From a virus, in IMG/VR virus record IMGVR_UViG_3300049734_000491, positions 32,001 through 96,000 of that record: a stretch of 64,000 bases of DNA; one strand, given 5' to 3'. The translations under genes and the position numbers were made by a program. Each line of letters starts with the position of its first letter. Within the stretch, counting starts at the first letter, position 1. The notes beneath the pieces are model-generated. The model saw only the letters and a list, made by a program, of their open reading frames with translations, did not search any database and had not been told where the DNA came from. This document shows positions 1-64,000 of this stretch, in pieces.

Positions 1-1
1 C

Positions 2-3000
2 GAGGAGCAGAACATCCCAGCCCCGGACATCGACCCAGACGGCCGACTGGTCCCAGTGCCGGCTGAGCCAACTCCGGAGGCGGAGCCAGAGTCGGCAGCA
101 CCTCCGCCGGCGCAGCCGGAGCTCCGTGCACCCGAAGCGCTGTCGCCCGAAGCCCAGGACCGTGTCGAGAACGAGCTCGATGCCTGGGAGGAGCGGATGA
201 ACAACGCCGGGATGGAGGTCAGCAATGCCGACCTCGACCGGCACCGCAGGCGTCTCGAGGACCGAGAGCGCCGGCGGGCGGTAGGCCAGGGCGAGCAGAT
301 CGTGGAGCAGGGGTCTCGAGAAGGTGACTGGGGACGACCGGCTCCTGGTGGCGAGCCGCTCTGGGTGCCACCCCAGGAGTGGGTCGAGGCCGAGCAAGAA
401 CGACGTGGTCTTCGGGAGACCATCCTCTTCGACCCCGACCAAGCCAAGAAGTCCCAGGCGTTCTGGAGGAGCTACAACCACCCAGCCGGTTCCATCAAGT
501 TCACCCCGCCGGCGGACCTCGACGAGATGGACCTCGACCGTCTCGAGGGTGAGATCGAGGATCTCCAGGAGGGACTCGACGACTTCGTCGAAGCTCGAGA
601 CCGAGGTGATGTCGAGAATGCCCTTGCAGCTCTGAACAACGCCATCGAGTCTCGGGACAACATCCGTGCCCTGCGGGACGAGACCGAGAACATGCTCGAG
701 GACACCTGGGACGACGGGGCCCTCGATGCGGACCTGGCCTGGATGGATGACGAGCGCAGCCAACTCGAGGCCGAGGTGGAGAAGATCCCAGACATCCGGC
801 CCTACGTGGACGACTGGTCTGACCCAGATGCCTTGGACAAGGCCAGGAACAAGCGGGCTCAGGAGACCCTCGACACCTGGAGCCGGGAGGGCGTCTTCGA
901 GATCCCGCCGGAGATCGACGACCGGTCCGGGAAGCTCAAGTATGAGTACCCGAGCGACGATGCCAATCGAGCTGTCCAGACCATCCAGGAGTTCCTGCCG
1001 ACCTACATGGAGTCGCTTCAGGATGATCCCGACCAGGCTCGAGGTGCTCTCCAGGAAATCCAGATGGCTCGAGACGACCTGCGTCGGCTCAGCCAGGAAT
1101 GGGCCGGCGGAGCTGATTGGCCTGAGGGGAACTCCGACCTGGCTGACCTCGACTGGGTGGACGACGAGTTGGCCCGACTCGATCAGCTCGTCGGCGGGCC
1201 CGGCGAATCGGATGTGATCAATCAAGGCGCCCTCGAGCCGGGAGAACCCGGGCGGCCCTACACGCCGGCTGAGTGGCCATCAGCCAGGCTCGATCCCGAA
1301 GCTGATCCCCAGGCGGCCGTTGCACAACTCGAGCAGCAGATCGAGAGCGTGCGTGGCCTGCGGGACAACATGCAGAGCTACTACGACAAGATGGCTGAGC
1401 GTGGTTGGGGCGGCGACACCCGTCGCCCGGGTCGATGGAATCGCCAGGACGCCCAGGGCAAGCTCGACATGTACAACCGCGAGCTGGCCGGCTACGAGGC
1501 GGAGTTGGCTGATCTTCAAGGGCGGTACCCAGAAGAAGGAGCACCGACAGCCGGTGTTCGTGGACTGACTCCGTCAGGCAAGACCAAACCAAAGGACGGT
1601 CGCTTCAGCCCAGAGGAGTGGGAGCAGGCCAAGATCGATCCCGAGACCGATCCCCAGGGTGCCCTCGACCAGGCCCAGTGGCAACTCGAGAAGTTGAACC
1701 AGTCCCTTCAGTTCATCCGCAAGCGCAGGAGCCAACTCCGACGGGACCGGGAGAGTCCCCAGTGGCCCAAGGCCGAGCGGGAACGCCTGGCTGAGATGCA
1801 GCAGGTGCGGGAGTACATGGCTGAGCTCAAGGCCAGGTACCCCGACCTCGAGCCCGACGCAGCCGGCTTTACGCCACCCGAACTCGAGGTGCCGGACTTC
1901 CAGGCACAGCAGCGCATCCTGCGGGAGTGGCGGGATGACATCGAACGGGTCGGCGGCTTCGCCGGCGGCAACTGGCACGCCAGCGAGTTCGGTGGCCGGG
2001 ACACCGTCAGGTACGACGGACCCGACGGCAGGACGTTCGAGTTCAGCCAACCGGACGGTGCCAACTGGGAGATCGCCGAGTTCGACCGGGACGGCAACCA
2101 CATCGCCACCTTCGACGTCGGTGACCGCAATCCGATCGAGGCGCTGGCCGAGGTCAGGCGGGGCGAGCTCGAACCGAACGTTCCAGGAGAGCCGCCGCGG
2201 GGTGCCGAGCCACGAAGCGTCGATGAGCGGATCGACGATGTCGAGGATCGCATCGGTCGAGTCATGGACGACATGAAGGTCGCCCAGGAGCGGTACAACG
2301 CCGACAAGTCCGACGAGAACAACACGGCGTACCAAGACCTGATCGACGAGTACTACCGGCTCGGTGACGAGCTCCGTGGTCTTCAGAACGAGCGGGCAGC
2401 TCAAGGACCACCGCAACCACCGGAGCCGTTCACCCCGACGCCGGCCGGGGAGCAGTTCAACACGGGGATGCCGCTCCTCGACCGCAACGCCAATCTCATC
2501 CATCGAGAGGACTGGCCGGGCAAGTTCCGTGGTACGGAGGTTGACGGAGTACCAACGATCGAATATACTGATCCAGACGGAACGATTTACGAGCTCCACG
2601 AACCGTCCCCCGGGGAATGGAGGGTGCGTTCCTACAGCCCCGATCGTCAGGAGCTCCTCGACACTTGGGACATCGATCGAGACGTCGCTGAGCCCTGGCA
2701 ATACTTCAAGTACGACATCCTCGGTGAGCCGGGTCGACCTGCTCCGGTAGCTCGAGACCGTGAGATGGGCGACGTCCTTGAGTTGCCTGAGCCGGCTTCG
2801 TATGAAGAGATGGTCCAGGGCTTCATCGACCGGGCCAAGGGTGGCGATACCGGAGCCATGAACGAGCTCCGGGACCGGCTGGTCGGCTCGAGGTGGAGCC
2901 AACTCGACGAGATCCGGGACCAGAACCTCGACCTGAACGAGGGGCCCGGGGCCTGGGACGGTGAGCTCGTCCGGGGCCGCAATGGCAAGTTCCTGGCCTA

Positions 3001-5497
3001 TGCTGTTCCTCGAGAAGGTGGCTTGGCTGACGGCGAACTCGAGACGTTCGACGACGAGACCAAGGCCAGGGAGTGGCTGGAAGGGAGGTTGGCTGATCGC
3101 CGCATCCCTTTCCTTAGTGGGCTCGAGCACAACCCGGACATGTTCGACGATGTCCCGGAGCCGGCCGAGCCCGAAGGAGACCAGGGCTGGTCAGGCCCAG
3201 ACAACCCGTTCGGGATGGCCCTCGACTTCTGGGACAACGTCGGCTCGCAGATCGGCCAGTGGGACGACTGGCCCGATTTCCAGGTCGTGCTCGATGACGA
3301 GGAGGGAGCAACTCCGTACCTCAAGATCCCACATGACCCGGGAGGTGGCTGGATCCCGAGCTTCCTCGATCGCCAGGTCGATCCCGAGACCGGGGAGATC
3401 CAGTACCGGGTCACCTACGGGCAGACCCCAGACGGGAAGCCGTACTGGCCGAGTGCTTCGACCAGGTCACATTCTGATCCTCTCGATGCGATCCGAGACC
3501 TGCGGGTTCGGAGTGGCAAGAGCACGGTGACCCCAGACGAAGCACCTGAAGTTCCCGAGCCCAGAGCTCCAAGACCCAGAGCTCCAGAGCCGGCTGAGGC
3601 ACCAGAGCCGGCTGAGGTGCCTGAAGCACCGACGCCCGAGGTGCCCGAACCCGAGCCCGAGGTCCTCGAGCCCGGGCCCGAAGCTCCCGGGCCGGCTGCA
3701 CCTGAAGAAGCCGAGGGTCCGCAGCTGCCGTCACCGATCCTGGCTGAGTTGGGCATCGACCCGGGCCGAGCTGGTCACATCCCGGTCATCGCCCAGCAGG
3801 ACGGGGAGGGCAACTACACGTTCACGCCCCAGGGCCAGCCCGATGAGTTCACCAACGAGCCGGCTTTTGTCACCCAGTTCGTGGATCGAGACGGCACCAC
3901 CAAGTACCGGGTCACCGGCCGAGGCGGGAAGCCGGCTCTCGGAACCCAGACGATCTACGACAACTACGACGAGGCGATGCTGATCGCCCAGAACATCGGG
4001 CATGGCGGCCTAGGGGATCGAGATCCCCGGACTCCTGAAGAGTTGGCTGAGACACGTCGGGCTCGAGATCTGATCCGCCAGCTGTTCGATGCACATGAAG
4101 CCGATCCGACCAAGGACGGCCAGTGGCACTCGTACTGGGGTGGTGGGGATCGAGTGATGGCCCACGACTACGCAACCCGTGGTTCGTACTACCCGAAGCT
4201 CGGTGGGGGGCGACACACCGGCACCGTCTACCAGGATCCTGAGACCGGCAAGTGGGTCGGCTCCTGGTCCAACAAGGGTGGCCGGACCCAGTCCAAGCGG
4301 TCGGTCAAGGAGTTCGACAGCCCTGAAGAGGCGATGGACTACGTCAAGAAGGGCGTTGATGCCAAGATCGCCGAGTACCGGGCGAAGCAGCCGACGAAAC
4401 CGACTCCTCGAGTCCCGGGAGGTGGCTACAACCCCAACGCCACTCCCATCGAGTTGAACGAAGGCGAGGTCGGAGTTCGGACAGCTCCGACACCGGAGCA
4501 CTTCCCGAGCGAGGTCATCGTCGACGGGGTGCCCTGGGACACCGGCGGCGTCGACACGGTGAAGTCGCCGAGGCACATCTTCGCATTCCTGAAGCGGGGC
4601 GACCTCGATGACCGTGCCAAGTCGAGGCTGAAGTCGTCCCGGGCCAAGACCCCAACTCAGCAGTGGTACGACTCCGTGGTCGGGGACACATCAGATCGGT
4701 GGGACGCAGCCGGCATCCTGATGCCCGGCATCCTCTCGAACCTGCCGCTGCTCGACTCGACCGGGGCTGGGGCGAACCACGTCCAGTACACCACTGGTTG
4801 GCTGATGTCCGAGCCGATGGCGCTTCGGCACATGCAGGTCACCAGCAAGGAGAACCCGTCTGGGACGTTCTCGAACGTGGAGGTCGGCGAGCGGGTCATC
4901 ACCGCAACCCACGAGTTCGCCCACGCACTCGATCTCGCCATTGCCTTCGCCAACCGCTACCGGCAGGGCGGGGATGTCAACGGGATCCCGGGGTTGGCCG
5001 GCGTGCTGGGAGGGGGCAAGGACTTCAAGGAGGCATGGACGGTCGCCGTCTCGAGGACCACTCGAACGCCGGAGAACTACGCCCTGGGACTGAAGCAAGC
5101 GGTGGAGGACCACATCGACGATCCACTGGTCAAGGAGATGCTGCTGGCCTGGCTGGACACACCGTCGTCGGAGAAGATCAAGGCGGCGTACAGCCGGAAG
5201 TCGATCCAGTACTTCCACGATCCGACCGAGATCTTGGCTCGTACGATGCCGTACCTGCTCGAGCGCCGGCTCCGCAGGCGAGGCCATCACCTCGAAGCTC
5301 GAGAGGTCCAACAGGCCATCACCGGGTCACGTGTCCCGGGGGTGAGCTCTGGTCAGTATAGCGGATGGTTCAAGAATGGTCCACACATGGAGTGGGGAAC
5401 CGCGGAGACCGAGAGGGTGATCGACGCTCTCGAGGCCATCCTCGAGGCCAACGGGCTGTTGGACAACACGACAGGAGTTGCCCCGGCCGTGGTGTAG
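2..5497 (+). CDS. Giant acidic polyvalent-type phage protein, 5'-truncated by the window (>1830 aa), with C-terminal zincin-like metallopeptidase domain
   Basis: Frame is open from base 2. HEFAH motif at 4910-4924 followed by YFHDPTEILAR (~5210-5242). Contains internal duplicated modules and Pro/Glu-rich linkers. Confidence 0.75.
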   Translation, partial: EEQNIPAPDIDPDGRLVPVPAEPTPEAEPESAAPPPAQPELRAPEALSPEAQDRVENELDAWEERMNNAGMEVSNADLDRHRRRLEDRERRRAVGQGEQIVEQGSREGDWGRPAPGGEPLWVPPQEWVEAEQERRGLRETILFDPDQAKKSQAFWRSYNHPAGSIKFTPPADLDEMDLDRLEGEIEDLQEGLDDFVEARDRGDVENALAALNNAIESRDNIRALRDETENMLEDTWDDGALDADLAWMDDERSQLEAEVEKIPDIRPYVDDWSDPDALDKARNKRAQETLDTWSREGVFEIPPEIDDRSGKLKYEYPSDDANRAVQTIQEFLPTYMESLQDDPDQARGALQEIQMARDDLRRLSQEWAGGADWPEGNSDLADLDWVDDELARLDQLVGGPGESDVINQGALEPGEPGRPYTPAEWPSARLDPEADPQAAVAQLEQQIESVRGLRDNMQSYYDKMAERGWGGDTRRPGRWNRQDAQGKLDMYNRELAGYEAELADLQGRYPEEGAPTAGVRGLTPSGKTKPKDGRFSPEEWEQAKIDPETDPQGALDQAQWQLEKLNQSLQFIRKRRSQLRRDRESPQWPKAERERLAEMQQVREYMAELKARYPDLEPDAAGFTPPELEVPDFQAQQRILREWRDDIERVGGFAGGNWHASEFGGRDTVRYDGPDGRTFEFSQPDGANWEIAEFDRDGNHIATFDVGDRNPIEALAEVRRGELEPNVPGEPPRGAEPRSVDERIDDVEDRIGRVMDDMKVAQERYNADKSDENNTAYQDLIDEYYRLGDELRGLQNERAAQGPPQPPEPFTPTPAGEQFNTGMPLLDRNANLIHREDWPGKFRGTEVDGVPTIEYTDPDGTIYELHEPSPGEWRVRSYSPDRQELLDTWDIDRDVAEPWQYFKYDILGEPGRPAPVARDREMGDVLELPEPASYEEMVQGFIDRAKGGDTGAMNELRDRLVGSRWSQLDEIRDQNLDLNEGPGAWDGELVRGRNGKFLAYAVPREGGLADGELETFDDETKAREWLEGRLADRRIPFLSGLEHNPDMFDDVPEPAEPEGDQGWSGPDNPFGMALDFWDNVGSQIGQWDDWPDFQVVLDDEEGATPYLKIPHDPGGGWIPSFLDRQVDPETGEIQYRVTYGQTPDGKPYWPSASTRSHSDPLDAIRDLRVRSGKSTVTPDEAPEVPEPRAPRPRAPEPAEAPEPAEVPEAPTPEVPEPEPEVLEPGPEAPGPAAPEEAEGPQLPSPILAELGIDPGRAGHIPVIAQQDGEGNYTFTPQGQPDEFTNEPAFVTQFVDRDGTTKYRVTGRGGKPALGTQTIYDNYDEAMLIAQNIGHGGLGDRDPRTPEELAETRRARDLIRQLFDAHEADPTKDGQWHSYWGGGDRVMAHDYATRGSYYPKLGGGRHTGTVYQDPETGKWVGSWSNKGGRTQSKRSVKEFDSPEEAMDYVKKGVDAKIAEYRAKQPTKPTPRVPGGGYNPNATPIELNEGEVGVRTAPTPEHFPSEVIVDGVPWDTGGVDTVKSPRHIFAFLKRGDLDDRAKSRLKSSRAKTPTQQWYDSVVGDTSDRWDAAGILMPGILSNLPLLDSTGAGANHVQYTTGWLMSEPMALRHMQVTSKENPSGTFSNVEVGERVITATHEFAHALDLAIAFANRYRQGGDVNGIPGLAGVLGGGKDFKEAWTVAVSRTTRTPENYALGLKQAVEDHIDDPLVKEMLLAWLDTPSSEKIKAAYSRKSIQYFHDPTEILARTMPYLLERRLRRRGHHLEAREVQQAITGSRVPGVSSGQYSGWFKNGPHMEWGTAETERVIDALEAILEANGLLDNTTGVAPAVV

Positions 5498-5537
5498 TCA
5501 CTATACTACATCGTAATGACACTGACAAGGAAACCAC

Positions 5538-5765
5538 ATGCAGACCAATCCACTCATCTACGAGTACATCGAAGAGAACGGTGGGCCTGAGGCCTTCGAT
5601 CCGGCCACCGAGCCGGACAGCTTCCTCGAGCTCTGCCAGATCATCCTCGAGCAGATCGCTCAGGGCAGCGAGGCGGTGAGGTCCGCCTACACGCAGGAGG
5701 AGCTCAACATGCTCGCTCGGTACTACCTCAATCTCCCCCAACCGGACGACGAGAAGTTGGCGTAG
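5538..5765 (+). CDS. Small acidic hypothetical protein (75 aa)
   Basis: AAGGA RBS before ATG; codon usage matches neighbours. Confidence 0.7.
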   Translation: MQTNPLIYEYIEENGGPEAFDPATEPDSFLELCQIILEQIAQGSEAVRSAYTQEELNMLARYYLNLPQPDDEKLA

Positions 5766-5767
5766 CG

Positions 5768-6163
5768 ATGGATGCCGGCGCCTGGAATCTCGTCCTACCA
5801 GCGCAGCTGAACCAGTCGGCTGCTGTTGAAGCTCTGGCGATCTCGCTGTCGAGCTCATTCGAGGTGGTCCAAGTCAGCGAAGATGGCCGGCCAACTCACG
5901 TTCGTACCCGGGGTTCCGGGCCCGAAGCACGTCCGATCTCGGTTCGAGCTGCCGAGCGGGAGTTCACTCGCTGCTGGGTCCAGGCTGCCGTGGCGGACGA
6001 GTCCGACCCGTACTTCCTCCTCGACCTACGGGTGCAGAACTCCCTGCTCTCCTCGGTGGAGGCGTACATGGAGGTGCATGATCTCGGCTACATGGCTCCG
6101 ATCTCAGAGGAGGCCGGGGCCGAGCAGATCGAGCAGATCCAGTTGAAGCTCGACATCCAGTAG
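5768..6163 (+). CDS. Hypothetical protein (131 aa)
   Basis: Starts 2 nt after the previous stop; operon-like packing. Confidence 0.7.
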   Translation: MDAGAWNLVLPAQLNQSAAVEALAISLSSSFEVVQVSEDGRPTHVRTRGSGPEARPISVRAAEREFTRCWVQAAVADESDPYFLLDLRVQNSLLSSVEAYMEVHDLGYMAPISEEAGAEQIEQIQLKLDIQ

Positions 6164-6199
6164 TCCACCGTTGTTGACCGAGAAACTTAGGATGTACGC

Positions 6200-6559
6200 A
6201 TGGGTTTCCTGACTGCTCCGCCCAGGACCGAGTTCAACATCGTGGCTCAGGGCGTCGGCCGGATCATGGGGCCGAGTGGGGCCTACGACAAATCGAAGTT
6301 CTGGCTGAAGGAAGACGGCACCCTCGTGCTGGCGGTGATGGACAGAGATACCCGCCAGGTCGAGAGACAGCACCACCAGGTCACCGCAGCCAACTTCGAT
6401 GCCGGAGGCCGGGCTTCTTTCGACACCCCCCAAGGGCGCTGGAACTTTGCCAAGGCGCCCTGTTCCTGTGGCTACGGCGCTCTCGGCTACGCCGCCATCG
6501 CTGATGGACGCATCTCGTTGAACCGGGTCCGCCCGCCGGAGTGGGTGACCGGACTCTGA
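6200..6559 (+). CDS. Hypothetical protein with CSCG motif (119 aa)
   Basis: TAGGAT -10-like box 6 nt upstream (leaderless); TGATG overlap with next gene. Confidence 0.7.
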   Translation: MGFLTAPPRTEFNIVAQGVGRIMGPSGAYDKSKFWLKEDGTLVLAVMDRDTRQVERQHHQVTAANFDAGGRASFDTPQGRWNFAKAPCSCGYGALGYAAIADGRISLNRVRPPEWVTGL

Positions 6560-9500
6560 TGAGTACCGACGCCGAGCTGGTCAGCTACGACCTCGAGACG
6601 CCCGAGGGCGCCGAGGCGATCCTGGCTGCGATCTCCGAGATCGGCCGGCAACTCGAGCGAAAGGAGTCCCGGGACCTGGCGACCCGCCGGCTCGAGAACC
6701 TGGCTGCGGCCATCGGAGCTCCCGGGGCTGTGGTTGCCGGCGCCCGGGCCTTCGTCGAGTGGGAACATCCCCGGGGCCCGGACGGGCGCTTCATCGAGAA
6801 GTTCGGCTGGGTGCGCTGGTTCGACTTCAGGACCCAGAGATGGCTGCGGGGCCGGGTCATGGATGTGGGTGACGACGGCCAGGTCACCGTCCACCGCCGG
6901 CTCAACGATGACGAGGTGGGGGTCTACCGCTTCAACTACGACCAGGCGTCCAAGCAGCTCTACTCGTCGCCGAAGCCGAAGGCCACCCTGGACTTCCCAG
7001 ATGTGATGGGTGAGGACAATGCCGGCTGGAAGCAGGTCGGCGGCCAGGGCGGCTCGAACCCGGGCGGCCGCTTCGTGCTGGACGTCAACGATGGTGTGCA
7101 GAATCATCGCTGGACCGAGGAGGAGTTCGACTTCCTGTTCGGAGGGCGGCCGTCGGTCGAGATCATCGGGCTGGTCGCCGACCAGAAGCAGTTCGATGAC
7201 GACGACTTCAGCGACCGACTCAAGGCCAAGATCGAGGAGACCTACCCCGAGGCCAAGGACGAGGGCGGGGCTGGTGTCTGGGAGGCGATCCCCGGGGGAC
7301 GGAGATCAGCCGGCGGCGTCATCATCTGGGATGACCCAGAGGATGGACTCCAGGTCGCCGTGGTCAACCGCGACCACGAGCACCACCAGGAGCCGACACC
7401 GGAACGGAAGCGGGCCGACTTCGCCTTGCAGAACTGGGTGTTGCGCCGGGTCAAGGCGAAGCTCCTCCCGCAGAACCCAGAGCGCAAGCTCCATCCGACC
7501 TGGCGTCGTGTGCTGTACGGGCTCGGACCCGACTCCGGCATGGGGATGGGCGTGGGAGGCCCGAGCGGCCTTCCGAGCGTGCCCGACCTCAGCCTGGGCA
7601 AGGAGACAGCCGAGGGCATCGCCCAGTCGGCCAGCCAGGGTCTCGAGACGGCTTCGGAGATCCGCAACGCCGCCACCGGGGCCCTGGTCCGGCTCGAGGA
7701 GATCGTCACCACCGATCCCAAGGCCAGGTTCTTCCCCTTCGAGATCGACGCTGACGTGCTGGGCACCAAGGACCGGCTCCGGGCGCTCATCAACCACTTC
7801 GTGCAGCCCCAGGTCCGCCCCGGGGACACCTTCTACGTCAAGGACATGTCGGGGGACTACACCGGGCCCGACCGGGTCGCCAACGAGGTGATGGCGAGCC
7901 GGCTGTACGAGTTGGCTGGTGTGGCGGTGCCCGACGTGTACCAGGGCAACGACCCCTCGAAGGTGGGCTCCCGGATCATCGGCGGCGAGCTCACCGACAT
8001 CGGCGAGCACCTGGACAACCCCGAGGTGATGGCCAAGGTCCGCATGGGCTTCGTGGTCGATGCCTGGCTGGCCAACTGGGATGTGGCCGGCCTCGAGTTC
8101 GACAACATCGTCGTGGACGAGGACGGAATCCCGTACCGCATCGACTCCGGCGGTGCGCTGGCCTACCGGGCGATGGGCAGCCCGAAGGGCGACATGTTCG
8201 GGCCTGAGGTCGGCGAGCTGGTCACCCTCGGCCCCGACTCACCGCTTCGAGGCCAGGCCACCGCCCCGGAGATGTTCGACGGGCTCACTCATGAGGAGAA
8301 GCTCGAGGGAGCTCGCCGGGTCGCAGCCATTTCTCCCCAGCAGATCCGGGACCTGGCGCTCGAGACCGGGATCGATCAGCACGTCACCGAGACGCTGATC
8401 GCCAGGCGGGCGTTCATCATCGACGAGTTCCTCGAGGGGGTTGATCCCTTCGCCGGCCAGCCTGAAGAAGTTGTCCCGGAGATCGTCGAGGAGCCAGCTG
8501 AGCTCCCCGAGACCCAGGTCAAGAGCGACCTGGACCTGCTCCGTGAACAGGTGGGTGATGTCGAGACCTTCGACAACCCGGCTGTGGAACCCCAGCCGGC
8601 ACCGGAGGCCCTTCAGCCAGACGAGTTCCCGGCGGCGCTCACCAAGGAGGAGGCCTGGTCCTGGTCGGGGGCGTCGCAGCAGTGGATCTCGAATCCCAAC
8701 GAGGAGGGCGGCGTCACCGAGGCCGAGCTCGAGGACCGCTGGTTGAACCAGGTCGAGGAGCTTGGCCGTTACATCGACGGCCTGGTCGCCAGCGACGGAG
8801 TTGTCTCGGTCAACATGCCGGCTTCGGATCTGGTTGGCTCAGGCGTCCTCGAGAACCCCAAGGGCATCGTCTTGATGACCGACTCGCTGGCAGTGCCAGG
8901 TGGGCGCACGGACATGTTCGTGCCCTGGGGAACTGATGCCGATGGCAACGCCGTGCTGGTGTCCCGGATCTCCGGTCAGCAGGTGACGCCAGCGCTGGAC
9001 TGGGTGGACAGCCGGGCCCGGGCCAGGACCGTGGACCTGACCGTCATCGAGGAAGGCGAGTTCGAGGATGAGCTCGACTGGATCGACGACCTGGCGACGA
9101 AGGCGGCTGACTCCCAGGTGGCGCTCGAGGCAGTGCGAACTGGGTACGACAAGCTGGCTGAGGCAGAGCACCTCGGCTGGAAGCCCAGCGACGACCTGGG
9201 TGATGACCCAGTCGACCTGCTGATCCTGGATGGCAGGACCCCGGTCACCTCGACCCGGGGACCGAACGGGGGGATCCAACTCCACGACGCTGCCACTGGG
9301 GACTCGATGTTCGTGATCGGCTTCGGCGACCTGGCACTGGGTGGTGACTTCACCAGGGCCACTGTCACCGACCCGGACGGACTCGAGCACGACCTGGTCC
9401 TCCCGGACATGACTGGGCAGCAGATCGTGCGGGCCAAGCTCGGGATGGCCGAGCTCGAGCAGAAGTCCGGCCTGGTCCAGGCCGCCCAGGTCACAGCCGG

Positions 9501-12500
9501 CTTTCCCCAGGAGACCTGGGTCAAGCCCGATCCCGAGCTCAACCAGCCCGATGTCTCGACCGACATCCGGGGCTCGAAGCCGGTGCCGACGGGCAACCTG
9601 GCTGGGCCAGCCCTGCCGGACGACTGGGACTACCTGGCCGAGCTCGAGGCCGGCACCTACGTCGACACCTCGATGCCGACCGTGCTCGATCCCACCGACC
9701 TGGGTGAGACACATCCGCTGCTGCCGGCTTCGGTCCCGATCATCACCTCGATCGACCTCCGCTCTGCCACAGATGATTTGGTGGGCCAGTGGGTCATGCA
9801 CGACGTGCAGGACTACCGCTTCACCCGCCAGCCGGCACTGGTGGACGAGATCCTGCGGAACGACGACGGCATCGTGGGCATCGCCGTCACACATCCGAAC
9901 GGGGCCAAGGGCGTGCTCGAGGGCCCGGGACTCAGCCGGCTCCACATCGTCGAGCCACCCAAGGAGGGTCGCAACATCCCAGCTCTCGATGCCGAGATCG
10001 TGCTCGGGCACAACGGGGACATCCGACTCGGCATGGAGGTGCTGGGCTCGTGGTGGCACGCTGACCGCAACATCAGCCACCGCCACACGTACGGCTACAT
10101 GGTCACTGCCCCGTACACAGCTCACGGGAAGGCCACCATCGGCTTCCGGTCCAAGGCCCGGGACGTCCGCAAGCAGGTGCGGTCCGAGGTGTGGTTCGCC
10201 GACAACTACCAGGACATCCGCTCGGTCGAGCAGCCCAAGACCCCCGGGGCCAAGACGCTCGAGAGCCAGGTGAAGTCGGCTGTGCCATCAGCCAACCTGG
10301 GGAGCGGCCAGCCCTGGACCACAGGCCAGGCCGTCAACAAGTCCAAGTCCTGGGGGATGAGGGAGGACGACAGCCAGGGGATCATCGTGGCCGGGGTGCA
10401 CCCAGACCGTCCCGACCTCGTGTACTACCGGGACCACTTGACTGGCCAGGTCACGCTCGAGAACGCCAGCGACCTGGTGGCACATGGCGAGCCGGCTTCG
10501 GAGTTCACCGGCCAGATGTTCCGGGCCGACGGCGAGCTCTGGGTCGTGAGCTCGGTCGAGGGCAACGAGGTCACCGCCTACTCGGTGGCCGACGGGCTTC
10601 TCCAGGTGTACGGCATCGACGAGATCAGCGATGTGGTCGAGACAAGTCCGTGGGTGCCGATCTCACAGTTCGAGGGCCAGTTCCTCGAGGGTTCGCTGTC
10701 CAGCCAGGAGTCGAAGGACGAGTGGCAGGCCGTCGGAGGGATGCTCCTGGCGGACGGCGAGATTCCTCTCCCGGGATCCCAGGTCATCGACGGCAACTCG
10801 AGGCCGTGGCGGGTGCTCGAGGTGCGGGTCGACAGCCTGGTCCTGGCTGACGGGGGCGAGCTGATCGAGAGGCCGGCCAACGAGTACCGGGTCGATCGAG
10901 CTCACTACGGCGGAGCTGTCGGCACCATCGGCCACATCGAGTTGATGACCGACGACGGCGTACCCATCGAGTACGAGCCGATGAAGGGCGACGTCGTCTA
11001 CGTCACGCCGGACCAGTACCACGTGCTCACCGCCACTGGGGAGCTCAGGACCTTCGACATGGAGGATGGCTGGGAGCACCCGACGACCAACACCACCGAG
11101 CACGGTGCGGTCATCCAGGATCGGCTGACCTATCCCGGGGTTCACCGGGTCGGGGTGATCCTGGGTGGGGACACGTCGGTGGCGCTGTTCAAGGACCCAG
11201 ATGGTTGGCCGGTTTCCAGCCACCTCGTGGGCTCGATCGCCGACGCCAAGGCCGGCTACCTGACCAGGGACGGGTCCTCGAAGGTGCAGTCCTACCGAGA
11301 GTCCGGGCTCGAGACCGTGGTCGAGCCGAGCACCGGGACCGGCGACACCGGGGTGGACATCGAGCTACCCGAGGGCGCAACCCCGACCCCGGACTACCAG
11401 CCGGCTCTCGTGGTGACCGAGGAGGACATCGACTGGTTCCCACCGCCGGGCGGTGAGCGCACCGGGCCCGGGGAAGCTCGAGCGCCGGTGCCGGGCATCA
11501 CGGGCAACGGATTGCCGGCTGGGGTTCTCGAGGACACGACCTTCCCCCAGGCCGACAACTCGATGAGCCTGGCCGAGGCGATCCAGATGGTCTGGGCCAA
11601 TGCCGGCTACTCGAAGGAGGGCAAGACCGTCCGCTTCGTGCAGTTCGACCAGGGCGCGATCGAGGACTTCTTCGTCCAGGTCATGCCGGTGCGGGACCAG
11701 AAGACCGGCGAGGAGTACGTCGAGTTGTTCTTCCGTCCGCTCGAGCCGCACGCCGACAAGCTCTTCGAGTCGCTCATCGCTGCTCCTCCCGACGAGTCGG
11801 TGGGCCAGTGGGTCGTCCCGGGATGGCCGAGGGACACCGAGGACGTGCACCCGAGTGACCTGGCCATCGGCGACGTGATCGCTGTGCGTCGAGGCCCGAA
11901 CGGCCAACTCAGTTCGTGGGGTGGGAACGGCACCTTCGGTACGGCCCGGGTCATCTCCGGCACAAGGGTGGTCGGCCAGGACAGCGAGGGCTACGACATC
12001 GTCGAGTTCGATGTGATGCTGCCGAACGGCAAGCCGGCCACGATCATCCAGCAGAGCAACTGGGACTACGTCCAGCGAGCGGAATGGATGGTCACCGACG
12101 AGGCGGGTGAACAACGCCGGCTGGGGGAGCGGCGACCGCACCAGCTGTCCGAGGAGGCGTTCGCAGCTGACTGGCGCCTGGTCGCCCAGCATGTGTCCAG
12201 CCAGGTCCGCCACCAGAGCCAGGCCTTCGAGGGCGACGGCGTGAAGGTGATCGACACCGACGCCGCCTTCAACGGAGCCCAGTTGGGGACACCACCCAAC
12301 TCCGGTGTCACGCTCGCCCGCAAGCTCGGGGACAACACCAAGCTCTGGCTCTCGCTGCACACACCCAAGTCGAAGCGTCGTGAGGAGGAGAACAACTTCG
12401 GGCGTTCGATCTACATCCAGGTTCCACGCCGTGAGTTCGAGGGCGGGACCACCGAGGACATCGCCCGCTCGGTCTCGGCTGCGATGGAGGCCGTGGGCAT

Positions 12501-13617
12501 CACACCGCAACAGCAGGCCCTGCCCACCGACGCTGCACTCAGCGAGTGGGCGTTGAACACCATCGGCCAGCACTTCGGGGCCAACCCGGACTTCGTGCCC
12601 CAGACCGGCACGTCGGATGTGGGTCCGCTGATGCCCGGGCGCAAGTGGAACCAGGAGCAGGTCGAGGAGCTCCTCCGCACCGAGGTCAGTCCCAAGGTCG
12701 GCCGGGATGTGACGCTCGAGGACTTCGAGTTCGTGGTGGCGCCGGACGGCCGGCTGATGGTGGCTGCGACCCAGAAGCTGGCCGAGGATCTCTCGGCCCA
12801 GTCGGGCACGGTCAGCCTCCGCCATGAATCAGACATGGCCTGGGCCCACACTCCCGAGGAGCGGGTCCTGATGATGGCCGACCGCATCGCCGGCGTGCTC
12901 GGCGGGGAGAAGTCGGCTGACAACCAGGGACCAGCCGGTCGAGCTGCCACCGGCGTCTGGGCGTTCGGGCAGAGCTCGGACACCGACATGTGGAACGGAG
13001 CCGGCAACCGCTTCTACTTCTGGACACATCGGGATGATCCACCGCCGAGCGCACCCGAGTCCGGGTTCCACATCCTCATCGACGACGAGATCTTCCAGCG
13101 GTTCCTGGGCAACGGGATGTCCACTGACGACAACTACGGTCGTCGGACCCAGAAGGAAGGTGTAGCATATCCTATCCTTGCTTGGACGTCAACACAGGGC
13201 AGCCCCGACCACAACGAGGCCACCGTCAAGTACGGCTTGGACTCCACGCTGATAGAGGCCATCAAGGTCCCGGACGATCTGTACGAGGGCGTGCTCCGTG
13301 AGGTCCGCCGGCACGGGATCACCGAGGTCGGAGGGCGTCCCATCGAGGAGATCCTGGTGCCGTCCAGCCAACTCATCTCGATGAAGGACCGACGCAAGAC
13401 TCGCCAGGTCAGACCGAACGGCGGCTTCTTCCCGGGTGCGGGCAACGTGTGGACGACCGTCCAGAACTCGAAGGCAGTGCCGGCCCAGAAGAACTCGGCT
13501 GGCGGCCCGGTCCCGGGACCCAGTGAGCTCGGCGAGATGGTCGAGCCTTCGGCTGAAGACTTGGCTGGTCTCGAGGCGGAGCTCGTCGCCGAGGTCGAAG
13601 CGGGAGTCCCGGGATGA
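6559..13617 (+). CDS. Giant polyvalent protein (~2352 aa): HPRxxxGRF N-terminal motif, HipA/PI3K-like kinase domain, possible C-terminal ADP-ribosyltransferase-like domain
   Basis: ATG at 6559 overlaps the upstream TGA. Motifs EHPRGPDGRFIEK; GGQGGSNPGG...YVK...NEVMASRLY...DAWLANWD...NIV...RIDSG; C-terminal H..GQSSDTD..DNYG..NE. Confidence 0.75.
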   Translation: MSTDAELVSYDLETPEGAEAILAAISEIGRQLERKESRDLATRRLENLAAAIGAPGAVVAGARAFVEWEHPRGPDGRFIEKFGWVRWFDFRTQRWLRGRVMDVGDDGQVTVHRRLNDDEVGVYRFNYDQASKQLYSSPKPKATLDFPDVMGEDNAGWKQVGGQGGSNPGGRFVLDVNDGVQNHRWTEEEFDFLFGGRPSVEIIGLVADQKQFDDDDFSDRLKAKIEETYPEAKDEGGAGVWEAIPGGRRSAGGVIIWDDPEDGLQVAVVNRDHEHHQEPTPERKRADFALQNWVLRRVKAKLLPQNPERKLHPTWRRVLYGLGPDSGMGMGVGGPSGLPSVPDLSLGKETAEGIAQSASQGLETASEIRNAATGALVRLEEIVTTDPKARFFPFEIDADVLGTKDRLRALINHFVQPQVRPGDTFYVKDMSGDYTGPDRVANEVMASRLYELAGVAVPDVYQGNDPSKVGSRIIGGELTDIGEHLDNPEVMAKVRMGFVVDAWLANWDVAGLEFDNIVVDEDGIPYRIDSGGALAYRAMGSPKGDMFGPEVGELVTLGPDSPLRGQATAPEMFDGLTHEEKLEGARRVAAISPQQIRDLALETGIDQHVTETLIARRAFIIDEFLEGVDPFAGQPEEVVPEIVEEPAELPETQVKSDLDLLREQVGDVETFDNPAVEPQPAPEALQPDEFPAALTKEEAWSWSGASQQWISNPNEEGGVTEAELEDRWLNQVEELGRYIDGLVASDGVVSVNMPASDLVGSGVLENPKGIVLMTDSLAVPGGRTDMFVPWGTDADGNAVLVSRISGQQVTPALDWVDSRARARTVDLTVIEEGEFEDELDWIDDLATKAADSQVALEAVRTGYDKLAEAEHLGWKPSDDLGDDPVDLLILDGRTPVTSTRGPNGGIQLHDAATGDSMFVIGFGDLALGGDFTRATVTDPDGLEHDLVLPDMTGQQIVRAKLGMAELEQKSGLVQAAQVTAGFPQETWVKPDPELNQPDVSTDIRGSKPVPTGNLAGPALPDDWDYLAELEAGTYVDTSMPTVLDPTDLGETHPLLPASVPIITSIDLRSATDDLVGQWVMHDVQDYRFTRQPALVDEILRNDDGIVGIAVTHPNGAKGVLEGPGLSRLHIVEPPKEGRNIPALDAEIVLGHNGDIRLGMEVLGSWWHADRNISHRHTYGYMVTAPYTAHGKATIGFRSKARDVRKQVRSEVWFADNYQDIRSVEQPKTPGAKTLESQVKSAVPSANLGSGQPWTTGQAVNKSKSWGMREDDSQGIIVAGVHPDRPDLVYYRDHLTGQVTLENASDLVAHGEPASEFTGQMFRADGELWVVSSVEGNEVTAYSVADGLLQVYGIDEISDVVETSPWVPISQFEGQFLEGSLSSQESKDEWQAVGGMLLADGEIPLPGSQVIDGNSRPWRVLEVRVDSLVLADGGELIERPANEYRVDRAHYGGAVGTIGHIELMTDDGVPIEYEPMKGDVVYVTPDQYHVLTATGELRTFDMEDGWEHPTTNTTEHGAVIQDRLTYPGVHRVGVILGGDTSVALFKDPDGWPVSSHLVGSIADAKAGYLTRDGSSKVQSYRESGLETVVEPSTGTGDTGVDIELPEGATPTPDYQPALVVTEEDIDWFPPPGGERTGPGEARAPVPGITGNGLPAGVLEDTTFPQADNSMSLAEAIQMVWANAGYSKEGKTVRFVQFDQGAIEDFFVQVMPVRDQKTGEEYVELFFRPLEPHADKLFESLIAAPPDESVGQWVVPGWPRDTEDVHPSDLAIGDVIAVRRGPNGQLSSWGGNGTFGTARVISGTRVVGQDSEGYDIVEFDVMLPNGKPATIIQQSNWDYVQRAEWMVTDEAGEQRRLGERRPHQLSEEAFAADWRLVAQHVSSQVRHQSQAFEGDGVKVIDTDAAFNGAQLGTPPNSGVTLARKLGDNTKLWLSLHTPKSKRREEENNFGRSIYIQVPRREFEGGTTEDIARSVSAAMEAVGITPQQQALPTDAALSEWALNTIGQHFGANPDFVPQTGTSDVGPLMPGRKWNQEQVEELLRTEVSPKVGRDVTLEDFEFVVAPDGRLMVAATQKLAEDLSAQSGTVSLRHESDMAWAHTPEERVLMMADRIAGVLGGEKSADNQGPAGRAATGVWAFGQSSDTDMWNGAGNRFYFWTHRDDPPPSAPESGFHILIDDEIFQRFLGNGMSTDDNYGRRTQKEGVAYPILAWTSTQGSPDHNEATVKYGLDSTLIEAIKVPDDLYEGVLREVRRHGITEVGGRPIEEILVPSSQLISMKDRRKTRQVRPNGGFFPGAGNVWTTVQNSKAVPAQKNSAGGPVPGPSELGEMVEPSAEDLAGLEAELVAEVEAGVPG

Positions 13618-14441
13618 GCCACTTCCTGTTCCAGCCGGCTTGCGTGGTGGTGGGCTCGGTCCCCCAGCACATCTCCTGGTCGGTCGAGGCCCCGGACCTC
13701 GAGCCGAACCTGGCCGCCTCGAGCAAACTCCTGCGGCTGTTCGACGGCAACGGCGAGGGCATCACCGAGTACGTGTGGAAGACCAACCCGGTCCGCCGAG
13801 GACAGCAGTGGGTGTTCCTCACCGAGGACGGCACGACGATCCAAGTTCGGCAGGCTCTGCCGGGGGATGCTGTCTCCACCGGGTTCGCCCCGTACCCGCT
13901 GCCCCACAAGCTCCTTCGGGAGAAGTCGAGGAACCCAGCGATGACCCAGCAAGAAGAACTGATGGCGGCGGTGAACCCGGACGACCACTACGTGCTCACC
14001 CTCGTGGTGGTGAGTCCGGCTGGTGTGTTCGCTCGCTACAGCCAGAACTGGTTCGAGATCGACTCGGCCAACTCGCTGGGCAACTGCTACCTGGTTGGGG
14101 TGGAGCCCACGGCCATCGAGACCTACGACGCCTACGACTCGAGGGGAGCCCAGGTGGCGATCGAGTCGCTGCCCACCATTCGTGGCTGGACACCCCAGGC
14201 CCAGGTCGCCACCGTCCAGGTCGCAGAGGAGGTGGTCGAGCCAGTGGGTTCGGCTCCCGGGAATCCGGTCGGCCCAGCCACCTTGACCGCAGCCGGCGTC
14301 CTCGAGATGCCGACCTCGCTCGAGCAACTCGATGTGATCGGCCGGTCCCTGGCGTACGCGACCGAGAACCCAGAAGTTCGCTGGGCGGTGCAGCGCCGGC
14401 TCGAGCAGCTCGGCTGGACGGAGGAGCTCCCGTGGAACTGA
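13614..14441 (+). CDS. Hypothetical protein (275 aa), head region
   Basis: ATGA and TGATG overlaps with the flanking genes. Confidence 0.75.
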   Translation: MSHFLFQPACVVVGSVPQHISWSVEAPDLEPNLAASSKLLRLFDGNGEGITEYVWKTNPVRRGQQWVFLTEDGTTIQVRQALPGDAVSTGFAPYPLPHKLLREKSRNPAMTQQEELMAAVNPDDHYVLTLVVVSPAGVFARYSQNWFEIDSANSLGNCYLVGVEPTAIETYDAYDSRGAQVAIESLPTIRGWTPQAQVATVQVAEEVVEPVGSAPGNPVGPATLTAAGVLEMPTSLEQLDVIGRSLAYATENPEVRWAVQRRLEQLGWTEELPWN

Positions 14442-15676
14442 TGCTGACCCAGAAGCCACCGAGGTCGTACCCGGCTCCGAGGTTGGCTGGGGGCCAGAGC
14501 TACACCCTCGAGGAGCTCGAGTGGATCTCGATCGCCAGGCGCGAAGACGACCTGCTTCGTGACTGGGCCCGCAAGGTCGTGGCCCGGGAGGACAAGCTCT
14601 CCCTCGATGAACTCCTGGCTGACCGTGGCCTCGAGCCGCCGGAGCGCCAGGACGAACTGCCGGCTGCCCTGGTCGTCCGGGGCTCGGGTGGTGCAACGAC
14701 GGTGCGGGGCCTGGTCCGGCGAGATCGAGCTTTCCTCCCCGGAGTTGGCTGGAGACCCAGGGCTGAACTCGAGGAGCAACTCCCGGCCAAGGCCGGCTCG
14801 TGGGTGGGACGAGCTGATTGGGAGGAGATCCCCTGCTCGACCCAGGAGTTGGCCGGTCTCTATCGAGCTTTCAGGGATGGGGTGGAGGAGGTGGGTCTCC
14901 GGGAGTACATCCCTCGAGGCTGGCTGGACGGGGCTGCGGTCGTGTCGGATCGGGTCCTCGAGCCGCTCGAGGTGCTCGGCCTGGCCGCCGCGGCAGCCGG
15001 CTCGGCCAAGCTCCCGGAAGGAGCAGTCGTCACTGCCGTCGTCGATGAGCTCGACAAGACCGCTGTCCTCGAGTTGTTGGCTGTGGCGCCCGGGCCGATC
15101 ATCTTCCGCCGGCACGATGGCCAGTGGCTCCAGGACGACAAGTGGATGGCGGTGCTCCAATCGGTGAAGCCACCACCGCTGGTCAAGATCAGTGACCCAG
15201 AGCAGATCGCCACCGTGGCCAGCGCAGTGGATGCCTCGACGGCTGGCCAGCCCTTCGATCCCAACGAGGAGCAGGCAGGCCAGCGCAAGCGCCCGGGTCG
15301 CAAGCCGGGTGAGGTGCGGGCGTCAGGTTGGCTGGCGACCAGGAACTTCCGCTTCGCCATGCTCGAGGCCGTCCACCTCGAGGACCTGGTTCCCAACCAG
15401 GTTGTCCTGGCTGCGCCGACACCGAAGGGTGCGGCTGGTGCAGAACGCCTGCGGCAGTACTGGTTGAACGGCGAGGGGGCGGCCAAGATCATGTGGGGGA
15501 CTCCGCGGGACTGGACTCGCTGCGTCGGGTTCCTCTCGAAGTACCTCGGAGTACGAGCCAAAGCCTACTGCAACCTGCTCCACGCCAGACGACTTGGGTA
15601 CTGGCCCAACTCGAAGATCCAAGCACCGCAACCCGGCGTCAAGGAACGTGCGATGGCCGCACAGTTCAAGGAGTGA
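14441..15676 (+). CDS. Hypothetical head-region protein (~411 aa) with actinophage-type C-terminal motif
   Basis: ATG at 14441 overlaps the previous TGA. Motif RLRQYW..GEGAAKI.WGTP.DWTRCV..L.KY..RAK.YC..LH....G.WP is recalled from actinophage head genes. Confidence 0.7.
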   Translation: MLTQKPPRSYPAPRLAGGQSYTLEELEWISIARREDDLLRDWARKVVAREDKLSLDELLADRGLEPPERQDELPAALVVRGSGGATTVRGLVRRDRAFLPGVGWRPRAELEEQLPAKAGSWVGRADWEEIPCSTQELAGLYRAFRDGVEEVGLREYIPRGWLDGAAVVSDRVLEPLEVLGLAAAAAGSAKLPEGAVVTAVVDELDKTAVLELLAVAPGPIIFRRHDGQWLQDDKWMAVLQSVKPPPLVKISDPEQIATVASAVDASTAGQPFDPNEEQAGQRKRPGRKPGEVRASGWLATRNFRFAMLEAVHLEDLVPNQVVLAAPTPKGAAGAERLRQYWLNGEGAAKIMWGTPRDWTRCVGFLSKYLGVRAKAYCNLLHARRLGYWPNSKIQAPQPGVKERAMAAQFKE

Positions 15677-15705
15677 TTGTGGGCGGATCAACTACTCTAT
15701 TACAC

Positions 15706-16212
15706 ATGGATCAACCTGCTGGTGTGGGTGTGCGCGTCCCGTGGGACAAGATCGACGTGGTCGATCGAGGGTTTGGTGAGTGCTGGGTGTACCGAGGTGG
15801 CTACAACGGTCACTGGCTCCGGTTCTCCCGTGCGTTCTGGCGTGAGCATTTCGGTGAGAACCCCCAGCGATCTGAAGGCCGAGGGTTCAACCACGTGTGT
15901 GAGATCCACGGTGAGAAGAACCTCTGCTTGAACCCCGAGCACGTATTCGTGGGTGACTGGTCCACCAATGCCAAGACGTTTCATGAACGTCGGAAGCAGG
16001 CGGGGAAGACGCACTACAACTCTGAGGAGTCACGCCAGCGAGTCGTAGATGCAAACAGCGCACCCAAGTCGTTCGAGCACAAGCAGGCGCTCTCAGTGTC
16101 AGCGAAGAATCGCTGGGCTGATCCGAAGGAGCACATTCGACAGAAGTGTTCCAAGTGCGGACGGATGATCCATCCGCTGTGGGTGAAGCGCCATGCTCGG
16201 GAGCACGAATGA
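15706..16212 (+). CDS. HNH-type homing endonuclease with NUMOD3-like segment and C-terminal CxxC..H..H
   Basis: ECW...NHVC...LCLNPEHV..G..STN; lower GC than flanks; TACTCT 7 nt before ATG. Confidence 0.7.
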   Translation: MDQPAGVGVRVPWDKIDVVDRGFGECWVYRGGYNGHWLRFSRAFWREHFGENPQRSEGRGFNHVCEIHGEKNLCLNPEHVFVGDWSTNAKTFHERRKQAGKTHYNSEESRQRVVDANSAPKSFEHKQALSVSAKNRWADPKEHIRQKCSKCGRMIHPLWVKRHAREHE

Positions 16213-17123
16213 GATCGCTGGCCGAGCTCCAGTTCGCCCTCGATGTGATCGAGGCCGACCGTCTCGAGGACGGTGCGATCCTGGCTGCGCCGGCTGGCTA
16301 CGTCCCGGGTGCCAACCCCAACAACCTCAGCGAGGCCGAGCTCGAGCAGCGTCGAGCTGCTGCCCTCAAGTCGGCCGAGGCCAGGCGCAAGACCGGCGTG
16401 GCCGAGGCCCTGCGGATACGGAACCAGGCCGTGGCCAACGCTGCGGTCCACAAGGCCCAGGTCGACTTCTTCCTCCAGGTCGCAGCCGAGAACCGGAAGT
16501 CCCAGCTCCGGGCTGAGCTCGGCGATCCCAGCCTGACCAAGGCCGAGCGCCAGGCGCTCGAGGACGAGCTCGCCGAGGCCTATGCCACAGAGCAGCTGTA
16601 CAACGCCGAGCGTGCCAAGGAGCAGATGAAGCGCCAGCAGGAGATGCGCTACTGGCAGAAGGAGCAGGCACAGGCTGGCAAGCGCTACGACTCCGCGGCG
16701 TGGGCCAACGCCCAGAAGCACATCGAGGAACTCAAGAAGGTCATGGACGACGAGGAGCTCGCCGGCGCCATGATCAAGGAGTACCAGGGCGCTCGCAAGA
16801 AGTACCTGGCTGACGAGGAACGACAGCGCAAGCAGGTCGAGGCGGCCGAGCGGGAACGGGAGCGCCAGGTCAAGAAGTTCTTCGCCGAGCTCGAGCGCCA
16901 GGAGAAGAAGCGCCAGCGTGAGGCCGAGTCAGCCAGGAAGAAGGCTGAGCGTGAGGCGGAGAAGGCCCGCAAGAAGGCTGAGCGTGAGGGCGGCGGCGAC
17001 TCCGAGTATGCCAAGGCACTTGCGGCAGAGACCCAGCGGATCAAGGACAACTACTACGGCAAGGGTCGAACCCCGCTCTGGCAGCACGAGGAGTGGAAGA
17101 ACCGGAAGAAGGCCAAGAAGTGA
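16209..17123 (+). CDS. Charged coiled-coil protein (~304 aa)
   Basis: ATGA overlap; E/K/R/A-rich helical composition. Confidence 0.7.
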   Translation: MRSLAELQFALDVIEADRLEDGAILAAPAGYVPGANPNNLSEAELEQRRAAALKSAEARRKTGVAEALRIRNQAVANAAVHKAQVDFFLQVAAENRKSQLRAELGDPSLTKAERQALEDELAEAYATEQLYNAERAKEQMKRQQEMRYWQKEQAQAGKRYDSAAWANAQKHIEELKKVMDDEELAGAMIKEYQGARKKYLADEERQRKQVEAAERERERQVKKFFAELERQEKKRQREAESARKKAEREAEKARKKAEREGGGDSEYAKALAAETQRIKDNYYGKGRTPLWQHEEWKNRKKAKK

Positions 17124-17146
17124 ACAGGAGAACCAAAGGAGTCCTG

Positions 17147-18715
17147 ATGGCAAAGACAATCGAACGACGTGTCGAGGAGGTGGTCCCGGACGGCGAGTAC
17201 GCAGCCGAGTCACCGCTCCCCTCCGGCATCCCCTTCCTGGGCATGGTTCGGGAGACCGGAGCCATCACGGCCGGCGTGTTTCCCGTGCGTCCGCCCAAGC
17301 AATGGTTCGTCAACCCCAGGCTCGGAAAGCTGTCTGGGCTCGAGATCGGGGGCGACGGCCGGGTGTTCGGCCACATCGCGTCCTGGGCCCAGAGCCACAT
17401 CGGCATGGCCGGCTCGGTGAAGGCGCCCAAGAACAGATCGGGGTACGCCTACTACCGCACCGGACTGTGTGAGACGTCCGAGGGCGAGATGGTCGAGGTC
17501 GGCCAGATCACCCTGACGGGGGGCCATGCACCGTTGACCGCTGACGTCACCAATGCGGTGAAGCACTATGACGACACTGCGTCTGCCGTCATGGATGTCA
17601 ACATCGGCGAGGATGCCCATGGCATCTGGGTCGCCGGGGCTCTGCGCCCCGAGGTCACCGACGAGCAGCTCCGTACGTTGAGAGCCTCGTCGGTCTCTGG
17701 GGACTGGCGACCCATCAACGGGGCCCTCGAGTTGGTGGCGGTGTGCGCCGTCAACGTCCCGGGATTCCCCATCCCCCGGGCCCTGGTCGCGGGCGGCGAG
17801 CCCCTGGCCCTGGTCGCAGCCGGCACGGCGGAGCTGGTCGAGGCCGTGCTGTTCCACGACGCCGAGTCGGCCGAGGCCCAGGTGGCCAGGCTCGAGGGGC
17901 TCAGCCAGGAAGAGCTCGTCGCCCTGGCCGAGTTGGACCTGCAGTTCGGAACGGCGGTCCGGGAGGACGAGCTCACCGTCGATGCCCGGCTCGAGCGCCT
18001 CGAGCGCCAACTCCTGGGTGAGGCAGCGGAACGGAGGCGCCAACTCGATCAGGCGGTCCTGGCTGCAGCCAACCGGATCGTGGCAGCCGGCGAATTCACC
18101 GGGGCCCAGACACGCCGGCGCACCAAAGCTCGGGCCGAGGAACGGGCTGCCCTGGTGGCGGCGCTTCGGGATCGGGTCGGGGTGCAGTCACCCGAGGAGG
18201 AACGGAAGGCTGAGCTCCGTGCCCGAGTCGGCATCACTGCTGATGCTGCTCCGGTGGGTGAGGAGGAACGGGCTGCTGAACTCCGACGCCGTGTGCTCGG
18301 TGACCTGACCGCCGAACTGGTGGAGTCGGCTGCGGGAACGGAGCCAGATGATCAGGTGGACAAGCTGGAGGAGTTGCGCTCCCGCGTGCTCGGTGACACC
18401 ACGCTGTGGGAGGACGGCCTCGAGATCGACCTGTCGGTAACGGAGGGTGTCGCTGCTGCTGCTCGTGCCCGTGTGCAGGGTGGGCTGGTGGCAACGGCCA
18501 CCAAGTCGTGGAACCGTGAGAAGCGTGACAAGGCCGCTCAGAAGGGGCAGGCCATGTCGGACGGGTCCTACCCGATCAAGGACAAGGCCGACCTGAAGAA
18601 GGCCATCAAGGCCATCGGACGGGGCAAGAAGTCCCACGCCTCCATCAAGGCCCACATCAAGAAGCGTGCCAAGGCTCTCGGTGCGACCAACCTGCTGCCC
18701 GATGATTGGAAGTAG
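17147..18715 (+). CDS. Capsid maturation protease-like protein with helical C-terminal extension
   Basis: AAGGAG RBS; GRVFGHIASW..HIG, GGHA, HYDD, GED.HGIWVAG, SGDWR, VNVPGFP; C-terminal AMSDGSYPI...HIKKRAKALG motif. Confidence 0.8.
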   Translation: MAKTIERRVEEVVPDGEYAAESPLPSGIPFLGMVRETGAITAGVFPVRPPKQWFVNPRLGKLSGLEIGGDGRVFGHIASWAQSHIGMAGSVKAPKNRSGYAYYRTGLCETSEGEMVEVGQITLTGGHAPLTADVTNAVKHYDDTASAVMDVNIGEDAHGIWVAGALRPEVTDEQLRTLRASSVSGDWRPINGALELVAVCAVNVPGFPIPRALVAGGEPLALVAAGTAELVEAVLFHDAESAEAQVARLEGLSQEELVALAELDLQFGTAVREDELTVDARLERLERQLLGEAAERRRQLDQAVLAAANRIVAAGEFTGAQTRRRTKARAEERAALVAALRDRVGVQSPEEERKAELRARVGITADAAPVGEEERAAELRRRVLGDLTAELVESAAGTEPDDQVDKLEELRSRVLGDTTLWEDGLEIDLSVTEGVAAAARARVQGGLVATATKSWNREKRDKAAQKGQAMSDGSYPIKDKADLKKAIKAIGRGKKSHASIKAHIKKRAKALGATNLLPDDWK

Positions 18716-18744
18716 GGTCGCAGGCTTCACTGCCACGTGAACGG

Positions 18745-18785
18745 AGAAGGCCCCCGCTCCTCTCGGGAACGGGGGCCTCTCTGTT
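18745..18785. terminator. GC-rich hairpin, probable bidirectional intrinsic terminator
   Basis: AGGCCCCCG...CGGGGGCCT between convergent genes. Confidence 0.65.
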
Positions 18786-18800
18786 GGGGGCAGGGGTGGA

Positions 18801-19142
18801 TCAGTAGGCCGTGCCTCCCGCTGCGATGTACCGCTCGTAGGAACGGAGGCACTCGGTGCTGTTCCACACCTTGCTGTCCTCCTCGGTGGTGTAGCCGAGA
18901 ACGGAGCCAGTGGCGTCGGTCCACACGCTCACCTCGTCGGTGACAGGCGTGAACTCATCCAACGGGCCGATGACCACCTCCACACACGCCGTGCTGGGCA
19001 GGGCTTCGGTGGGAACGGAGGTGCTGTCGGTGGACAGCGTTGAGGTGATGACCCACGTGAGGAGGGCCGTCGCCGCCACCACGCCGATGAGGGCGAGGGA
19101 ACGGAGGGTGGAACGGTGGTTGGGGTTGCTGTGCTGTGTCAT
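18801..19142 (-). CDS. Small membrane-anchored or secreted protein (113 aa)
   Basis: MTQHSNPNHRSTLRSLALIGVVAATALLTWVIT: basic N-region plus hydrophobic helix; lone - strand gene in the head region. Confidence 0.6.
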   Translation of the reverse strand: MTQHSNPNHRSTLRSLALIGVVAATALLTWVITSTLSTDSTSVPTEALPSTACVEVVIGPLDEFTPVTDEVSVWTDATGSVLGYTTEEDSKVWNSTECLRSYERYIAAGGTAY

Positions 19143-19169
19143 GTGGATCACTGTAGTGGTTGGACTGTA

Positions 19170-19735
19170 GGACGTCAACCCTCTGCTGTGTGAGGCTGAG
19201 GTGTACCACAGGTAGGTTGGGGCAGGGGCAGGGAGGGGGAGGGTGGGGTGAGTGAGTGAGGTGAGGATGCTCCGCTGGTCGGGCTGGGAGCGGGCTGAGG
19301 TGAAGTGAGCAAGGCAGAGGGGTGGGGTGGGGGGTGGGCAGGGGGTGGGGGTGGGCAGGGGTGGGAGAGCTCCGCCGTGCGCCCACCCTCCTTTGAGGTG
19401 ATCGAGAGGCAGGCAGGGGGTGGGGGTTGGGGGGTGGGGTGGGGTGGCCCTGTGCTGTGCAGTGTGCACTGTGATGCGTGTGCTGGTGAGGTGCACTGTG
19501 TCAGGTGAGATGTGATGTGCACTGTGGTGGTGAAGGCAGGTGCTGTGCTGTGTGAGGTGCACCTGCAGGCGCGAGTGAAGGTGGTGAGCACCCTGTGCAA
19601 GGTGGGGTAGGGGGTCGGCCCCTTCCCCGGCGGACGGCCGGGCGGAGCGGTCCAGGGGCGAGTTTCTCGAGGGCCGGGCCCCCGGGCGCGCACACCCCCC
19701 ACCCAGATTTTTGGCTCGCGTAAGCCCCAAATACT
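19170..19735. other. G/T-rich low-complexity non-coding island with G-tracts; candidate packaging/terminus or origin region
   Basis: Runs such as GGGGTGGGGTGGGGGGTGGGCAGGGGGTGGGGGTGGG, repeated GTGCAC/TGTG motifs, ending in CCCCCCACCCAGATTTTT; no credible ORF. Confidence 0.6.
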
Positions 19736-19850
19736 CCACAAACCTCCGAACATCCCCTACCATCAACAACAGAGCGCCCCCGGGACCTCATTTACGGACG
19801 TCGTATCCGCCACGGCTCCACGCCGTGAACCGTGAATGAGGAGTCCCCCA

Positions 19851-22085
19851 GTGGATGAGTTCGCAGAACGGCTGGCTGATCTGGCCAACTTGTCAGACGA
19901 AGACCTGTCCGCTCTCGAGCAGGAACTGGTCGCAGCGTTCCAGGCCGCTGACCAAGGCGGCGACGTGGACACGATGCAAGCACTGGCCGAAGCCATCGAC
20001 CAGGTCCGTGCGGAGGTGGCCAAGCGTCAGGGACAGGGTGGAGAGGCCCCCGCAGAGGGTGCCCCGCCCGCTCCCCCCGCTGCTCCGGTGCCGGCCAGTG
20101 GGACCCCCTCTCCCTCTCCCACACCCGAGGAGGCCCCCGTGACGGCTTCATCCGACGAGCCCACCCCGTCGACCCCGCCCCCGACCGAGGGCCCCACCGA
20201 GGAAGCTCCCGAGCCCTCGGCCCAGAAGCCCGACGAGCCGCCGGGTCAGTCCGACGACAAGCCCGGGGCCGACCCGGCCACACCTGCGACCCCCGCCGAT
20301 CCCGGCACCGACCCCGCCACTCCCGCAGAGCCGGCGACCCCGGCAACCCCGCCCGATCCCAACGCTCCCGAGCCGGAGGACCCGAGCACCAAGCCGGTCC
20401 CCGATCCGGATCCCAAGACGGACGAGACCTCCGATGCCGACTCCACCACCGAGTCGGACTCACCCCAGACCACCGACACGACCACCGACCCCGACACACA
20501 GACGGCCGCCGCCGATGAGACGGACGCCACCTCAACCTCACCATCCGACGAGTCGGCCAACCCGGCCGACCCCAACCCGACCGAGTCCGAGTCCGATCCC
20601 ACTCCAGAACAGGAGGCCGAGGTGGCCGCCGAGATCTCAACCGACATCCCCAGCGAAAACCAGCCCACCCAAGCCGTGGCGGCCAGCCCCCAGCCCCTCG
20701 TCCCGACCATTCGTGTCGGTGGCGACGTGCCGGGCTACACCGCCGGCGCAGAGCTGCCGAACTTCGAGGCCGCGATCGAGGCGATGACCGCCAAGGTCAA
20801 CAACCTCAGAGGCATCGGCGGTGACGGCGAGCACATCCTCGTCGCATCCATGCGGCACGAGCTCACCCAGGACGAGGATCACTTCCTCCGCCAGGGTGAC
20901 CCCGACGGCAACAGCCGCAAGATCCGCCAGCTCATCTCGGATCCCGAGAAGCTCACGCCCGAGGCACTTCTCGCCGCAGCGTGGTGCGCCCCCTCGGCCC
21001 CGATCTACGACGTGCCGACCATCGGCACGACGAACCGGCCGATCCGGGACGCCCTCCCCTCGTTCACCGCAGACCGTGGTTCCATCAACTGGATGAGCCC
21101 GCCGTCCCTGCCGAACGAGTTCAACCTGGTCGCCGGAGAAGGCGAGGACCGTCACAACGCCACCCACTCGGTGTGGACCGAGGGGGCAACCCCCGGCGTC
21201 AACGAGGCGCACGAGGCCTACCCGGTGGGCAACACCAACCCGACCGGAACCACGCCGGCGGGCCTCAAGCCCTGCTTCGACGTGCCGTGCGGGACCGAGC
21301 AGAACGCGGCGCTCGACGCGCTCACGATCTGCCTCTGCTTCGACAACCTGATGGCCCGTGCGTTCCCCGAGTGGATCCGGGCGAACACCGAGCTCACGAT
21401 GGTCGCCCAGGCCCGTTGGGCCGAGCAGTGGCTCATGCACCACCTGTGGTCGAACCTCCCCTCGGGCACCCCGTGCATCATCGGCACGCCCGACGTCGTG
21501 CTCGGTGCGGCCCGGGACTTCCTGACCACGGTGCGCCTCGCCGCCAGCCAGTTCCGGTGGCGGAACCGCATCGCCCCGAACGCGCCGCTGCAGCTCCTCG
21601 TGCCCTCCTGGCTCCATGACGCCATCGCCGATGACCTCACGATCCAGATCCCGGGTGACGACAAGATCTCGATCTCCAACGCCGAGATCGACGGCTACCT
21701 GTCCGACATCAACGTGCAGCCGATCTGGTACATCGACGACGTGCCCACCGGTGCCGGCGATGCGACCGCGGTGGCGGCCGGAGCCAACTTCGACTCCTAC
21801 TGCGGCTTCCCCGCCACGGCGGAGTGGTTGCTGTTCCCGACCGGGACGTTCATCCGCCTCGACGGCGGCTCGCTCGACCTCGGCGTCGTCCGGTCCAAGG
21901 AGGACATCCAGAGGAACAAGTACTGCGAGTTCTCGGAGACCTTCGAGGGCGTCGCGTACATGGGTCCGATGGACAAGGACTCCGCCGGCAGCTGGGTCGT
22001 GCGTGGCCAGACCAAGATCGAGATCCGTGGCGGCTTCGCCCCGGCGGTCCCGACCATCGCAGCCGGCGGCATCCTGGCTGAGTGA
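19851..22085 (+). CDS. Major capsid protein with fused N-terminal scaffold-like segment
   Basis: GAGGAG RBS before GTG 19851; helical N-terminus and P/T/D/E linker; WCAPS.PIYD, DALP.F.ADRG, KPC, LDGG.LDLGVVR, N.Y..F.ETFEG motifs. Confidence 0.85.
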   Translation: MDEFAERLADLANLSDEDLSALEQELVAAFQAADQGGDVDTMQALAEAIDQVRAEVAKRQGQGGEAPAEGAPPAPPAAPVPASGTPSPSPTPEEAPVTASSDEPTPSTPPPTEGPTEEAPEPSAQKPDEPPGQSDDKPGADPATPATPADPGTDPATPAEPATPATPPDPNAPEPEDPSTKPVPDPDPKTDETSDADSTTESDSPQTTDTTTDPDTQTAAADETDATSTSPSDESANPADPNPTESESDPTPEQEAEVAAEISTDIPSENQPTQAVAASPQPLVPTIRVGGDVPGYTAGAELPNFEAAIEAMTAKVNNLRGIGGDGEHILVASMRHELTQDEDHFLRQGDPDGNSRKIRQLISDPEKLTPEALLAAAWCAPSAPIYDVPTIGTTNRPIRDALPSFTADRGSINWMSPPSLPNEFNLVAGEGEDRHNATHSVWTEGATPGVNEAHEAYPVGNTNPTGTTPAGLKPCFDVPCGTEQNAALDALTICLCFDNLMARAFPEWIRANTELTMVAQARWAEQWLMHHLWSNLPSGTPCIIGTPDVVLGAARDFLTTVRLAASQFRWRNRIAPNAPLQLLVPSWLHDAIADDLTIQIPGDDKISISNAEIDGYLSDINVQPIWYIDDVPTGAGDATAVAAGANFDSYCGFPATAEWLLFPTGTFIRLDGGSLDLGVVRSKEDIQRNKYCEFSETFEGVAYMGPMDKDSAGSWVVRGQTKIEIRGGFAPAVPTIAAGGILAE

Positions 22086-22097
22086 TCTCAGGAGGTG

Positions 22098-22132
22098 GTG
22101 CTCCCCCTGCTCTCGGCTCGCCGGGGGAGCAC
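22098..22132 (+). terminator. Hairpin after the capsid gene
   Basis: GTGCTCCCCC...GGGGGAGCAC inverted repeat. Confidence 0.55.
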
Positions 22133-22211
22133 ACACCCCAACAACCCACTCCGCCACCCCGCCCCGACCCCGCCCCATCCAGACCCGCAGTAGCACCAGA
22201 AAGGACATACC

Positions 22212-23096
22212 ATGGCCTACCGCGACATGGCGTCAAGCGTTCAGGGTCGTCTCATCCGAGTCACGCCCCTCACCGTCGATGGCGCGGTGGACGAGACCAA
22301 GCCGGTGTGGATCTCGAATGGGTTCATCACGGCCACGTTCTCACCCGAGTTCGAGGACGGCGACGAGATCACCGAGAAGGCAGCCGACGGCTCGGTCTGC
22401 ATCTCCTACAAGGCACCCGACTCCTTCAAGCGACTGAACTTCAACCTGTCCCTGTGCTCACCGGACCCGGAGTCGGCCGCGGTGCTGGCGGGCGGTCTGC
22501 TCATCGAGGGCGGAGCCGGCTGCGACACCAGCGAGGGTCAGGTCATCGGCTACTCGTCCCCGCCCGTCGGTGACGCCGGTGAGAACCCGGTGGCGATCGA
22601 GGTGTGGTCCACGGCCAACATCGGCGGTCGACCCGCAGCGGGTCAGCCGTGGTTCCACTGGGTCTTCCCGTACGTGAAGGTGCGGTACACCGGAGATCGT
22701 GAGTTCGGCAACGCAGCGCTCTCCAACGAGTTCGAGGGTCAGGGACTCGGCAACGTGGCCCTCGCCGACACCGGGCTGTATCCCAAGGACACCATGAACG
22801 AGACCGGCGCCTTCCCCCGTGAGCAGGAGGAGGACTGGGTCACCTACCGAGCTGCGCTCATGAACCCGTTCTCCTACGTGCGGTCGTGTGACAACCTCAC
22901 CGACGAGTACGGGGCGGACTACGTCGAGCGTGGGTTCCACTTCTTCAACACCGGCCAGCCGGGCGTCGTGCCGTGGCCTCCGGCCCAGGTCATCAGCCCG
23001 AACGAGACCATGGACGAGTCGGGCCGCCCGACCGTGCCGGCCCCGAGCCCAGCCACCTCTGTCGAAGCGGGCTTCCCCGGCACCTGGACCAACTGA
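22212..23096 (+). CDS. Major tail (tube) protein
   Basis: SVQG..IRVT.L, F.PEFEDGDEITEKAADGSVC.SYKAPD..KR, C.PDPE, VAIEVWS, FHWVFPY. Confidence 0.85.
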   Translation: MAYRDMASSVQGRLIRVTPLTVDGAVDETKPVWISNGFITATFSPEFEDGDEITEKAADGSVCISYKAPDSFKRLNFNLSLCSPDPESAAVLAGGLLIEGGAGCDTSEGQVIGYSSPPVGDAGENPVAIEVWSTANIGGRPAAGQPWFHWVFPYVKVRYTGDREFGNAALSNEFEGQGLGNVALADTGLYPKDTMNETGAFPREQEEDWVTYRAALMNPFSYVRSCDNLTDEYGADYVERGFHFFNTGQPGVVPWPPAQVISPNETMDESGRPTVPAPSPATSVEAGFPGTWTN

Positions 23097-23111
23097 CCGC
23101 AGGAGCGCATC

Positions 23112-23777
23112 ATGGCCGTGGCCAAGACACCAGCAACCCTCGACGAGGCCAACAACCTCGAGGACTTCATCCCGCCCACCGAGCCCTGGCCCGCCGGGGC
23201 GTGGGTCATGATCGGCGGTGGCACGACGGGCCAGCCGGAGCGGGAGATCTTCTGGAGCGATTCCGCAGGTCAGTTCGACTACGGCTTCGCCCCAGACACC
23301 TCCGGCGGCAACGACATCACCGAGGACATCCTCGGCGATGCCGACGACCTGCCCAACACCCTCACCGCCCTCAAGACCGATCCCAACTACGGGGACGGTC
23401 GGCTGTCCACGGTCGATGTCAACAAGTTCACGACGGGGAAGTACGTGCAACTCGACACGGGGCAGGCCTACTACGACTCGGGCCAGTCGGGCACGCCCCC
23501 GGTCGGGACCGGCGTCTGGCAGACGGGGGCCTCACCGGGCGAGCCGGTGGAGAAGGTCACCGGCGTGCAGACCGGGACCCCCGGCAAGTGGCTCCCCGAC
23601 GGCGTCACCCCACCGGAGACCCTCACCTACGCCAACGCCCTCGCGGACGGCTCACCCGCCAACGGCTTCAGCAAACCCGGTGTCACCCCTTGGGCGGCGG
23701 GTGAGCACGTGTTCCTCAAGGGCGGTGTCCAGGACGTCACCTGGGACGGGACCGACTTCGTCGACGTCACTCCCTGA
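23112..23777 (+). CDS. Virion accessory protein made of repeated W..G..V.L..G...WDG modules
   Basis: AGGAG RBS; in frame with the tail tube gene. Confidence 0.7.
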   Translation: MAVAKTPATLDEANNLEDFIPPTEPWPAGAWVMIGGGTTGQPEREIFWSDSAGQFDYGFAPDTSGGNDITEDILGDADDLPNTLTALKTDPNYGDGRLSTVDVNKFTTGKYVQLDTGQAYYDSGQSGTPPVGTGVWQTGASPGEPVEKVTGVQTGTPGKWLPDGVTPPETLTYANALADGSPANGFSKPGVTPWAAGEHVFLKGGVQDVTWDGTDFVDVTP

Positions 23778-23833
23778 TCCGCCCCTCCTCCACCCCACCC
23801 CACCCGCCCAAAGCGGAAAGGAGGGCGGGAACC

Positions 23834-24397
23834 ATGGTCCATCCCGCCCTCTACCTCACCGACGTCCAGACGGGTCGGTCCGTGATCCCTCCGTGGCCGG
23901 GACCACCCGCCATCGGTGCCGAGCCCCCGCACCCCGATCCCCTGGTCACCCCCCACTCGTACCTGGACCCCTACATCGCGGACGAGCCCTACCCGTACAC
24001 GGAGTTCGTGGACTGGGGGTCACGGATCACGGCACTGGTCATCCCTGCACCTGACCCGCCCGTTCTGCACTCCTGGGGTCTCGGGCCGTCCTGTGGTGGG
24101 CTGGCCGCCCTGCAACCCCGCCACCTCGGCGGCGGTCTGTACGACTGGGTGATCGGGACGGACCCGGACATTGCACCGTGCCACAGCGCAGCCATCGCCG
24201 AGTGCTGGCTGACGATCCCGGACCTGTACCTGGATCCGCCTCCCGACTTCGGGCGCCACGAGTCGGTCCACACCTCGAGGGCCGACATCGCCTACCACGT
24301 TCCCCTCCCAGCACGGCTGGCGTGCGTGTACTCGGCCCCGCCCCGGTTGACCTCCGCCATCACGTTCAACCCCTACACCAACTCATCGGGCCCATGA
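23834..24397 (+). CDS. Pro-rich hypothetical protein (187 aa)
   Basis: GGAGG RBS; ATGA overlap with next gene. Confidence 0.55.
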   Translation: MVHPALYLTDVQTGRSVIPPWPGPPAIGAEPPHPDPLVTPHSYLDPYIADEPYPYTEFVDWGSRITALVIPAPDPPVLHSWGLGPSCGGLAALQPRHLGGGLYDWVIGTDPDIAPCHSAAIAECWLTIPDLYLDPPPDFGRHESVHTSRADIAYHVPLPARLACVYSAPPRLTSAITFNPYTNSSGP

Positions 24398-25890
24398 GTC
24401 CTCCCGGCAATCCCTTCGACGATCCGGCTCCCATCCCAAACCCCGACGTCCACCAGCCGGTGTGGCCGCCCGAGCAGACCCGCCAGCCGACCCTGCCCGA
24501 CGGCACGCCCATCCATCCGTTGCCGCCCGGCGTCTCGGTCCGGGGCCGGGCCACCCCGCCCCTGAACCTGGCTGCAGCCAACGACCTGTTGCACAGCCTC
24601 AGCTTCCAGCGGCCCCTGCACGCCTGGCCGGCCGATGCGTGGGTCCAACTGCTGGACGGGACGAGCGTGCGATGGGATCACGACCAGCAGCAGTTCGTGC
24701 CCTTCTACCCGCCGATCCCCTACACCGAGCCGGACACCGCCCTCGATCCCGGGGTCCATTCCGACCCCCGCAACCCCACCCCCACCGCGACCCCGGACTT
24801 CATCGACATCACGCTCAAGATCTTCGGGCGGCTCCCGATCTCCTACAACCTCGAAGAGCTCCGGAACGACCGCTACATCGGAAATCGCATGTTGACGGGG
24901 ACGTTCCAGCACCGGGAGCACGTCGCCCTCCTCGACGGGACCTACGCCTACTACGACGGTTCCCGCTGGGAGTTCGGGCCCGCCCCTCCGGCGCCCGCAG
25001 GTACCACCTCCCCCCAACCCCTGCGGGACTACGCCTACCACCTCAACCCTGCGATCGCGGACGCCAAGCCCCAACTCGCGCCCCGGGCGAACAAACCGTT
25101 CATCGCAGCGCCCCAGCCCTTCCCCCTGCCGTCACTCCCCGAACCACCCACCGAACCGCCTCCCTCTGGGCCGTCCTTCTCCTACGAGCTGGTCCCCCAC
25201 ACCTCGGTCGACGGGATCACGACGTCGGTCACCCTGGTCCTGCCCGGGGACTACCCGCTCGGCTCGTACGTGTTCGTCATCTCGGCGGTGCACACGATCT
25301 CGGCGGTGACGGTCACGGCCTCGGGGGACCTCCCCCTCGGCCAGATCACCAGCGGCTACGCAGACCAGGGCGACATGAAGGTCTCCTGCTTCCGGGCCCA
25401 ACTGACGACAGCCGCTGCGTTGAACCCGGTCGTGACGCTGACAGCGGATGCCTCGGTCGGGCCGTGGGCGACGTTGGTGCTCACCTACGTTCCGGACCCC
25501 ATCACCTCTGCCAGCCAGAACCTGCACGACATCAACACGTACAACTACGCGGCGCTGCCCGACATCGGCCTCACCGTGCCGGCCGATGAGCCTTCCTTGG
25601 GCTCGGGCGAGGACTACGTGTACCTCGGGTTCCATGCGACGAACAACACCGCACGGACGGTGACGCCCTCGCTCGGGTGGATCACGGGCGGGACGGTCGC
25701 ATCCACCGAGGCGGCGGACAACGTCGGGATCACGTGGCAGCACCGCCACGGGCAGGGCGAGCCGGTCCGGCCCGACGCAGCCACCGATGCCCCGGGTGAT
25801 TGGTGGATCTCCTTCGCCCACGCCATCTTCGTGGCGGAGCCGTCTACCGCCATCACGCCAGCCACACCAACCCCCGAGGACCCAGGATGA
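24394..25890 (+). CDS. Putative structural protein (~498 aa) with WDG modules and C-terminal beta-rich domain
   Basis: ATGA overlaps at both ends; WPADAWVQLLDG..WD and HVALLDGTYAYYDGSRW. Confidence 0.65.
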   Translation: MSPPGNPFDDPAPIPNPDVHQPVWPPEQTRQPTLPDGTPIHPLPPGVSVRGRATPPLNLAAANDLLHSLSFQRPLHAWPADAWVQLLDGTSVRWDHDQQQFVPFYPPIPYTEPDTALDPGVHSDPRNPTPTATPDFIDITLKIFGRLPISYNLEELRNDRYIGNRMLTGTFQHREHVALLDGTYAYYDGSRWEFGPAPPAPAGTTSPQPLRDYAYHLNPAIADAKPQLAPRANKPFIAAPQPFPLPSLPEPPTEPPPSGPSFSYELVPHTSVDGITTSVTLVLPGDYPLGSYVFVISAVHTISAVTVTASGDLPLGQITSGYADQGDMKVSCFRAQLTTAAALNPVVTLTADASVGPWATLVLTYVPDPITSASQNLHDINTYNYAALPDIGLTVPADEPSLGSGEDYVYLGFHATNNTARTVTPSLGWITGGTVASTEAADNVGITWQHRHGQGEPVRPDAATDAPGDWWISFAHAIFVAEPSTAITPATPTPEDPG

Positions 25891-26660
25891 CTGCACCGTT
25901 CCGCTCCAAGGAAGACTTCATCGAGGATGGTGACTGGCTCGGAGGCGGCGAGGACTACAGCAACTACACGGGTCCCGTCACTCCCGGCAAGCCCGGCAGC
26001 TATTCCTCCACACCCCCCGCCCTCGGCGAGATCACCGACCCCGGTGAGTTCAACAACCACCCCATCTACGGCGCTGCCGCCATGGCGGTTGACCCAGCCT
26101 GGCCGACCGACACGTGGGTGTTCACCTCGGCAGGCTCACCCGACGACTTCTGCTGGCTGTGGGATGGATCCACTTGGGTGACGCTCTTCATCGAGCCGGG
26201 AGAGCCCGGAACATGGAGCGTGCGCCCAGCACCAGCCAACCTGAGCGCACTCCGGTCTGATCCGGTGTACGGAACCGCCCAGTCAACGAAGTTGGCTGCC
26301 CTTGGCTGGGAGTTCAACCTCGGTGATTGGATGGTCCTCGGTGACAGCTCCCAATGCCACTGGGACGGTGACTCGTGGGAGGCCGGTCCGTACTACGGGA
26401 CCGGTCCGTGGATTTTCAGCCTTGTCCCGGACCGCATCGAGTTCGACGGAGGACCACGCACGATCACGATCAACGGACAGAACTTCACTCCGGCCAGCAC
26501 GATCACACTCTCGAGCAACGCTCATCCGAGCACCTACGTGAATCCCACCACCATCACGTTCGTCTTCGATCCGGGCGGCGTTCTCGCGACCCTCGGGGTC
26601 GAGGTGCACGACGGCGGGAACACATCGAACGGCATCAACCTCATCGTGCAGGATTCATAA
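25887..26660 (+). CDS. Structural protein with WDG modules and C-terminal IPT/TIG-like Ig domain
   Basis: ITINGQNFTPAS...TYVNPTTIT...TSN. Confidence 0.7.
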   Translation: MTAPFRSKEDFIEDGDWLGGGEDYSNYTGPVTPGKPGSYSSTPPALGEITDPGEFNNHPIYGAAAMAVDPAWPTDTWVFTSAGSPDDFCWLWDGSTWVTLFIEPGEPGTWSVRPAPANLSALRSDPVYGTAQSTKLAALGWEFNLGDWMVLGDSSQCHWDGDSWEAGPYYGTGPWIFSLVPDRIEFDGGPRTITINGQNFTPASTITLSSNAHPSTYVNPTTITFVFDPGGVLATLGVEVHDGGNTSNGINLIVQDS

Positions 26661-26704
26661 CCCCACCGGCACACCACACCCGCCCCTACCCCAAAGGACC
26701 CGTA

Positions 26705-27193
26705 ATGCCATCAACATTCGTCTCCAAGGAGAACTTCGTCGAGAACGACGACTGGCTCGAGGGACCGGCCGGTGCGGCCGACGACCCCAAGATCACCGGC
26801 GTCACGCCGACCGGGCTCACCGTCGCCTCACCCTCCACGCTCATGACCGTGACGGGCACCGAGTTCATCTCGGGCTCGGTGATCGAGATCGCCCAGCAAG
26901 CCCGTGCCACGACGTTCGTGAACGCCACCACCCTGACCTGCCAGTGGGATCCCCAGGTTGCCGCCACCGTCAACTTCACCGTGCGGAACCCCAACCAAGA
27001 GGAGTCCAATTCCTGGCCGTACACGGTGGGGGCACTCGCTGCCGCCGACGTGTCGGGCATGTCGATCGACGAGGTGAAGGACTACGTCCGGAACAACCCG
27101 GACCAACTCTCCGAGGTGGCCCAGTTCGAGCGCAACGGCCAGAACCGCCCAGAACTGGTCGCTTGGCTGCAGGCCCTCCTCGACGAGGAGTGA
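26705..27193 (+). CDS. IPT/TIG-like domain protein with short helical C-terminal domain
   Basis: AAGGA RBS; PKITGVTP..MTVTGTEF...TTFVNATTLT...VRNP..SN. Confidence 0.75.
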   Translation: MPSTFVSKENFVENDDWLEGPAGAADDPKITGVTPTGLTVASPSTLMTVTGTEFISGSVIEIAQQARATTFVNATTLTCQWDPQVAATVNFTVRNPNQEESNSWPYTVGALAAADVSGMSIDEVKDYVRNNPDQLSEVAQFERNGQNRPELVAWLQALLDEE

Positions 27194-27257
27194 TCCAAGG
27201 AGCCTCAGCACCCCCCAAGTACGCTGAAGAAACCTGAGCTAACCAAAGGAGCTCACC

Positions 27258-27458
27258 ATGGTTGCAACAATCTGGAGCGGAGCCGCCAACGCCAGCGACT
27301 GGTTCTTCCTGATCGCGACGATCCTGGCTGGACTCGCAGCCATCCTCCACCTACTGCCGGCACCGACCACGACATCACCGGCGGCGAAGTTGCCGTGGAC
27401 GTCGTTTCTCGTGGCGGCTGCCATCGCGTTGGTCGCTCTCGGCCTGCTGGCCATCTGA
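27258..27458 (+). CDS. Small two-TM membrane protein (66 aa)
   Basis: AAGGAG RBS; two hydrophobic helices. Confidence 0.7.
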   Translation: MVATIWSGAANASDWFFLIATILAGLAAILHLLPAPTTTSPAAKLPWTSFLVAAAIALVALGLLAI

Positions 27459-27461
27459 TCC

Positions 27462-28232
27462 ATGCCCCGCGTCGTCCTCCCCGAGATCCACAGAGAAGTC
27501 TGGGCCGATCCGGCCACCTTCGCCGAGGCGAACGCCATCTCGGTGGAGGACGCGTGGTACATGCTGTCCGAGGCAACCTGGCTGCTCAGCACCCTCACCG
27601 ACGGCCGGGTGCACGGAGGCGGTTGGTGGGAGGACCGCATCCGGATCACGCCGGGCACCTGTGATGTGGCCCTCGCACATGGGCCGGTGATCGCCGTCAG
27701 CCAGGTTGTGCGGACCCATCACTGCGGCTGCGACCAAGAAGTCCTCGACGACTTCTGCATCATCGACGATCGCACCCTCCGCTTCTGCTGCGGCGGCCCG
27801 TGCCAAGGTCTCTTCCGAGGCTGCTGCGATGACTGGAACGTGATCGTCCGGTACCAGCAGGCCCCGTGCCTCCCGCCCGGGAGCCAGGCTGCGGTGATCG
27901 CACTCGCCAACGAGTACGTCAACGCCGTGACCGGCAAGCCGTGCAAGCTCCCCGAGCGGATCAACAACGTGACCCGCCAAGGAGTCAGCTGGACGATCAT
28001 GGACCCCCAGACCTTCCTGAAGGAGGGCTTCACCGGCATCGGGGTCATCGACCACTGGTTGCAGGCCGCCAAGTTGGCCTGCCCCGACCAGCTCCGGATC
28101 ACCGACGTCCTCAAGGGGGTTGTGATCTCCTCCACACCGCTCGACGTCGAGCCGGCCCCGTTCCTCGGCACTGCCTTCTCGTTCGGGTTCGACGTTCCCG
28201 ACGACCACCAACCCGACACGGAGCCGTGCTGA
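27462..28232 (+). CDS. Head-to-tail adaptor
   Basis: CKLPERINNVTRQGVSW...GFTGIGVIDHWL motif of actinophage adaptors. Confidence 0.8.
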   Translation: MPRVVLPEIHREVWADPATFAEANAISVEDAWYMLSEATWLLSTLTDGRVHGGGWWEDRIRITPGTCDVALAHGPVIAVSQVVRTHHCGCDQEVLDDFCIIDDRTLRFCCGGPCQGLFRGCCDDWNVIVRYQQAPCLPPGSQAAVIALANEYVNAVTGKPCKLPERINNVTRQGVSWTIMDPQTFLKEGFTGIGVIDHWLQAAKLACPDQLRITDVLKGVVISSTPLDVEPAPFLGTAFSFGFDVPDDHQPDTEPC

Positions 28233-30052
28233 TGGGATGCGATCCGCCAACTTCCAGCCCGCCACCAGGACCACTCCCCGCTCCGTGCGGGGACGGCGTC
28301 ATCTTCCTGCGGGACATCTGGTGGCAGGACTCCACCATCGACGGCGGACCTGTCGACAACGGCGACGACAGCCAAGCCGGCTTCCCGTTCGCCGATCAGT
28401 ACGCGCAGTCCATCACGCCTCGTACCCTGCGGAACTTCGCCTACGAGATCTCCAAGGCACTGTGCACCCTTCCGCACTACCTCATCGAGTCGGGATCCCT
28501 GCTCGAGAACCTGGCCTTCTACATCGGTGACGGGACCAACGGCGAAGAGGGCCACTTCTACTACACGACCGAGCATCCCACTCCCCCCACAGCGCCGGGC
28601 ATGGCCGGCTGGACCGACGCCGGCAACTTCGGCGAGTTGGCTGGAGCGATGCCGGCAGGCGGCGAGCCCGGCCAGGTCTTGGTCAAGACCGCTACCGACA
28701 ACTACGCCGTCGAGTGGACCGACTGGTGCAACGAGCTCAACCTCACGCCGAACATGTTCCTCCTTGAGAACAGGTTGGTGGATGCGATCCCGTACCTGAC
28801 CGAGCAGTCCCCGCCGAACGATCCCCCGCTGTGGATGTCGGACTACGGCATGAACGCCACACAAGGGTCGATCGCAACCCTCCCAGCCGAGGGCTCTCGG
28901 ACCTCGGACTACTTCGCCCAGGCGTTCCAGATCAACTGGCCCGCTGATTCCCAGGCCCAAGGCACGTACGCCAGCGTCGAACAGGACCCCCACTACCTGC
29001 AGTACTTCTTCACCTTCACCGCCGACGCACCCGGTTCGTTGGAGATCCTTCTCGCTGGAGTCGATGGCGAAGAGTTGACTGGGTCGGTCGAGGCGGTGGT
29101 CACCCCCACCGACACCTCAGACGTCAGCTGGGATCCTGATCCCTACCACCAGTACATCATCGGCTACGGGTCCACTGGCTCACTCGGTGAGGGTGGTGGA
29201 GTTCCGATCACCGAACCAACCGAGTACAGCGTCCGAATTCGGTACTCGCCCGGTGCAAACATCCGTCAACACCTGCCCTATGACGATCCTTCGCTCGAGC
29301 TGCTCTTCCAACAGCCCACGGGGGAGCTCTCGGTCACGTACGAATCGTTCGATGCTCTGGGCAAGACGGGTGAGGTCTACGACCAGGGCCTGTCCGACAT
29401 CGATGCCTGCTACGGCACGGACCTCCACCGGATCATCACCGAGACCATCCAGCGAGTTCCGACGAAACCGCTGGTGTACGGCGCAGCGCTCTTCGGTGAC
29501 GAGAGCCCGATCGACCAGATCATCGCGACACGATCAAAGCTCCTCTACTTCGGCACGCCGTTCGGGATCCGACACGACGAGTCCACTGGTGGCCTCAGGA
29601 TCAACGGGCAGTACACGTACTACAACACCACGTCAGAACTTCTCGTTGTGACACAGGGTCTCGTACGAGACCTGCCGGGCTTCTCGAGCCGAGCCGCGAC
29701 TCATCCGATCTGGGCAGGAGTGTGGGTGACGCTCCGGCTCGAGGACGCTGAGTTCAATCAGGACCTCGCCCTGTCAGCCAAGTTGGAACTCTTCCTCATG
29801 AAGAACGCACTGGATCCACCCGAACCAGTGGCCGAGAGGACGGTGATGGTCCCAGCGGCTGGGGCGTGGCAGCTTCCCACCACGGCGTTCCTGGTCGGAG
29901 AGGTCTACGGAGATTCGGAATCATTGACCAAACTGGCGCTCGGTTGGCACGTCCGGGTCACGCTCACCGATCCCACGCTCGACCCGACCCTGCAGGACAA
30001 GAGGCTCATCGTCGACTGGATGACCGCTTCTCCCCAGATGGATGGCCTGTAG
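28232..30052 (+). CDS. Putative minor structural or fibre protein (~606 aa)
   Basis: TGATG overlap; PAGGEPGQVLVK..TDNY..EW joint motif also present in the collagen-like protein at 62298-63014. Confidence 0.65.
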   Translation: MGCDPPTSSPPPGPLPAPCGDGVIFLRDIWWQDSTIDGGPVDNGDDSQAGFPFADQYAQSITPRTLRNFAYEISKALCTLPHYLIESGSLLENLAFYIGDGTNGEEGHFYYTTEHPTPPTAPGMAGWTDAGNFGELAGAMPAGGEPGQVLVKTATDNYAVEWTDWCNELNLTPNMFLLENRLVDAIPYLTEQSPPNDPPLWMSDYGMNATQGSIATLPAEGSRTSDYFAQAFQINWPADSQAQGTYASVEQDPHYLQYFFTFTADAPGSLEILLAGVDGEELTGSVEAVVTPTDTSDVSWDPDPYHQYIIGYGSTGSLGEGGGVPITEPTEYSVRIRYSPGANIRQHLPYDDPSLELLFQQPTGELSVTYESFDALGKTGEVYDQGLSDIDACYGTDLHRIITETIQRVPTKPLVYGAALFGDESPIDQIIATRSKLLYFGTPFGIRHDESTGGLRINGQYTYYNTTSELLVVTQGLVRDLPGFSSRAATHPIWAGVWVTLRLEDAEFNQDLALSAKLELFLMKNALDPPEPVAERTVMVPAAGAWQLPTTAFLVGEVYGDSESLTKLALGWHVRVTLTDPTLDPTLQDKRLIVDWMTASPQMDGL

Positions 30053-30060
30053 GAACTTCC

Positions 30061-30294
30061 ATGGCTCCCGACGCCGAGCTGGAGCAACTGCGCGCCAGGG
30101 TCGACACCCTTGAGCGAGAGCTCAACGTGCTCAAGGGTGAGCGGGAGAACCTCATGGGAGGGTTCACCGAGCTCTCGAGTTCGCTGGCTAGCGTGGCAGC
30201 AGACGTGGCCTCGCTCATGTCCCGCATGGTCACGCTCCCGATCCCCATGCCACCCACCGACAAGACCGAGCAGGACGACGAATCAGAACCATGA
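30061..30294 (+). CDS. Small coiled-coil protein (77 aa)
   Basis: Heptad pattern LEQLRARVDTLERELNVLK; ATGA overlap. Confidence 0.6.
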   Translation: MAPDAELEQLRARVDTLERELNVLKGERENLMGGFTELSSSLASVAADVASLMSRMVTLPIPMPPTDKTEQDDESEP

Positions 30295-30629
30295 CCTACG
30301 ATCCCAACGAGCACACGGTGCCGGTCACGTACCACCCACCCATGCCCGCCAGCGAGGCGGTGTTGTTGACCGCAGACAACATCGAGGACATGTACCACGT
30401 GGTCGAACCGATCGGTCCGGTCCTGCAGCGTCCCGACTACTCCACCGCTGAGCCCGGTGACTACGTCGTGAAGATCCCAGACGCCCGACAGATCAATGGC
30501 TACACGTGGGTCGTCATGCCCGCCGAGTGGGTGACCGAGCTCCCGTTCCCACCACCACCCCCGCCGGAAGAGGATGAGGAGGAACCAGACGATGCTGCCC
30601 CAACAGCTCCTGGATCAGATCCTGGCTGA
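30291..30629 (+). CDS. Hypothetical protein (112 aa)
   Basis: Operon packing; PGDYVVK motif. Confidence 0.6.
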   Translation: MTYDPNEHTVPVTYHPPMPASEAVLLTADNIEDMYHVVEPIGPVLQRPDYSTAEPGDYVVKIPDARQINGYTWVVMPAEWVTELPFPPPPPPEEDEEEPDDAAPTAPGSDPG

Positions 30630-31026
30630 CATTCAGATCGCTCTTGCCAAGGCCAACGAAACAGACCCCAGGATCACGACCCCCGCCCTGTGCTACACGG
30701 GGGTGTCGACACCGGTGGTGGCGTGCGAGGCCCTGCAGGTCTACATGACCCGCATGGGGCAGGACACGAATCCGGAGTCGTGCGGGTGCGGCCAGACGGC
30801 CAACGTTGTCTGCGTCCTGACCCGCGACTGCGCCAACATGTCCAACGACGACGGGACCGACAATCCCCCAGTGGTCGAGGAGGTATCAGAACTGATGACA
30901 CTCGACGGCGTGGTCATGTCGAACGTGGCGATGGTGTACCTCGACGCGACGTGGAACATCGAGTTCACCGTCACGGGTGGTCTGGGGATCACCTCGATGT
31001 CGATGGACCTGCCCATTCCTTGTTAG
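30592..31026 (+). CDS. Putative tail terminator or head-tail completion protein
   Basis: Position and size; PVVACEALQV...RDC...GG pattern; GAGGAGG upstream. Confidence 0.55.
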   Translation: MLPQQLLDQILADIQIALAKANETDPRITTPALCYTGVSTPVVACEALQVYMTRMGQDTNPESCGCGQTANVVCVLTRDCANMSNDDGTDNPPVVEEVSELMTLDGVVMSNVAMVYLDATWNIEFTVTGGLGITSMSMDLPIPC

Positions 31027-31044
31027 ATTCACTACCTATACTGA

Positions 31045-31647
31045 CTACTTTAAGTAGTTCCATGTCAGGCGACGAATGATGGCTGAAACGGTCGTCTGAG
31101 CAACTCCAAACTCATCAGCCAACCGTTGTTGCGACACCCTGCCTTCGGCATACCGGTCTCGAATTTCTCGAACAGCAGCCTCGTCCAGCACAGCAGTCCC
31201 ACACTTCGCACCGATAGCTGCAGTTCCGTCCCGAAGTCGATCGGCGGAGTTCTCCTTGTGTGTGCCCCAGCGAAGGTGCTTCGGATTGAAGCACCGAGGG
31301 TTGTTGCACGGTCCGTGAAGAGCCACTGCCCCGTCTGGTTGAGGTCCGTGAAACAGAGCGCAGGCTGCGACGTGAACCCGAACAACCTTGCCCTTATAGG
31401 TAAAGGTTCCGTAATTACAACTTCCCATTCCAGCGTATGGCCAGACGATGCACTCATCAGTCTCTGTTGTGACGTTCGCATCGAAGAACCTCTGCGGCTC
31501 TCCAGGACTGGTGCCTCCAGCGAGCGGGTCACCATATCGACGGAGTCGGTGGTAATGATTCCGGCAGAGGTTCTTGCAGTAAATGGGATTTGTGCACGGC
31601 ATTCCGTCTCTGACAACTGAACAGGTATTCTGTGCTTCACCACCCAC
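31045..31647 (-). CDS. HNH endonuclease with N-terminal C..C/LCRNHY motif and C-terminal HTH
   Basis: ECIVW, YG, VHVAAC, ALHGPCNNPRCFNPKHLRWGT.KEN, QQRLADEFGVAQTTVS; TACCGT 7 nt before GTG; antisense insertion in the tail operon. Confidence 0.85.
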   Translation of the reverse strand: MGGEAQNTCSVVRDGMPCTNPIYCKNLCRNHYHRLRRYGDPLAGGTSPGEPQRFFDANVTTETDECIVWPYAGMGSCNYGTFTYKGKVVRVHVAACALFHGPQPDGAVALHGPCNNPRCFNPKHLRWGTHKENSADRLRDGTAAIGAKCGTAVLDEAAVREIRDRYAEGRVSQQRLADEFGVAQTTVSAIIRRLTWNYLK

Positions 31648-31665
31648 GATGAGGACGGTAGTCCA

Positions 31666-32073
31666 GTGGCCCAAGTCGTATTCGTCGAGAACCCGGTCGG
31701 CATGAAGTACGTGTTCCGAAGTTGGCCGGGCGACGTCGGCAAGTGGCTGTCCAAGAAGACCGTGGAGGTACAACTCCGGGCGGTGCAGGGCGCCCCCATG
31801 AAGACCGGCGCCACCAAGGCGTCGATCCGGTTCAGCCTCGGACACGATCTGGGTGAGCTCTCCTCCTCGGTGGGGGTCGGCACCCGGCAAGGTTTGCTGG
31901 TGCACCAAGGTACCCGTCCCCACCTGATCCGGGCCCGCAACCCGACGGGCCACCTCGCCTTCTTCTGGCCCAAGGTCGGCCACACCGTGTACCCGCGGCA
32001 GGTCCGCCATCCCGGCATCAAGGCCAACCCGTTCCTGACCGACGCCCTGCAGAAGGTGTTCGGACACCTCTGA
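31666..32073 (+). CDS. HK97 gp10-like tail completion protein
   Basis: APMKTG..KASI, VHQGTRPHLI, V.HPG.KANPFL.DAL. Confidence 0.75.
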   Translation: MAQVVFVENPVGMKYVFRSWPGDVGKWLSKKTVEVQLRAVQGAPMKTGATKASIRFSLGHDLGELSSSVGVGTRQGLLVHQGTRPHLIRARNPTGHLAFFWPKVGHTVYPRQVRHPGIKANPFLTDALQKVFGHL

Positions 32074-32098
32074 TCCCAGCTCAGCCAACTGGTAGCGT

Positions 32099-32272
32099 TG
32101 GAGGTACTCCGACGACATCGGTCCCAGGTGGACCACCCTCGGATGGCCCGGCAGGACCGCCGTGTGCCATCCCATCAGGATGGGACCTGCATGTTCTCGT
32201 CGGCATCGCCACTCCAGAACCTCGTGCTTGGTACCGTCCCACGGAGCCAGATCACCGACCACGAGCAGGTTC
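32099..32272 (+). ncRNA. Candidate structured intergenic RNA or leader upstream of the tail assembly chaperone
   Basis: Nested pairings TGGAG/CTCCA, CCGACGA/TCGTCGG, GGTCCCA/TGGGACC, GATGGC/GCCATC; TAGCGT -10-like box just upstream. Confidence 0.35.
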
Positions 32273-32285
32273 AGGAGACACGACC

Positions 32286-32645
32286 ATGGTCAAGCGCAGG
32301 TCATTCGGGACAGTCCAACAGCCCCTCGAGCCCATCGAGATCGAGGTCAACGGCGAGGTCTTCACGGTCAACCAGAAGATCCCCGGACCCACGATGCTCA
32401 ACTTCCTGGCTGGGGCCGACGAGACCCGTCCCGACAAGATGGCTGCGTCCCTGCAGCAGTTCCTCCAGATCGCCATCGAGTACGAGGATCGGGAGCGCTG
32501 GGAGAAGTTCATCGAGAACCCCGACAACGGGGTCACGCTCGACATCCTGGCTGAGATCGCCGGCTACCTCGTCGAGACCCTCAGCGGAGGGGGTGAGGCA
32601 ACCCGCCCTACCCCGCCGTCGTCGCCGTCTACCTCTCCCTCCTAG
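32286..32645 (+). CDS. Tail assembly chaperone (G)
   Basis: Lies before the tape measure gene; ends ...RPTPPSSPSTSPS. Confidence 0.8.
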   Translation: MVKRRSFGTVQQPLEPIEIEVNGEVFTVNQKIPGPTMLNFLAGADETRPDKMAASLQQFLQIAIEYEDRERWEKFIENPDNGVTLDILAEIAGYLVETLSGGGEATRPTPPSSPSTSPS

Positions 32646-32965
32646 AGAACTGGGAGGAGGTGAGCGGCCGGTACACGATGGCGACCGGCCTGCGCCTCGA
32701 GGATCTCGAGGCCGACCTGTTGTTCAACGTCGCCATGGCCGAGTTGTACCGCCATGCCGAGCTATCGGCCGAGGCGCACTTCGCCCGCAGCCAGGTCGAA
32801 TTGGCCATCCTGAAGGCGACCCAGCCAGTCGAGGAACCCGCGATCCCGGATTGGGGGATCCCCACCGCCGACCAGTTGGGTCCCCAGATGGATCTCTCCA
32901 ACATCCCGACAGGGCGGCAGATGGGGTCCTTCGACGATCTCGTCCTCAACGAACCGCTCCTTTGA
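32609..32965 (+). CDS. Tail assembly chaperone -1 frameshift extension (GT)
   Basis: CGC-CCT-AC at 32604-32611; the -1 frame reads YPAVVAVYLSLLENWEEVSGRY... to 32965. Confidence 0.7.
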   Translation, partial: YPAVVAVYLSLLENWEEVSGRYTMATGLRLEDLEADLLFNVAMAELYRHAELSAEAHFARSQVELAILKATQPVEEPAIPDWGIPTADQLGPQMDLSNIPTGRQMGSFDDLVLNEPLL

Positions 32966-32983
32966 TCGACAGGACGGCCAGCC

Positions 32984-35900
32984 ATGCCTGAAATCGTCGG
33001 TACCGCGTATGTGCGGATCAAGGCCATCACCGACGGGGTGGCCAAGGACATCCAGTCCGGTCTGGACAAAGGTGCTGCCGATGTCGACGGCTCGGGGGCC
33101 GGCAGGAGAGTCGGCACGACCTTCACCCAGGGTGTGGTCGACGGGATCGACAAGGGTGGGGACGACGTCGATGCCAAACTCGGGTCGCTCGGCAAGGACG
33201 CCGATGACTCAAGTGGTTTCACCTTCGCCCAGAGATGGGCATCCAAGTTCTACCTCGGGCTCGAGAAGGCGACTGACAAGAAGAAGGAAGACGGCTTCTT
33301 CAAGGGTCTGACCAAGAACCTCGACAAGCTCAACGACAAGCTGAAGGTTCCGAGAATTGCCCTCGCCGGCCTCTTCGGCGCACCGGCGATCGGTGGAGCG
33401 GTCCAGGCACTCGGGGGCTACATCGTCTCGATCGTCGGCCAACTCGGATACCTGAGCACCGCTGCGATCGGTGCAGCAGCCGGCATCACGGGAGCCTTCG
33501 GTGCCGCGGCGTTGGCCATCGGTCCGCTCATGCTGGCCTTCAAGGCTCAGACACCGGAGTTGGACGTCTTCCAGGCCAAGGCCTCGGCGATCGGTGACAT
33601 CTGGAAGGACGTGGGTGTCGCCACCCAGAAGTACCTGCTCCCTGCCCTGACCGAGGCCATGGAGTCGTCGCTCGAGTTGGTGCCGACCTTCGAGGTCTTC
33701 GGAGAGAGCATCGGCGCCGTCTCGGGGATGCTCGCCAAGTTCGCGACGGAGATGTTGACCTCGAACCAGGTCAGCGAGCTCCTGCACAACATCCTCGATG
33801 CCGCGATCCCGATCTTCGAGTCGTTGGGTCTGGCAGCGGTCGCCTTCGCCAGAGGGATGCTCGAGCTGTTCGATGCGGTGATCCCCTTGGCCTCACGGTT
33901 CGCCGGCACGATCCAGCACATGGCAGGGCAGTTCGCCCTGTTCATGACGGCGCAGAACCGCTCCGGTCAGCTGACCCAGACGCTCACCGAGTGGTACGAC
34001 CGAGCCGAGTTGGTGGGCCAGGCGTTCATCGACTTCGGCAAGATCATCTGGAACGTGTTCAAGGTCGGTGCTGACGCAGCCACGCCGTTCTTCGAGACGT
34101 TTGCTGCGTTCGCCCAGAAGTGGGCCGACTTCTCGAAGACCGAGGTCGGGCAGGCCAAGATCAAGGGGATCTTCGAGGAGGCGGTCCCCGTCGCCCAGTC
34201 GATCAATGCCCTGCTACGGGACATCATCGGCTGGATCGTCCAACCGATCGGTAAGGACAGCTCGGGGATCGTCCGGTTCTTCGACACCCTGCGGACGGTC
34301 ATGCTGCCGTCGATCCAGAAGATCGCCGAACAACTCACCGGAAACTTGTCTGGGGCCCTGGACACCTTCGTGCAGTCCATCCTGGGATTCCTGGAGGCAA
34401 CTGCCTCTTCCGGATCACTTGAGGCATTCTTCGGGGTTCTCGGTCAGGTCCTCAACGTCCTCACCGCCATCATGCAGATCCCGGGGCTGGACACCTTCGT
34501 CGGCCTCATGCTGACCCTCGGCGGGGCGTTCAAGGCCGTCCACTTCGCGGCGAAGCCGTTCATCGCGGTCATGACCGGCTTCAAGGATCTCCTCTCGAGC
34601 AGCATGGGCAAGGCAGCGTTCAAGCCGGTGATCGAGGGCTTCGAGGCGTTCATCACCAACCCGAAGGGCGGTCTGACGGCGGCCAAGGACGGACTCAGCA
34701 CGTTCATCGGGTCCATCGGCGGAGTTGGCCTCGCCATGGGCGGGATCACCATCGCGGCCGCGGTCGGGGCTGCGGCCTTCATGGCGTGGCAGACCAACGT
34801 CAAACGAGTTGAACAAGAGTCGAAGACCTTCGCCCAGACCCTCCTGAACGGCGGTGACGCCCTCGAGGAGCTCGACAAGAGCTACCGGAACATCCTCAAC
34901 ACCCGGCAGTCCTTCGACTCCTCGATGGAGAAGAGTGGGATCAGCATCGCCCGTGTCACCAACTTGGTCAACGAGAACACCGGTGACGTGGACAAGTTCC
35001 GGGCGGCATGGCACCACGCCGGAGGTGGCTTCAAGCAGTTCCGTGAGGAGGGCGGCAAGGTCCCCGCCTCGATGCAGGGCATCATCGCCCACCTCGAGAA
35101 GCTGGGCGAAGCCGGCACCATGAGCCAGGGCGAGATCAATGAGGTCATCGACGGGATGACCGATCTCGACAAGCAGGCCCAGGCAGCCCAAGCTGGGATC
35201 GCAGCCCAAGCAGATCAACTGCTCAAGGCGGGAGAGGCTGCTGGCCTCAGTGCGGATCAGATGAAGTACTTCGCCGAGGCGGCAGATACTTCTGGGACGC
35301 TCGAGGAACAGAACGAGGCGCTACAACAGGGTATCGCTCTGTATCCGGTGATCGCCGAAGAAGCCGGTGTGTCGATGCAGACCATCACCCAGGTTTCCCA
35401 AGAGGTCAACCGGCAGTTCCAGTCCATCATCGACAAGCTCGACAAGTTGGCTGGTCGACAACTCAACGCTGATCAGGCCACCAGGGACTTCGCCCAATCC
35501 CAGATCGAGTTGAGCGAGAAGTTCGCCACGACCGGCGGCGTGCTGGCCGGCCAAACCAAAGAGGCCCTCGCCAACCGGGACGCCCTTGATGGCATGATCG
35601 CATCGGGCAAGCGGGCGGCTGAGGCTCAAGCATCGGTTGACTCGACCGGACAGAGTTCGATCGCTACCTTGAAGGGTTTGCAGCAACAGATCATCCTGCT
35701 CGGACAAGCTGGTGGGTTGAGCACCGACGAGGTCAACGCCCTGCTCGATTCGTTCGGACTCTTGGACGACCAGCAGATCCAGGCCCAGGTGAGCGTTGCC
35801 ACCGACCAGGCCATCACCGACACGGAGGCTCTCAAGAAAGAGATCCGTGAGATGGACGGGGTGACCGAGCCGGTGCGGCTCCGTCTCAACGCCTTGGTCG

Positions 35901-36736
35901 ACAGCGGTTCCGTTGACCAGGCCAGGGCCGCGATGGAGGCCTTCAAGAAGCAGCAGGCCGCCGAGGACATCCTGCTCGCGGTCCACGGTGACATCTCGAA
36001 GGCGGAGAACGACATCTTCGCCCTGTTGGGGTGGACCAAGGAGCAGGACGGCACCGTCAACATCGAGGGCAACAAGTACCCGTACGAGGAGGCGGTCAAG
36101 GCTGCCAAGGAGTACGCCGAGGGCACCACAGGCACCGTCACCATCACCGGTGATGACGGTGAGGCCCGGGTCGTGGCCCAAGGTACGCAGTCCTACATCA
36201 ACAGCCTGACCGGAACGATCAACCTCACCGCCACGATCAGGAAGGAAGAGCTCCAGCGGATGACCCGCGAGGCGGCCCGCATCGTGGAGGATGCTGCCGG
36301 ACGGCAGATGACGGTCGGGCAGGCCGACAAGGGCACGTCCCTCATCACGATGGGGGTTGGCGGTGTGGTGATCCCCACTGCCGCAACGGCGTTCGGGGGT
36401 CCGACGTTCAGTCCCGCCGTGGTCGGTACATCACTTCGTTCCACGATCGCACAGGGACGAGCGATGGGGGCCCCGTCCGCCGGCGGCATGTCCGGTCTGC
36501 TGGCCAAGGGCGGGGCGATCGGACCGTTGGCGTCGGGCCACCACGGAGCTGGTGGTGACACCGGATCGGTGGAGGACTCGACGAACGTCGCCGTGCCGTC
36601 GGATGGCGGGGGAAGTGCGACCCCGACGGTCAACATCATCGTGAAGATCGGTGACCGTGACATCACCGACATCGTGGACGTGCAGATGAACGGGCGGATG
36701 GGTCAACTCGCCACAGCGATGAGGAGGGCCGGCTGA
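32984..36736 (+). CDS. Tape measure protein (1250 aa)
   Basis: IVGTAYVRIKA N-terminus, long Ala/Gly helical repeats with hydrophobic segments, position after the chaperones. Confidence 0.9.
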   Translation: MPEIVGTAYVRIKAITDGVAKDIQSGLDKGAADVDGSGAGRRVGTTFTQGVVDGIDKGGDDVDAKLGSLGKDADDSSGFTFAQRWASKFYLGLEKATDKKKEDGFFKGLTKNLDKLNDKLKVPRIALAGLFGAPAIGGAVQALGGYIVSIVGQLGYLSTAAIGAAAGITGAFGAAALAIGPLMLAFKAQTPELDVFQAKASAIGDIWKDVGVATQKYLLPALTEAMESSLELVPTFEVFGESIGAVSGMLAKFATEMLTSNQVSELLHNILDAAIPIFESLGLAAVAFARGMLELFDAVIPLASRFAGTIQHMAGQFALFMTAQNRSGQLTQTLTEWYDRAELVGQAFIDFGKIIWNVFKVGADAATPFFETFAAFAQKWADFSKTEVGQAKIKGIFEEAVPVAQSINALLRDIIGWIVQPIGKDSSGIVRFFDTLRTVMLPSIQKIAEQLTGNLSGALDTFVQSILGFLEATASSGSLEAFFGVLGQVLNVLTAIMQIPGLDTFVGLMLTLGGAFKAVHFAAKPFIAVMTGFKDLLSSSMGKAAFKPVIEGFEAFITNPKGGLTAAKDGLSTFIGSIGGVGLAMGGITIAAAVGAAAFMAWQTNVKRVEQESKTFAQTLLNGGDALEELDKSYRNILNTRQSFDSSMEKSGISIARVTNLVNENTGDVDKFRAAWHHAGGGFKQFREEGGKVPASMQGIIAHLEKLGEAGTMSQGEINEVIDGMTDLDKQAQAAQAGIAAQADQLLKAGEAAGLSADQMKYFAEAADTSGTLEEQNEALQQGIALYPVIAEEAGVSMQTITQVSQEVNRQFQSIIDKLDKLAGRQLNADQATRDFAQSQIELSEKFATTGGVLAGQTKEALANRDALDGMIASGKRAAEAQASVDSTGQSSIATLKGLQQQIILLGQAGGLSTDEVNALLDSFGLLDDQQIQAQVSVATDQAITDTEALKKEIREMDGVTEPVRLRLNALVDSGSVDQARAAMEAFKKQQAAEDILLAVHGDISKAENDIFALLGWTKEQDGTVNIEGNKYPYEEAVKAAKEYAEGTTGTVTITGDDGEARVVAQGTQSYINSLTGTINLTATIRKEELQRMTREAARIVEDAAGRQMTVGQADKGTSLITMGVGGVVIPTAATAFGGPTFSPAVVGTSLRSTIAQGRAMGAPSAGGMSGLLAKGGAIGPLASGHHGAGGDTGSVEDSTNVAVPSDGGGSATPTVNIIVKIGDRDITDIVDVQMNGRMGQLATAMRRAG

Positions 36737-39700
36737 TGGCGATCAAGTTCAAGGGTCTGTCATCGGTTCCACTTGGGACTCGGACCAACACCACGTTCAG
36801 CATCCCATCTGGAATTGATAATGGTGACGTTCTCATCCTCGTGTTCCTGACGAGGAACCAGGGCGAGGCAGTCGATCCCAGTGGACTCACCAGCGCATCG
36901 GTCGGCTGGAACGAGCACGGATCCTCTCCCTGGTCAGTCACGACAGCTTCCGGCGTGGAAGCCGAGATGCGGCTGTACAGCAAGACCGCCCGCAACGAAC
37001 CGACGACGTACACGGCAACACACGCAGAATCTGAAACACAGGTCGTGTGCCTGCACTACACGGGCATCAGCACCCTCGACGTCAGCTACGACGGCGGTCT
37101 GTCCGCAACCGGTGCTGGTTCAACTTCGACAGTGCCGGACAACCAGTCCGACCGAAATCCCGAGAACTTCATCTTGTGGCTCGGCTGTGACTGGGCCGAC
37201 AACGCCAACGATCGTCGACCACCTTCCGGAGACGATCCCACCTTCACCGAACGATTCGATTCCCAACTCCTCTACGTCGCGGACGGCGTGAAGACCCAAC
37301 GAGGAGTTATTGGAGTTCGATCAACGACCAACCAGTCCAGTGCCACGAACTCGTGGATCGCTGCGATGCCGAACTACCGGTCAGAGAGGTCTGATGGCGG
37401 GTACCTCGGCACAACCGGTACCACGTTGGAGGCACAGAACACTGTGCCATCAGCGACGCTGAAGGTGCCGAGCACGGGGTATCCGGTTGGGACCACGCTG
37501 ATAGCGCTGCTCGGAACTGAGCACGTTGATCCCCCCGTCATGTCCGCCAGTGATGTTCGGGGGAACGTCTGGACGTTGCTTCAGTCCGCCCAAACAGACC
37601 CCAGAGAGCTTGCTGGACACCTGCTCACCACCAAGGTCACGACAGCACTCCAACCCAATGACCTCATCACGTTCACGACGAGCATCCCCACCTACCGCTG
37701 GGTCATCACCCTCTCTGCTTTCAGCGACGATCTCACGCCTACCACAGGTGCTGCAACCAACTACAACAACTCGTCGGTCAACGATCTTCTCGTCCAGCTC
37801 AACACGACTGCCCCAAACAGTTTGGTCTTCGGTGGCCACGTCGTTGATCCGAACAGCGTCGGTGTCCAAGCCATCGACGTCGATGCGAATGCCTGCCAGA
37901 CCTGGCCGCTCTACACCCCCTATCCAGCAGGGACGTTCGACTACGTCCAGGTCACGGGCCAGTACCAGTACGTCGGACCGGGACTCTTCAACTTCAGGGC
38001 ACGGCAGAGGGGTGTGTCCGGAAGTGCCGTCACGCTCGCTCATGCTTTCACAACGTCGCTACCACCAGCAGAATCACAATCACCGATCCAGCTCCGTAGC
38101 TACACGTCCGTACCTCGAGCACTTCGCACCAACACCGTCGTCGACTACCCAGCCGGCGTGCAACCGAGCGACCGGTTGTATCTCGTCTTCACGTCAGAGA
38201 ACCTCACCGAAGCGGTTGATCCATCAGTTGGAAGCTCTGGCTGGGAGCTGATAACCAGCGCCTTGGGTGCCACCGTGGCTGGCACCGAGATGGAAACCCG
38301 TGTGTACGGGAAGAACCACTACGGCGAAGCGTCATCCCTGACACTGACTCACGCCGAATCAACCACCCAAGCGGTCATGGTGGCGTACTCCGGTGCCGCC
38401 AACCTGCGGGGCGTCACTTGGTTGACCCAAACGGGGACAGGAACATCGTCCACGCTTGCCAACACCCAAATCGAAGTCCCCAACGGGAAGGCTGTGTCGT
38501 TTTCCTGGGATTGGGGTGATGGAGGCAGGGCGAGAATTCCACCCTCAGGCTATACTGCACGCTTCGATTCTGAGCGTCTGTATGTCGTGGATTCCCCGAT
38601 GCGATATGTCGGGCAAACCACAGCCAGGGCACTTACGAACAACTCGTTGGCAACCTCGCCGTGGGGAACATGGCACGGCAGCCTCGATCCGCAACTGAGG
38701 GTCGGCGGACACGTCAACACCACTGGCGCAATCCGCTCAGGTTCATCGACAACGGGAACCTGTGTCGTGCCCCCCGGCGGATATCCGGTTGGAATCAACC
38801 TCTTCGCTCTGATCTCGACCAGCCACGCAGCAGCGACGACCATGACGGCCAGCGATCCCGGTGGCAACACCTGGAACATGGTGCAGTCCACAACGAACAC
38901 GGTCGGGGGAATCTCCCTCTACCTGCTGTGGACGAAGGTCACTACGGCCCTCACTGAAGGTCAGGTCATCACTTTCACTTCTGGAACAGCCGCTACGAAG
39001 TTCGCTGTCAACCTGTCTGCGTTCACCGGCAACCTGATCCCGACCACTGGTACAGCAAACAATTACAACAACACAACAGGCGTCGGAGCGAACAACACCC
39101 TCACCTCAGGAATGGTCACCACGACGGCCGACCAGTCGCTGTTGATCGGTGGTCACGGTCACGTCTCGTCGACTCTTGTTGTCCTGCCGTCCGATGGAGG
39201 CATCGGTACGTTCAGGGTTAGCACATTCGGTGGATCTGACAGGGTCGCACAAGGTCAGTACAAGTACGTTGGTCCGGGTACGACAGATCTTCATGCTGAT
39301 GCTGTCTCGAACGGGACGTTCGTCTCCCTCGCTCAAGCGTTCGAGGTCGGACCGGACACCGTTCCGACAACGCCCGTCCCACCCGGCGAAGCCATCGAAC
39401 CGAATCCAAGTTACGCATATGCAGCCGGTCGTGACTACGGCTTCTACCTGGACAAGAACGGCGAGCTCAAGGTCTTCGGGGCCCTGTGGTCCTACAACCT
39501 GCCCCAGTCCGATGGGCAGCCGTACCTCGGCAACAAGGCGGTCATCGCCGTCGAGGAACCGGAGGAGGGAGGAGTACGCCCCCAGGCCGGTGGCTTCATG
39601 CTGGGCTACGAGGGCCACGTCATCGGGATCGGGTACTACGACCAGGACTACTGGCGGGGCTTCCCGCCCGACGAGCAGCAGGACACACCTGAGCTCCAGA

Positions 39701-41817
39701 TCACCGAGGGTGTCTCCGGCTACACCGCCATCGCGGGCAGCTCGCAGATGGGGACGTGGGCGCTGGACTCTGTCGGCCAACCCCAGTTGGTCTACATCTC
39801 CCCGCTGGCCACGAACTACACGGCGATCTTGGCTGGGGTCTTCCCCCGACCCAAGCCCAGTGGCTCCGGCTACGTCGGGATCGCGGTCGGCTCCAACAAC
39901 GTGTACCTCCTTGATGCAGCCGGTGGCCTCTCGGCGTTCGGATTCGGGCTTCCTCCGGCGGGGGGTGCTGGGCCCAGCGGTGGCAAGTGGATCAAGGTGG
40001 TGGCCAGCGCCACCCACTACGGAGTGCTCTCCGACCAAGGTCAGATCTACTGGGACATCGAGGTTCCCGGCGACAACGCCACGATCGCCGCCATCCAGGC
40101 CCCGCCGACGGAGAAGATCTTCGCTGACGTCGCCGTGGGGTACCACCACACCTACGCGTTGCTGAATGCCAGCCAGACAGCTCCAGGCCAGGTCTATGGG
40201 TACGGCACGCCCTGGAACACGAACATCGGTGAACACACCGTCCTGACCAACCCCGGACACACCGGCATCGGCGCCGGACCACCGGTCGGAACTTGGGGAT
40301 TCGCGGTCGTCTCCGAGACCGATACCCGTCCCTTCGGCCTCACCGTGTTCGGACCGGATGCTCCTGACATCCCACCGGCCACCTCGGCCCCGGGGGCACC
40401 GAACAACTTCAGGGTCATCAACTACAACGGAAGTACCGACACCGGCGGGACCCACAACACGGTGACTCTCGAGTGGGAGCGTCCGCTGTCCGGTCAGATG
40501 CCGGCCTGGTACGAGATCACCTACACACCCATGACCGAGGGGGCCCCGCCGACCTCCCCACCGATTGGGTCGGTCATCGCGACCGTTCCGGACAACGGAG
40601 AGGTCCGACAGACGGCAACCATCGAGTTGCCCGCCGGACTGCACGGTCCGATGTACTACATGATCCGTTCGATCGGACAGGGCGGGGTCTCCGCCGGCGG
40701 TGCGTCGTTTTGGGTCCTGACCACCTACGACAACACCCTGTTGCTCGGTGACTGGCGGAAGGTCCGTGTCACCCTCGTCGACTACAGCTGCGACCAGGGC
40801 GGCTACGTCATCATGTTCGAGATCGACGAGATCGTCGGGGGCACCGACGGATGGACCGGGGCCCAGATCGACTTCGACATGATCCCGGAGGGAACCTTCT
40901 ACTTCCCCGTCAACTCGAAGGTCTCCGTCGCCCGTCAGTTCGGACCCTGCATCGCCGGTCGCCCGACCACGGCGTTCCACATCGCCGGCCTCGAGCACAT
41001 CACGGTGCCGCCGAGTCCCCAGAACATCGTCAAGGTGATCATCGACTACTCGATCTGCGTCGAGGACGGATACGCATACTGGGTCCATGATGACAGCCAG
41101 TCGATCCAGAGCGGCAACGAGAACCGGATCGACGTGCCCCCGCTCTACGAGCACTGCAAGACGATGATGCCCAAGGTGCAGTACCTGCGTGACCTGCACA
41201 GCCCATTCGTCGTCTCGGACTTCTGCCTCGGAGCACTCGACAGCTTCCAGTACGACATCCGTTCCGGTGTGTTCTCCGTGCTCGGACGCCCGGCTCCGGT
41301 GGTGGTGGTCGACTCTCGTTCGACTGCCAGTGGTCAACTCATCTTCATCAACCAAGGGTCTGGGGCAGAAGGACGAAGTGCGCTTCTCGCCCTACAAGAT
41401 CTGTTCCGCAGCGGCCACCCCATGCTGCTCCAAGTCTTGAGTGACTACGAGGTCGGCCACGGTGAGTTGTACTTCCAGCCAACTTCCATCAACGACCGGT
41501 GGATCGGTCCCGACGCTCGTCGACCCGAGCACGCCCTCGAGGTCAACTTCATCGAAATCGATCCCCCCAAGGGTCAGGTCATCCTCTACCAGATCGGCAT
41601 TCCGTTGTCGGCCGAGCCCGGCACGGAGCTGGTGAAGACGCCCGAGTACGTCGACTGGCCCGGTGACACGAACCCGTTGTTCGGGATGAGGTTCTGTGAG
41701 GGTGGCTTGAAGGAGCGATACGACACCTGTGATGGGGTGCTGTACAAGGACATGACGACCGGAACCAAGCGGACCTGCAACGAGGTGTTCCACTCACCGG
41801 AAATGACGACCTGCTGA
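36736..41817 (+). CDS. Large minor tail protein (1693 aa): ABAB beta-modules, RCC1-like and FN3-like segments, C-terminal distal-tail (Dit)-like domain
   Basis: Duplicated RTNT..P.G..EAVDPS..THAES and GYPVG..ASD..GN.W modules; APGAPNNF..TLEWERP; RSGVFSVLGRPAPVVVVDSR. Confidence 0.75.
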   Translation: MAIKFKGLSSVPLGTRTNTTFSIPSGIDNGDVLILVFLTRNQGEAVDPSGLTSASVGWNEHGSSPWSVTTASGVEAEMRLYSKTARNEPTTYTATHAESETQVVCLHYTGISTLDVSYDGGLSATGAGSTSTVPDNQSDRNPENFILWLGCDWADNANDRRPPSGDDPTFTERFDSQLLYVADGVKTQRGVIGVRSTTNQSSATNSWIAAMPNYRSERSDGGYLGTTGTTLEAQNTVPSATLKVPSTGYPVGTTLIALLGTEHVDPPVMSASDVRGNVWTLLQSAQTDPRELAGHLLTTKVTTALQPNDLITFTTSIPTYRWVITLSAFSDDLTPTTGAATNYNNSSVNDLLVQLNTTAPNSLVFGGHVVDPNSVGVQAIDVDANACQTWPLYTPYPAGTFDYVQVTGQYQYVGPGLFNFRARQRGVSGSAVTLAHAFTTSLPPAESQSPIQLRSYTSVPRALRTNTVVDYPAGVQPSDRLYLVFTSENLTEAVDPSVGSSGWELITSALGATVAGTEMETRVYGKNHYGEASSLTLTHAESTTQAVMVAYSGAANLRGVTWLTQTGTGTSSTLANTQIEVPNGKAVSFSWDWGDGGRARIPPSGYTARFDSERLYVVDSPMRYVGQTTARALTNNSLATSPWGTWHGSLDPQLRVGGHVNTTGAIRSGSSTTGTCVVPPGGYPVGINLFALISTSHAAATTMTASDPGGNTWNMVQSTTNTVGGISLYLLWTKVTTALTEGQVITFTSGTAATKFAVNLSAFTGNLIPTTGTANNYNNTTGVGANNTLTSGMVTTTADQSLLIGGHGHVSSTLVVLPSDGGIGTFRVSTFGGSDRVAQGQYKYVGPGTTDLHADAVSNGTFVSLAQAFEVGPDTVPTTPVPPGEAIEPNPSYAYAAGRDYGFYLDKNGELKVFGALWSYNLPQSDGQPYLGNKAVIAVEEPEEGGVRPQAGGFMLGYEGHVIGIGYYDQDYWRGFPPDEQQDTPELQITEGVSGYTAIAGSSQMGTWALDSVGQPQLVYISPLATNYTAILAGVFPRPKPSGSGYVGIAVGSNNVYLLDAAGGLSAFGFGLPPAGGAGPSGGKWIKVVASATHYGVLSDQGQIYWDIEVPGDNATIAAIQAPPTEKIFADVAVGYHHTYALLNASQTAPGQVYGYGTPWNTNIGEHTVLTNPGHTGIGAGPPVGTWGFAVVSETDTRPFGLTVFGPDAPDIPPATSAPGAPNNFRVINYNGSTDTGGTHNTVTLEWERPLSGQMPAWYEITYTPMTEGAPPTSPPIGSVIATVPDNGEVRQTATIELPAGLHGPMYYMIRSIGQGGVSAGGASFWVLTTYDNTLLLGDWRKVRVTLVDYSCDQGGYVIMFEIDEIVGGTDGWTGAQIDFDMIPEGTFYFPVNSKVSVARQFGPCIAGRPTTAFHIAGLEHITVPPSPQNIVKVIIDYSICVEDGYAYWVHDDSQSIQSGNENRIDVPPLYEHCKTMMPKVQYLRDLHSPFVVSDFCLGALDSFQYDIRSGVFSVLGRPAPVVVVDSRSTASGQLIFINQGSGAEGRSALLALQDLFRSGHPMLLQVLSDYEVGHGELYFQPTSINDRWIGPDARRPEHALEVNFIEIDPPKGQVILYQIGIPLSAEPGTELVKTPEYVDWPGDTNPLFGMRFCEGGLKERYDTCDGVLYKDMTTGTKRTCNEVFHSPEMTTC

Positions 41818-43790
41818 TGTACCTCTACGGCGGCGGTCCGGATGGAACCCCCGAGGTGCCGGGGGACGAACGGTTCCGGCTGCACAAGGACGTCAAGGCG
41901 ATCACCAACGAACAGATCATCGAGATCTCCGAGATCGTCCAGAGCTCACACCACATCAACACCAGAGTGATGCGATGCGTGGCCGAGCCCATGGTGAAGG
42001 TGGCGCTCAAGGGAGCAGAGGCCAACGGGTGCCGGACCCAGCCCTACTTCTGGTCCCGCTGGGATCCTTCGTACTGGACGCCGGTCACCTTCTTCATCGA
42101 GTCGGGATCGATCAGTGAGTCCCTGACCGACGAGACCACCCGTTCGCTCAGCCTGACCTGCCACTCCGAACACTGGACCACCTTCGAGTCGTTCCAGAAC
42201 GAGATCTCTCCGTTCCACACCCTGCTGCGGGTCGAGCGAGGGGTCGAGGTCGCCACTTCGACCAGTACGGATCCACCCAGTCCCGGTGAACCTGTCACCA
42301 TCTGGATCCCGCTCGGGATCTACCGGGTCCACAAGGTCAACTTCAACCGGGACCACACCGCCGACATCGAGGCGTACTCCCTCGAGCAGGTGTTGAAGGA
42401 CTTCCTGTACGAGAAGATCCCAGCACCGCTCGCGTCGGCCAGGCCGTGGATGGGGTTGTGGGAGGAAACCTGGCTGCCCGGTGGTCTCGACAACACCGAC
42501 CCGAACGCCCGGGACTGGTCCCACGTCACCTACGAGCTCAGCAACTCGATCACACCGGATGCGGCAGCCAAGGTGGCTGGGGAGACCTTCCAGTCAGGAT
42601 TCCAGGTCGGGACGTCCTTCGCTCGGTGGACCGGGATCCGGGACATGCTCGAGGCCCGCCACTTCAACCTCTACGTCAATCGGGTCGGCAAGCCGATCGT
42701 GGTCCGGATCCCAGAACCACAGGATGCTCCGGCGGACTGGGTTCCACAGGAGATCCAGAACCAGCTCATCATGAACGAGGGTGGCGGGGCCAACCTCGGC
42801 AACATCGTCAGCCGAACCGAGGACTTCAACCGCGACGGCCTCTTCAACACGATCGTGGCCTACGGGGAAATCGAGGTCGAGAGCAACGCGGACGGATCGG
42901 CAGGTTCGCCCAGCAAGGCGGGAACACCCGTCGTCACCATCGTCACCGACGACAATCCGGCTTCACCCACCTACGTCGGCGGGCCCTTCGGACAGATCGG
43001 CATCGAGCTCCACGTCGAGAGTTTGCTGGCGGCCGGCAAGCTCGAGGTCGAGGGCAAGGCGAAGTTGGCTCGGTCCAAGATCCTGACCACTCGCACCAAC
43101 CTGTCGCTGCTGCCGAACCCCACCATCGAGGTCGGTGATCGGATCAAGGTCCACTACCCCGACGGGTCGTACCGGTTCTTCATCATCGAGTCGGCCGACA
43201 TCCCCCTCACCGTCGACTCCGAGCTCTCGGTGCAAGCCTTCACCTACGACAACAGCCGGACCCTCGCCTGCATCGGCATCCCGACCGACATCCAGATCTC
43301 ATGGGGCCCGACCGACTCGGCGATCCGGCTCAACTTCTTGGGGGTGGACGGAGCTACGGGCTATGAGTGGACCTCGGACGCCGCCCTGTTCTGGAATCCC
43401 ATCGTCACGACGAACCTCCCGAACGGTCGGGTGGAGATGGAGATCACTGGGCTTCGTCCTCTGACCGACTACTCGATCCGGCTCCGGACCGTCATGGACA
43501 ACGACTACGAATGTCCACCCATCCAGTTGATCGACGACGAGTTCGGCATCGCCAGGATCCCGGGAAGTCTGTTAGTGGCCGAAGCCGGCTGGCCGGGGAG
43601 GTTCCAGGACCCGATGGCCACCCCAGCCAACATTGTCATGGCCAACCTGTACGGTGCGTTCCACATCCTGCCGTTGGCTGGGAGCTTGGCTGGGGTGAAC
43701 AGCCCGTGGGACCAAGGTGCGTACATTCTCATGGCCGACGGCATGGAAGCGACGTGGACCGGTGACCGGTTCGTCCAGAGGATCGGCTGA
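41817..43790 (+). CDS. Minor tail (hub/Tal-like) protein with FN3-like and WDG modules
   Basis: TRSLSL..SPF..LRVERG..IPLGIYR; FNTIV; SPTYVGGPFG; LPNPTIEVGD. Confidence 0.8.
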   Translation: MYLYGGGPDGTPEVPGDERFRLHKDVKAITNEQIIEISEIVQSSHHINTRVMRCVAEPMVKVALKGAEANGCRTQPYFWSRWDPSYWTPVTFFIESGSISESLTDETTRSLSLTCHSEHWTTFESFQNEISPFHTLLRVERGVEVATSTSTDPPSPGEPVTIWIPLGIYRVHKVNFNRDHTADIEAYSLEQVLKDFLYEKIPAPLASARPWMGLWEETWLPGGLDNTDPNARDWSHVTYELSNSITPDAAAKVAGETFQSGFQVGTSFARWTGIRDMLEARHFNLYVNRVGKPIVVRIPEPQDAPADWVPQEIQNQLIMNEGGGANLGNIVSRTEDFNRDGLFNTIVAYGEIEVESNADGSAGSPSKAGTPVVTIVTDDNPASPTYVGGPFGQIGIELHVESLLAAGKLEVEGKAKLARSKILTTRTNLSLLPNPTIEVGDRIKVHYPDGSYRFFIIESADIPLTVDSELSVQAFTYDNSRTLACIGIPTDIQISWGPTDSAIRLNFLGVDGATGYEWTSDAALFWNPIVTTNLPNGRVEMEITGLRPLTDYSIRLRTVMDNDYECPPIQLIDDEFGIARIPGSLLVAEAGWPGRFQDPMATPANIVMANLYGAFHILPLAGSLAGVNSPWDQGAYILMADGMEATWTGDRFVQRIG

Positions 43791-44398
43791 TGCCCAAGAA
43801 GAGCTCTGCCTCCGCTCCGGTCCAGTTCAGGACCAGTGCTCCTCCTCCGGTGCTGTCGATGAAGCACATCGGTCGGACGAGCTTGGTCGTGACGTGGCCC
43901 CACGTCTACGGCGTGTCGGAGTTCATCGACAAGTACCGAGTCACCCTCATGCCCGGAGGCACGTGGGACACCGGACGGCTCAGCAACGAGGGCGACGCGA
44001 AGGAGTGGACCTTCAGCGGTCTCGCCATGAACTACCCGTACGCCATCTCGGTGCAGGCGGTGAACACACCGGTCGGGAAGCCCGAGGCCGTCGGACCGCC
44101 GGGGACGATCTCGGTCTCGACGCTGCCGCAGTGGGCCGAGCCTCCAGCACAGGGGATCGACGGATGGACCGGATCGGCGTACGTGGCCGGTCGGACGAAC
44201 CTTCGCTACAACCAGTCAGGGATCTTCGACACCGTGGACAACTGGGCCAAGGCCCAGATCGGTGGGATCCTGGCTGCCGGCGACCCGACGGTCGATCGCA
44301 GGGAGGGCATGACGTGGATCGAGTTCGGGATCAACCATGCTCCCGAGCTCCAGATCCTCGCTGTGGTGATGCGGGCGGGTGACACATGGCCGGAGTAG
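43790..44398 (+). CDS. FN3-like domain structural protein
   Basis: SLVVTW...YRV...FSGL..NYPY.ISVQAVN. Confidence 0.7.
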   Translation: MPKKSSASAPVQFRTSAPPPVLSMKHIGRTSLVVTWPHVYGVSEFIDKYRVTLMPGGTWDTGRLSNEGDAKEWTFSGLAMNYPYAISVQAVNTPVGKPEAVGPPGTISVSTLPQWAEPPAQGIDGWTGSAYVAGRTNLRYNQSGIFDTVDNWAKAQIGGILAAGDPTVDRREGMTWIEFGINHAPELQILAVVMRAGDTWPE

Positions 44399-44407
44399 GA
44401 GGACCTG

Positions 44408-45133
44408 ATGTCAGCTGTAGGTGACGCGATCGCACAAGAAGCACTCAATGGTCTCGGGACGTGCGAGAACAGTCGTGGGTTGGCGCCGCCCTACACCGAC
44501 ACCATCGGAGCACAGGCATGGTGCGGGTCCTTCATCGAGTACTGCTATCGGGTCAACGGCGTGAACCTCCACAGCTACACGTCCAATCCGTACTACGTGT
44601 CGACGTACTGGGCGGACATGAAGAAGCGAGGGTTCAACCTCGCCCCCAGCCAAGCCGAGCCGGGTGATGCGGCCTTCTACAACTGGGATGGCGGTCGTGA
44701 GGATCACGTCGAGATCGTGATCCAGAACAAGGGGAACGGCGTCCTCGACTGTGTGGGCGGGAACGTCAGCAACTGCGTGAAGCGACAGGACCGGAGTGGG
44801 CACACGCTGATCGGCGTGGCTCGAGTCCCAGAGCTGCGGAGCAGCGACTCCGGAGGAACCGGTGGTCCGGGTGACCCCGACGTGCCCACCCTGCCAGATC
44901 CCATCGGCATGGACTACGGACTCAACATCTACTCCGCCGAGGAACGGAACAACCGCCTCTACGAAGGACCGCTGCAGTACTGCGCCCACAACAGCCTGTT
45001 GGGGTGGGACGTCTCAGCGATGGGACGGGGAGTGGCGGCGACCAAGTTCAGCATCTGGACCCAGCGGGGGAACTACTGCCTCGACACCGTGTCGGTGGTG
45101 TGGGACTTCGCTGGCAAGCCAAACCCAGATTGA
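44408..45133 (+). CDS. CHAP/NlpC-type peptidoglycan hydrolase
   Basis: AWCGSF...PGDAAFYNWDG..DHVEIV...VGGN (Cys-His catalytic pattern). Confidence 0.8.
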   Translation: MSAVGDAIAQEALNGLGTCENSRGLAPPYTDTIGAQAWCGSFIEYCYRVNGVNLHSYTSNPYYVSTYWADMKKRGFNLAPSQAEPGDAAFYNWDGGREDHVEIVIQNKGNGVLDCVGGNVSNCVKRQDRSGHTLIGVARVPELRSSDSGGTGGPGDPDVPTLPDPIGMDYGLNIYSAEERNNRLYEGPLQYCAHNSLLGWDVSAMGRGVAATKFSIWTQRGNYCLDTVSVVWDFAGKPNPD

Positions 45134-45142
45134 GGTACTGAA

Positions 45143-45493
45143 ATGCCCATGGACGACAGAAAGTCCCTCCACGCAGGTGCGGTCAAGGGACCGTCATTCG
45201 ACAAGCTCGACGGGTTCAAGGACTTCCTCGGTGTGCAGTCGGAGTCCAGCGACCGGGACAACACAGTTCCACAGGTCGTGCTCCGGTACGGCATCTTTCG
45301 TGGCTGGCGTCCCAACACGCCCACTGGGCAACCCCACCTGGCCATGGTTGATGTCGGTGGTGGGAACACGATCTACGCCCACGTGGTGCACACCGATCCC
45401 ACGTATCCCACTCTGCCGACCGACAGTCGTGTGGTGGTCATGACGTGGGGCGTAGCCCAGGCAATCCTTCTCGGTAGGCTCTATCACGACTGA
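45143..45493 (+). CDS. Small tail-tip protein (OB-fold-like)
   Basis: LRYG...VDVGG...Y.P...RVVV....ILLGRL; position in the tail operon. Confidence 0.55.
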   Translation: MPMDDRKSLHAGAVKGPSFDKLDGFKDFLGVQSESSDRDNTVPQVVLRYGIFRGWRPNTPTGQPHLAMVDVGGGNTIYAHVVHTDPTYPTLPTDSRVVVMTWGVAQAILLGRLYHD

Positions 45494-45504
45494 TCGGAAT
45501 TCCA

Positions 45505-46881
45505 ATGCCCAAGCCCTACAAGACCTTCATCATCCCGACCGGACAGGATGAAGCGAACATCCCCTTCATCTTCGAGCAGTTCATCGACTCCGGTCTCAAG
45601 ACCGGCTCGGTCATCGCCCACTTCGCCAGCATGGCTGATGCTGACGCGGCTGCGGCGACGGGAGCGTTCCCCTACGGGTCGATGGCTTGGGTCAACGCCG
45701 TGCTCTGCCGCAGCACGGGCACGAGGTTCGAGCCGGTGCTCAGCCCCTACATGAGCACCTATGCGTACTTCAACTCTGTGTCGGGACGGGACGACTTCTT
45801 CCTGAACGACGCAGAGGGTGGAACGCCGGCGATCGGACAGCTCGCGGTGGTCGGGCCAGCCAACGAGATCAACCTGACGGTCTACGACGGGACCAAGTGG
45901 TTGAGTGCGACCGACTACATGTACCGACAGGGCCGACTTCTCGGGGACCACACGGGGAACACCGTGAACATCGGTGACCCGAACAACCCCAAGGGGACGC
46001 CGTACAACCCAGGTGGGTTCCGAGATGCTGAGGGATGGGCGATCAACCTCGCCGGCAACACGTTCGTGGACGGTGCGATGAACGTCCACGACCCATTGGG
46101 TGCCTACGACGAGTTCCATACCCATGGACCAGTGAACTTCCGAGACGGTGCCATCACGGTCCACGGCAGCACCTCCTTCGACGTCCACACGTGGACCAAC
46201 TTCTGGCGGAACGTCAGTCTCAAGGGGGACGTCTATATCGAAGCCAACAAGATGTACTCGTGGGATTCCTTCATCGGGAACATCTACCCGAACGGTGGAG
46301 AGAACGGGTACATCCACTCCCGCGGCAACCACAAGATCTGGAACACGCTCATCGTCAACCAGGCTGCATACATCACCGGCGGAATCGTGATGAACGTGGG
46401 TAGCAACCTCAGTGGAGGTGACAACGTCGACGCCAACTCGATCACCGGCAACGTGCTGTGGTCTCGTGGAAGCGTTCTCGGCACTGCGTTCATCACGACC
46501 TCCGACAGTCGGCTCAAGTCCGACATTCGCTCCGCACCGGTCGGGGCGCTGGACATCGTCGAAGCGGTACCGACCAAGAGCTATTCGATGGACGGAGCGA
46601 AGACGACCTTCGGTTGGCAGGCGGAGCGGGTACAGGAAGTCCTTCCCACTGCTGTTGTGGAGACCGACACCACTGCCTACGCTCCGCCCCCGATCGATTC
46701 CAGCCAGGTTCCTGAAGGATTCTCGGTGCCCGAACCGCCAGACGGTCCAAACTTCACCGATCTCAAGTCGATCAACTTGAGCGAGATGACCGCCACGCTG
46801 TGGAAGGCGGTGCAGGAGCTCTCGGCCGAGGTGCGCGATCTCAAGACGCAGTTGGCTGGCCTGACAGGTCCTCCGGCCTGA
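45505..46881 (+). CDS. Tail fibre with C-terminal intramolecular chaperone (peptidase S74-like)
   Basis: TSDSRLKSDI...FGWQAERVQEVLP.AV...LWKAVQEL plus coiled coil. Confidence 0.85.
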   Translation: MPKPYKTFIIPTGQDEANIPFIFEQFIDSGLKTGSVIAHFASMADADAAAATGAFPYGSMAWVNAVLCRSTGTRFEPVLSPYMSTYAYFNSVSGRDDFFLNDAEGGTPAIGQLAVVGPANEINLTVYDGTKWLSATDYMYRQGRLLGDHTGNTVNIGDPNNPKGTPYNPGGFRDAEGWAINLAGNTFVDGAMNVHDPLGAYDEFHTHGPVNFRDGAITVHGSTSFDVHTWTNFWRNVSLKGDVYIEANKMYSWDSFIGNIYPNGGENGYIHSRGNHKIWNTLIVNQAAYITGGIVMNVGSNLSGGDNVDANSITGNVLWSRGSVLGTAFITTSDSRLKSDIRSAPVGALDIVEAVPTKSYSMDGAKTTFGWQAERVQEVLPTAVVETDTTAYAPPPIDSSQVPEGFSVPEPPDGPNFTDLKSINLSEMTATLWKAVQELSAEVRDLKTQLAGLTGPPA

Positions 46882-46983
46882 GAATTGGCGGTTCTCCACG
46901 TGGTTCGACCTCGGTATCTGTAGTACCTTGGCATTGGTCTGATGTGGCAGATCAACACCCACCGAACATCGTGAAGGATGGAA

Positions 46984-47568
46984 ATGGCCAAGGTCACAAC
47001 CGAACGAATCGCCCGTGCGCGTCTGAAGAAGGAAGAAGCGATCCAGAACCTGAAGGATCTGGTCGTCCAGTCCGTCAACGACGGGGTCCTGCTGCGTGAC
47101 GCCTCCGAAGCGGCTGGGGTCACCTACGAGACCGTCCGGCTCTGGAGGCTCGAGGCCGGCCAGGTCGTCGATGCCCGCCGCAAGGGCACCCCGACCGCCG
47201 AGACGAAGAAGCGGATGCAGTCCGCGAAGCGCGTCGCCGAGCAGATCCGTGCCAACGGAATCGCCCCGACGGCCGCTGCTCCAGCCAAGAAGAAGGCCCC
47301 AGCCAAGAAGAAGGCCTCGGCGCCCGTGGCCCCAGAAGCACCCCCCACCGAAACCGAGGCCCCAACGGCGCCGGTGAGGAAGGCTCCGGCCAAGAAGAAG
47401 GCTGCTCCGAAGACGGCGAGGAAGTCCACGACGACCAAGGCGCCTGTTCCCCTTCCGGCCACGGCTGCAGCTCTCAACGGAGGCGGTGAGCTCACGACGG
47501 CCCAGCGTCGGCGCCTCGAGGCGGCCGAGGCCGCTCGGGCCAAGAAGCTGGCCGCAGCAGGCAAGTGA
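46984..47568 (+). CDS. HTH DNA-binding protein with histone H1-like AKP-rich tail
   Basis: LRDASEAAGVTYETVRLW; repeated PAKKKA. Confidence 0.7.
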   Translation: MAKVTTERIARARLKKEEAIQNLKDLVVQSVNDGVLLRDASEAAGVTYETVRLWRLEAGQVVDARRKGTPTAETKKRMQSAKRVAEQIRANGIAPTAAAPAKKKAPAKKKASAPVAPEAPPTETEAPTAPVRKAPAKKKAAPKTARKSTTTKAPVPLPATAAALNGGGELTTAQRRRLEAAEAARAKKLAAAGK

Positions 47569-47747
47569 TGCGGCTCCGGATCACGGTGCGGGGCACCGAC
47601 ACGGAGCTCAGGGGCTACATCGACATCGATGACGACATGGAGCGGTTGAAGGCGTTCGCCGCTGCGATGGAGCCCTTCGGACTCGTGCTGGCCTCAGAAG
47701 CCGATGAGGACTACGACCCCTTCGTCTGGGTCGATCCGGGAACCTGA
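47565..47747 (+). CDS. Small hypothetical protein (60 aa)
   Basis: GTGA overlap; followed by a hairpin. Confidence 0.55.
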   Translation: MMRLRITVRGTDTELRGYIDIDDDMERLKAFAAAMEPFGLVLASEADEDYDPFVWVDPGT

Positions 47748-47757
47748 CCCCATACGC

Positions 47758-47787
47758 GGAACGACCGCCCCGAAGGACGGCCGTTCC
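47758..47787. terminator. Hairpin between convergent transcription units
   Basis: GGAACGACCG-CCCCGAAGGA-CGGCCGTTCC. Confidence 0.5.
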
Positions 47788-47890
47788 ACACAACAACAAC
47801 AGGACAACCACATCCCGTTGTCGATGAGTGTAGCACCAACCGTTTCACCCACGCCAGTCCCTTCACGAATCCTGAGGGAATCTGCAGAAC

Positions 47891-48415
47891 TCACGACTGA
47901 CGCTGCCGAGCCCTCCAACGTCGACCAGCTTCTCGCTGACACGTTCGACAACGACGAAACCCTTTCGGGTCGATGTACGTGTTCGCTGTGTCGTAGGGAT
48001 GTCCGAACGGACAGCTGGTCATGTGTTCGTAGCGTCGACGTAGGTTCTCGGAGCGCGTAACCGGCTCGAGATGCTCAGGATTCACACACAGCGTGTTGAG
48101 GCAGAGGTGATCAAGGTCCAAGTCATCTGGAACCTTGGGTCCAAGCGCTTCGTAGATAAGTCGGTGTGCTCGATGAGTGCGACCCTGCCACTTGATCTGA
48201 CCGTACCCATCACTACTGACTGTTCCTTTCCACTGCCAACAACCTGAGCTAGGGACAATTTCGTAGAGACGGTGTAAACGATCTTCAAGAGTCTCGTCAC
48301 GAAATGCCCCACCAGCGTAAGGATCACCGTACCGCGACTGTCGATAGTGGTGAGGTCCGCAAAATCCATCTGCTCTGATCGGACGAGAGCAGTCTGGCAG
48401 CAAGCACTCAGACAT
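47891..48415 (-). CDS. HNH endonuclease with N- and C-terminal Zn motifs
   Basis: GCWQWKG..DGYG..AHR..LDHLCLNTLCVNPEHLEPVT.SEN; CPFGHPY..RRCRTC. Confidence 0.9.
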   Translation of the reverse strand: MSECLLPDCSRPIRADGFCGPHHYRQSRYGDPYAGGAFRDETLEDRLHRLYEIVPSSGCWQWKGTVSSDGYGQIKWQGRTHRAHRLIYEALGPKVPDDLDLDHLCLNTLCVNPEHLEPVTRSENLRRRYEHMTSCPFGHPYDTANTYIDPKGFRRCRTCQREAGRRWRARQRQS

Positions 48416-48426
48416 CAACGTGAACT

Positions 48427-49728
48427 CTAATCGTACGGAAGCTCCAAGTGCTTCAGAATGTGGTACGCCAACCAACGTGCCACCGGTGAAGCGATCCCAT
48501 TACCAATCATCTTGTATCGTGCACTATCTGGGATTTCGTTGCCACTTGAATCCCATCTAGTATGATCATCCGGCCAGCCCTGCAGTCGCTCACACTCCCG
48601 AGGCGTGAGCCGTCGAACCCCGATCATGTCCCCAGCTACCTGTGGGACACCAGCTCCGTTGGCCACCCGTAGCGTCGGGGTGAACTTGTCCGACACCTGC
48701 TCGTCGTGCAGGTTGTTCCCGTTGAACGAGACCACCGCCGGAGCGTGGCCGTCCGCCGGCAGCGTGGGCGAAGGATCCCCGGGCTTGGGATGGGATCGGT
48801 TGGTCTTGCTGGTGATCTGGGCGGTGTCGAACGGCATCGGCTCAGCCACGACCGTGTACATCCCCTTGTCGAGGCGGGTGGGGATCCCCTTGTAGTCGCG
48901 AGCTGTCAGCGTGTTGGCCATCTCTGGGATGAAGGTCATGCGCTCGGTGTCGGGTGACCAGCCACGTCGACCGGACCCCCCGCCCAGCGTGCCGGCCACG
49001 TCGGGGATCAAGTGGTTGGCTTGGGCGGAGTTGTCATCCGCGCCGCAACCTGCTCCAACGCCGTTTGCAGTGAGGGCGGAAGCGATCGTCCCCGACTTGC
49101 TGCCCTTCGCAGGATCCCGGCGCACCCTTTCGGTGACAGGAAGTATTTGGGGTCCACCGACTCTTCCAAGATCGAAGCAAGCGACGACGAACACTCGTCG
49201 GCGCCGTTGGGGGACTCCGCAGAAACGAGCATCCAGCACTCGCCACTGGATGTCCACCGCCCCGCATTCGGCCAAGAGGTCGAGGACTTGCGCGAAGTCG
49301 TCGCCCTGAGAGCTTGAGAGGGCGCCTCCGACGTTCTCCCAGACAGCATATGAGGGGATTCGTCCAAGGTCACGGTACTCCTTGATGATCCTGATCGCCT
49401 CGAGGAACAACCCCGAGCGAGTTCCTTCCTTCATGCCAGCTCGTTGACCCGAGATCGACAGATCTTGGCACGGGCTGCCGAAGCTGATGATGTCGCAGGG
49501 CGGCAGGTCCACTGCCTTCACGTCGGAGACATCGCCCCAGCGAGGTGTGTCCGGCCAGTGCCGAGCCAGGATCTCGTTGCACCACGAGTCCCACTCGACC
49601 AGTCCCACGGTGTTGGCCCCGACTGCCTCGAAACCGAGATCCATGCCACCGACGCCGGCGAACAGGGAGAGGTGGTCGGCCCGAGGAGTGGCGATCCGTC
49701 GCTGTCGTCGGCGAGTTGGGGTAGCCAT
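48427..49728 (-). CDS. DNA (cytosine-5) methyltransferase
   Basis: LFAGVGG, GDV, GSPCQDLS, ENV, PQRRRRVF, RRLTPRECERLQGWP, GN. Confidence 0.95.
   Translation of the reverse strand: MATPTRRRQRRIATPRADHLSLFAGVGGMDLGFEAVGANTVGLVEWDSWCNEILARHWPDTPRWGDVSDVKAVDLPPCDIISFGSPCQDLSISGQRAGMKEGTRSGLFLEAIRIIKEYRDLGRIPSYAVWENVGGALSSSQGDDFAQVLDLLAECGAVDIQWRVLDARFCGVPQRRRRVFVVACFDLGRVGGPQILPVTERVRRDPAKGSKSGTIASALTANGVGAGCGADDNSAQANHLIPDVAGTLGGGSGRRGWSPDTERMTFIPEMANTLTARDYKGIPTRLDKGMYTVVAEPMPFDTAQITSKTNRSHPKPGDPSPTLPADGHAPAVVSFNGNNLHDEQVSDKFTPTLRVANGAGVPQVAGDMIGVRRLTPRECERLQGWPDDHTRWDSSGNEIPDSARYKMIGNGIASPVARWLAYHILKHLELPYD
49008..49373 (-). CDS. Alternative-frame ORF nested in the methyltransferase gene (possible beta-polypeptide)
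   Basis: SLASILEE.VDPKYFLSPKGCAGILRRA..RG..LP..L..AL. Confidence 0.55.
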   Translation of the reverse strand: MTLDESPHMLSGRTSEAPSQALRATTSRKSSTSWPNAGRWTSSGECWMLVSAESPNGADECSSSLASILEESVDPKYFLSPKGCAGILRRAASRGRSLPPSLQTALEQVAARMTTPPKPTT

Positions 49729-49755
49729 GGTCGGAGCTTACTCGGTCGACCAGGC

Positions 49756-50040
49756 TCAGCCGGGAATGGTCAACTCATTTCGGCGCTTCCGTCGTCGGCT
49801 CGTCTGGCGGTTCTTGGCCTCATCGGTGGTGGGCCCCTCCATCATCACGACGCGGACGAGCCACTGGCGGCGGCACCGAGTGTTCACGCACTGCACCACC
49901 GTCACGGCCGTGTCGGTGGAGGGTTCCTGACCCGTCTTGTGGGTGTCCCCATCACGGTCGGACTGGAAGGTGTTGCTGTTCACGTGGTCGACCTGTCCAC
50001 CACAGCGGAGGCAGGTCACATCGAGTTGGTATCGGCTCAC
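49756..50040 (-). CDS. Small Zn-ribbon protein (94 aa)
   Basis: CLRCG...CVNTRC; TAGTAT 6 nt before GTG. Confidence 0.65.
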   Translation of the reverse strand: MSRYQLDVTCLRCGGQVDHVNSNTFQSDRDGDTHKTGQEPSTDTAVTVVQCVNTRCRRQWLVRVVMMEGPTTDEAKNRQTSRRRKRRNELTIPG

Positions 50041-50071
50041 AGGGCCATACTACAACTCATTGGTGAAACCC

Positions 50072-50350
50072 CGCCACCGCCGGCCGTGATTCCTGTGGCT
50101 GTCGGTGGGCTTTTGTCCGACGGTGGCGTGAGATGCCCCGCACCGCCAACCGCTCCTCGAAAGGCTGTCGAGGTAACTTCAGGTTGACGGTGCGGGAACC
50201 CGATGATCGCCACTGGTCTTGGCTGTCGATGCGACATCGGATCATTGGGTCGAGGGAGGGGCGGCTGTCGGATGTCCAATGGACCCTAGAAGGTGTCACC
50301 GCTGGCCGGAGTGCTTACAGCTGTCGCGAACTCTATGGGCCAGCGGTGAC
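50072..50350 (-). ncRNA. TIGR-like stem-loop guide array, 5 dual-spacer units
   Basis: Units at 50072-50128, 50137-50196, 50198-50250, 50247-50286, 50295-50350. Each reads stem-[CCA-like]-N9-CG-ACAG-[CCA-like]-N9(10)-CG-stem on the - strand. Confidence 0.85.
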
Positions 50351-50355
50351 GAGTA

Positions 50356-51210
50356 TTACAGACCCTCCTCTGACTTCCAGCGGGGCGGGAGGCCCGAAGC
50401 GACACGCCACAGGTCGATGCCGATCTGCTTGGCGGTGAACCGGAGGGCGGCGTTGTGCTTGTGGGCCTGCGTCCACTCCTCGCGGGCCTCGTACTTCGCC
50501 TTGGCCTGATCGTAGGCATCACGGTAGGGAGACCGACGACGGGGCGCCCGTGTTACGGCTGTCGCGGCATTCGCGGCCGCGTCGTCGGTCAGGATGACGG
50601 GATCATCGGTACCACCACCGGTCGCGCACAGCCCAGCTCCCGTAACCACATCGGACTCGGTGGTGGTACCGGCCGAGCCGATCTGCTTGACGCAGGACTC
50701 GGCGAGCAGGTGGAGCAGCATCTTCGCCACGGGGTTGCCCAGAGCGAGGGTGTCTGCCTGGTCCATCCCCTTGCGGCGCTTGGCCGCGGGGTCGCCGTGG
50801 CCGCAGTAGGCCAGCAGCTGGCGGGGCGTGCGGTCGAACGGCTCGAGCGCCACGAGGTGGCGATCCTTGCCGCAGCGGAACGAGCACTCGTGCCCCTCGG
50901 GGGACTCGTCCATCCAGATCCACGGCTCGGCGTGGATGGGATCACCGATGGCACCGAGCAGGCGAGCCACGGTGTGCTCACCCAGTCCGACGGTGTCTCG
51001 GGCCCACGCGTAGAGCTCGGGGGCGGCGACACGGAAGGTCCGCTTCATCGCCAGCGCCAGCATCTTCTCGGTGGCCTGCAGGTTGGTCACGTGCTGGGTC
51101 ATGGCCTCGGGGGCCGCTGGGATGTGGCGGAGTCTGTGCTCCGTGGCGATCCGCAGCTTCTGGGCATCGTGATAGCTCTCGGCGATCACCTTCAATTGGT
51201 CGTAGCTCAT
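50356..51210 (-). CDS. tasA: TasA-like Nop-domain (IS110-related) RNA-binding protein lacking a nuclease domain
   Basis: Coiled coil YHDAQKLRIA..HRL; HhH GLGEHTVARLL; RT..QL.AYCG; GN..AK..L; SPYR..YD; H.HN.ALR..AK. No N-terminal DEDD/RuvC domain and no SG catalytic motif; array is adjacent. Confidence 0.8.
   Translation of the reverse strand: MSYDQLKVIAESYHDAQKLRIATEHRLRHIPAAPEAMTQHVTNLQATEKMLALAMKRTFRVAAPELYAWARDTVGLGEHTVARLLGAIGDPIHAEPWIWMDESPEGHECSFRCGKDRHLVALEPFDRTPRQLLAYCGHGDPAAKRRKGMDQADTLALGNPVAKMLLHLLAESCVKQIGSAGTTTESDVVTGAGLCATGGGTDDPVILTDDAAANAATAVTRAPRRRSPYRDAYDQAKAKYEAREEWTQAHKHNAALRFTAKQIGIDLWRVASGLPPRWKSEEGL
50531..50671 (-). ncRNA. Two TIGR-like stem-loop units embedded in the tas coding sequence
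   Basis: 50531-50590: stem-CCG-CGAATGCCG-CG-ACAG-CCG-TAACACGGG-CG-stem. 50607-50671: stem-CCG-ATGTGGTTA-CG-GGAG-CTG-GGCTGTGCG-CG-stem. Confidence 0.8.
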
Positions 51211-51244
51211 TGTCTTGTCCTTTGGTCGTTGTCGTTGTCGTTGG

Positions 51245-51739
51245 TCAGTTGTCGAGGTCAGCGAGACAGGTCACGCCGGCCGCGATGATGGTCTGTGCAG
51301 CCTCCTCGTGGGCGAGGCGGGTGTCACGGATGGAGTTCTCTTGGGTGAGCAGCCAGCCCGCACGGGCGAGATGGTCGTCGGCGGTTGCCTTCAACCATTC
51401 AACCCATCGTCCATCGGGCAGGATGAACGACTGCTCCATGAGCAGCCGACGGGCGGTAGTGGGGTCGGCTCCGGCCGCGATGTCGGTCCGGACTCGGATC
51501 TCGGTCCGACGAACCTCGGCCCGCTGAATGCGGGACACCTCGTAGCGCACGAGCTGGAGCAGCCAGCGCCGTCGCTCGGACTCGGTGAGCGCAGCGATGG
51601 CTGCCTCGGCGATGTCCTGCTGATCTTCGAGACCCGAAGCGATCGCAGCCTTGATGTGGGCGTAGAGCGACGTGGGTGTCGTGACAGCCGACGGGAGGGT
51701 AGTGGTTGTCGGTGTTGTTGGTGGTGCTTGGAACGTCAT
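51245..51739 (-). CDS. Hypothetical helical protein directly upstream of tas (164 aa)
   Basis: Same strand, 34-nt gap containing the AAAGGA RBS for tas; FILPDGRWVEW..AT..DH motif. Confidence 0.75.
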   Translation of the reverse strand: MTFQAPPTTPTTTTLPSAVTTPTSLYAHIKAAIASGLEDQQDIAEAAIAALTESERRRWLLQLVRYEVSRIQRAEVRRTEIRVRTDIAAGADPTTARRLLMEQSFILPDGRWVEWLKATADDHLARAGWLLTQENSIRDTRLAHEEAAQTIIAAGVTCLADLDN

Positions 51740-51746
51740 GGCGGTG

Positions 51747-51777
51747 ACTATAACACACGGTCCTTCGCTGCTGACAA
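51747..51777 (-). promoter_or_regulatory. Sigma70/SigA-like leaderless promoter of the tas operon
   Basis: TTGTCA-N19-TATAGT (with TGN extension), 7 nt before ATG 51739. Confidence 0.55.
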
Positions 51778-52056
51778 ATTACCTGTGGTATCCACAGGAA
51801 GGAGCTCGCTGTGAGTCCCCGAGGAAGAGATCCTGATGACCCAGACGAGTTCCTGCTGTTCGTGCTGGTCGGCCTCGCTTGCCTGGTCCTGCTGTTCTAC
51901 TGGTTCCTGTGGTGGTACCGAACAGGCGGGTCGTAACAGGATTGACACGAACGGAACCCATCTGTAGTACCCTGCCACAAACGAACGGAGCGACCCCCCC
52001 TGCCAAGAGAAGGTCGCTCCGTTGTCCTAATCATCCACTGAAAGGACCCGCCGATT

Positions 52057-52509
52057 ATGGCACGCCCCAAGGCGCTCCGGCGAAAGATTCTGCTCGCAAT
52101 CGGAGCCCTGCTCAGCTTCGGTACCCTCGCAGCCTGCTCGCCACACCAGATCGCTGTGTTCAACAGCCTCTCTCCCGAAGGACAGACTGCAGTGCTCCAG
52201 GAGCTGCAGCGTCAACAGGGCGGAGGAGGAAGTGGTGGTGACTGCTACAGCGCCATCGAACAGGTCTGGCCCGGACATCTCCAGGCCAAGGCTCGGACCA
52301 TCGTGTCCCGCGAGTCCGGCAACAACCCCAGTGCCCAGAACCGTTCATCATCCGCGGCGGGTTGTTGGCAAATCCTGACTGGCTCGTGGATCGACCCCGG
52401 CGGCTGCCCGAGGTCAACTCGTTACGACGCCGTGTGCAACACCCGTGCAGCGCTGGCGCTCTACAACTCGGCCGGCGGTTGGTCGCCGTGGAGGCTGACC
52501 GCCTACTGA
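52057..52509 (+). CDS. Lipoprotein with lytic transglycosylase (SLT/Rpf-like) domain
   Basis: Signal peptide with LAAC lipobox; RESGNNPSAQN..SSAAGCWQ...GWSPW. Confidence 0.8.
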   Translation: MARPKALRRKILLAIGALLSFGTLAACSPHQIAVFNSLSPEGQTAVLQELQRQQGGGGSGGDCYSAIEQVWPGHLQAKARTIVSRESGNNPSAQNRSSSAAGCWQILTGSWIDPGGCPRSTRYDAVCNTRAALALYNSAGGWSPWRLTAY

Positions 52510-52647
52510 TGTTCACCCTGTCGTAACGGACCATTCCGGTAGGGTTCCGGCAGATCGATCCCCCCTGGTCGATTCGGATGGCGGGTAGCGTGGCCCCCCT
52601 CGCTGCCCGCCATCTGCGCGTCCGGCCACTGGAGAGGATCAAGGCTG

Positions 52648-52758
52648 ATGGGCGACGTCCCGCGCGAGATGGCCGTGATCATGGCGTGGTTCGTCGGTCT
52701 GGTGATCGGCTACTTCCTCATCGAGACTGTGGTGCTCTGGCTGGTATTCCGGTTGTAG
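52648..52758 (+). CDS. Possible single-TM peptide (36 aa)
   Basis: MGDVPREMAVIMAWFVGLVIGYFLIETVVLWLVFRL. Confidence 0.4.
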   Translation: MGDVPREMAVIMAWFVGLVIGYFLIETVVLWLVFRL

Positions 52759-52910
52759 TCACCCCTCCAGCCAGCTCGGCCAGTAGGATTTCGCTGTGTC
52801 TGGCGAATCCAAGGAAGAGCGCGAGAAACGCTACGACCGTGAAGACCGCGAGGACCGTCAAGAGCCAGACCCCGATGGCGGGTACCTCGAGGATCCTGAG
52901 GAGGTAGCCC

Positions 52911-53132
52911 GTGAGCGACGACGACTCAGACGGCGACGAGCGAACCCTCCGAGAGCGGATCGGTGATGCTGTCGAAGGTCTCGGTGAACGGATCGGCGGC
53001 AGTGACGAAGCCGAGTTCTTCGAGGACGTTGAGGAGAACGAGGAAACCGACGAGCGCGGGATCTTCCGCAGGTTCGCCGGCCGGCTTCCCCTCCGGCGTC
53101 ATCCTGACTCAGTGGACGAAGATGAGCGCTGA
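52911..53132 (+). CDS. Small acidic protein (73 aa)
   Basis: GAGGAGG RBS before GTG. Confidence 0.55.
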   Translation: MSDDDSDGDERTLRERIGDAVEGLGERIGGSDEAEFFEDVEENEETDERGIFRRFAGRLPLRRHPDSVDEDER

Positions 53133-53500
53133 CGTCGTTCCTCACGACAGATCCGGCACGTCCTTGACACGTAGCCGTCAGTGCCTCGCTGCCAGTACGT
53201 GGACTCTTCGGTGTAAGGATGACCGTGGATGCACGCCACCTTGCGTTCATTCCGACGTCGCCGGTTCTCGGCGAGGGTGACAGCCTCAAGATGGCCAAGG
53301 TTCACACAACCTCGGTTGCCGCACAGGTGGTCGACTTCCCAGCCAGGTTCGAGAGGACCGTTGGCTTCGATCCACACCCAGCGGTGAGCCGGCGTTGTGG
53401 TGGCACGTCCATCGACCTTGATGTGTTTCGTCCCGTACCCGTTGGGTTTCAGGGCGCCAGACCACAATTCACAGTCTTCAGTGTTCACTCCGATACCCAT
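53099..53500 (-). CDS. HNH endonuclease
   Basis: [36 protein letters not shown]; CIHGHPY..RTCRIC. Confidence 0.9.
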
Positions 53501-53535
53501 CCTTGGATCATGACAGGAATGGAGGTGTAACGACA

Positions 53536-54234
53536 ATGTCTTGGTATGTTGCTCAGTCGCTCGATCAGCTGCTCGATGAGATCAACGCCAGTGCCCCCGG
53601 CAGGAGCAAGGCCTCCGACGGGAGCATCGGCGATGCAGATCACAGCAGCCGTACGAGCGACCATTAGCGCAATCCCTGCGATTGCCACCGAGCTGTCTGT
53701 GCTCGGGACTTCACACACGATCCCGGCGGCGGCTTCGACTCCTACGCGTTCGCCCACTGGTTGGCTGAGCGAACCAAGGGCCCCGAGACCAGGGTCAAGT
53801 ACATTATAAGCAATGGTCAGATTGCTAGCGGACAGGGGCAGGACTACCCAGCTGGCGTCTGGCGGCCCTACACGGGAAGCAACCCCCACGACCATCACGT
53901 CCACGTGTCGGTACGCCACGGCTCCGAGCTGTTCGACAACGCCGCAGGCTGGAGTTGGTCGGGAGCGGCGCCAGGCCCCGGCCCCGGCCCGGAGCCGCCA
54001 GAACCAGAGATCCCACAAGGAGTATTCGACATGTTCGTTCTGATCGCCGACCAAAAGCCCGGTGCGTTGCTCGGCAACGTCTACTTCGAGTTCGCCATGG
54101 AGGAGTACCTCGCGGCGCAGAAGTACTCGCCGAACGTGCCGGTCATGCAGATCGGCCCGGAAACGAACGGCCTTGGCCGTCAGTGGCTGGTCGATCGTCT
54201 CCGCGAGCAGTCGGCCAAGGCAACCGGAACCTGA
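53536..54234 (+). pseudogene. Endolysin (Zn peptidase, M15/LAS-like) interrupted by an in-frame TAG
   Basis: GGAGGT RBS; MSWYVA...[17 protein letters not shown]...ARDFTHD...YII.NG.I...NPHDHHVHVSV; TAG at 53665-53667. Confidence 0.75.
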
Positions 54235-54318
54235 TTGGTGTGGGTGACGGCTTGGACGGCACTCATCGTCTTGGCTCTCGCCCTGCTCTACATCTGGGCG
54301 ACCGGCTATGACCCATGA
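54235..54318 (+). CDS. Possible tiny TM peptide in the lysis cassette (27 aa)
   Basis: Fills the gap exactly (TGA-TTG, then ATGA overlap); VWVTAWTALIVLALALLYIW. Confidence 0.4.
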   Translation: MVWVTAWTALIVLALALLYIWATGYDP

Positions 54319-54551
54319 CGACGAGTTCCGCCCCGAGTTGGTCAAGCTCTGCCTCTAGAAGTGCAGATGAAGGACCATCGTTCATCACGCTGCTCTCCCT
54401 GATCTTGGGAGTGTTGCTGATCATCGAGGCCTTCCGCACCGACGATGCGATCTGGGCTGTTCTCGGCGGGGTGTTCCTCGGGATCCCGGGCATCACCGAG
54501 CTCGTGAGCTACGTCCGGAACTGCGAGCCAACCGTGGGGAGAGAGCAGTGA
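54315..54551 (+). CDS. Holin-like two-TM protein
   Basis: Two hydrophobic helices downstream of the endolysin. Confidence 0.55.
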   Translation: MTTSSAPSWSSSASRSADEGPSFITLLSLILGVLLIIEAFRTDDAIWAVLGGVFLGIPGITELVSYVRNCEPTVGREQ

Positions 54552-54823
54552 AGTCCGTGACGTGGCTCAGCCTCGTGGCGTTCTTCGTCGTCGTGCTGGT
54601 GGTGTCGACGATGTCCACGGTCTCGGTTGACGAACTCCGAGATCGGCTCGGCCCGATGGCCGACTGTCTGGCCGAGAAGAGATGCGAGATCGTGCCGGTC
54701 ACCGCTCCCGCCATAGAGCAGCCAACCGCCTGCCCACTGGGATCGACACTGACCCCGTTCTCGGTTTATCAACGCCAGCCGGTCGAGGCCGACCGAACGA
54801 TCCTGGTCTGCGTTCCGGACTAG
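54548..54823 (+). CDS. Membrane-anchored Cys-containing protein of the lysis cassette
   Basis: N-terminal TM, GTGA overlap, four Cys. Confidence 0.55.
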   Translation: MKSVTWLSLVAFFVVVLVVSTMSTVSVDELRDRLGPMADCLAEKRCEIVPVTAPAIEQPTACPLGSTLTPFSVYQRQPVEADRTILVCVPD

Positions 54824-55761
54824 AGCTCAACTCCCGCACGACGGAGTTGGGCCCGCAGGTTCTTGATCGACCGGTGGTCCGAAGGCGTGCTCGGTCCGAT
54901 CAACGTCCTCGTGCCGTTCCCGTTCTGAGGGATCATCTTGACGTGTCCACCGCCGGAGCGCTCCAGCGTGTAGCCCTGCGCCGCCACGGTGCCGTACAGG
55001 TTCCGCAGGTCCTTGTCGGTGACCGACGAGGGGACCGCTGAGAGCCTCGGCTTGACCGTCTTGTCCTTCTTCTCGGTTCCGTCCGAGTCCCCGTCCATCT
55101 CGGGCAGGAGATCCATGACGATGGGGTCGTCGTCAGTGGTCTCCTGCAGCAGGCTCTCGATCCGGTCGATCTTCTCGGTCATCTCCAGCCACGCTGCGAA
55201 GGTCTCCGAGACGAAGTTCTGGAGCTGGTCGGTCATCTGCCGGTAGCCCTCGATCAGGACTGCGATCTGGCTGGGCTCGAGCGCAGCCGGCGGAGGAAGC
55301 TCGCTGAGGTCAGCCAGGATTTGAGCGGCTCGGCTGGCTGGCAGTTCCACGCTCACCCTGACCAACGGCTCATTGCTCAGATCGACGGGCTTGATGTCCG
55401 GGACCGACGGGAGTTCGGCAGCCGAAGGAATCTCAGCCACCTTTTCAGGTTCCGTTGACACTTCTGGCTCCAACGCTCCTTGAACCTCGTGGGGAGATCC
55501 AAGCTCTTCTCGGGTCGCAGGAGCCAAGTCGATCCTGGTCGAGATTCGGGATGACTTGCGCTCCACCACGACCCGACCACTCTTCTCGAGGTTCTTGACG
55601 TGGAAGAACCACGAGGCGTTGGAGACCTTGTACTCGGGATGCTCGTCCAGCATCTGCTGGGAGATCTCCCACGCCTTCTTGATGGCGTTGGCTCTGGTTG
55701 GTCGATGGTCCTTGATGGGTCCGTGTTCCCGTAGGAAGTCGATGAGTGTGTCTTGATTCAT
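54820..55761 (-). CDS. Putative winged-helix protein with C-terminal HicA-like domain
   Basis: AAGGA RBS; C-terminus QGYTLERSGGGHVKM...STPSDHRSIKNLRAQLRRAG. Confidence 0.65.
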   Translation of the reverse strand: MNQDTLIDFLREHGPIKDHRPTRANAIKKAWEISQQMLDEHPEYKVSNASWFFHVKNLEKSGRVVVERKSSRISTRIDLAPATREELGSPHEVQGALEPEVSTEPEKVAEIPSAAELPSVPDIKPVDLSNEPLVRVSVELPASRAAQILADLSELPPPAALEPSQIAVLIEGYRQMTDQLQNFVSETFAAWLEMTEKIDRIESLLQETTDDDPIVMDLLPEMDGDSDGTEKKDKTVKPRLSAVPSSVTDKDLRNLYGTVAAQGYTLERSGGGHVKMIPQNGNGTRTLIGPSTPSDHRSIKNLRAQLRRAGVEL

Positions 55762-55810
55762 GGTTTTGTTCCTTGTCGTCGTCTGTGTCGGGGTCTGGTG
55801 AATGCTGCTG

Positions 55811-56122
55811 TCAGGCTGCTGGCAGGTTGGTGAGCCACTCCTGAGCCGTGATCAGGTTCCCCTTCCACAGGACGTCTGCGCGCCCCATCGAAGAGGTCTC
55901 ACCGTCAGGATCAAGTCGTTCAACCAGTTGACGGGTTACGGTGACCAGAACCTGCTCGCGCTGCTTCTCGGTCCGGGTCAGGAGACCCGAGGTCTCGCCC
56001 AACCGCATCGCTCTCTGAATGGCCGTGGTGATGTTTTCGTTCTCACCCTCGACCACACGCGTCACGAGCGACGGTGGGTCATCCGGATTCATGGCCGGCA
56101 CCATCAGTGTGATCGCCATCAT
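55811..56122 (-). CDS. Hypothetical protein (~103 aa)
   Basis: AAGGAG RBS before ATG 56122. Confidence 0.6.
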   Translation of the reverse strand: MMAITLMVPAMNPDDPPSLVTRVVEGENENITTAIQRAMRLGETSGLLTRTEKQREQVLVTVTRQLVERLDPDGETSSMGRADVLWKGNLITAQEWLTNLPAA

Positions 56123-56145
56123 GTTGTCGTTGTTCTCCTTGGTAA

Positions 56146-56538
56146 TTACGAACGCCCAGGTGCGTCGAGGAACGCCCTGAGCCTGTGCCAACACTCTACT
56201 TCCACAGATGAGTTGACCCAACCGACGCCTGAGAAGAGGTCCTCGAGGTGGCGGGCGTGGGAAGTAGGCACGCCCCAGACGAAGCTCGGCTGGGTCGGTG
56301 TGATGGGCGTACTCCCCACACCCGCGCTCGGGTCCCGCGCCAGATCCTCACGATGCTGGATCACATCACGGATGGTGAGGTTCAGGAGCCGGTGGACGTG
56401 ATGATCGCGGTAGCCGGCGATGAAGAGGTTGTTGGTCCAGATGACCTCGTCGACAGCGAGATCACCGAACCGCCGAAACTGACCACCGATCCCCAGCTCG
56501 GTCACTTCAGGCACTCGCCCGTCGCAGGTCGACATCAA
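56146..56538 (-). CDS. Hypothetical protein (~130 aa)
   Basis: Operon packing on the - strand. Confidence 0.5.
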   Translation of the reverse strand: MMSTCDGRVPEVTELGIGGQFRRFGDLAVDEVIWTNNLFIAGYRDHHVHRLLNLTIRDVIQHREDLARDPSAGVGSTPITPTQPSFVWGVPTSHARHLEDLFSGVGWVNSSVEVECWHRLRAFLDAPGRS

Positions 56539-56815
56539 GATCGGGATAGACAGCCAGCACCTCTTGGCGGGCGTCCTCCACCATCTCTGCCCAGAGTTCG
56601 GGATCGTTCTGCTTGATCCACCGAACAGCTGCAGTCGTCGCCTTCCGCTGGCTGAGCTGGCTCAGACGGGTACGGCCACGCTTGTTGGCCCGAACCTCCG
56701 CCATCTTGGCGGAAGCAGCTGCTGTGCAATCTTCGCAACGGCACTTCCACCTCTGGTACGTCGACGCGGAGATGGGCAGGTCTGGCGATACGTGCACTAC
56801 CTGGGCCGTTGACAC
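56507..56815 (-). CDS. Small phage protein with Y..W.CRC..C motif
   Basis: AAAGG RBS before GTG; STYQRWKCRCEDC. Confidence 0.6.
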   Translation of the reverse strand: MSTAQVVHVSPDLPISASTYQRWKCRCEDCTAAASAKMAEVRANKRGRTRLSQLSQRKATTAAVRWIKQNDPELWAEMVEDARQEVLAVYPDLDVDLRRASA

Positions 56816-56957
56816 AGCTGTACCTTTGGTCGTGTTCGTGCGTACGGTTCCGAACCTCTCGGACACGTACCCACTACAAGAGTAAGGCATCCACGAACTG
56901 TCTCAAAGAATTTCATGCACGAAGTTCACACGGTGTTCACAGGATCACTACCAGCGG

Positions 56958-57278
56958 TTAGTCGCTGAGTAGATCAACCATCTCGCGAGTGGCCTCGTGG
57001 CAGTCCCGACACCGGCAGCCGAGGAAGAAGGCGTCCCAGTGCGGAGGCCCGAACTCGATGATGTGCCGGAGCGAAGTCACCCGCCGACGTGACGACGGAC
57101 TCCAGCAATCGTCCACGGTGGTTCCGCAGATGCTGCACTGACCTTTCGACCTTCGCTGGGCTAGCACCAGCTCTTGGATCTCTGGTTCGGCATCGTTCAT
57201 GAGCTCGGTGAGGCACAGGCAGCAGATTCTCAACGGCTGATGTTTCAGCCGAGAGAGCCGATGGACTCTGAACGGCAT
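56958..57278 (-). CDS. Cys-rich Zn-binding protein
   Basis: CCLC, CSIC, GCRCRDC. Confidence 0.55.
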   Translation of the reverse strand: MPFRVHRLSRLKHQPLRICCLCLTELMNDAEPEIQELVLAQRRSKGQCSICGTTVDDCWSPSSRRRVTSLRHIIEFGPPHWDAFFLGCRCRDCHEATREMVDLLSD

Positions 57279-57289
57279 GACCGATGAGG

Positions 57290-59116
57290 TCAGTCAGCCA
57301 GGAGTTCGGCGAACTCTTCGTCCCGGAGAACCTCTTGGGCCCGTCGGGACTTGTCGAACAGCATACGCAGTTGCTTCTGCTCCACAGAGTCCTCCACGAG
57401 GTAGTCGATGTACCGGATGTGCTCGTGGATCTCCGATCCGATCCGAAGATTCCGAGCCTGGACCTGCCAGTGAACGACCGATGACCACGGCCTTACGAGC
57501 CTCACCATCGTATCGGCTGCGGTGAGGGTGATGCCCTCGGAACCGGCCCTCGTGATGACGATCATCTTGTACTCGCCGGACTGGAACTCGTCGATCACCT
57601 TCTGCCGATCGTCACCCGTCACGTCCCCGTTGATGTAGCCGTGGGGAATGTCGTCGGCGGTCAGGGCGGCATCCAACAGGTTCGCCACCTGACGGCTGTC
57701 GGAGAACACGATGAGGCCGGCAGCGCTGTCGTAGTCGCCCGACTCGTAGTCCTCGAGGAACGCCTCGACCTTGAACGACGACGTCATCTGGAGCCGGACC
57801 GACACCTCGCCGGTCTCGGGGTCGGTGTCCTCCTCCACCGTGCCCGTGCCGTTGGCCAGCTGGATGAGCCGGTTGGCCGCCTCCATGCGGGTGGCCGAGG
57901 TGAGCGTGCCCTCGCCCCCCGACTCGGCCATGTTGGCGATCAGCTTGCGCTTCATGTCCTTGTAGACCTTGCGAGCCTGCGCCGGCATCTCGACCCAGCG
58001 CTCCTCGAAAGAGTGCTCGGGCAGGAACGGAGCCACCATCTTGGTGGTGAGCCGCCTCGAGTAGGCGTCGATGATCGTCAGGAACTCGTCCTTGTGGATC
58101 GGGTTGAGTCCGTCGATCGTGCGGCCTCCCCAAACGTTTTCACCTACCAAGAGGAACCGATCCAGGTACTGAGTTTTGCGGGTGAAGGCCTCGGGGTCGA
58201 TGAAGTAGAGCACCGACCACAGATCCTCGGGCGTGTCCTGGATGGGCGTGCCGGTCAGACCGATCCGGTACGGAGCTGAGCCGGCCGCGGCCCACAGCGC
58301 TCGGGTGGTCTGGGACTTCGGGGTCTTGGCTCGATGGACCTCATCGGCGATCACCGTGCGGAAGTCGATCTGCTGGAGCTCCTTGGGCTCCTTCTGCTTG
58401 TCCGTGAGCTTGGTCGAGCCGAACGGGGCGAGCCGGCTGTGTCCAGCCAACCCTCCGTAGCCGATCACGTACACGTCGGCGCCCGGATCCAAGGCCTTGC
58501 GGCGGTTGGTGGGGGTGCCCTGCACGACCCTGATGTCGGCTGACGGCAGCCACTTCTCGAGCTCCCGCCGCCAGTTGATCACTACCGACTTCGGACAGAC
58601 GATCAGTGCAGGAAATGGATCATCAAGTGACAGCATCCCGGCGATGGCCGTGCGGGTCTTCCCTGCTCCGGTCTCGTCGTACAGCATGAACCGCCCGTTG
58701 GAGCCGTAGATCATCTGGGCCCCGACCTTCTGGGCCGACAGCAGGTGGATCCACTGGTGCTCGTGGTCGGGATCGTTCAGCAAGCCGACCTGGCTGGCCC
58801 AGAAGTCCGAGCTGGAATCCTCCAGCGAGGTTCGCAGCTCAGTCATCCTCTCGATGCGAGCCTTCTCGGCGTACGCCCACTTGGTCAGGTGGGGCCCGAT
58901 CGAGAGTTGCTCACCGAGCTCGGCCCGTAGCGCCAGACAGGTCTGCCAGCGGAGGGGGAACACCCACAGCCGGCTTCCGTCGGTCTGCCAGTGGCCCGAG
59001 AGCACCGCCTTCATCGACTCCACGAGCCGGTAGTCCGACTCCACCGAGATCACTCCCGGCCGGTCCTCTCGGATCTCGGCGTAGGCCCGAGCTGTCATCG
59101 TCGTCGTCGTTGTCAT
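57290..59116 (-). CDS. SNF2-family helicase/ATPase
   Basis: DETGAGKT, IVCP, DEVH, LTGTP, GSEGITLT, Q..ARN.RIG. Confidence 0.9.
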   Translation of the reverse strand: MTTTTTMTARAYAEIREDRPGVISVESDYRLVESMKAVLSGHWQTDGSRLWVFPLRWQTCLALRAELGEQLSIGPHLTKWAYAEKARIERMTELRTSLEDSSSDFWASQVGLLNDPDHEHQWIHLLSAQKVGAQMIYGSNGRFMLYDETGAGKTRTAIAGMLSLDDPFPALIVCPKSVVINWRRELEKWLPSADIRVVQGTPTNRRKALDPGADVYVIGYGGLAGHSRLAPFGSTKLTDKQKEPKELQQIDFRTVIADEVHRAKTPKSQTTRALWAAAGSAPYRIGLTGTPIQDTPEDLWSVLYFIDPEAFTRKTQYLDRFLLVGENVWGGRTIDGLNPIHKDEFLTIIDAYSRRLTTKMVAPFLPEHSFEERWVEMPAQARKVYKDMKRKLIANMAESGGEGTLTSATRMEAANRLIQLANGTGTVEEDTDPETGEVSVRLQMTSSFKVEAFLEDYESGDYDSAAGLIVFSDSRQVANLLDAALTADDIPHGYINGDVTGDDRQKVIDEFQSGEYKMIVITRAGSEGITLTAADTMVRLVRPWSSVVHWQVQARNLRIGSEIHEHIRYIDYLVEDSVEQKQLRMLFDKSRRAQEVLRDEEFAELLAD

Positions 59117-59173
59117 CCGGTCAGACTACACTGTCGTGAAGGCGTCGTGATCATTTCAGGTAGGGCTGTCGAC

Positions 59174-59758
59174 ATGTGCAGGGTTGATGGATGTGATCGT
59201 CTACCGAGCGTTCGAGAGATGTGCAGTGCTCACTACGCTCGATGGAGAAAGGGCACAGATCTGACTGTTCCCCTGCGTCGGCACTTCCCATCGGGAGAGG
59301 CTTGGCAGCACTTCCTTGATCACTATATGCAATCGCAAGAAGAGTGTCGGATCTGGCTGTACGGATACAGCATGGGGGGTTATCCAATAGTCGGTGTTCC
59401 AGAGGTGGGTGTGCGTACTGTACACACCCTCGTTTGTGAACTGACTGAAGGACCGAAGCCGTTCAAGAAGGCACATGCTGCACACAGCTGTGGCGTCAAG
59501 TCCTGCTGGAACGCAGCTCACATTCGTTGGGCCACACCAGCAGAGAACTCCGCTGATCGACTTGCTCACGCAAACACTCCTGGCAAGGAGCGGGATCGTA
59601 CTGCCAACCTCAAGCTGATGCCTGATCAGGTCCGCAGGATTCGGAACTCGTATGCCGAAGGTTCGATCACTCAGAGGGAGCTGGGAGAACATTTTGGTGT
59701 GAGCCAAGACACCATTAGCCGCATCGTGAATCGGAAGACTTGGGACTGGCTGGATTGA
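59174..59758 (+). CDS. HNH endonuclease with C-terminal HTH (paralog of 31045-31647)
   Basis: CRVDGC..MCSAHY, ECRIW, AAHSCG..CWNAAHIRWAT.AEN, QRELGEHFGVSQDTIS; antisense insertion. Confidence 0.85.
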   Translation: MCRVDGCDRLPSVREMCSAHYARWRKGTDLTVPLRRHFPSGEAWQHFLDHYMQSQEECRIWLYGYSMGGYPIVGVPEVGVRTVHTLVCELTEGPKPFKKAHAAHSCGVKSCWNAAHIRWATPAENSADRLAHANTPGKERDRTANLKLMPDQVRRIRNSYAEGSITQRELGEHFGVSQDTISRIVNRKTWDWLD

Positions 59759-59761
59759 TCA

Positions 59762-60184
59762 TCATACACGGCGTGTAAGGGTTCGTAAGTAGAGGAGAGC
59801 ATGTCGTGCAGCATCACGAGCGTGCTCACCCTTGACGTAGGCACCTAGATCCTTGAGGTTCTCGTTTCCGAAGGCCGCCTTGGCATCGGCCGGCGACTGC
59901 ATCCGGATCGGGATCTCCCGATTGACCCCGATGCACAGTGCCGCCCCGATCACGTACACGGCGTCGTACTGGCTGGACAGCTTCGTGGTGCGGGGAGTGA
60001 ACACGAATCGCTCGATCCCGATGCCTTCCACGGTCAGCATCACGGCTGAGTCGTAGAGCCACCGCATCGCTGCCTCGAGAGCGAGCTCAAGACTGTCGAC
60101 GACCTCAACCGTCTTGTTGTAGCTGTCCCACTCGAGGACGGCCAGTCCCGTAGTTCCGCCTGGGTCGACCCCGAGGACTCTCAT
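59762..60184 (-). CDS. RuvC-like Holliday junction resolvase
   Basis: VLGVDPGGTTG, GIERF, HARDAARH. Confidence 0.85.
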   Translation of the reverse strand: MRVLGVDPGGTTGLAVLEWDSYNKTVEVVDSLELALEAAMRWLYDSAVMLTVEGIGIERFVFTPRTTKLSSQYDAVYVIGAALCIGVNREIPIRMQSPADAKAAFGNENLKDLGAYVKGEHARDAARHALLYLRTLTRRV

Positions 60185-60202
60185 TTGATCAACCCTCCAC
60201 GA

Positions 60203-62296
60203 TCAGATCCATGCTGAACCATCCCACACCTTCGCCGAGCCGAGTACCCACGCAGCACCATCCCACACCTTCGGGTTGCCATCGACCCACGTCGAGCCAT
60301 CCCACACCTTCAACCCGCTGGCCGGCGGTGCCGGCCCGCTCACGGTGAATGCCTGGGCGAACGAGACGACCGGACCGGTCACGGTGCAGGCGAGTTGGAG
60401 CTCGTAGGTCCCGGGTGCCTTGTACCGGTACTGACCTCTCACCGACCTGATCGGCAGGCTGGTCCCAGCCGGCAGCCACCACGTCGAGATGACCGCGTCG
60501 TCACCGGTCTGCTGGCTGATCGCCTGGAGCTGGTTCCCGCTGGCATGACCACCGAAGATGAGGCTGTTCGTAGCGGTCGTCGTGATCGGTCCCGACGTGT
60601 ACGTCACCGGGGCGCTGCCGTTGCCGTAGTTGTTCACGACGCCGTGCGATGGGGTGATGTCATCGCTGAACGACGAGATCGTGATGCTCCACCGTGTTGC
60701 CGCCGCGGATGCCGTGAAGGTGATGAGGTCACCGCCCACCAGCGCGGTCGTCACCTTGGTGTGGATGAGCCACCCGGCGACACCCGGGCTGGCCGAGGTG
60801 TTGAACCCTGACTGGAGCGTCGTCCATGTGTTGCCACGAGGATCGGTGGCCGTCATGGTGGTCGCCGCGACGTGGGTCGTCCCGACGAGTGCCATGAGCG
60901 AGGTACCGACCGGGTAGCCCTCGGGCGGGACCTCCACCGTCAACGAGGTCACTGATGCCGTGGTGGTGTTCCCGGTCGTCCGGAGATACCCGTCGAACTT
61001 CTCCTCGAAGTTGAGTCGTGCGATCTCAGCAGACCAGCTGCTCGTAGCGAGGGAGTTGTTCGTCATCGAACGACTCGTCATCGTGGTCGACACGTTCCTG
61101 ATGCCGTCAGCGATGAAGACCGGACCAACGTCGTACCGCTCGGTGAACACAGGATCGGTTCCACCCGGCGGTACTCGGTCGATCCCGGCATCGGCCCAGT
61201 CCAACCCTGCCCACAGGAGAAGCTGACCGGCTGAAACCACGCCGGTCGGACTCACCGTCGAGGTCGTGCCGGTTCCCGCCGCGGTCTGCATCTGGTTGTA
61301 GGTGGAACTGGGATCAACTCCCGTGTAGTGCAGCATCACCGCCTGCGTGTCGGACGATGCGTGGGTGATCGTGAGGGTCGCTGGTTCGTTGAGGGCTGTC
61401 CTGTTGTAAAGACGAAGCTCGGCGTTGACCCCGCTCAAGGAGATGTCGAGCGCTGACCCGTTCTGTGCCCAGCCGATCGGAACGGACGGATTGACCGCCT
61501 CAGTCGGGTTACGGGTCAGGAGATACAGAACCAGCCCGTCACCGTTGGCGATGCCGGTCGGGATGTCGATGGTCGTGTTCGTACGAGTGGCGAGCGGCAC
61601 CGTGGTCATCGACTGGAAGGTGACCGGCACCGGGGACGAGTTGTACGTCCGGACCTGAAGGTTGGAACCTGCTCCGACGAAGAACCCGGGAGCGTCTGCC
61701 GTCGCCGCCAACGTGGTGTTCGCCATCGCCACGACGTACTGGAACTCCACCTGAACGGCGATGTCGTTGGTCCCAGCAGTGGTCGCCACCTTCCCGGTGT
61801 CGATCCACGGCGCCGGGATGGTCAGGGTTCGGGCAGCATCGAAGAACCCGAACGAGCCAACGACGATGTTCGACGGGATTGATCCGCCCCACGCAACCGG
61901 GAGACCAAGGTTGGTGACTGCCGTCTCGCTGTAGTCACTCGCCGTCACGCCGAGGGCGGTGATGTTGTCCTCGGCCGAGAAAGCGAGAACTGACGCCGCC
62001 ATCCGTGCCGATGCTGTCGAGGTGCTGAAGGTGATCACGTCCCCAGCGTTGAGCGCCGTCGTGATCTTGGTACCGAGCTGGCGCATCGCCATCCCACCGG
62101 AGTACGCCTGACCGGTGTAGTCGCTCCACACGTTGCTGCCCGGATCGGAGCCGCTGACCAGCACGGTCGATCCATGAGCGGTGGCAACACTCGCGATGAG
62201 CTGGGTTCCCTCCGGGTATCCGCCGGCCGGAACCGTGGCAGTGACCGACGTCCCGCTGACGTTGGAGATGCCGGAGAACTGCCCGAGGAAGGCCAT
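60203..62296 (-). CDS. Tail-fibre or adhesin-like protein (~697 aa) sharing modules with 36736-41817
   Basis: B-A-B module order; C-terminal triple KVWDG..W repeat. Confidence 0.75.
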   Translation of the reverse strand: MAFLGQFSGISNVSGTSVTATVPAGGYPEGTQLIASVATAHGSTVLVSGSDPGSNVWSDYTGQAYSGGMAMRQLGTKITTALNAGDVITFSTSTASARMAASVLAFSAEDNITALGVTASDYSETAVTNLGLPVAWGGSIPSNIVVGSFGFFDAARTLTIPAPWIDTGKVATTAGTNDIAVQVEFQYVVAMANTTLAATADAPGFFVGAGSNLQVRTYNSSPVPVTFQSMTTVPLATRTNTTIDIPTGIANGDGLVLYLLTRNPTEAVNPSVPIGWAQNGSALDISLSGVNAELRLYNRTALNEPATLTITHASSDTQAVMLHYTGVDPSSTYNQMQTAAGTGTTSTVSPTGVVSAGQLLLWAGLDWADAGIDRVPPGGTDPVFTERYDVGPVFIADGIRNVSTTMTSRSMTNNSLATSSWSAEIARLNFEEKFDGYLRTTGNTTTASVTSLTVEVPPEGYPVGTSLMALVGTTHVAATTMTATDPRGNTWTTLQSGFNTSASPGVAGWLIHTKVTTALVGGDLITFTASAAATRWSITISSFSDDITPSHGVVNNYGNGSAPVTYTSGPITTTATNSLIFGGHASGNQLQAISQQTGDDAVISTWWLPAGTSLPIRSVRGQYRYKAPGTYELQLACTVTGPVVSFAQAFTVSGPAPPASGLKVWDGSTWVDGNPKVWDGAAWVLGSAKVWDGSAWI

Positions 62297-62297
62297 C

Positions 62298-63014
62298 TCA
62301 AAGGTTGGTGTCCACCCAGACCGTGCCGACCGAAGGTGATGCTGGGGGAGTGTTACCTGAGTACACCGGAACACCTTCTGGTGGGATCGAATCAATGACG
62401 AGATCTTGACCGTTGTTCTGCACCGACATCGTGGTGCCGGGCGGGAACATGATCCGACTGAACCCGTGGCCCAGTGCCATCGAACCACCGGTGACACCCC
62501 AGTAGAGCTCACGCTGGTTGAACGTCCCGAGGACGGCCCAGCCAGCTGCTGGATCCCAGGCGTAGTAGTGGCGATCCGCGTCGAGAGAGTTGATGACGTA
62601 GGCGATGTCCCCAGGATTGCCCGGTAACGGTAGGTCTTCATCTTCGGTGTAGACGGGAACTGATCCCGCTGATGGAGGATCTCCCCACGAAGTGTCGTAG
62701 TCGGTGCCGCTCGTCTTGGTCAGAACCTGGCCAGCGGTTCCTCCGGTTGCGACACCGGGGCCGGCTGGGCCTTGAGCTCCGTCCTCACCCGGAAGTCCGG
62801 GTGGGCCCTCTGGTCCGGGCACGGTCGAATCGGCACCGGGCGGACCCTGTGATCCGGGATCACCTTGTGGACCTGCTGGTCCTTCCGGACCGGGCACAGT
62901 CGAGTCAGCACCGGGAGGTCCTGGATCACCTTGCGGGCCCGGCGGCCCAGTTGGACCTGTGCCACCTTGAACTGGCTGCCAGGTCCCACCGACGTTGGCG
63001 TAGAGGACTCCCAT
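62298..63014 (-). CDS. Collagen-like tail fibre protein
   Basis: GXY repeats ([14 protein letters not shown] twice), [18 protein letters not shown]. Confidence 0.8.
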
Positions 63015-63035
63015 GTCAGCTCCCGAGAACTTGCG

Positions 63036-63344
63036 TCAGGCCTCTGGTTCCGGCGGCCAGTGGGCGACGATGGCCGCGGTGATGTTGCCATCGGAGATCA
63101 CGCCCTCGTCACCACCTGGGTTCGGGTTGTCCTGATCGACGGCGTAGGCGTATTCCGTCTCGTAGTCGATGGCGACCGGCCAGCTGAACCACGTGATGGC
63201 GTTGCCCGGACCCTCACGGAGCTGGCGAGCTCGTTCGGTGTCCTTGAGGGTGGCGTTCTCTTGCGCCTCTCGCTGGGCGGCAGCCACGATCCGGTCGATC
63301 AGGGCTTGGTCCTGCGTGGCGGCGTACATGGTCGTATGGCTCAT
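63036..63344 (-). CDS. Small fibre-associated phage protein (~102 aa)
   Basis: AGGAGG RBS; ..NPGGDEGVISDGNI.AAI..HWP. Confidence 0.65.
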   Translation of the reverse strand: MSHTTMYAATQDQALIDRIVAAAQREAQENATLKDTERARQLREGPGNAITWFSWPVAIDYETEYAYAVDQDNPNPGGDEGVISDGNITAAIVAHWPPEPEA

Positions 63345-63358
63345 TGGTGTGATTCCTC

Positions 63359-64000
63359 CTACGTCGACAGGTAGACACCGTTCCACTGGGTCAGCTGTTT
63401 CCCACCAGTGACGGTCTTGGATGCTCCCGGCGCAGCCACAAACAATTTGATGTTCCAAGTTGAACCTGCAGTCACCGGAACTGCTGTGCACAGCGTCATG
63501 CTGTGGTTCGGATTGTTGTTGGAGTTGGCGCCACCCACAGCACTCCCACGGAAGACATCTCCTCCTGCCGTGTGTAGACCGAAAGCTAGGTCGTAGAAAG
63601 CAGCCGTACCGGTCATTCGGAAGTCGAGCATGGCGCTGAACAGAACGACACCAGCCACGGGAGCGGTGAACGTCGTTGACGTTGCCAGCATGTTGTACGG
63701 ATCATCACGTGCATCCCACTGAATGTCGTTCCAGACGCTGTCAGGACCGATGCCGTAGTTCGCGGTCCGCCATGTCTGGAATCGGCGACGTGTCTCCCCC
63801 GATGATCCCCAGCCTTCGGCACGGTACATCTGCAACGTCGGTGGGTCCCCCACGACAGCCAACTGACCGAGTACCGGTGCTGGGATCGCAGCATCTCGAG
63901 CTGCGGCCGTGGCGAACTTCGGGACGTGATCCGTGTACTTGGTGTCGTGGTCGAAGTAGACCAGCGTGTCGGAACCAAGCGTGATGTCGTTGCCGGCGTT
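63359..64000 (-). CDS. Tail-fibre-like protein with C1q-like C-terminus, 5'-truncated by the window
   Basis: Frame open to the window end; FATAAARDAAIPAP..GQLA; FTAPVAGV..FSA. Confidence 0.7.
   Translation of the reverse strand, partial: NAGNDITLGSDTLVYFDHDTKYTDHVPKFATAAARDAAIPAPVLGQLAVVGDPPTLQMYRAEGWGSSGETRRRFQTWRTANYGIGPDSVWNDIQWDARDDPYNMLATSTTFTAPVAGVVLFSAMLDFRMTGTAAFYDLAFGLHTAGGDVFRGSAVGGANSNNNPNHSMTLCTAVPVTAGSTWNIKLFVAAPGASKTVTGGKQLTQWNGVYLST

Follow-up and report, generated by a model that had tools for sequence, protein, structure and literature searches.

TIGR-Tas systems were first described in 2025, and the closest relatives of the locus reported here are those of PlTasA (from a Peromyscus leucopus gut contig), BlTasA and MbTasA. 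Stem-loop TIGR arrays are described as expressed and processed together with TasA, with variable palindromic stems replacing the edge repeats of other arrays (Faure 2025, Science, PMC12045711). In the account of TIGRFinder, box D is TG or CG, CCA with CG is among the motif pairs, intragenic guides are reported, and a CUU at the stem base, serving as a processing site, is called frequent in stem-loop arrays but not defining (Xu 2026, bioRxiv 10.64898/2026.09.09.750476). In experiments of the same work, TasA RNPs bound their DNA targets and acted as transcriptional repressors. In a PlTasA-tigRNA-DNA structure, each DNA strand takes part in a 9-bp heteroduplex (Guan 2026, bioRxiv 10.64898/2026.08.11.744272).

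We analyzed a window of 64,000 nt (the whole stretch of DNA presented here) from a phage genome of 127,992 bp that is 95% complete. On its minus strand we found a short locus whose kind is already published: stem-loop TIGR arrays with TasA by Faure 2025, and CG box D, intragenic guides and TasA repressors by Xu 2026. The locus is therefore a further member of the known TIGR-TasA family and much less novel than the preliminary description held; the CG box D and the stem delimiters, which that description thought atypical, are both on record for stem-loop TIGR arrays (Faure 2025; Xu 2026). New here are an intragenic sixth unit, a second, divergent tasA with five units, a remote array of 14 units and a conserved partner gene. 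We consider it highly likely that a soil phage infecting high-GC hosts here carries a stem-loop TIGR-TasA system, which acts in the way proposed below.

The array consists of five hairpins on the minus strand (50072-50350), the first beginning 5 nt past the TAA stop of the 284-aa gene tasA (tas1, 50356-51210, minus strand), just as had been claimed. Their stems measure 13 bp in unit 1 (50295-50350), 5 bp in unit 2 (50247-50286), 6 bp in unit 3 (50203-50245), 16 bp in unit 4 (50136-50197) and 12 bp in unit 5 (50072-50128), the last having slightly longer loop arms and matching our covariance model of the units weakly (E 0.77). Every letter of the loop layout given in the preliminary description was recovered on this strand: a box C (CCA, CCA, CCG, CTG and ACA in units 1 to 5), a 9-nt spacer A, CG, ACAG, CCN (CTG in one unit), a spacer B of 9 nt (10 nt in unit 3) and a final CG. 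The number of units had to be revised, since a sixth canonical unit (50531-50590, minus strand) sits inside the tasA coding sequence at codons 207-227. The stem of this intragenic unit has 15 columns, 14 of them pairs and one a mismatch, its loop reads CCG-9-CG-ACAG-CCG-9-CG, and the conserved RRRS codons supply the 3' arm. It obtained the top covariance-model score in the genome (39.6 bits) and coincides with a low-confidence insertion of the TasA model.

Several tests set these hairpins apart from background. The window contains 31 copies of the heptamer CGACAGC, whereas shuffles have 18.3 +/- 4.8 and none of 100 reaches 31; on the minus strand five copies fall within 229 bp (50098-50326) with a sixth at 50558-50564. 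The 321-nt array stretch folds at -140.8 kcal/mol compared with -113.2 +/- 5.7 in shuffles (z -4.89). Across the 20 canonical units of the genome, 89.4% of the cells in stem columns are paired versus 61.1% in shuffles, and the stem covariation score is 0.723 versus 0.200 (0 of 500 shuffles equal it), a signal that is lost once stem partners are shifted by 1-3 columns; seven of eight stem pairs changed on both sides. The 4-nt turn is closed by the G of box D and the C of box C', neither of which varies among these units (20/20), in agreement with TasR, whose loop repeats are described as having a G-C pair (PMC12045711). A fixed-register layout, C(C/T)N-9-CG-N4-CCN-9-CG, fits the 6 window units and 17 others, a few of these 23 deviating at box C or box D'; the genome has roughly 26 units in all, and the three downstream of tas2 were read out separately. 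The units thus show the dual-spacer box C/D layout. The CUU processing motif was not found in the inter-unit segments, where CTT occurs in 2 of 17 against 4.3 expected at the genome rate. Overall, these results confirm that the hairpins and their loop layout are a real feature.

The protein encoded by tasA proved to be related to characterized Tas proteins by profile as well as by structure. A profile built from 41 family members matched TaTasR in the PDB (9mty_A, E 6.8e-23, chain residues 117-296) and also TasH (E 1.2e-14). The AlphaFold2 model (pLDDT 87.7, pTM 0.81) retrieved TasR 9mty as its best Foldseek match (TM 0.56/0.54), TasH next, and then IS110-family recombinases and Nop5; the top 10 rows were all TasR or TasH. 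The NCBIfam equivalog NF052498 (TIGR-Tas system RNA-guided endonuclease) matched tas1 with E 2.2e-26 and 93.1 bits against a curated cut-off of 100, a match that spans profile positions 1-149 of 215 in a model named for endonucleases, whereas TasA is nuclease-less. In the AlphaFold model all 284 aa are accounted for by a coiled coil, a C-terminal Nop domain and a disordered insertion (residues ~180-222), and the protein begins at the coiled coil, with a helix from residue 3 and an alignment that starts at TaTasR residue 117. Pfam assigned no domain; neither RuvC nor HNH was found, and 284 aa leave no space for either. With the nuclease domain absent, the protein is a TasA. Its last long helix stops at residue 271 and is followed by the tail SGLPPRWKSEEGL, without Y or H; a short tail lacking the Tyr/His tigRNA-processing loop is what distinguishes the stem-loop-binding Tas clade (Xu 2026). 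Both the assignment to Nop/IS110-type Tas-like proteins and the TasA-like reading drawn from the lack of RuvC and HNH, as made from the sequence at the outset, are thus borne out, the former by the PDB profile, the below-cut-off NF052498 match and AlphaFold/Foldseek and the latter by Pfam and the coiled-coil start. The structural comparison with Nop5, IS110 and TasR suggested at that stage placed TasR and TasH ahead of both other groups. Taken together, these data support the locus as a genuine TIGR-TasA member, and each element of the preliminary interpretation that could be checked held up.

We then determined how widely this arrangement occurs. With the covariance model, 49 of 63 related viral loci yielded a further 181 units, of which 179 share the strand of the tas gene; for loci in bacterial genomes the model reported 25 units, of which 23 do so. 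Among the best 150 units, 101 lie upstream of the tas gene, 37 downstream and 11 inside it. The family consensus is CCA-N9-CG-N4-CCA-N9-CG, and in 150 family units the box C positions are C in 147, C in 146 and A in 136, those of box D being C in 149 and G in 150. By contrast with the constant boxes, 265 of 268 spacers are distinct. The expectation that homologous loci keep the layout while varying the spacers was therefore upheld (49/63 loci; 265/268 spacers). Reading frames of the TasA family are intact in the 63 viral loci, and cultured relatives include gp42 of Gordonia phage Morrissey (host Gordonia terrae), which carries a full array of seven guides, and gp71 of Mycobacterium phage Bethlehem (host M. 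smegmatis mc2 155), which has about 4 units and is annotated as "transposase".

Outside the window the same phage genome holds about 20 further units, bringing the total to about 26. Five belong to the second, divergent tasA (tas2, 76.1 bits with NF052498, cut-off 100) and 14 form the remote array, whose last five units look dual-repeat-like, with a 39-40 nt period and a repeated palindromic edge. The 4-nt turns end in G in one tasA set (ACAG, ACGG) and in C in the other (ACAC, ATAC, ATGC). No Rfam family reached its gathering score in the window and two end regions, no DNA similarity to 50,697 phage records was found in near or distant mode, and the window contains no tRNA genes. The hosts are probably high-GC actinobacteria.

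From these elements a mechanism can be proposed. A promoter-like site upstream of the partner gene would probably drive joint minus-strand transcription of that gene, tasA and the array, and, as in other stem-loop systems, an RNase would cut the transcript between hairpins into single units. Each unit is a stem whose loop reads, in the sequence itself, box C, spacer A, box D, turn, box C, spacer B and box D. To judge from TasR, TasH and TasA complexes, a TasA dimer formed through the coiled coil would hold both box C/D pairs, and each spacer would base-pair with one strand of a single uninterrupted 18-bp DNA site, the two taking opposite strands. The predicted target order, spacer A and then spacer B in reverse complement, was deduced from TasR, for which 8-nt 3' overhangs are reported. 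As TasA has no nuclease domain, the complex is expected to bind and unwind the DNA uncut and would obstruct transcription or replication there. By analogy with other TasA proteins, the phage TasA may thus exert programmable repression.

The partner gene (51245-51739, minus strand) lies upstream of tasA and encodes a helical protein of 164 aa. A site read by eye at 51747-51777 on the same strand (TTGTCA, 19 nt, TATAGT) may act as its promoter; it stops 7 nt ahead of the partner-gene ATG, so that the transcript would be leaderless. Consensus promoter scans returned none, their 16-18 nt spacing rule passing over a site with a 19-nt spacer. A homologue of the partner precedes the second tasA (BLASTP E 1e-5), and tas2 overlaps the stop of its own partner gene by 4 nt. 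Searched with an HMM, 33 of 73 related loci contain the partner, in all cases on the tas strand and in 32 of 33 upstream of tasA, and the wider family comprises 1,777 cluster representatives at E <= 0.001, all unnamed. The partner model is confident (pLDDT 90.6). No informative family was found for the gene in Pfam, NCBIfam, PADLOC, the PDB profile search or the protein atlas, nor for 12 partner-family representatives in Pfam; Foldseek of the model against the PDB gave nothing at E <= 0.001, and the best VIA-align wide match (Z 5.8) was to generic long helices. We found no mention of the gene in the TIGR papers cited here, whose supplementary locus lists may include the gene or contig. A predicted complex of TasA with the partner scored 0.00, which speaks neither for nor against binding.

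This conservation suggests that the system may exceed simple steric repression, and it is the basis of the strongest alternative, in which TasA and its guides are the targeting half and the partner, recruited to the RNA-specified DNA site, does the real work, for example in the control of replication, recombination, partition or packaging, instead of TasA forming a roadblock alone. Besides the constant strand and the position directly upstream, the size of the unnamed family, the 4-nt overlap at tas2 and the presence of a separate copy with each of two divergent tasA genes favor such a role, and an accessory gene has a precedent in the ParB-like gene operonised with some TasA genes (Faure 2025, PMC12045711). 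On the other hand, 40 of 73 loci show no partner by profile, which means that TasA can occur alone, and in Gordonia phage Morrissey the partner was undetected next to the full array. In addition, other TasA proteins are described as repressing alone in E. coli (Xu 2026, 10.64898/2026.09.09.750476) and no catalytic or DNA-binding fold can be recognised in the partner. We regard the partner as effector as an unlikely alternative to repression by TasA itself.

Traces of the locus were present in two soil RNA-library runs, which yielded three identical contigs of 151-155 nt (50299-50449, 50546-50696 and 49799-49953). One overlaps unit 1 and one the intragenic unit; depth is 2-4, and DNA carry-over is possible. 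As the contigs reach just 6 and 4 of 30 bins, respectively, stretches without contigs are uninformative. In the DNA runs X2 and X8, variant letters over the array were absent.

To look for targets, we joined spacer A to the reverse-complemented spacer B to give the predicted 18-mer and used the opposite order as control. None of 23 predicted 18-mers matched the phage's own genome at up to 2 mismatches; at 3 mismatches there was 1 match versus 4 for the control. Searching 157 distinct units against 695 kb of phage and bacterial loci gave 10 matches at 2 mismatches against 5 in the control, which is chance level. An exact scan of a viral contig collection with two window guides gave 0 and 1 matches, and the single match was judged to be chance because its contig has 38% GC and was matched by no other guide. 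Four guides from a Nocardioides sp. and a Patulibacter defluvii locus, both of lysogen type, matched their own genomes 0, 0, 0 and 2 times at up to 2 mismatches (control 1, 0, 0 and 2), and the seven guides of Gordonia phage Morrissey had no match in its genome at up to 3 mismatches. The spacer-pair search proposed in the preliminary description accordingly found no natural target in the phage and bacterial sequence covered. Given that 0 of 23 tested guides match the own genome, the targets most likely lie in foreign DNA (rival phages or mobile elements of another kind) or in the host. Separately, we rejected the idea that guides are aimed at ribosome-binding sites, since 9 of 23 predicted targets contain an SD-like 4-mer versus 8.2 +/- 2.5 for random 18-mers, and in the family 34 of 134 do so versus 37.8 +/- 5.0.

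Alternatively, the guides might act like box C/D snoRNAs and lead the protein to RNA, for instance to modify it or to control translation. Both the relationship to Nop5 and the box C/D-like layout invite this reading, and the GC content of the spacers is below that of the genome (51% against 63.8%). However, the surroundings of the locus showed neither a fibrillarin-type methyltransferase nor an L7Ae partner, TasR is described as inactive on RNA substrates (PMC12045711), TasA complexes are described as binding double-stranded DNA (Xu 2026; Guan 2026), and the ribosome-binding-site motif test was negative in the predicted targets. Overall, we find an RNA target very improbable and retain DNA as the proposed substrate.

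A decayed IS110-type element, functionless today and consisting of a transposase remnant with leftover bridge-RNA loops or terminal structures, would explain why PHROG 4285, labelled "transposase", matches TasA (E 2.6e-25), why mycobacteriophage relatives carry the same annotation and why IS110-family recombinases are among the fold matches. The PHROG match equally fits the relationship between TasA and IS110. Against decay, neither the RuvC-like DEDD domain nor the catalytic serine (Tnp) domain of IS110 was found in TasA by Pfam or in the model, PF02371 was touched weakly by just 2 of 41 TasA-family members (best E 0.0005), and TasR and TasH match the fold far better (Foldseek E 1e-6 versus 1e-2). 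Moreover, one genome holds 26 units with covarying stems and invariant box motifs, and the family is well conserved with frames intact in 63 viral loci, so we give this reading almost no credence. Equally little credence goes to the view that the hairpins are terminators, attenuators or a dispersed palindromic repeat independent of the protein: GC-rich stem-loops after genes are common and a terminator-like site lies nearby at 51782-51798, but the stems are not trailed by T tracts, it is the loop that is conserved and not the stem, some units lie inside coding sequence, and the loop layout accompanies tas homologues in 49 of 63 loci with a strand bias of 179 to 2.

The TIGR-TasA locus introduces no new principle. 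It does provide a well-resolved example in a near-complete 128-kb genome with 26 guides, 0 of 23 tested being self-targeting, and connects the family with actinophages that are in culture and have laboratory hosts. For annotation, "transposase" or "hypothetical protein" on such phage genes should be replaced by TasA. It is conceivable, and we offer it tentatively, that phages of high-GC soil bacteria and actinobacteria carry a distinct TasA subtype with a dedicated helical accessory of ~150 aa, in which two divergent sets of TasA, partner and guides, run together in one phage, and a remote array supply 26 guides against foreign DNA. Should this be true, cultured relatives such as Morrissey and Bethlehem would make the natural targets of TIGR systems directly testable.

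The phage locus can be compared with four known systems, one being the archaeal and eukaryotic box C/D sRNPs. With Nop5 (1NT2) it shares the coiled-coil dimer and Nop domain, and with the sRNPs a guide RNA built of box C, guide, box D, box C', guide and box D'; the fold match to TasA is partial and weak (94 columns, E 0.72), fibrillarin and L7Ae are missing, and the target would be DNA instead of RNA by analogy with characterized Tas proteins. IS621 (8WT6/8WT9) and ISCro4 (9T56) have a related RNA-binding coiled coil and C-terminal fold (Foldseek E 0.013-0.054), and the internal loops of the IS110 bridge RNA likewise read both DNA strands. In contrast to IS110 proteins, the phage TasA lacks the RuvC-like DEDD and catalytic serine domains; its locus has no donor or target loops and many small guides in place of one bridge RNA, and mobility was unseen. 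TaTasR (9MTY) and SpTasH (9W04 and others), of the dual-repeat TIGR systems, have the same Nop and coiled-coil core (TM about 0.5-0.56), 9-nt spacers and a 9-nt segment of box D, 4 nt and box C, although identity of the phage TasA to any solved Tas is low (15-18% in fold alignments). They own RuvC or HNH domains and cut DNA, unlike the nuclease-less phage protein, and their arrays have conserved edge repeats and yield 36-nt RNAs cut by a Y/H dyad, while the phage units mostly have unique stems. The greatest likeness is to PlTasA, BlTasA and MbTasA, which are also nuclease-less proteins of coiled coil and Nop domain without the C-terminal Y/H processing loop. These too are associated with tandem hairpins whose stems are unrelated palindromes, with two ~9-nt spacers per loop, each between box C and box D and separated from the other by a 9-nt segment, and with units upstream, downstream and inside the tas gene. 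In contrast to those stem-loop systems, the phage locus has CG as box D throughout, a loose third base in box C (CCN) and stems without CUU at their base. It further differs in coming from high-GC soil phages, in having a conserved partner upstream, and in combining two divergent tasA genes with 26 units and a remote array.

The virus record (127,992 bp, judged 95% complete, 63.8% GC), of which the window covers positions 32001-96000, carries a 164-aa gene on the minus strand (window 51245-51739), hereafter the partner gene, followed on the same strand by a 284-aa open reading frame (window 50356-51210), hereafter tas1. Five hairpins begin 5 nt past the tas1 stop codon and extend on the minus strand down to window 50072. 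The loop layout proposed for them in the preliminary description was reproduced exactly: a box C (CCA, CCA, CCG, CTG and ACA), 9 nt, CG-ACAG, CCN (once CTG), 9 or 10 nt and a final CG. The stems bear no sequence relation to one another. The window holds an excess of the motif CGACAGC (31 copies versus 18.3 +/- 4.8 in shuffles), with five one-strand copies inside 229 bp, and the folding energy of the array region lies 4.9 standard deviations below that of shuffled sequence. Among 20 units of the phage genome, 89.4% of stem cells pair versus 61.1% when shuffled, and compensatory changes occur at 7 of 8 stem pairs. Given the CGACAGC excess, the folding surplus and the stem pairing above shuffles, chance is excluded as the source of this pattern. 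Weak evidence of expression comes from two soil RNA-library runs, which yielded three short identical contigs (depth 2-4, DNA carry-over possible), two of them covering unit 1 and a unit within tas1. Window 49700-51900 occurs in 12 soil metagenome DNA runs, 11 of which contain at least half of the words sampled, and the tas1 array is letter-identical in the two other DNA runs compared; the phage therefore recurs in one year's soil samples with no visible spacer change.

A Pfam search with the 284-aa protein gave no match, and PHROGs assigned it to a family labelled 'transposase' (E 2.6e-25). In the PDB, a profile built from 41 homologues matched TasR (9MTY, E 6.8e-23) at chain residues 117-296, where its coiled coil and Nop domain lie, and also TasH (E 1.2e-14). 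The NCBIfam model NF052498, 'TIGR-Tas system RNA-guided endonuclease', was matched at E 2.2e-26 with 93.1 bits, just under its cut-off of 100. AlphaFold2 gave a confident model (pLDDT 87.7, pTM 0.81), whose best ten Foldseek matches in the PDB are TasR or TasH chains only (TM 0.48-0.56), followed by IS110-family recombinases and Nop5, which bears out the Nop/IS110-related fold suggested earlier. The suggested absence of RuvC and HNH domains also held, as the chain opens at the coiled coil and has no space for either. The C-terminal tail is short and free of Tyr and His, a feature reported for stem-loop-binding Tas proteins. On account of the coiled-coil start, the lack of room for RuvC or HNH and this tail, we identify the protein as TasA.

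While the five hairpins stood, their count did not: a sixth canonical unit, missed in the preliminary description, lies inside tas1 at codons 207-227 (window 50531-50590, minus strand); its stem has 15 columns, of which 14 pair and one is mismatched. This unit obtains the top covariance-model score in the genome and overlaps a low-confidence insertion of the AlphaFold2 model, and the conserved RRRS codons of tas1 form its 3' arm. On the plus strand, 14 units form a remote array in a 1.5-kb non-coding stretch near one end of the record (record ~3214-3913, L003:3214-3913), following a DUF3987 gene and well away from both tasA genes along the linear record. The loops in this array belong to the tas1 type. 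The last five units resemble dual-repeat TIGR arrays because of their 36-40 nt period and repeated palindromic edge, CGGG(C/T)(T/C)GGCCCC, whereas the other units have unique stems. Long C-rich tracts (CCCCT/CCCCC runs) flank the 3' end of this array (L003:3900-4070) and are followed by two tandem copies of GCGTCGCGACAGC at about L003:4065-4090. Towards the other end of the record, a lone canonical unit (record about 126,875-126,920, L006:14875-14920, minus strand; 16-column stem, 15 pairs), second-best in score among the genome's units, lies 2 kb from the second tasA gene, with a small gene on one side and an HTH-protein gene on the other. In total the phage carries about 26 units.

The second gene, tas2 (record 124,010-124,858, minus strand), encodes a divergent 282-aa homologue with 37% identity to tas1 and, together with its units, occupies L006:11832-12858 (G000:C1:123,832-124,858 of the full record, minus strand). 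Since tas2 ranks only 112th of the 122 BLASTP matches of tas1, the two are old paralogues. Of the tas2 units, two are intragenic and three follow the gene closely; C is the last base of their 4-nt turns (ACAC, ATAC, ATGC), while the turns of the tas1 set close with G (ACAG, ACGG). The first downstream unit (L006:11953-11998, minus strand) is a near-copy of the first intragenic one (L006:12230-12275, minus strand), with one base different in each spacer and a similar flanking linker, which suggests that arrays grow via local unit duplication between coding and non-coding sequence.

Like tas1, tas2 has its own upstream partner gene, which overlaps the tas2 start by 4 nt, and the two partner genes are homologous (E 1e-5). 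Among 73 related loci, a partner HMM detected the gene in 33, all on the tas strand and 32 upstream, and 1,777 cluster representatives fall into the family at E <= 0.001. The protein model is confident (pLDDT 90.6), and comparison with Pfam, NCBIfam, PADLOC, the PDB and a fold search gave no useful match. No description of this family was found in the main texts of Faure 2025 (PMC12045711), Guan 2026 and Xu 2026; a ParB-like gene is the sole tas neighbour mentioned in that of Faure 2025. Just upstream of the tas1 partner gene, TTGTCA-19-TATAGT, read by eye on the minus strand, is a putative promoter; a consensus promoter scan with a stricter spacing rule returned no site. After the tasA operon, on the minus strand, come a small zinc-ribbon-like gene (window 49756-50040), a C-5 cytosine DNA methyltransferase (window 48427-49728) and an HNH endonuclease (window 47891-48475); a second HNH endonuclease is found at window 53099-53536 (minus strand).

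At E <= 1, the covariance model, trained on 20 units of the phage genome, gave 181 matches across 49 of 63 related viral loci, 179 of them on the tas-gene strand. Of the best 150 units, 101 are upstream of the tas gene, 37 downstream and 11 inside. Another 25 matches came from eight loci in bacterial genome records, mostly Actinomycetota; 23 of these share the strand of the tas gene. The family consensus is stem-CCA-N9-CG-N4-CCA-N9-CG-stem, and each box letter is retained by 136 to 150 of the 150 units. Of 268 spacers, 265 are distinct. Homologous loci thus keep the dual-spacer layout with variable spacers, and because the box letters are largely constant and almost all spacers differ, these units match what is expected of a guide-RNA array. 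Gordonia phage Morrissey gp42, a 'hypothetical protein', has seven canonical CCA-9-CG-N4-CCA-9-CG units (four upstream, one in the gene's 5' end and two downstream). Mycobacterium phage Bethlehem gp71, a 'transposase' a few genes away from repressor and superinfection-immunity genes, has about four units in the 335-bp upstream gap. A homologue occurs in 82 Mycobacterium phage records, and the same system is present in cultured actinophages.

Predicted targets were written as spacer A plus the reverse complement of spacer B, an order chosen because TasR is reported to leave 8-nt 3' overhangs. Guides aimed at ribosome-binding sites were rejected after failing a motif test. With up to 2 mismatches allowed, the phage's own genome contains no match to any of the 23 predicted 18-mers, and spacer GC (51%) is below that of the phage (63.8%), so control of the phage's own genes seems unlikely. 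Foreign DNA, of competitors or host, would be the likelier aim; searches of other loci, a viral contig collection, two lysogen genomes and Gordonia phage Morrissey gave no target matches above the reversed-order control. Spacer GC depends on position (134 distinct units of related loci; 32% at position 1, 76% and 73% at positions 3 and 6; chi-square p 3e-27), and equally so in A and B. Owing to this symmetry, the pattern looks like an RNP constraint (seed or stability) and not the codon phase of targets.

Published stem-loop TIGR arrays are transcribed, cut to single hairpin units and bound by TasA, with two box C/D pairs held by a Tas dimer (Faure 2025, PMC12045711), and their 9-nt spacers pair with opposite strands of a contiguous 18-bp site (Faure 2025; Guan 2026, bioRxiv 10.64898/2026.08.11.744272). 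Nuclease-less TasA RNPs bind targets and repress transcription reversibly (Xu 2026, bioRxiv 10.64898/2026.09.09.750476). By analogy, the phage array transcript would be cut into single hairpins, each bound by TasA, whose dimer would sit on the two box C/D pairs while spacers A and B read both strands of an 18-bp site; the resulting RNP may bind its target and reversibly repress transcription. The 9-nt CG-ACAG-CCN segment separating the spacers is built like the reported TasR loop repeat (UG-four bases-CCA, G-C closed), and the corresponding G and C are present without exception in all 20 units examined.

The value of the locus lies in a near-complete genome with 26 guides and two divergent sets within one phage, in an unnamed partner family and in a tie to cultured actinophages whose genes carry 'transposase' or 'hypothetical' labels. 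Profile, fold, unit layout and the array in relatives all agree with the TIGR-Tas-like reading first put forward, and the defining features of stem-loop TIGR-TasA systems, as far as they are open to computational testing, are all present. The CG box D and the stems replacing edge repeats, pointed out earlier as atypical, are indeed there but correspond to published variants. As the features are complete and the odd points already published, the locus belongs to the published kind of system and is not a new one.

Follow-up and report, generated by a model that had tools for sequence, protein, structure and literature searches.

The window, the 64 kb of DNA that was analysed, spans positions 32001-96000 of a virus record of 127,992 bases (IMG/VR IMGVR_UViG_3300049734_000491; ~63% G+C; 95% complete by CheckV). 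On its minus strand it encodes a Tas protein, and an array of hairpins follows just past the tas stop codon. Two more hairpins, here termed A and B, lie within the tas coding sequence itself, in the codons of a disordered insert. Coordinates of all features are given in Table 1.

Table 1. Features of the tas locus, with positions numbered within the window. R1 entries give the matched interval, score and E value of the covariance model built from units of other genomes.
Feature	Position	Strand	Details
tas gene	50356-51210	-	284 aa; open reading frame and translation; TasA-type Nop-domain protein without nuclease
Insert (codons 176-227)	50530-50685	-	Disordered, low-complexity; Nop-domain 'insertion 1', flanked by the CTD2 and CTD3 helices
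Unit A	50531-50590	-	R1: 50536-50585, 27.8 bits, E 7e-4; full length (1-50); first of 44 listed
Unit A, 5' arm	50590-50576	-
Unit A, loop	50575-50546	-
Unit A, 3' arm	50545-50531	-
Unit A, spacer A	50573-50565	-
Unit A, loop repeat	50564-50556	-
Unit A, spacer B	50555-50547	-
Hairpin B	50607-50671	-	Probable variant tigRNA unit; R1: 50609-50669, 12.3 bits, E 1.9 window-wide
Hairpin B, 5' arm	50671-50658	-
Hairpin B, 3' arm	50620-50607	-
Hairpin B, bulged A	50657	-	RNAfold
Hairpin B, 3-bp extension	50656-50654 / 50623-50621	-	RNAfold
Hairpin B, inner loop	50653-50624	-	RNAfold
Hairpin B, proposed spacers	50651-50643; 50633-50625	-
Stem-loop TIGR array	50072-50350	-	Begins 5 nt past the tas stop; box CGACAGC with flanking stems
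Array unit	50295-50350	-	R1: 50298-50347, 26.8 bits, E 1.1e-3
Array unit, weak	~50270	-
Array unit	~50199-50249	-	R1: 50199-50249, 14.0 bits, E 0.78
Array unit	50137-50196	-	R1: 50142-50191, 19.3 bits, E 0.053
Array unit	50072-50128	-	R1: 50072-50128, 16.7 bits, E 0.2
RNA-library contigs	50299-50449; 50546-50696		151 nt each; library X13
RNA-library contig	50208-50358		151 nt; library X14
Terminator-like site	51798-51782	-	Scan of 49700-52300

The genome is that of a ~128-kb soil phage that probably infects an actinobacterium. All 14 listed sequencing runs that hold this stretch are labelled soil metagenome; 11 of the 14 contain half or more of the sampled words, and three may be where this DNA came from. 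The host is weakly hinted at by a scan with a smaller alignment (A3), which found six loci; among them are Nocardioides, Intrasporangiaceae and Actinomycetes records, but also one Rhodanobacteraceae MAG. Megablast of positions 49500-52000 against phage records gave no match, and no close phage relatives were found by a single-protein scan of viral contigs. Between 49700 and 52300 no sigma-70-like promoter was found, with a model that is uninformative on actinophage promoters, and the number of terminator-like sites in the same interval (one) is within chance expectation.

For the 284-aa protein, Pfam returned no family at E≤1, and PHROGs returned phrog_4285 ('transposase', 2.6e-25). A profile of 61 homologs compared with PDB sequences matched TIGR-TasR (9mty_A, E 3.4e-21) and TasH (E 1.1e-13). 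An AlphaFold2 model, for which 61 homologs were supplied (overall pLDDT 89, pTM 0.82), gave the same identification by Foldseek: the first ten hits are without exception chains of TasR or TasH, led by two chains of 9mty (E 3.4e-7 and 1.5e-6; best 9mty_B) and continuing with TasH. Below these come the IS110-type proteins ISCro4 and IS621 (~4e-3) and Nop5 (0.83). The model opens with two long coiled-coil helices (residues 3-28 and 35-62) and contains no additional or nuclease domain. Because of the TasR and TasH matches and the absence of a nuclease domain, we assign the gene product to the TasA type of stem-loop TIGR-Tas, a coiled coil joined to a Nop C-terminal domain. We attribute the PHROGs label to the fold shared with IS110-type recombinases, not to recombinase identity. 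An IS110-family recombinase was considered and rejected: there is no Pfam match at E≤1, nothing precedes the coiled coil in the protein, the fold match is restricted to the shared RNA-binding part, and the DEDD RuvC-like and serine catalytic domains are absent.

The protein contains a stretch of about 50 low-complexity residues set between confidently modelled helices (160-175 and 228-240). Residues ~176-227 are unstructured in the model, with pLDDT of 53-61 versus 91-98 in the flanks, and the corresponding columns have low occupancy in an alignment of 121 sequences. Aligned to 9mty, the insert falls between chain residues K246 and Q247-R248-T249-S250. In the available text of Xu et al. (2026, bioRxiv 10.64898/2026.09.09.750476), insertion 1 of TaTasR is Q247-T249 and the wedge is G210-K230. 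The chain letters of 9mty at 210, 230, 247 and 249 match that numbering; therefore the site of the hairpins is insertion 1 and not the wedge loop. The first-pass annotation had called the gene a Tas protein, on which profile and structure searches agree, and had described an odd low-complexity insert between helices; the residues it quoted (178-226) are indeed those of the disordered loop in the model.

The array downstream of tas shows the trait of stem-loop TIGR-Tas systems of the TasA type, namely tandem hairpins with variable stems, two ~9-nt spacers and fixed letters. The stems of its hairpins are unrelated, and the loop box CGACAGC is held in common. We defined the family independently on 154 loci: 72 viral and 80 metagenomic loci encoding relatives, together with two loci of this genome (L001, the gene under study, and L002). 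These loci contain 452 hairpins of 11 or more Watson-Crick pairs, and in 210 of them the loop is exactly 30 nt long. The consensus of the 176 distinct 30-nt loops is, in the first half, C1 (93%), A2 (85%), N9 and C12 G13 (95%), and in the second half C18 C19 (95-96%), A20 (85%), N9 and C30 (95%). This is the two-spacer layout known from stem-loop TIGR arrays (Faure et al. 2025, PMC12045711). A detector for the layout was run over 745,810 bases: it called 496 units in the orientation of tas and 10 in the reverse orientation, compared with 3 after the loci had been block-shuffled.

Unit A has this layout in full. Its 15-nt arms are 93% complementary (14 Watson-Crick pairs) and 30 nt apart, and the 30-nt loop divides as 2 + 9 + 9 + 9 + 1 in the family register: after the stem, CG opens the loop and C closes it, and between them stand two 9-nt spacers separated by the 9-nt loop repeat CGACAGCCG. 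The fixed loop letters agree at 6/6 positions. At loop positions 2 and 20 there is G, not the A of 85% of family loops, and G at these positions also occurs in intergenic units of the same genome. We regard unit A as a certain member of the stem-loop tigRNA unit family.

Hairpin B is less regular. Its 14-nt arms are 100% complementary and 37 nt apart, and a 30-nt inner loop is obtained when the stem is extended to 17 bp with one bulge. Fixed letters are then present at 5/6 positions; a manual count on this inner loop gives 5/6 in sense versus 2/6 in antisense. An inverted-repeat search recovers both stems in frame inside tas, where the first-pass annotation had placed them. Its description of exact 9-nt spacers is plainly correct for unit A, but in hairpin B spacers of that length appear only past the bulged A and three further pairs. 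Likewise, of the two complete array units it proposed, unit A is canonical, whereas B is probably a variant tigRNA unit.

The covariance model R1 rests on 140 units, all of them from genomes other than that of the phage under study, and was searched against the window with filters off, giving 44 matches at E≤10. On hairpin B it aligned the stem alone, with 12.3 bits in sense versus 10.9 in antisense. Covariation pair counts on the R1 alignment were set aside as evidence; they are circular, the rows having been picked as hairpins.

Hairpins of this strength are rare in the window. The whole 64 kb contains four whose stems have 13 or more Watson-Crick pairs with no more than one mismatch and whose loops measure 25-40 nt: A, B and the array units at 50137-50196 and 50295-50350, all within 535 nt. 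Twenty dinucleotide shuffles of the window gave a mean of 0.15 hairpins (one hairpin in 3 of the 20). Folding of the minus-strand RNA 50520-50685 draws both intragenic hairpins (MFE -81.1 kcal/mol, z -2.56), and 2 of 200 shuffles fold as well.

Because the hairpins are in coding sequence, the peptide can be held fixed while its codons are varied. Synonymous recoding of codons 174-230 with local codon usage produced no 14-pair stem in 1000 trials (the best, 13 pairs, arose once). Permuting the segment's own synonymous codons produced one in 1/1000, and the real sequence has two. By MFE, 16 and 49 of 1000 recodings under the two schemes fold as well as the real sequence; MFE therefore separates real from recoded sequence weakly, and stem length separates them well. 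The synonymous codons of the insert are under constraint at the RNA level.

The peptide itself bears the mark of the hairpins. Read in the tas frame, the arms of unit B encode GTTT and TGGGT, mirrored because ACC and GGT are reverse complements. The 5' arm of unit A encodes T-D-D-A and its 3' arm P-R-R-R-S, in which RRRS is conserved; the 3' arm is thus made of the codons of a conserved motif. The peptide is of low complexity because the underlying DNA consists of palindromes read in the tas frame.

Relatives of the protein numbered 130 at E≤1e-5 among 3453 candidates, and of the best 120 of these 130, 119 were aligned. The flanks of the loop are conserved, and lengths of the loop equivalent to residues 177-227 cluster at 3-4, 9, 14, 21-22, 37-45, 55-65, 74-86 and 101 aa. 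Unit-sized steps in insert length had been named beforehand as a test, and they occur, at ~22 aa per hairpin: one hairpin in an insert of 22 aa (L077), two in 44 aa (L004) and in the 51 aa of the gene under study, three in 73 aa (L008) and four in 107 aa (L020 and L021). Hairpins were not found in the inserts of L022 (29 aa) or of L083, L090 and L092 (20 aa). In the protein sequences, 32 of the 45 inserts that reach 30 aa end in xD[DGE]-(9..15)-RxRS, as does 1 of the 74 that are shorter. At the protein level, this pattern is the trace left by a stem that has the Arg codons as its 3' arm.

Other parts of tas genes also carry such units. By strict in-frame counts, insertion 1 carries 13 units in 6 of the 154 loci (L001, L004, L008, L020, L021 and L077), the wedge 11 units in 7 loci, the loop equivalent to residues 101-113 two units in 2 loci, and the C-terminal tail 21 units in 16 loci. 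The open frame upstream of the Nop core carries 201 units in 60 loci, but these may precede the true start codons and so lie outside the gene.

Taken together, we favour the reading that this is a stem-loop TasA effector gene carrying guide units in its sense strand at insertion 1, in addition to the array at its 3' end; we put its probability at roughly 0.7. Within this reading, the membership of unit A in the stem-loop tigRNA family, sense, in frame and within the disordered loop, is a matter of observation. Soil RNA libraries provided three 151-nt contigs of depth 2 in two libraries; together they reach over array units, include the whole of unit B and take in the greater part of unit A. 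Stretches of tas that they leave uncovered carry no weight. DNA can occur in such libraries and contigs of this length are unable to show RNA ends, so they are at most a weak hint that the locus is expressed.

By analogy with published relatives, the units would either share the tas transcript or have an internal start of their own. They would fold, be bound by a Tas dimer and be trimmed to tigRNAs by host RNases. The two 9-nt spacers of a unit would then each recognise a different strand of an 18-bp target, in line with the tandem two-strand targeting rule described, with TasA and stem-loop arrays, in the available text of Faure et al. (2025, PMC12045711). Without a nuclease, the Tas complex would be expected to act by repressing transcription; TasA is shown as a transcription repressor in the preprint, which also raises coupling of tigRNA maturation to translation as a possibility (Xu et al., bioRxiv 10.64898/2026.09.09.750476). 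If guides are cut from the tas mRNA, one message would be lost per guide, and the level of Tas would be tied to the supply of guides. Guide processing might in this way exert negative feedback on Tas, as the first-pass annotation had proposed.

Alternatively, the hairpins could be fossils, that is, array units taken into frame or hairpins that arose against the RRRS codons, yielding no working guides and tolerated as a linker. Hairpin B departs from the family layout and fails R1, and unit A has G at two loop positions where 85% of loops have A. The spacers also lack an evident target in the genome. We compared 12 units with the phage's own 128 kb, placing the two half-sites in either tandem arrangement and 0-2 bp apart, and found no self-target at two or fewer mismatches. 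Sites at three mismatches number 0-2 per unit versus 0-1.4 with shuffled spacers, which is chance level. In public collections, by a rough estimate, chance alone would produce an exact match of 18 letters. Nor does CUU adjoin either intragenic stem in the minus-strand RNA 50520-50685. One array unit (50295-50350) has CTT 3 nt past its 3' arm, and according to the portions of Xu et al. available (bioRxiv 10.64898/2026.09.09.750476), CUU is frequent at tigRNA processing boundaries and does not define the family. However, unit A scores above every intergenic unit of its own array in R1, its G at positions 2 and 20 also occurs in intergenic units of the genome, and both stems have been kept against synonymous drift, given that recoding reached 14 pairs in 0/1000 and 1/1000 trials. 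We regard decay to an inert linker as unlikely. No variants of the insert were seen in DNA runs X9 and X11.

The hairpins might instead serve solely as mRNA structure, as RNase III-type sites or translation brakes that set the level of Tas. Two long, GC-rich stems in an mRNA would be expected to slow ribosomes and to attract double-strand RNases. Such a role requires neither conserved loop letters nor a fixed 30-nt loop, and unit A has 6/6 letters in exact register, so we consider it very unlikely that the hairpins are structural elements and not guides.

Less probable still is selection on the insert as protein, with insertion 1 acting as a flexible segment that touches the tigRNA loop and the palindromes being by-products of composition. 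According to Xu et al., insertion 1 is often disordered and, when a tigRNA is bound, sits inside its spacer loop. Genuine protein inserts also exist at insertion 1: four homologs (L094, L104, L142 and L147) have Cys-rich segments of 31-40 aa there that contain no hairpins. However, synonymous recoding of the same peptide almost never gives such stems, and outside the stem and box footprints the insert is unconserved even in a homolog of 55% identity. Chance palindromes in GC-rich coding sequence, which generally folds well and here has a moderate z and up to 49/1000 recodings of equal MFE, can be set aside given four such hairpins within 535 nt of a 64-kb window where 0.15 are expected, and given an E value of 7e-4 for unit A.

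Returning to the reading of the hairpins as guides, a wider version of it seems possible to us but is tentative. In the actinophage clade of this phage, long forms of insertion 1 would be driven by RNA and not by adaptation of the protein, with units born and lost in place and seeded by pairing against the conserved Arg codons of RRRS, which would offer a 3' stem arm already in place. The gene would then be a growing array, and guide excision would act as a guide-dependent brake on Tas synthesis.

In kind, the arrangement of intragenic guides has already been published. The available parts of Xu et al. (2026, bioRxiv 10.64898/2026.09.09.750476) describe in-frame intragenic tigRNAs in disordered loops, and a full-text literature search found intragenic tigRNAs in that preprint only. 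To this the present locus adds modestly: the placement of units in insertion 1, the use of RRRS codons as a stem arm, and loop lengths that change in unit-sized steps across homologs. Its value is as a well-checked example of an idea in print, together with these details. It is a clean natural case in which the same DNA serves as protein code and guide RNA. For annotation, it suggests that low-complexity inserts in Tas proteins are best read as RNA first, and that counts of guides restricted to intergenic arrays are too low. The unit-sized steps and the RRRS arm suggest that units may originate without adaptation machinery, a question that the preprint leaves open. For engineering, insertion 1 is a loop that tolerates from 3 to ~100 residues.

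Among known systems, IS621 and ISCro4 have a similar fold in the RNA-binding and coiled-coil part (Foldseek E 4e-3). They use a bridge RNA, whereas the phage RNA is an array of dual-spacer hairpins and its Tas lacks the DEDD and serine catalytic domains. TaTasR (9mty) is the best match of the Nop core in both structure and sequence, and likewise uses two 9-nt spacers. TaTasR carries a RuvC nuclease domain, whereas the phage Tas is nuclease-less. The guides of TaTasR are 36 nt long and are cut from conserved edge repeats, where the phage units have variable stems instead. Insertion 1 is compact in TaTasR, with three residues, and measures 51 aa in the phage protein.

The TasA system of a Peromyscus leucopus gut contig (Faure et al. 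2025, PMC12045711) likewise combines a nuclease-less Tas with tandem hairpins, whose palindromic stems vary and whose loops each contain two spacers of 8-12 nt flanked by short conserved motifs. Its described arrays are intergenic, whereas the phage has unit A and the probable unit B inside the effector gene as well. For intragenic units the precedent is BlTasA of Bifidobacterium longum, whose tigRNAs were found embedded in the coding sequence by small-RNA sequencing, and whose wedge loop, according to a figure legend, overlaps two tigRNA-coding regions (Xu et al., bioRxiv 10.64898/2026.09.09.750476). We compare BlTasA as it is described there. Its units are in the wedge loop and those of the phage in insertion 1; its guides were observed as RNA, whereas the phage units are known from sequence; and CUU is reported at its stem base, whereas none adjoins A or B. 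Both are nuclease-less stem-loop TasA proteins with in-frame tigRNA regions, two in BlTasA and unit A with the probable unit B in the phage, in a disordered or RNA-contacting loop of the Nop domain.

The stop-to-stop tas reading frame stays open across the upstream array units in 60 of the 154 compared loci (L029, L046, L043 and L065 among them). Measured between stops and not from start codons, these open upstream frames reach at most about 250 codons and 8 units across the 154 loci, and by our estimate they far exceed the length expected by chance at this G+C content. In insertion 1, the disordered loop between the CTD2 and CTD3 helices of the Nop domain, the Tas proteins of L094, L104, L142 and L147 have Cys-rich inserts of 31-40 aa whose DNA contains no hairpin; these resemble genuine insertions at the protein level and may bind metal.

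The phage itself encodes a second Tas paralog (locus L002), which shares 37% identity with the main Tas (L001) and whose insertion 1 is short, at 13 aa. Three units lie downstream of this gene, and their loop box, CGATACCC/CGATGCCC, is unlike that of the main Tas units. Two more hairpins, with loops of 36-37 nt, are contained within the C-terminal coding part of the L002 gene. The main Tas loop box, CGACAGCC, recurs in units at two more places in the phage record, so one guide type is spread over at least three sites. The search for targets of 12 units within the phage's own 128 kb covered half-sites separated by 0-2 nt and gave no site with 2 or fewer mismatches.

A search with a 1401-nt stretch of the locus identified contigs from two soil RNA libraries, and each of the three maps either to units of the array or to those within the gene, a number too small to give this placement weight. 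Among the genes neighboring the main tas, one downstream of the array encodes a C5 cytosine DNA methylase (PF00145, 6e-54), and another there encodes an HNH endonuclease (PF13392, 7.6e-12). For the product of the gene directly upstream, a Pfam search returned no family.

Coordinates of features in the window and in the whole phage record (G000:C1)
Feature	Position	Strand	Remark
Further units with main Tas box CGACAGCC	G000:C1:3233-3914	+	near record end, outside window
Further units with main Tas box CGACAGCC	G000:C1:126868-126927	-	near other record end, outside window
Second Tas paralog	G000:C1:124052-124810	-	locus L002, outside window
Three units of L002 Tas	G000:C1:123828-124003	-	downstream of gene
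164-aa gene	window 51245-51739	-	directly upstream of main tas
C5 cytosine DNA methylase and HNH endonuclease genes	window 47891-49728	-	downstream of array
Soil RNA-library contigs (n = 3)	window 50208-50449 and 50546-50696
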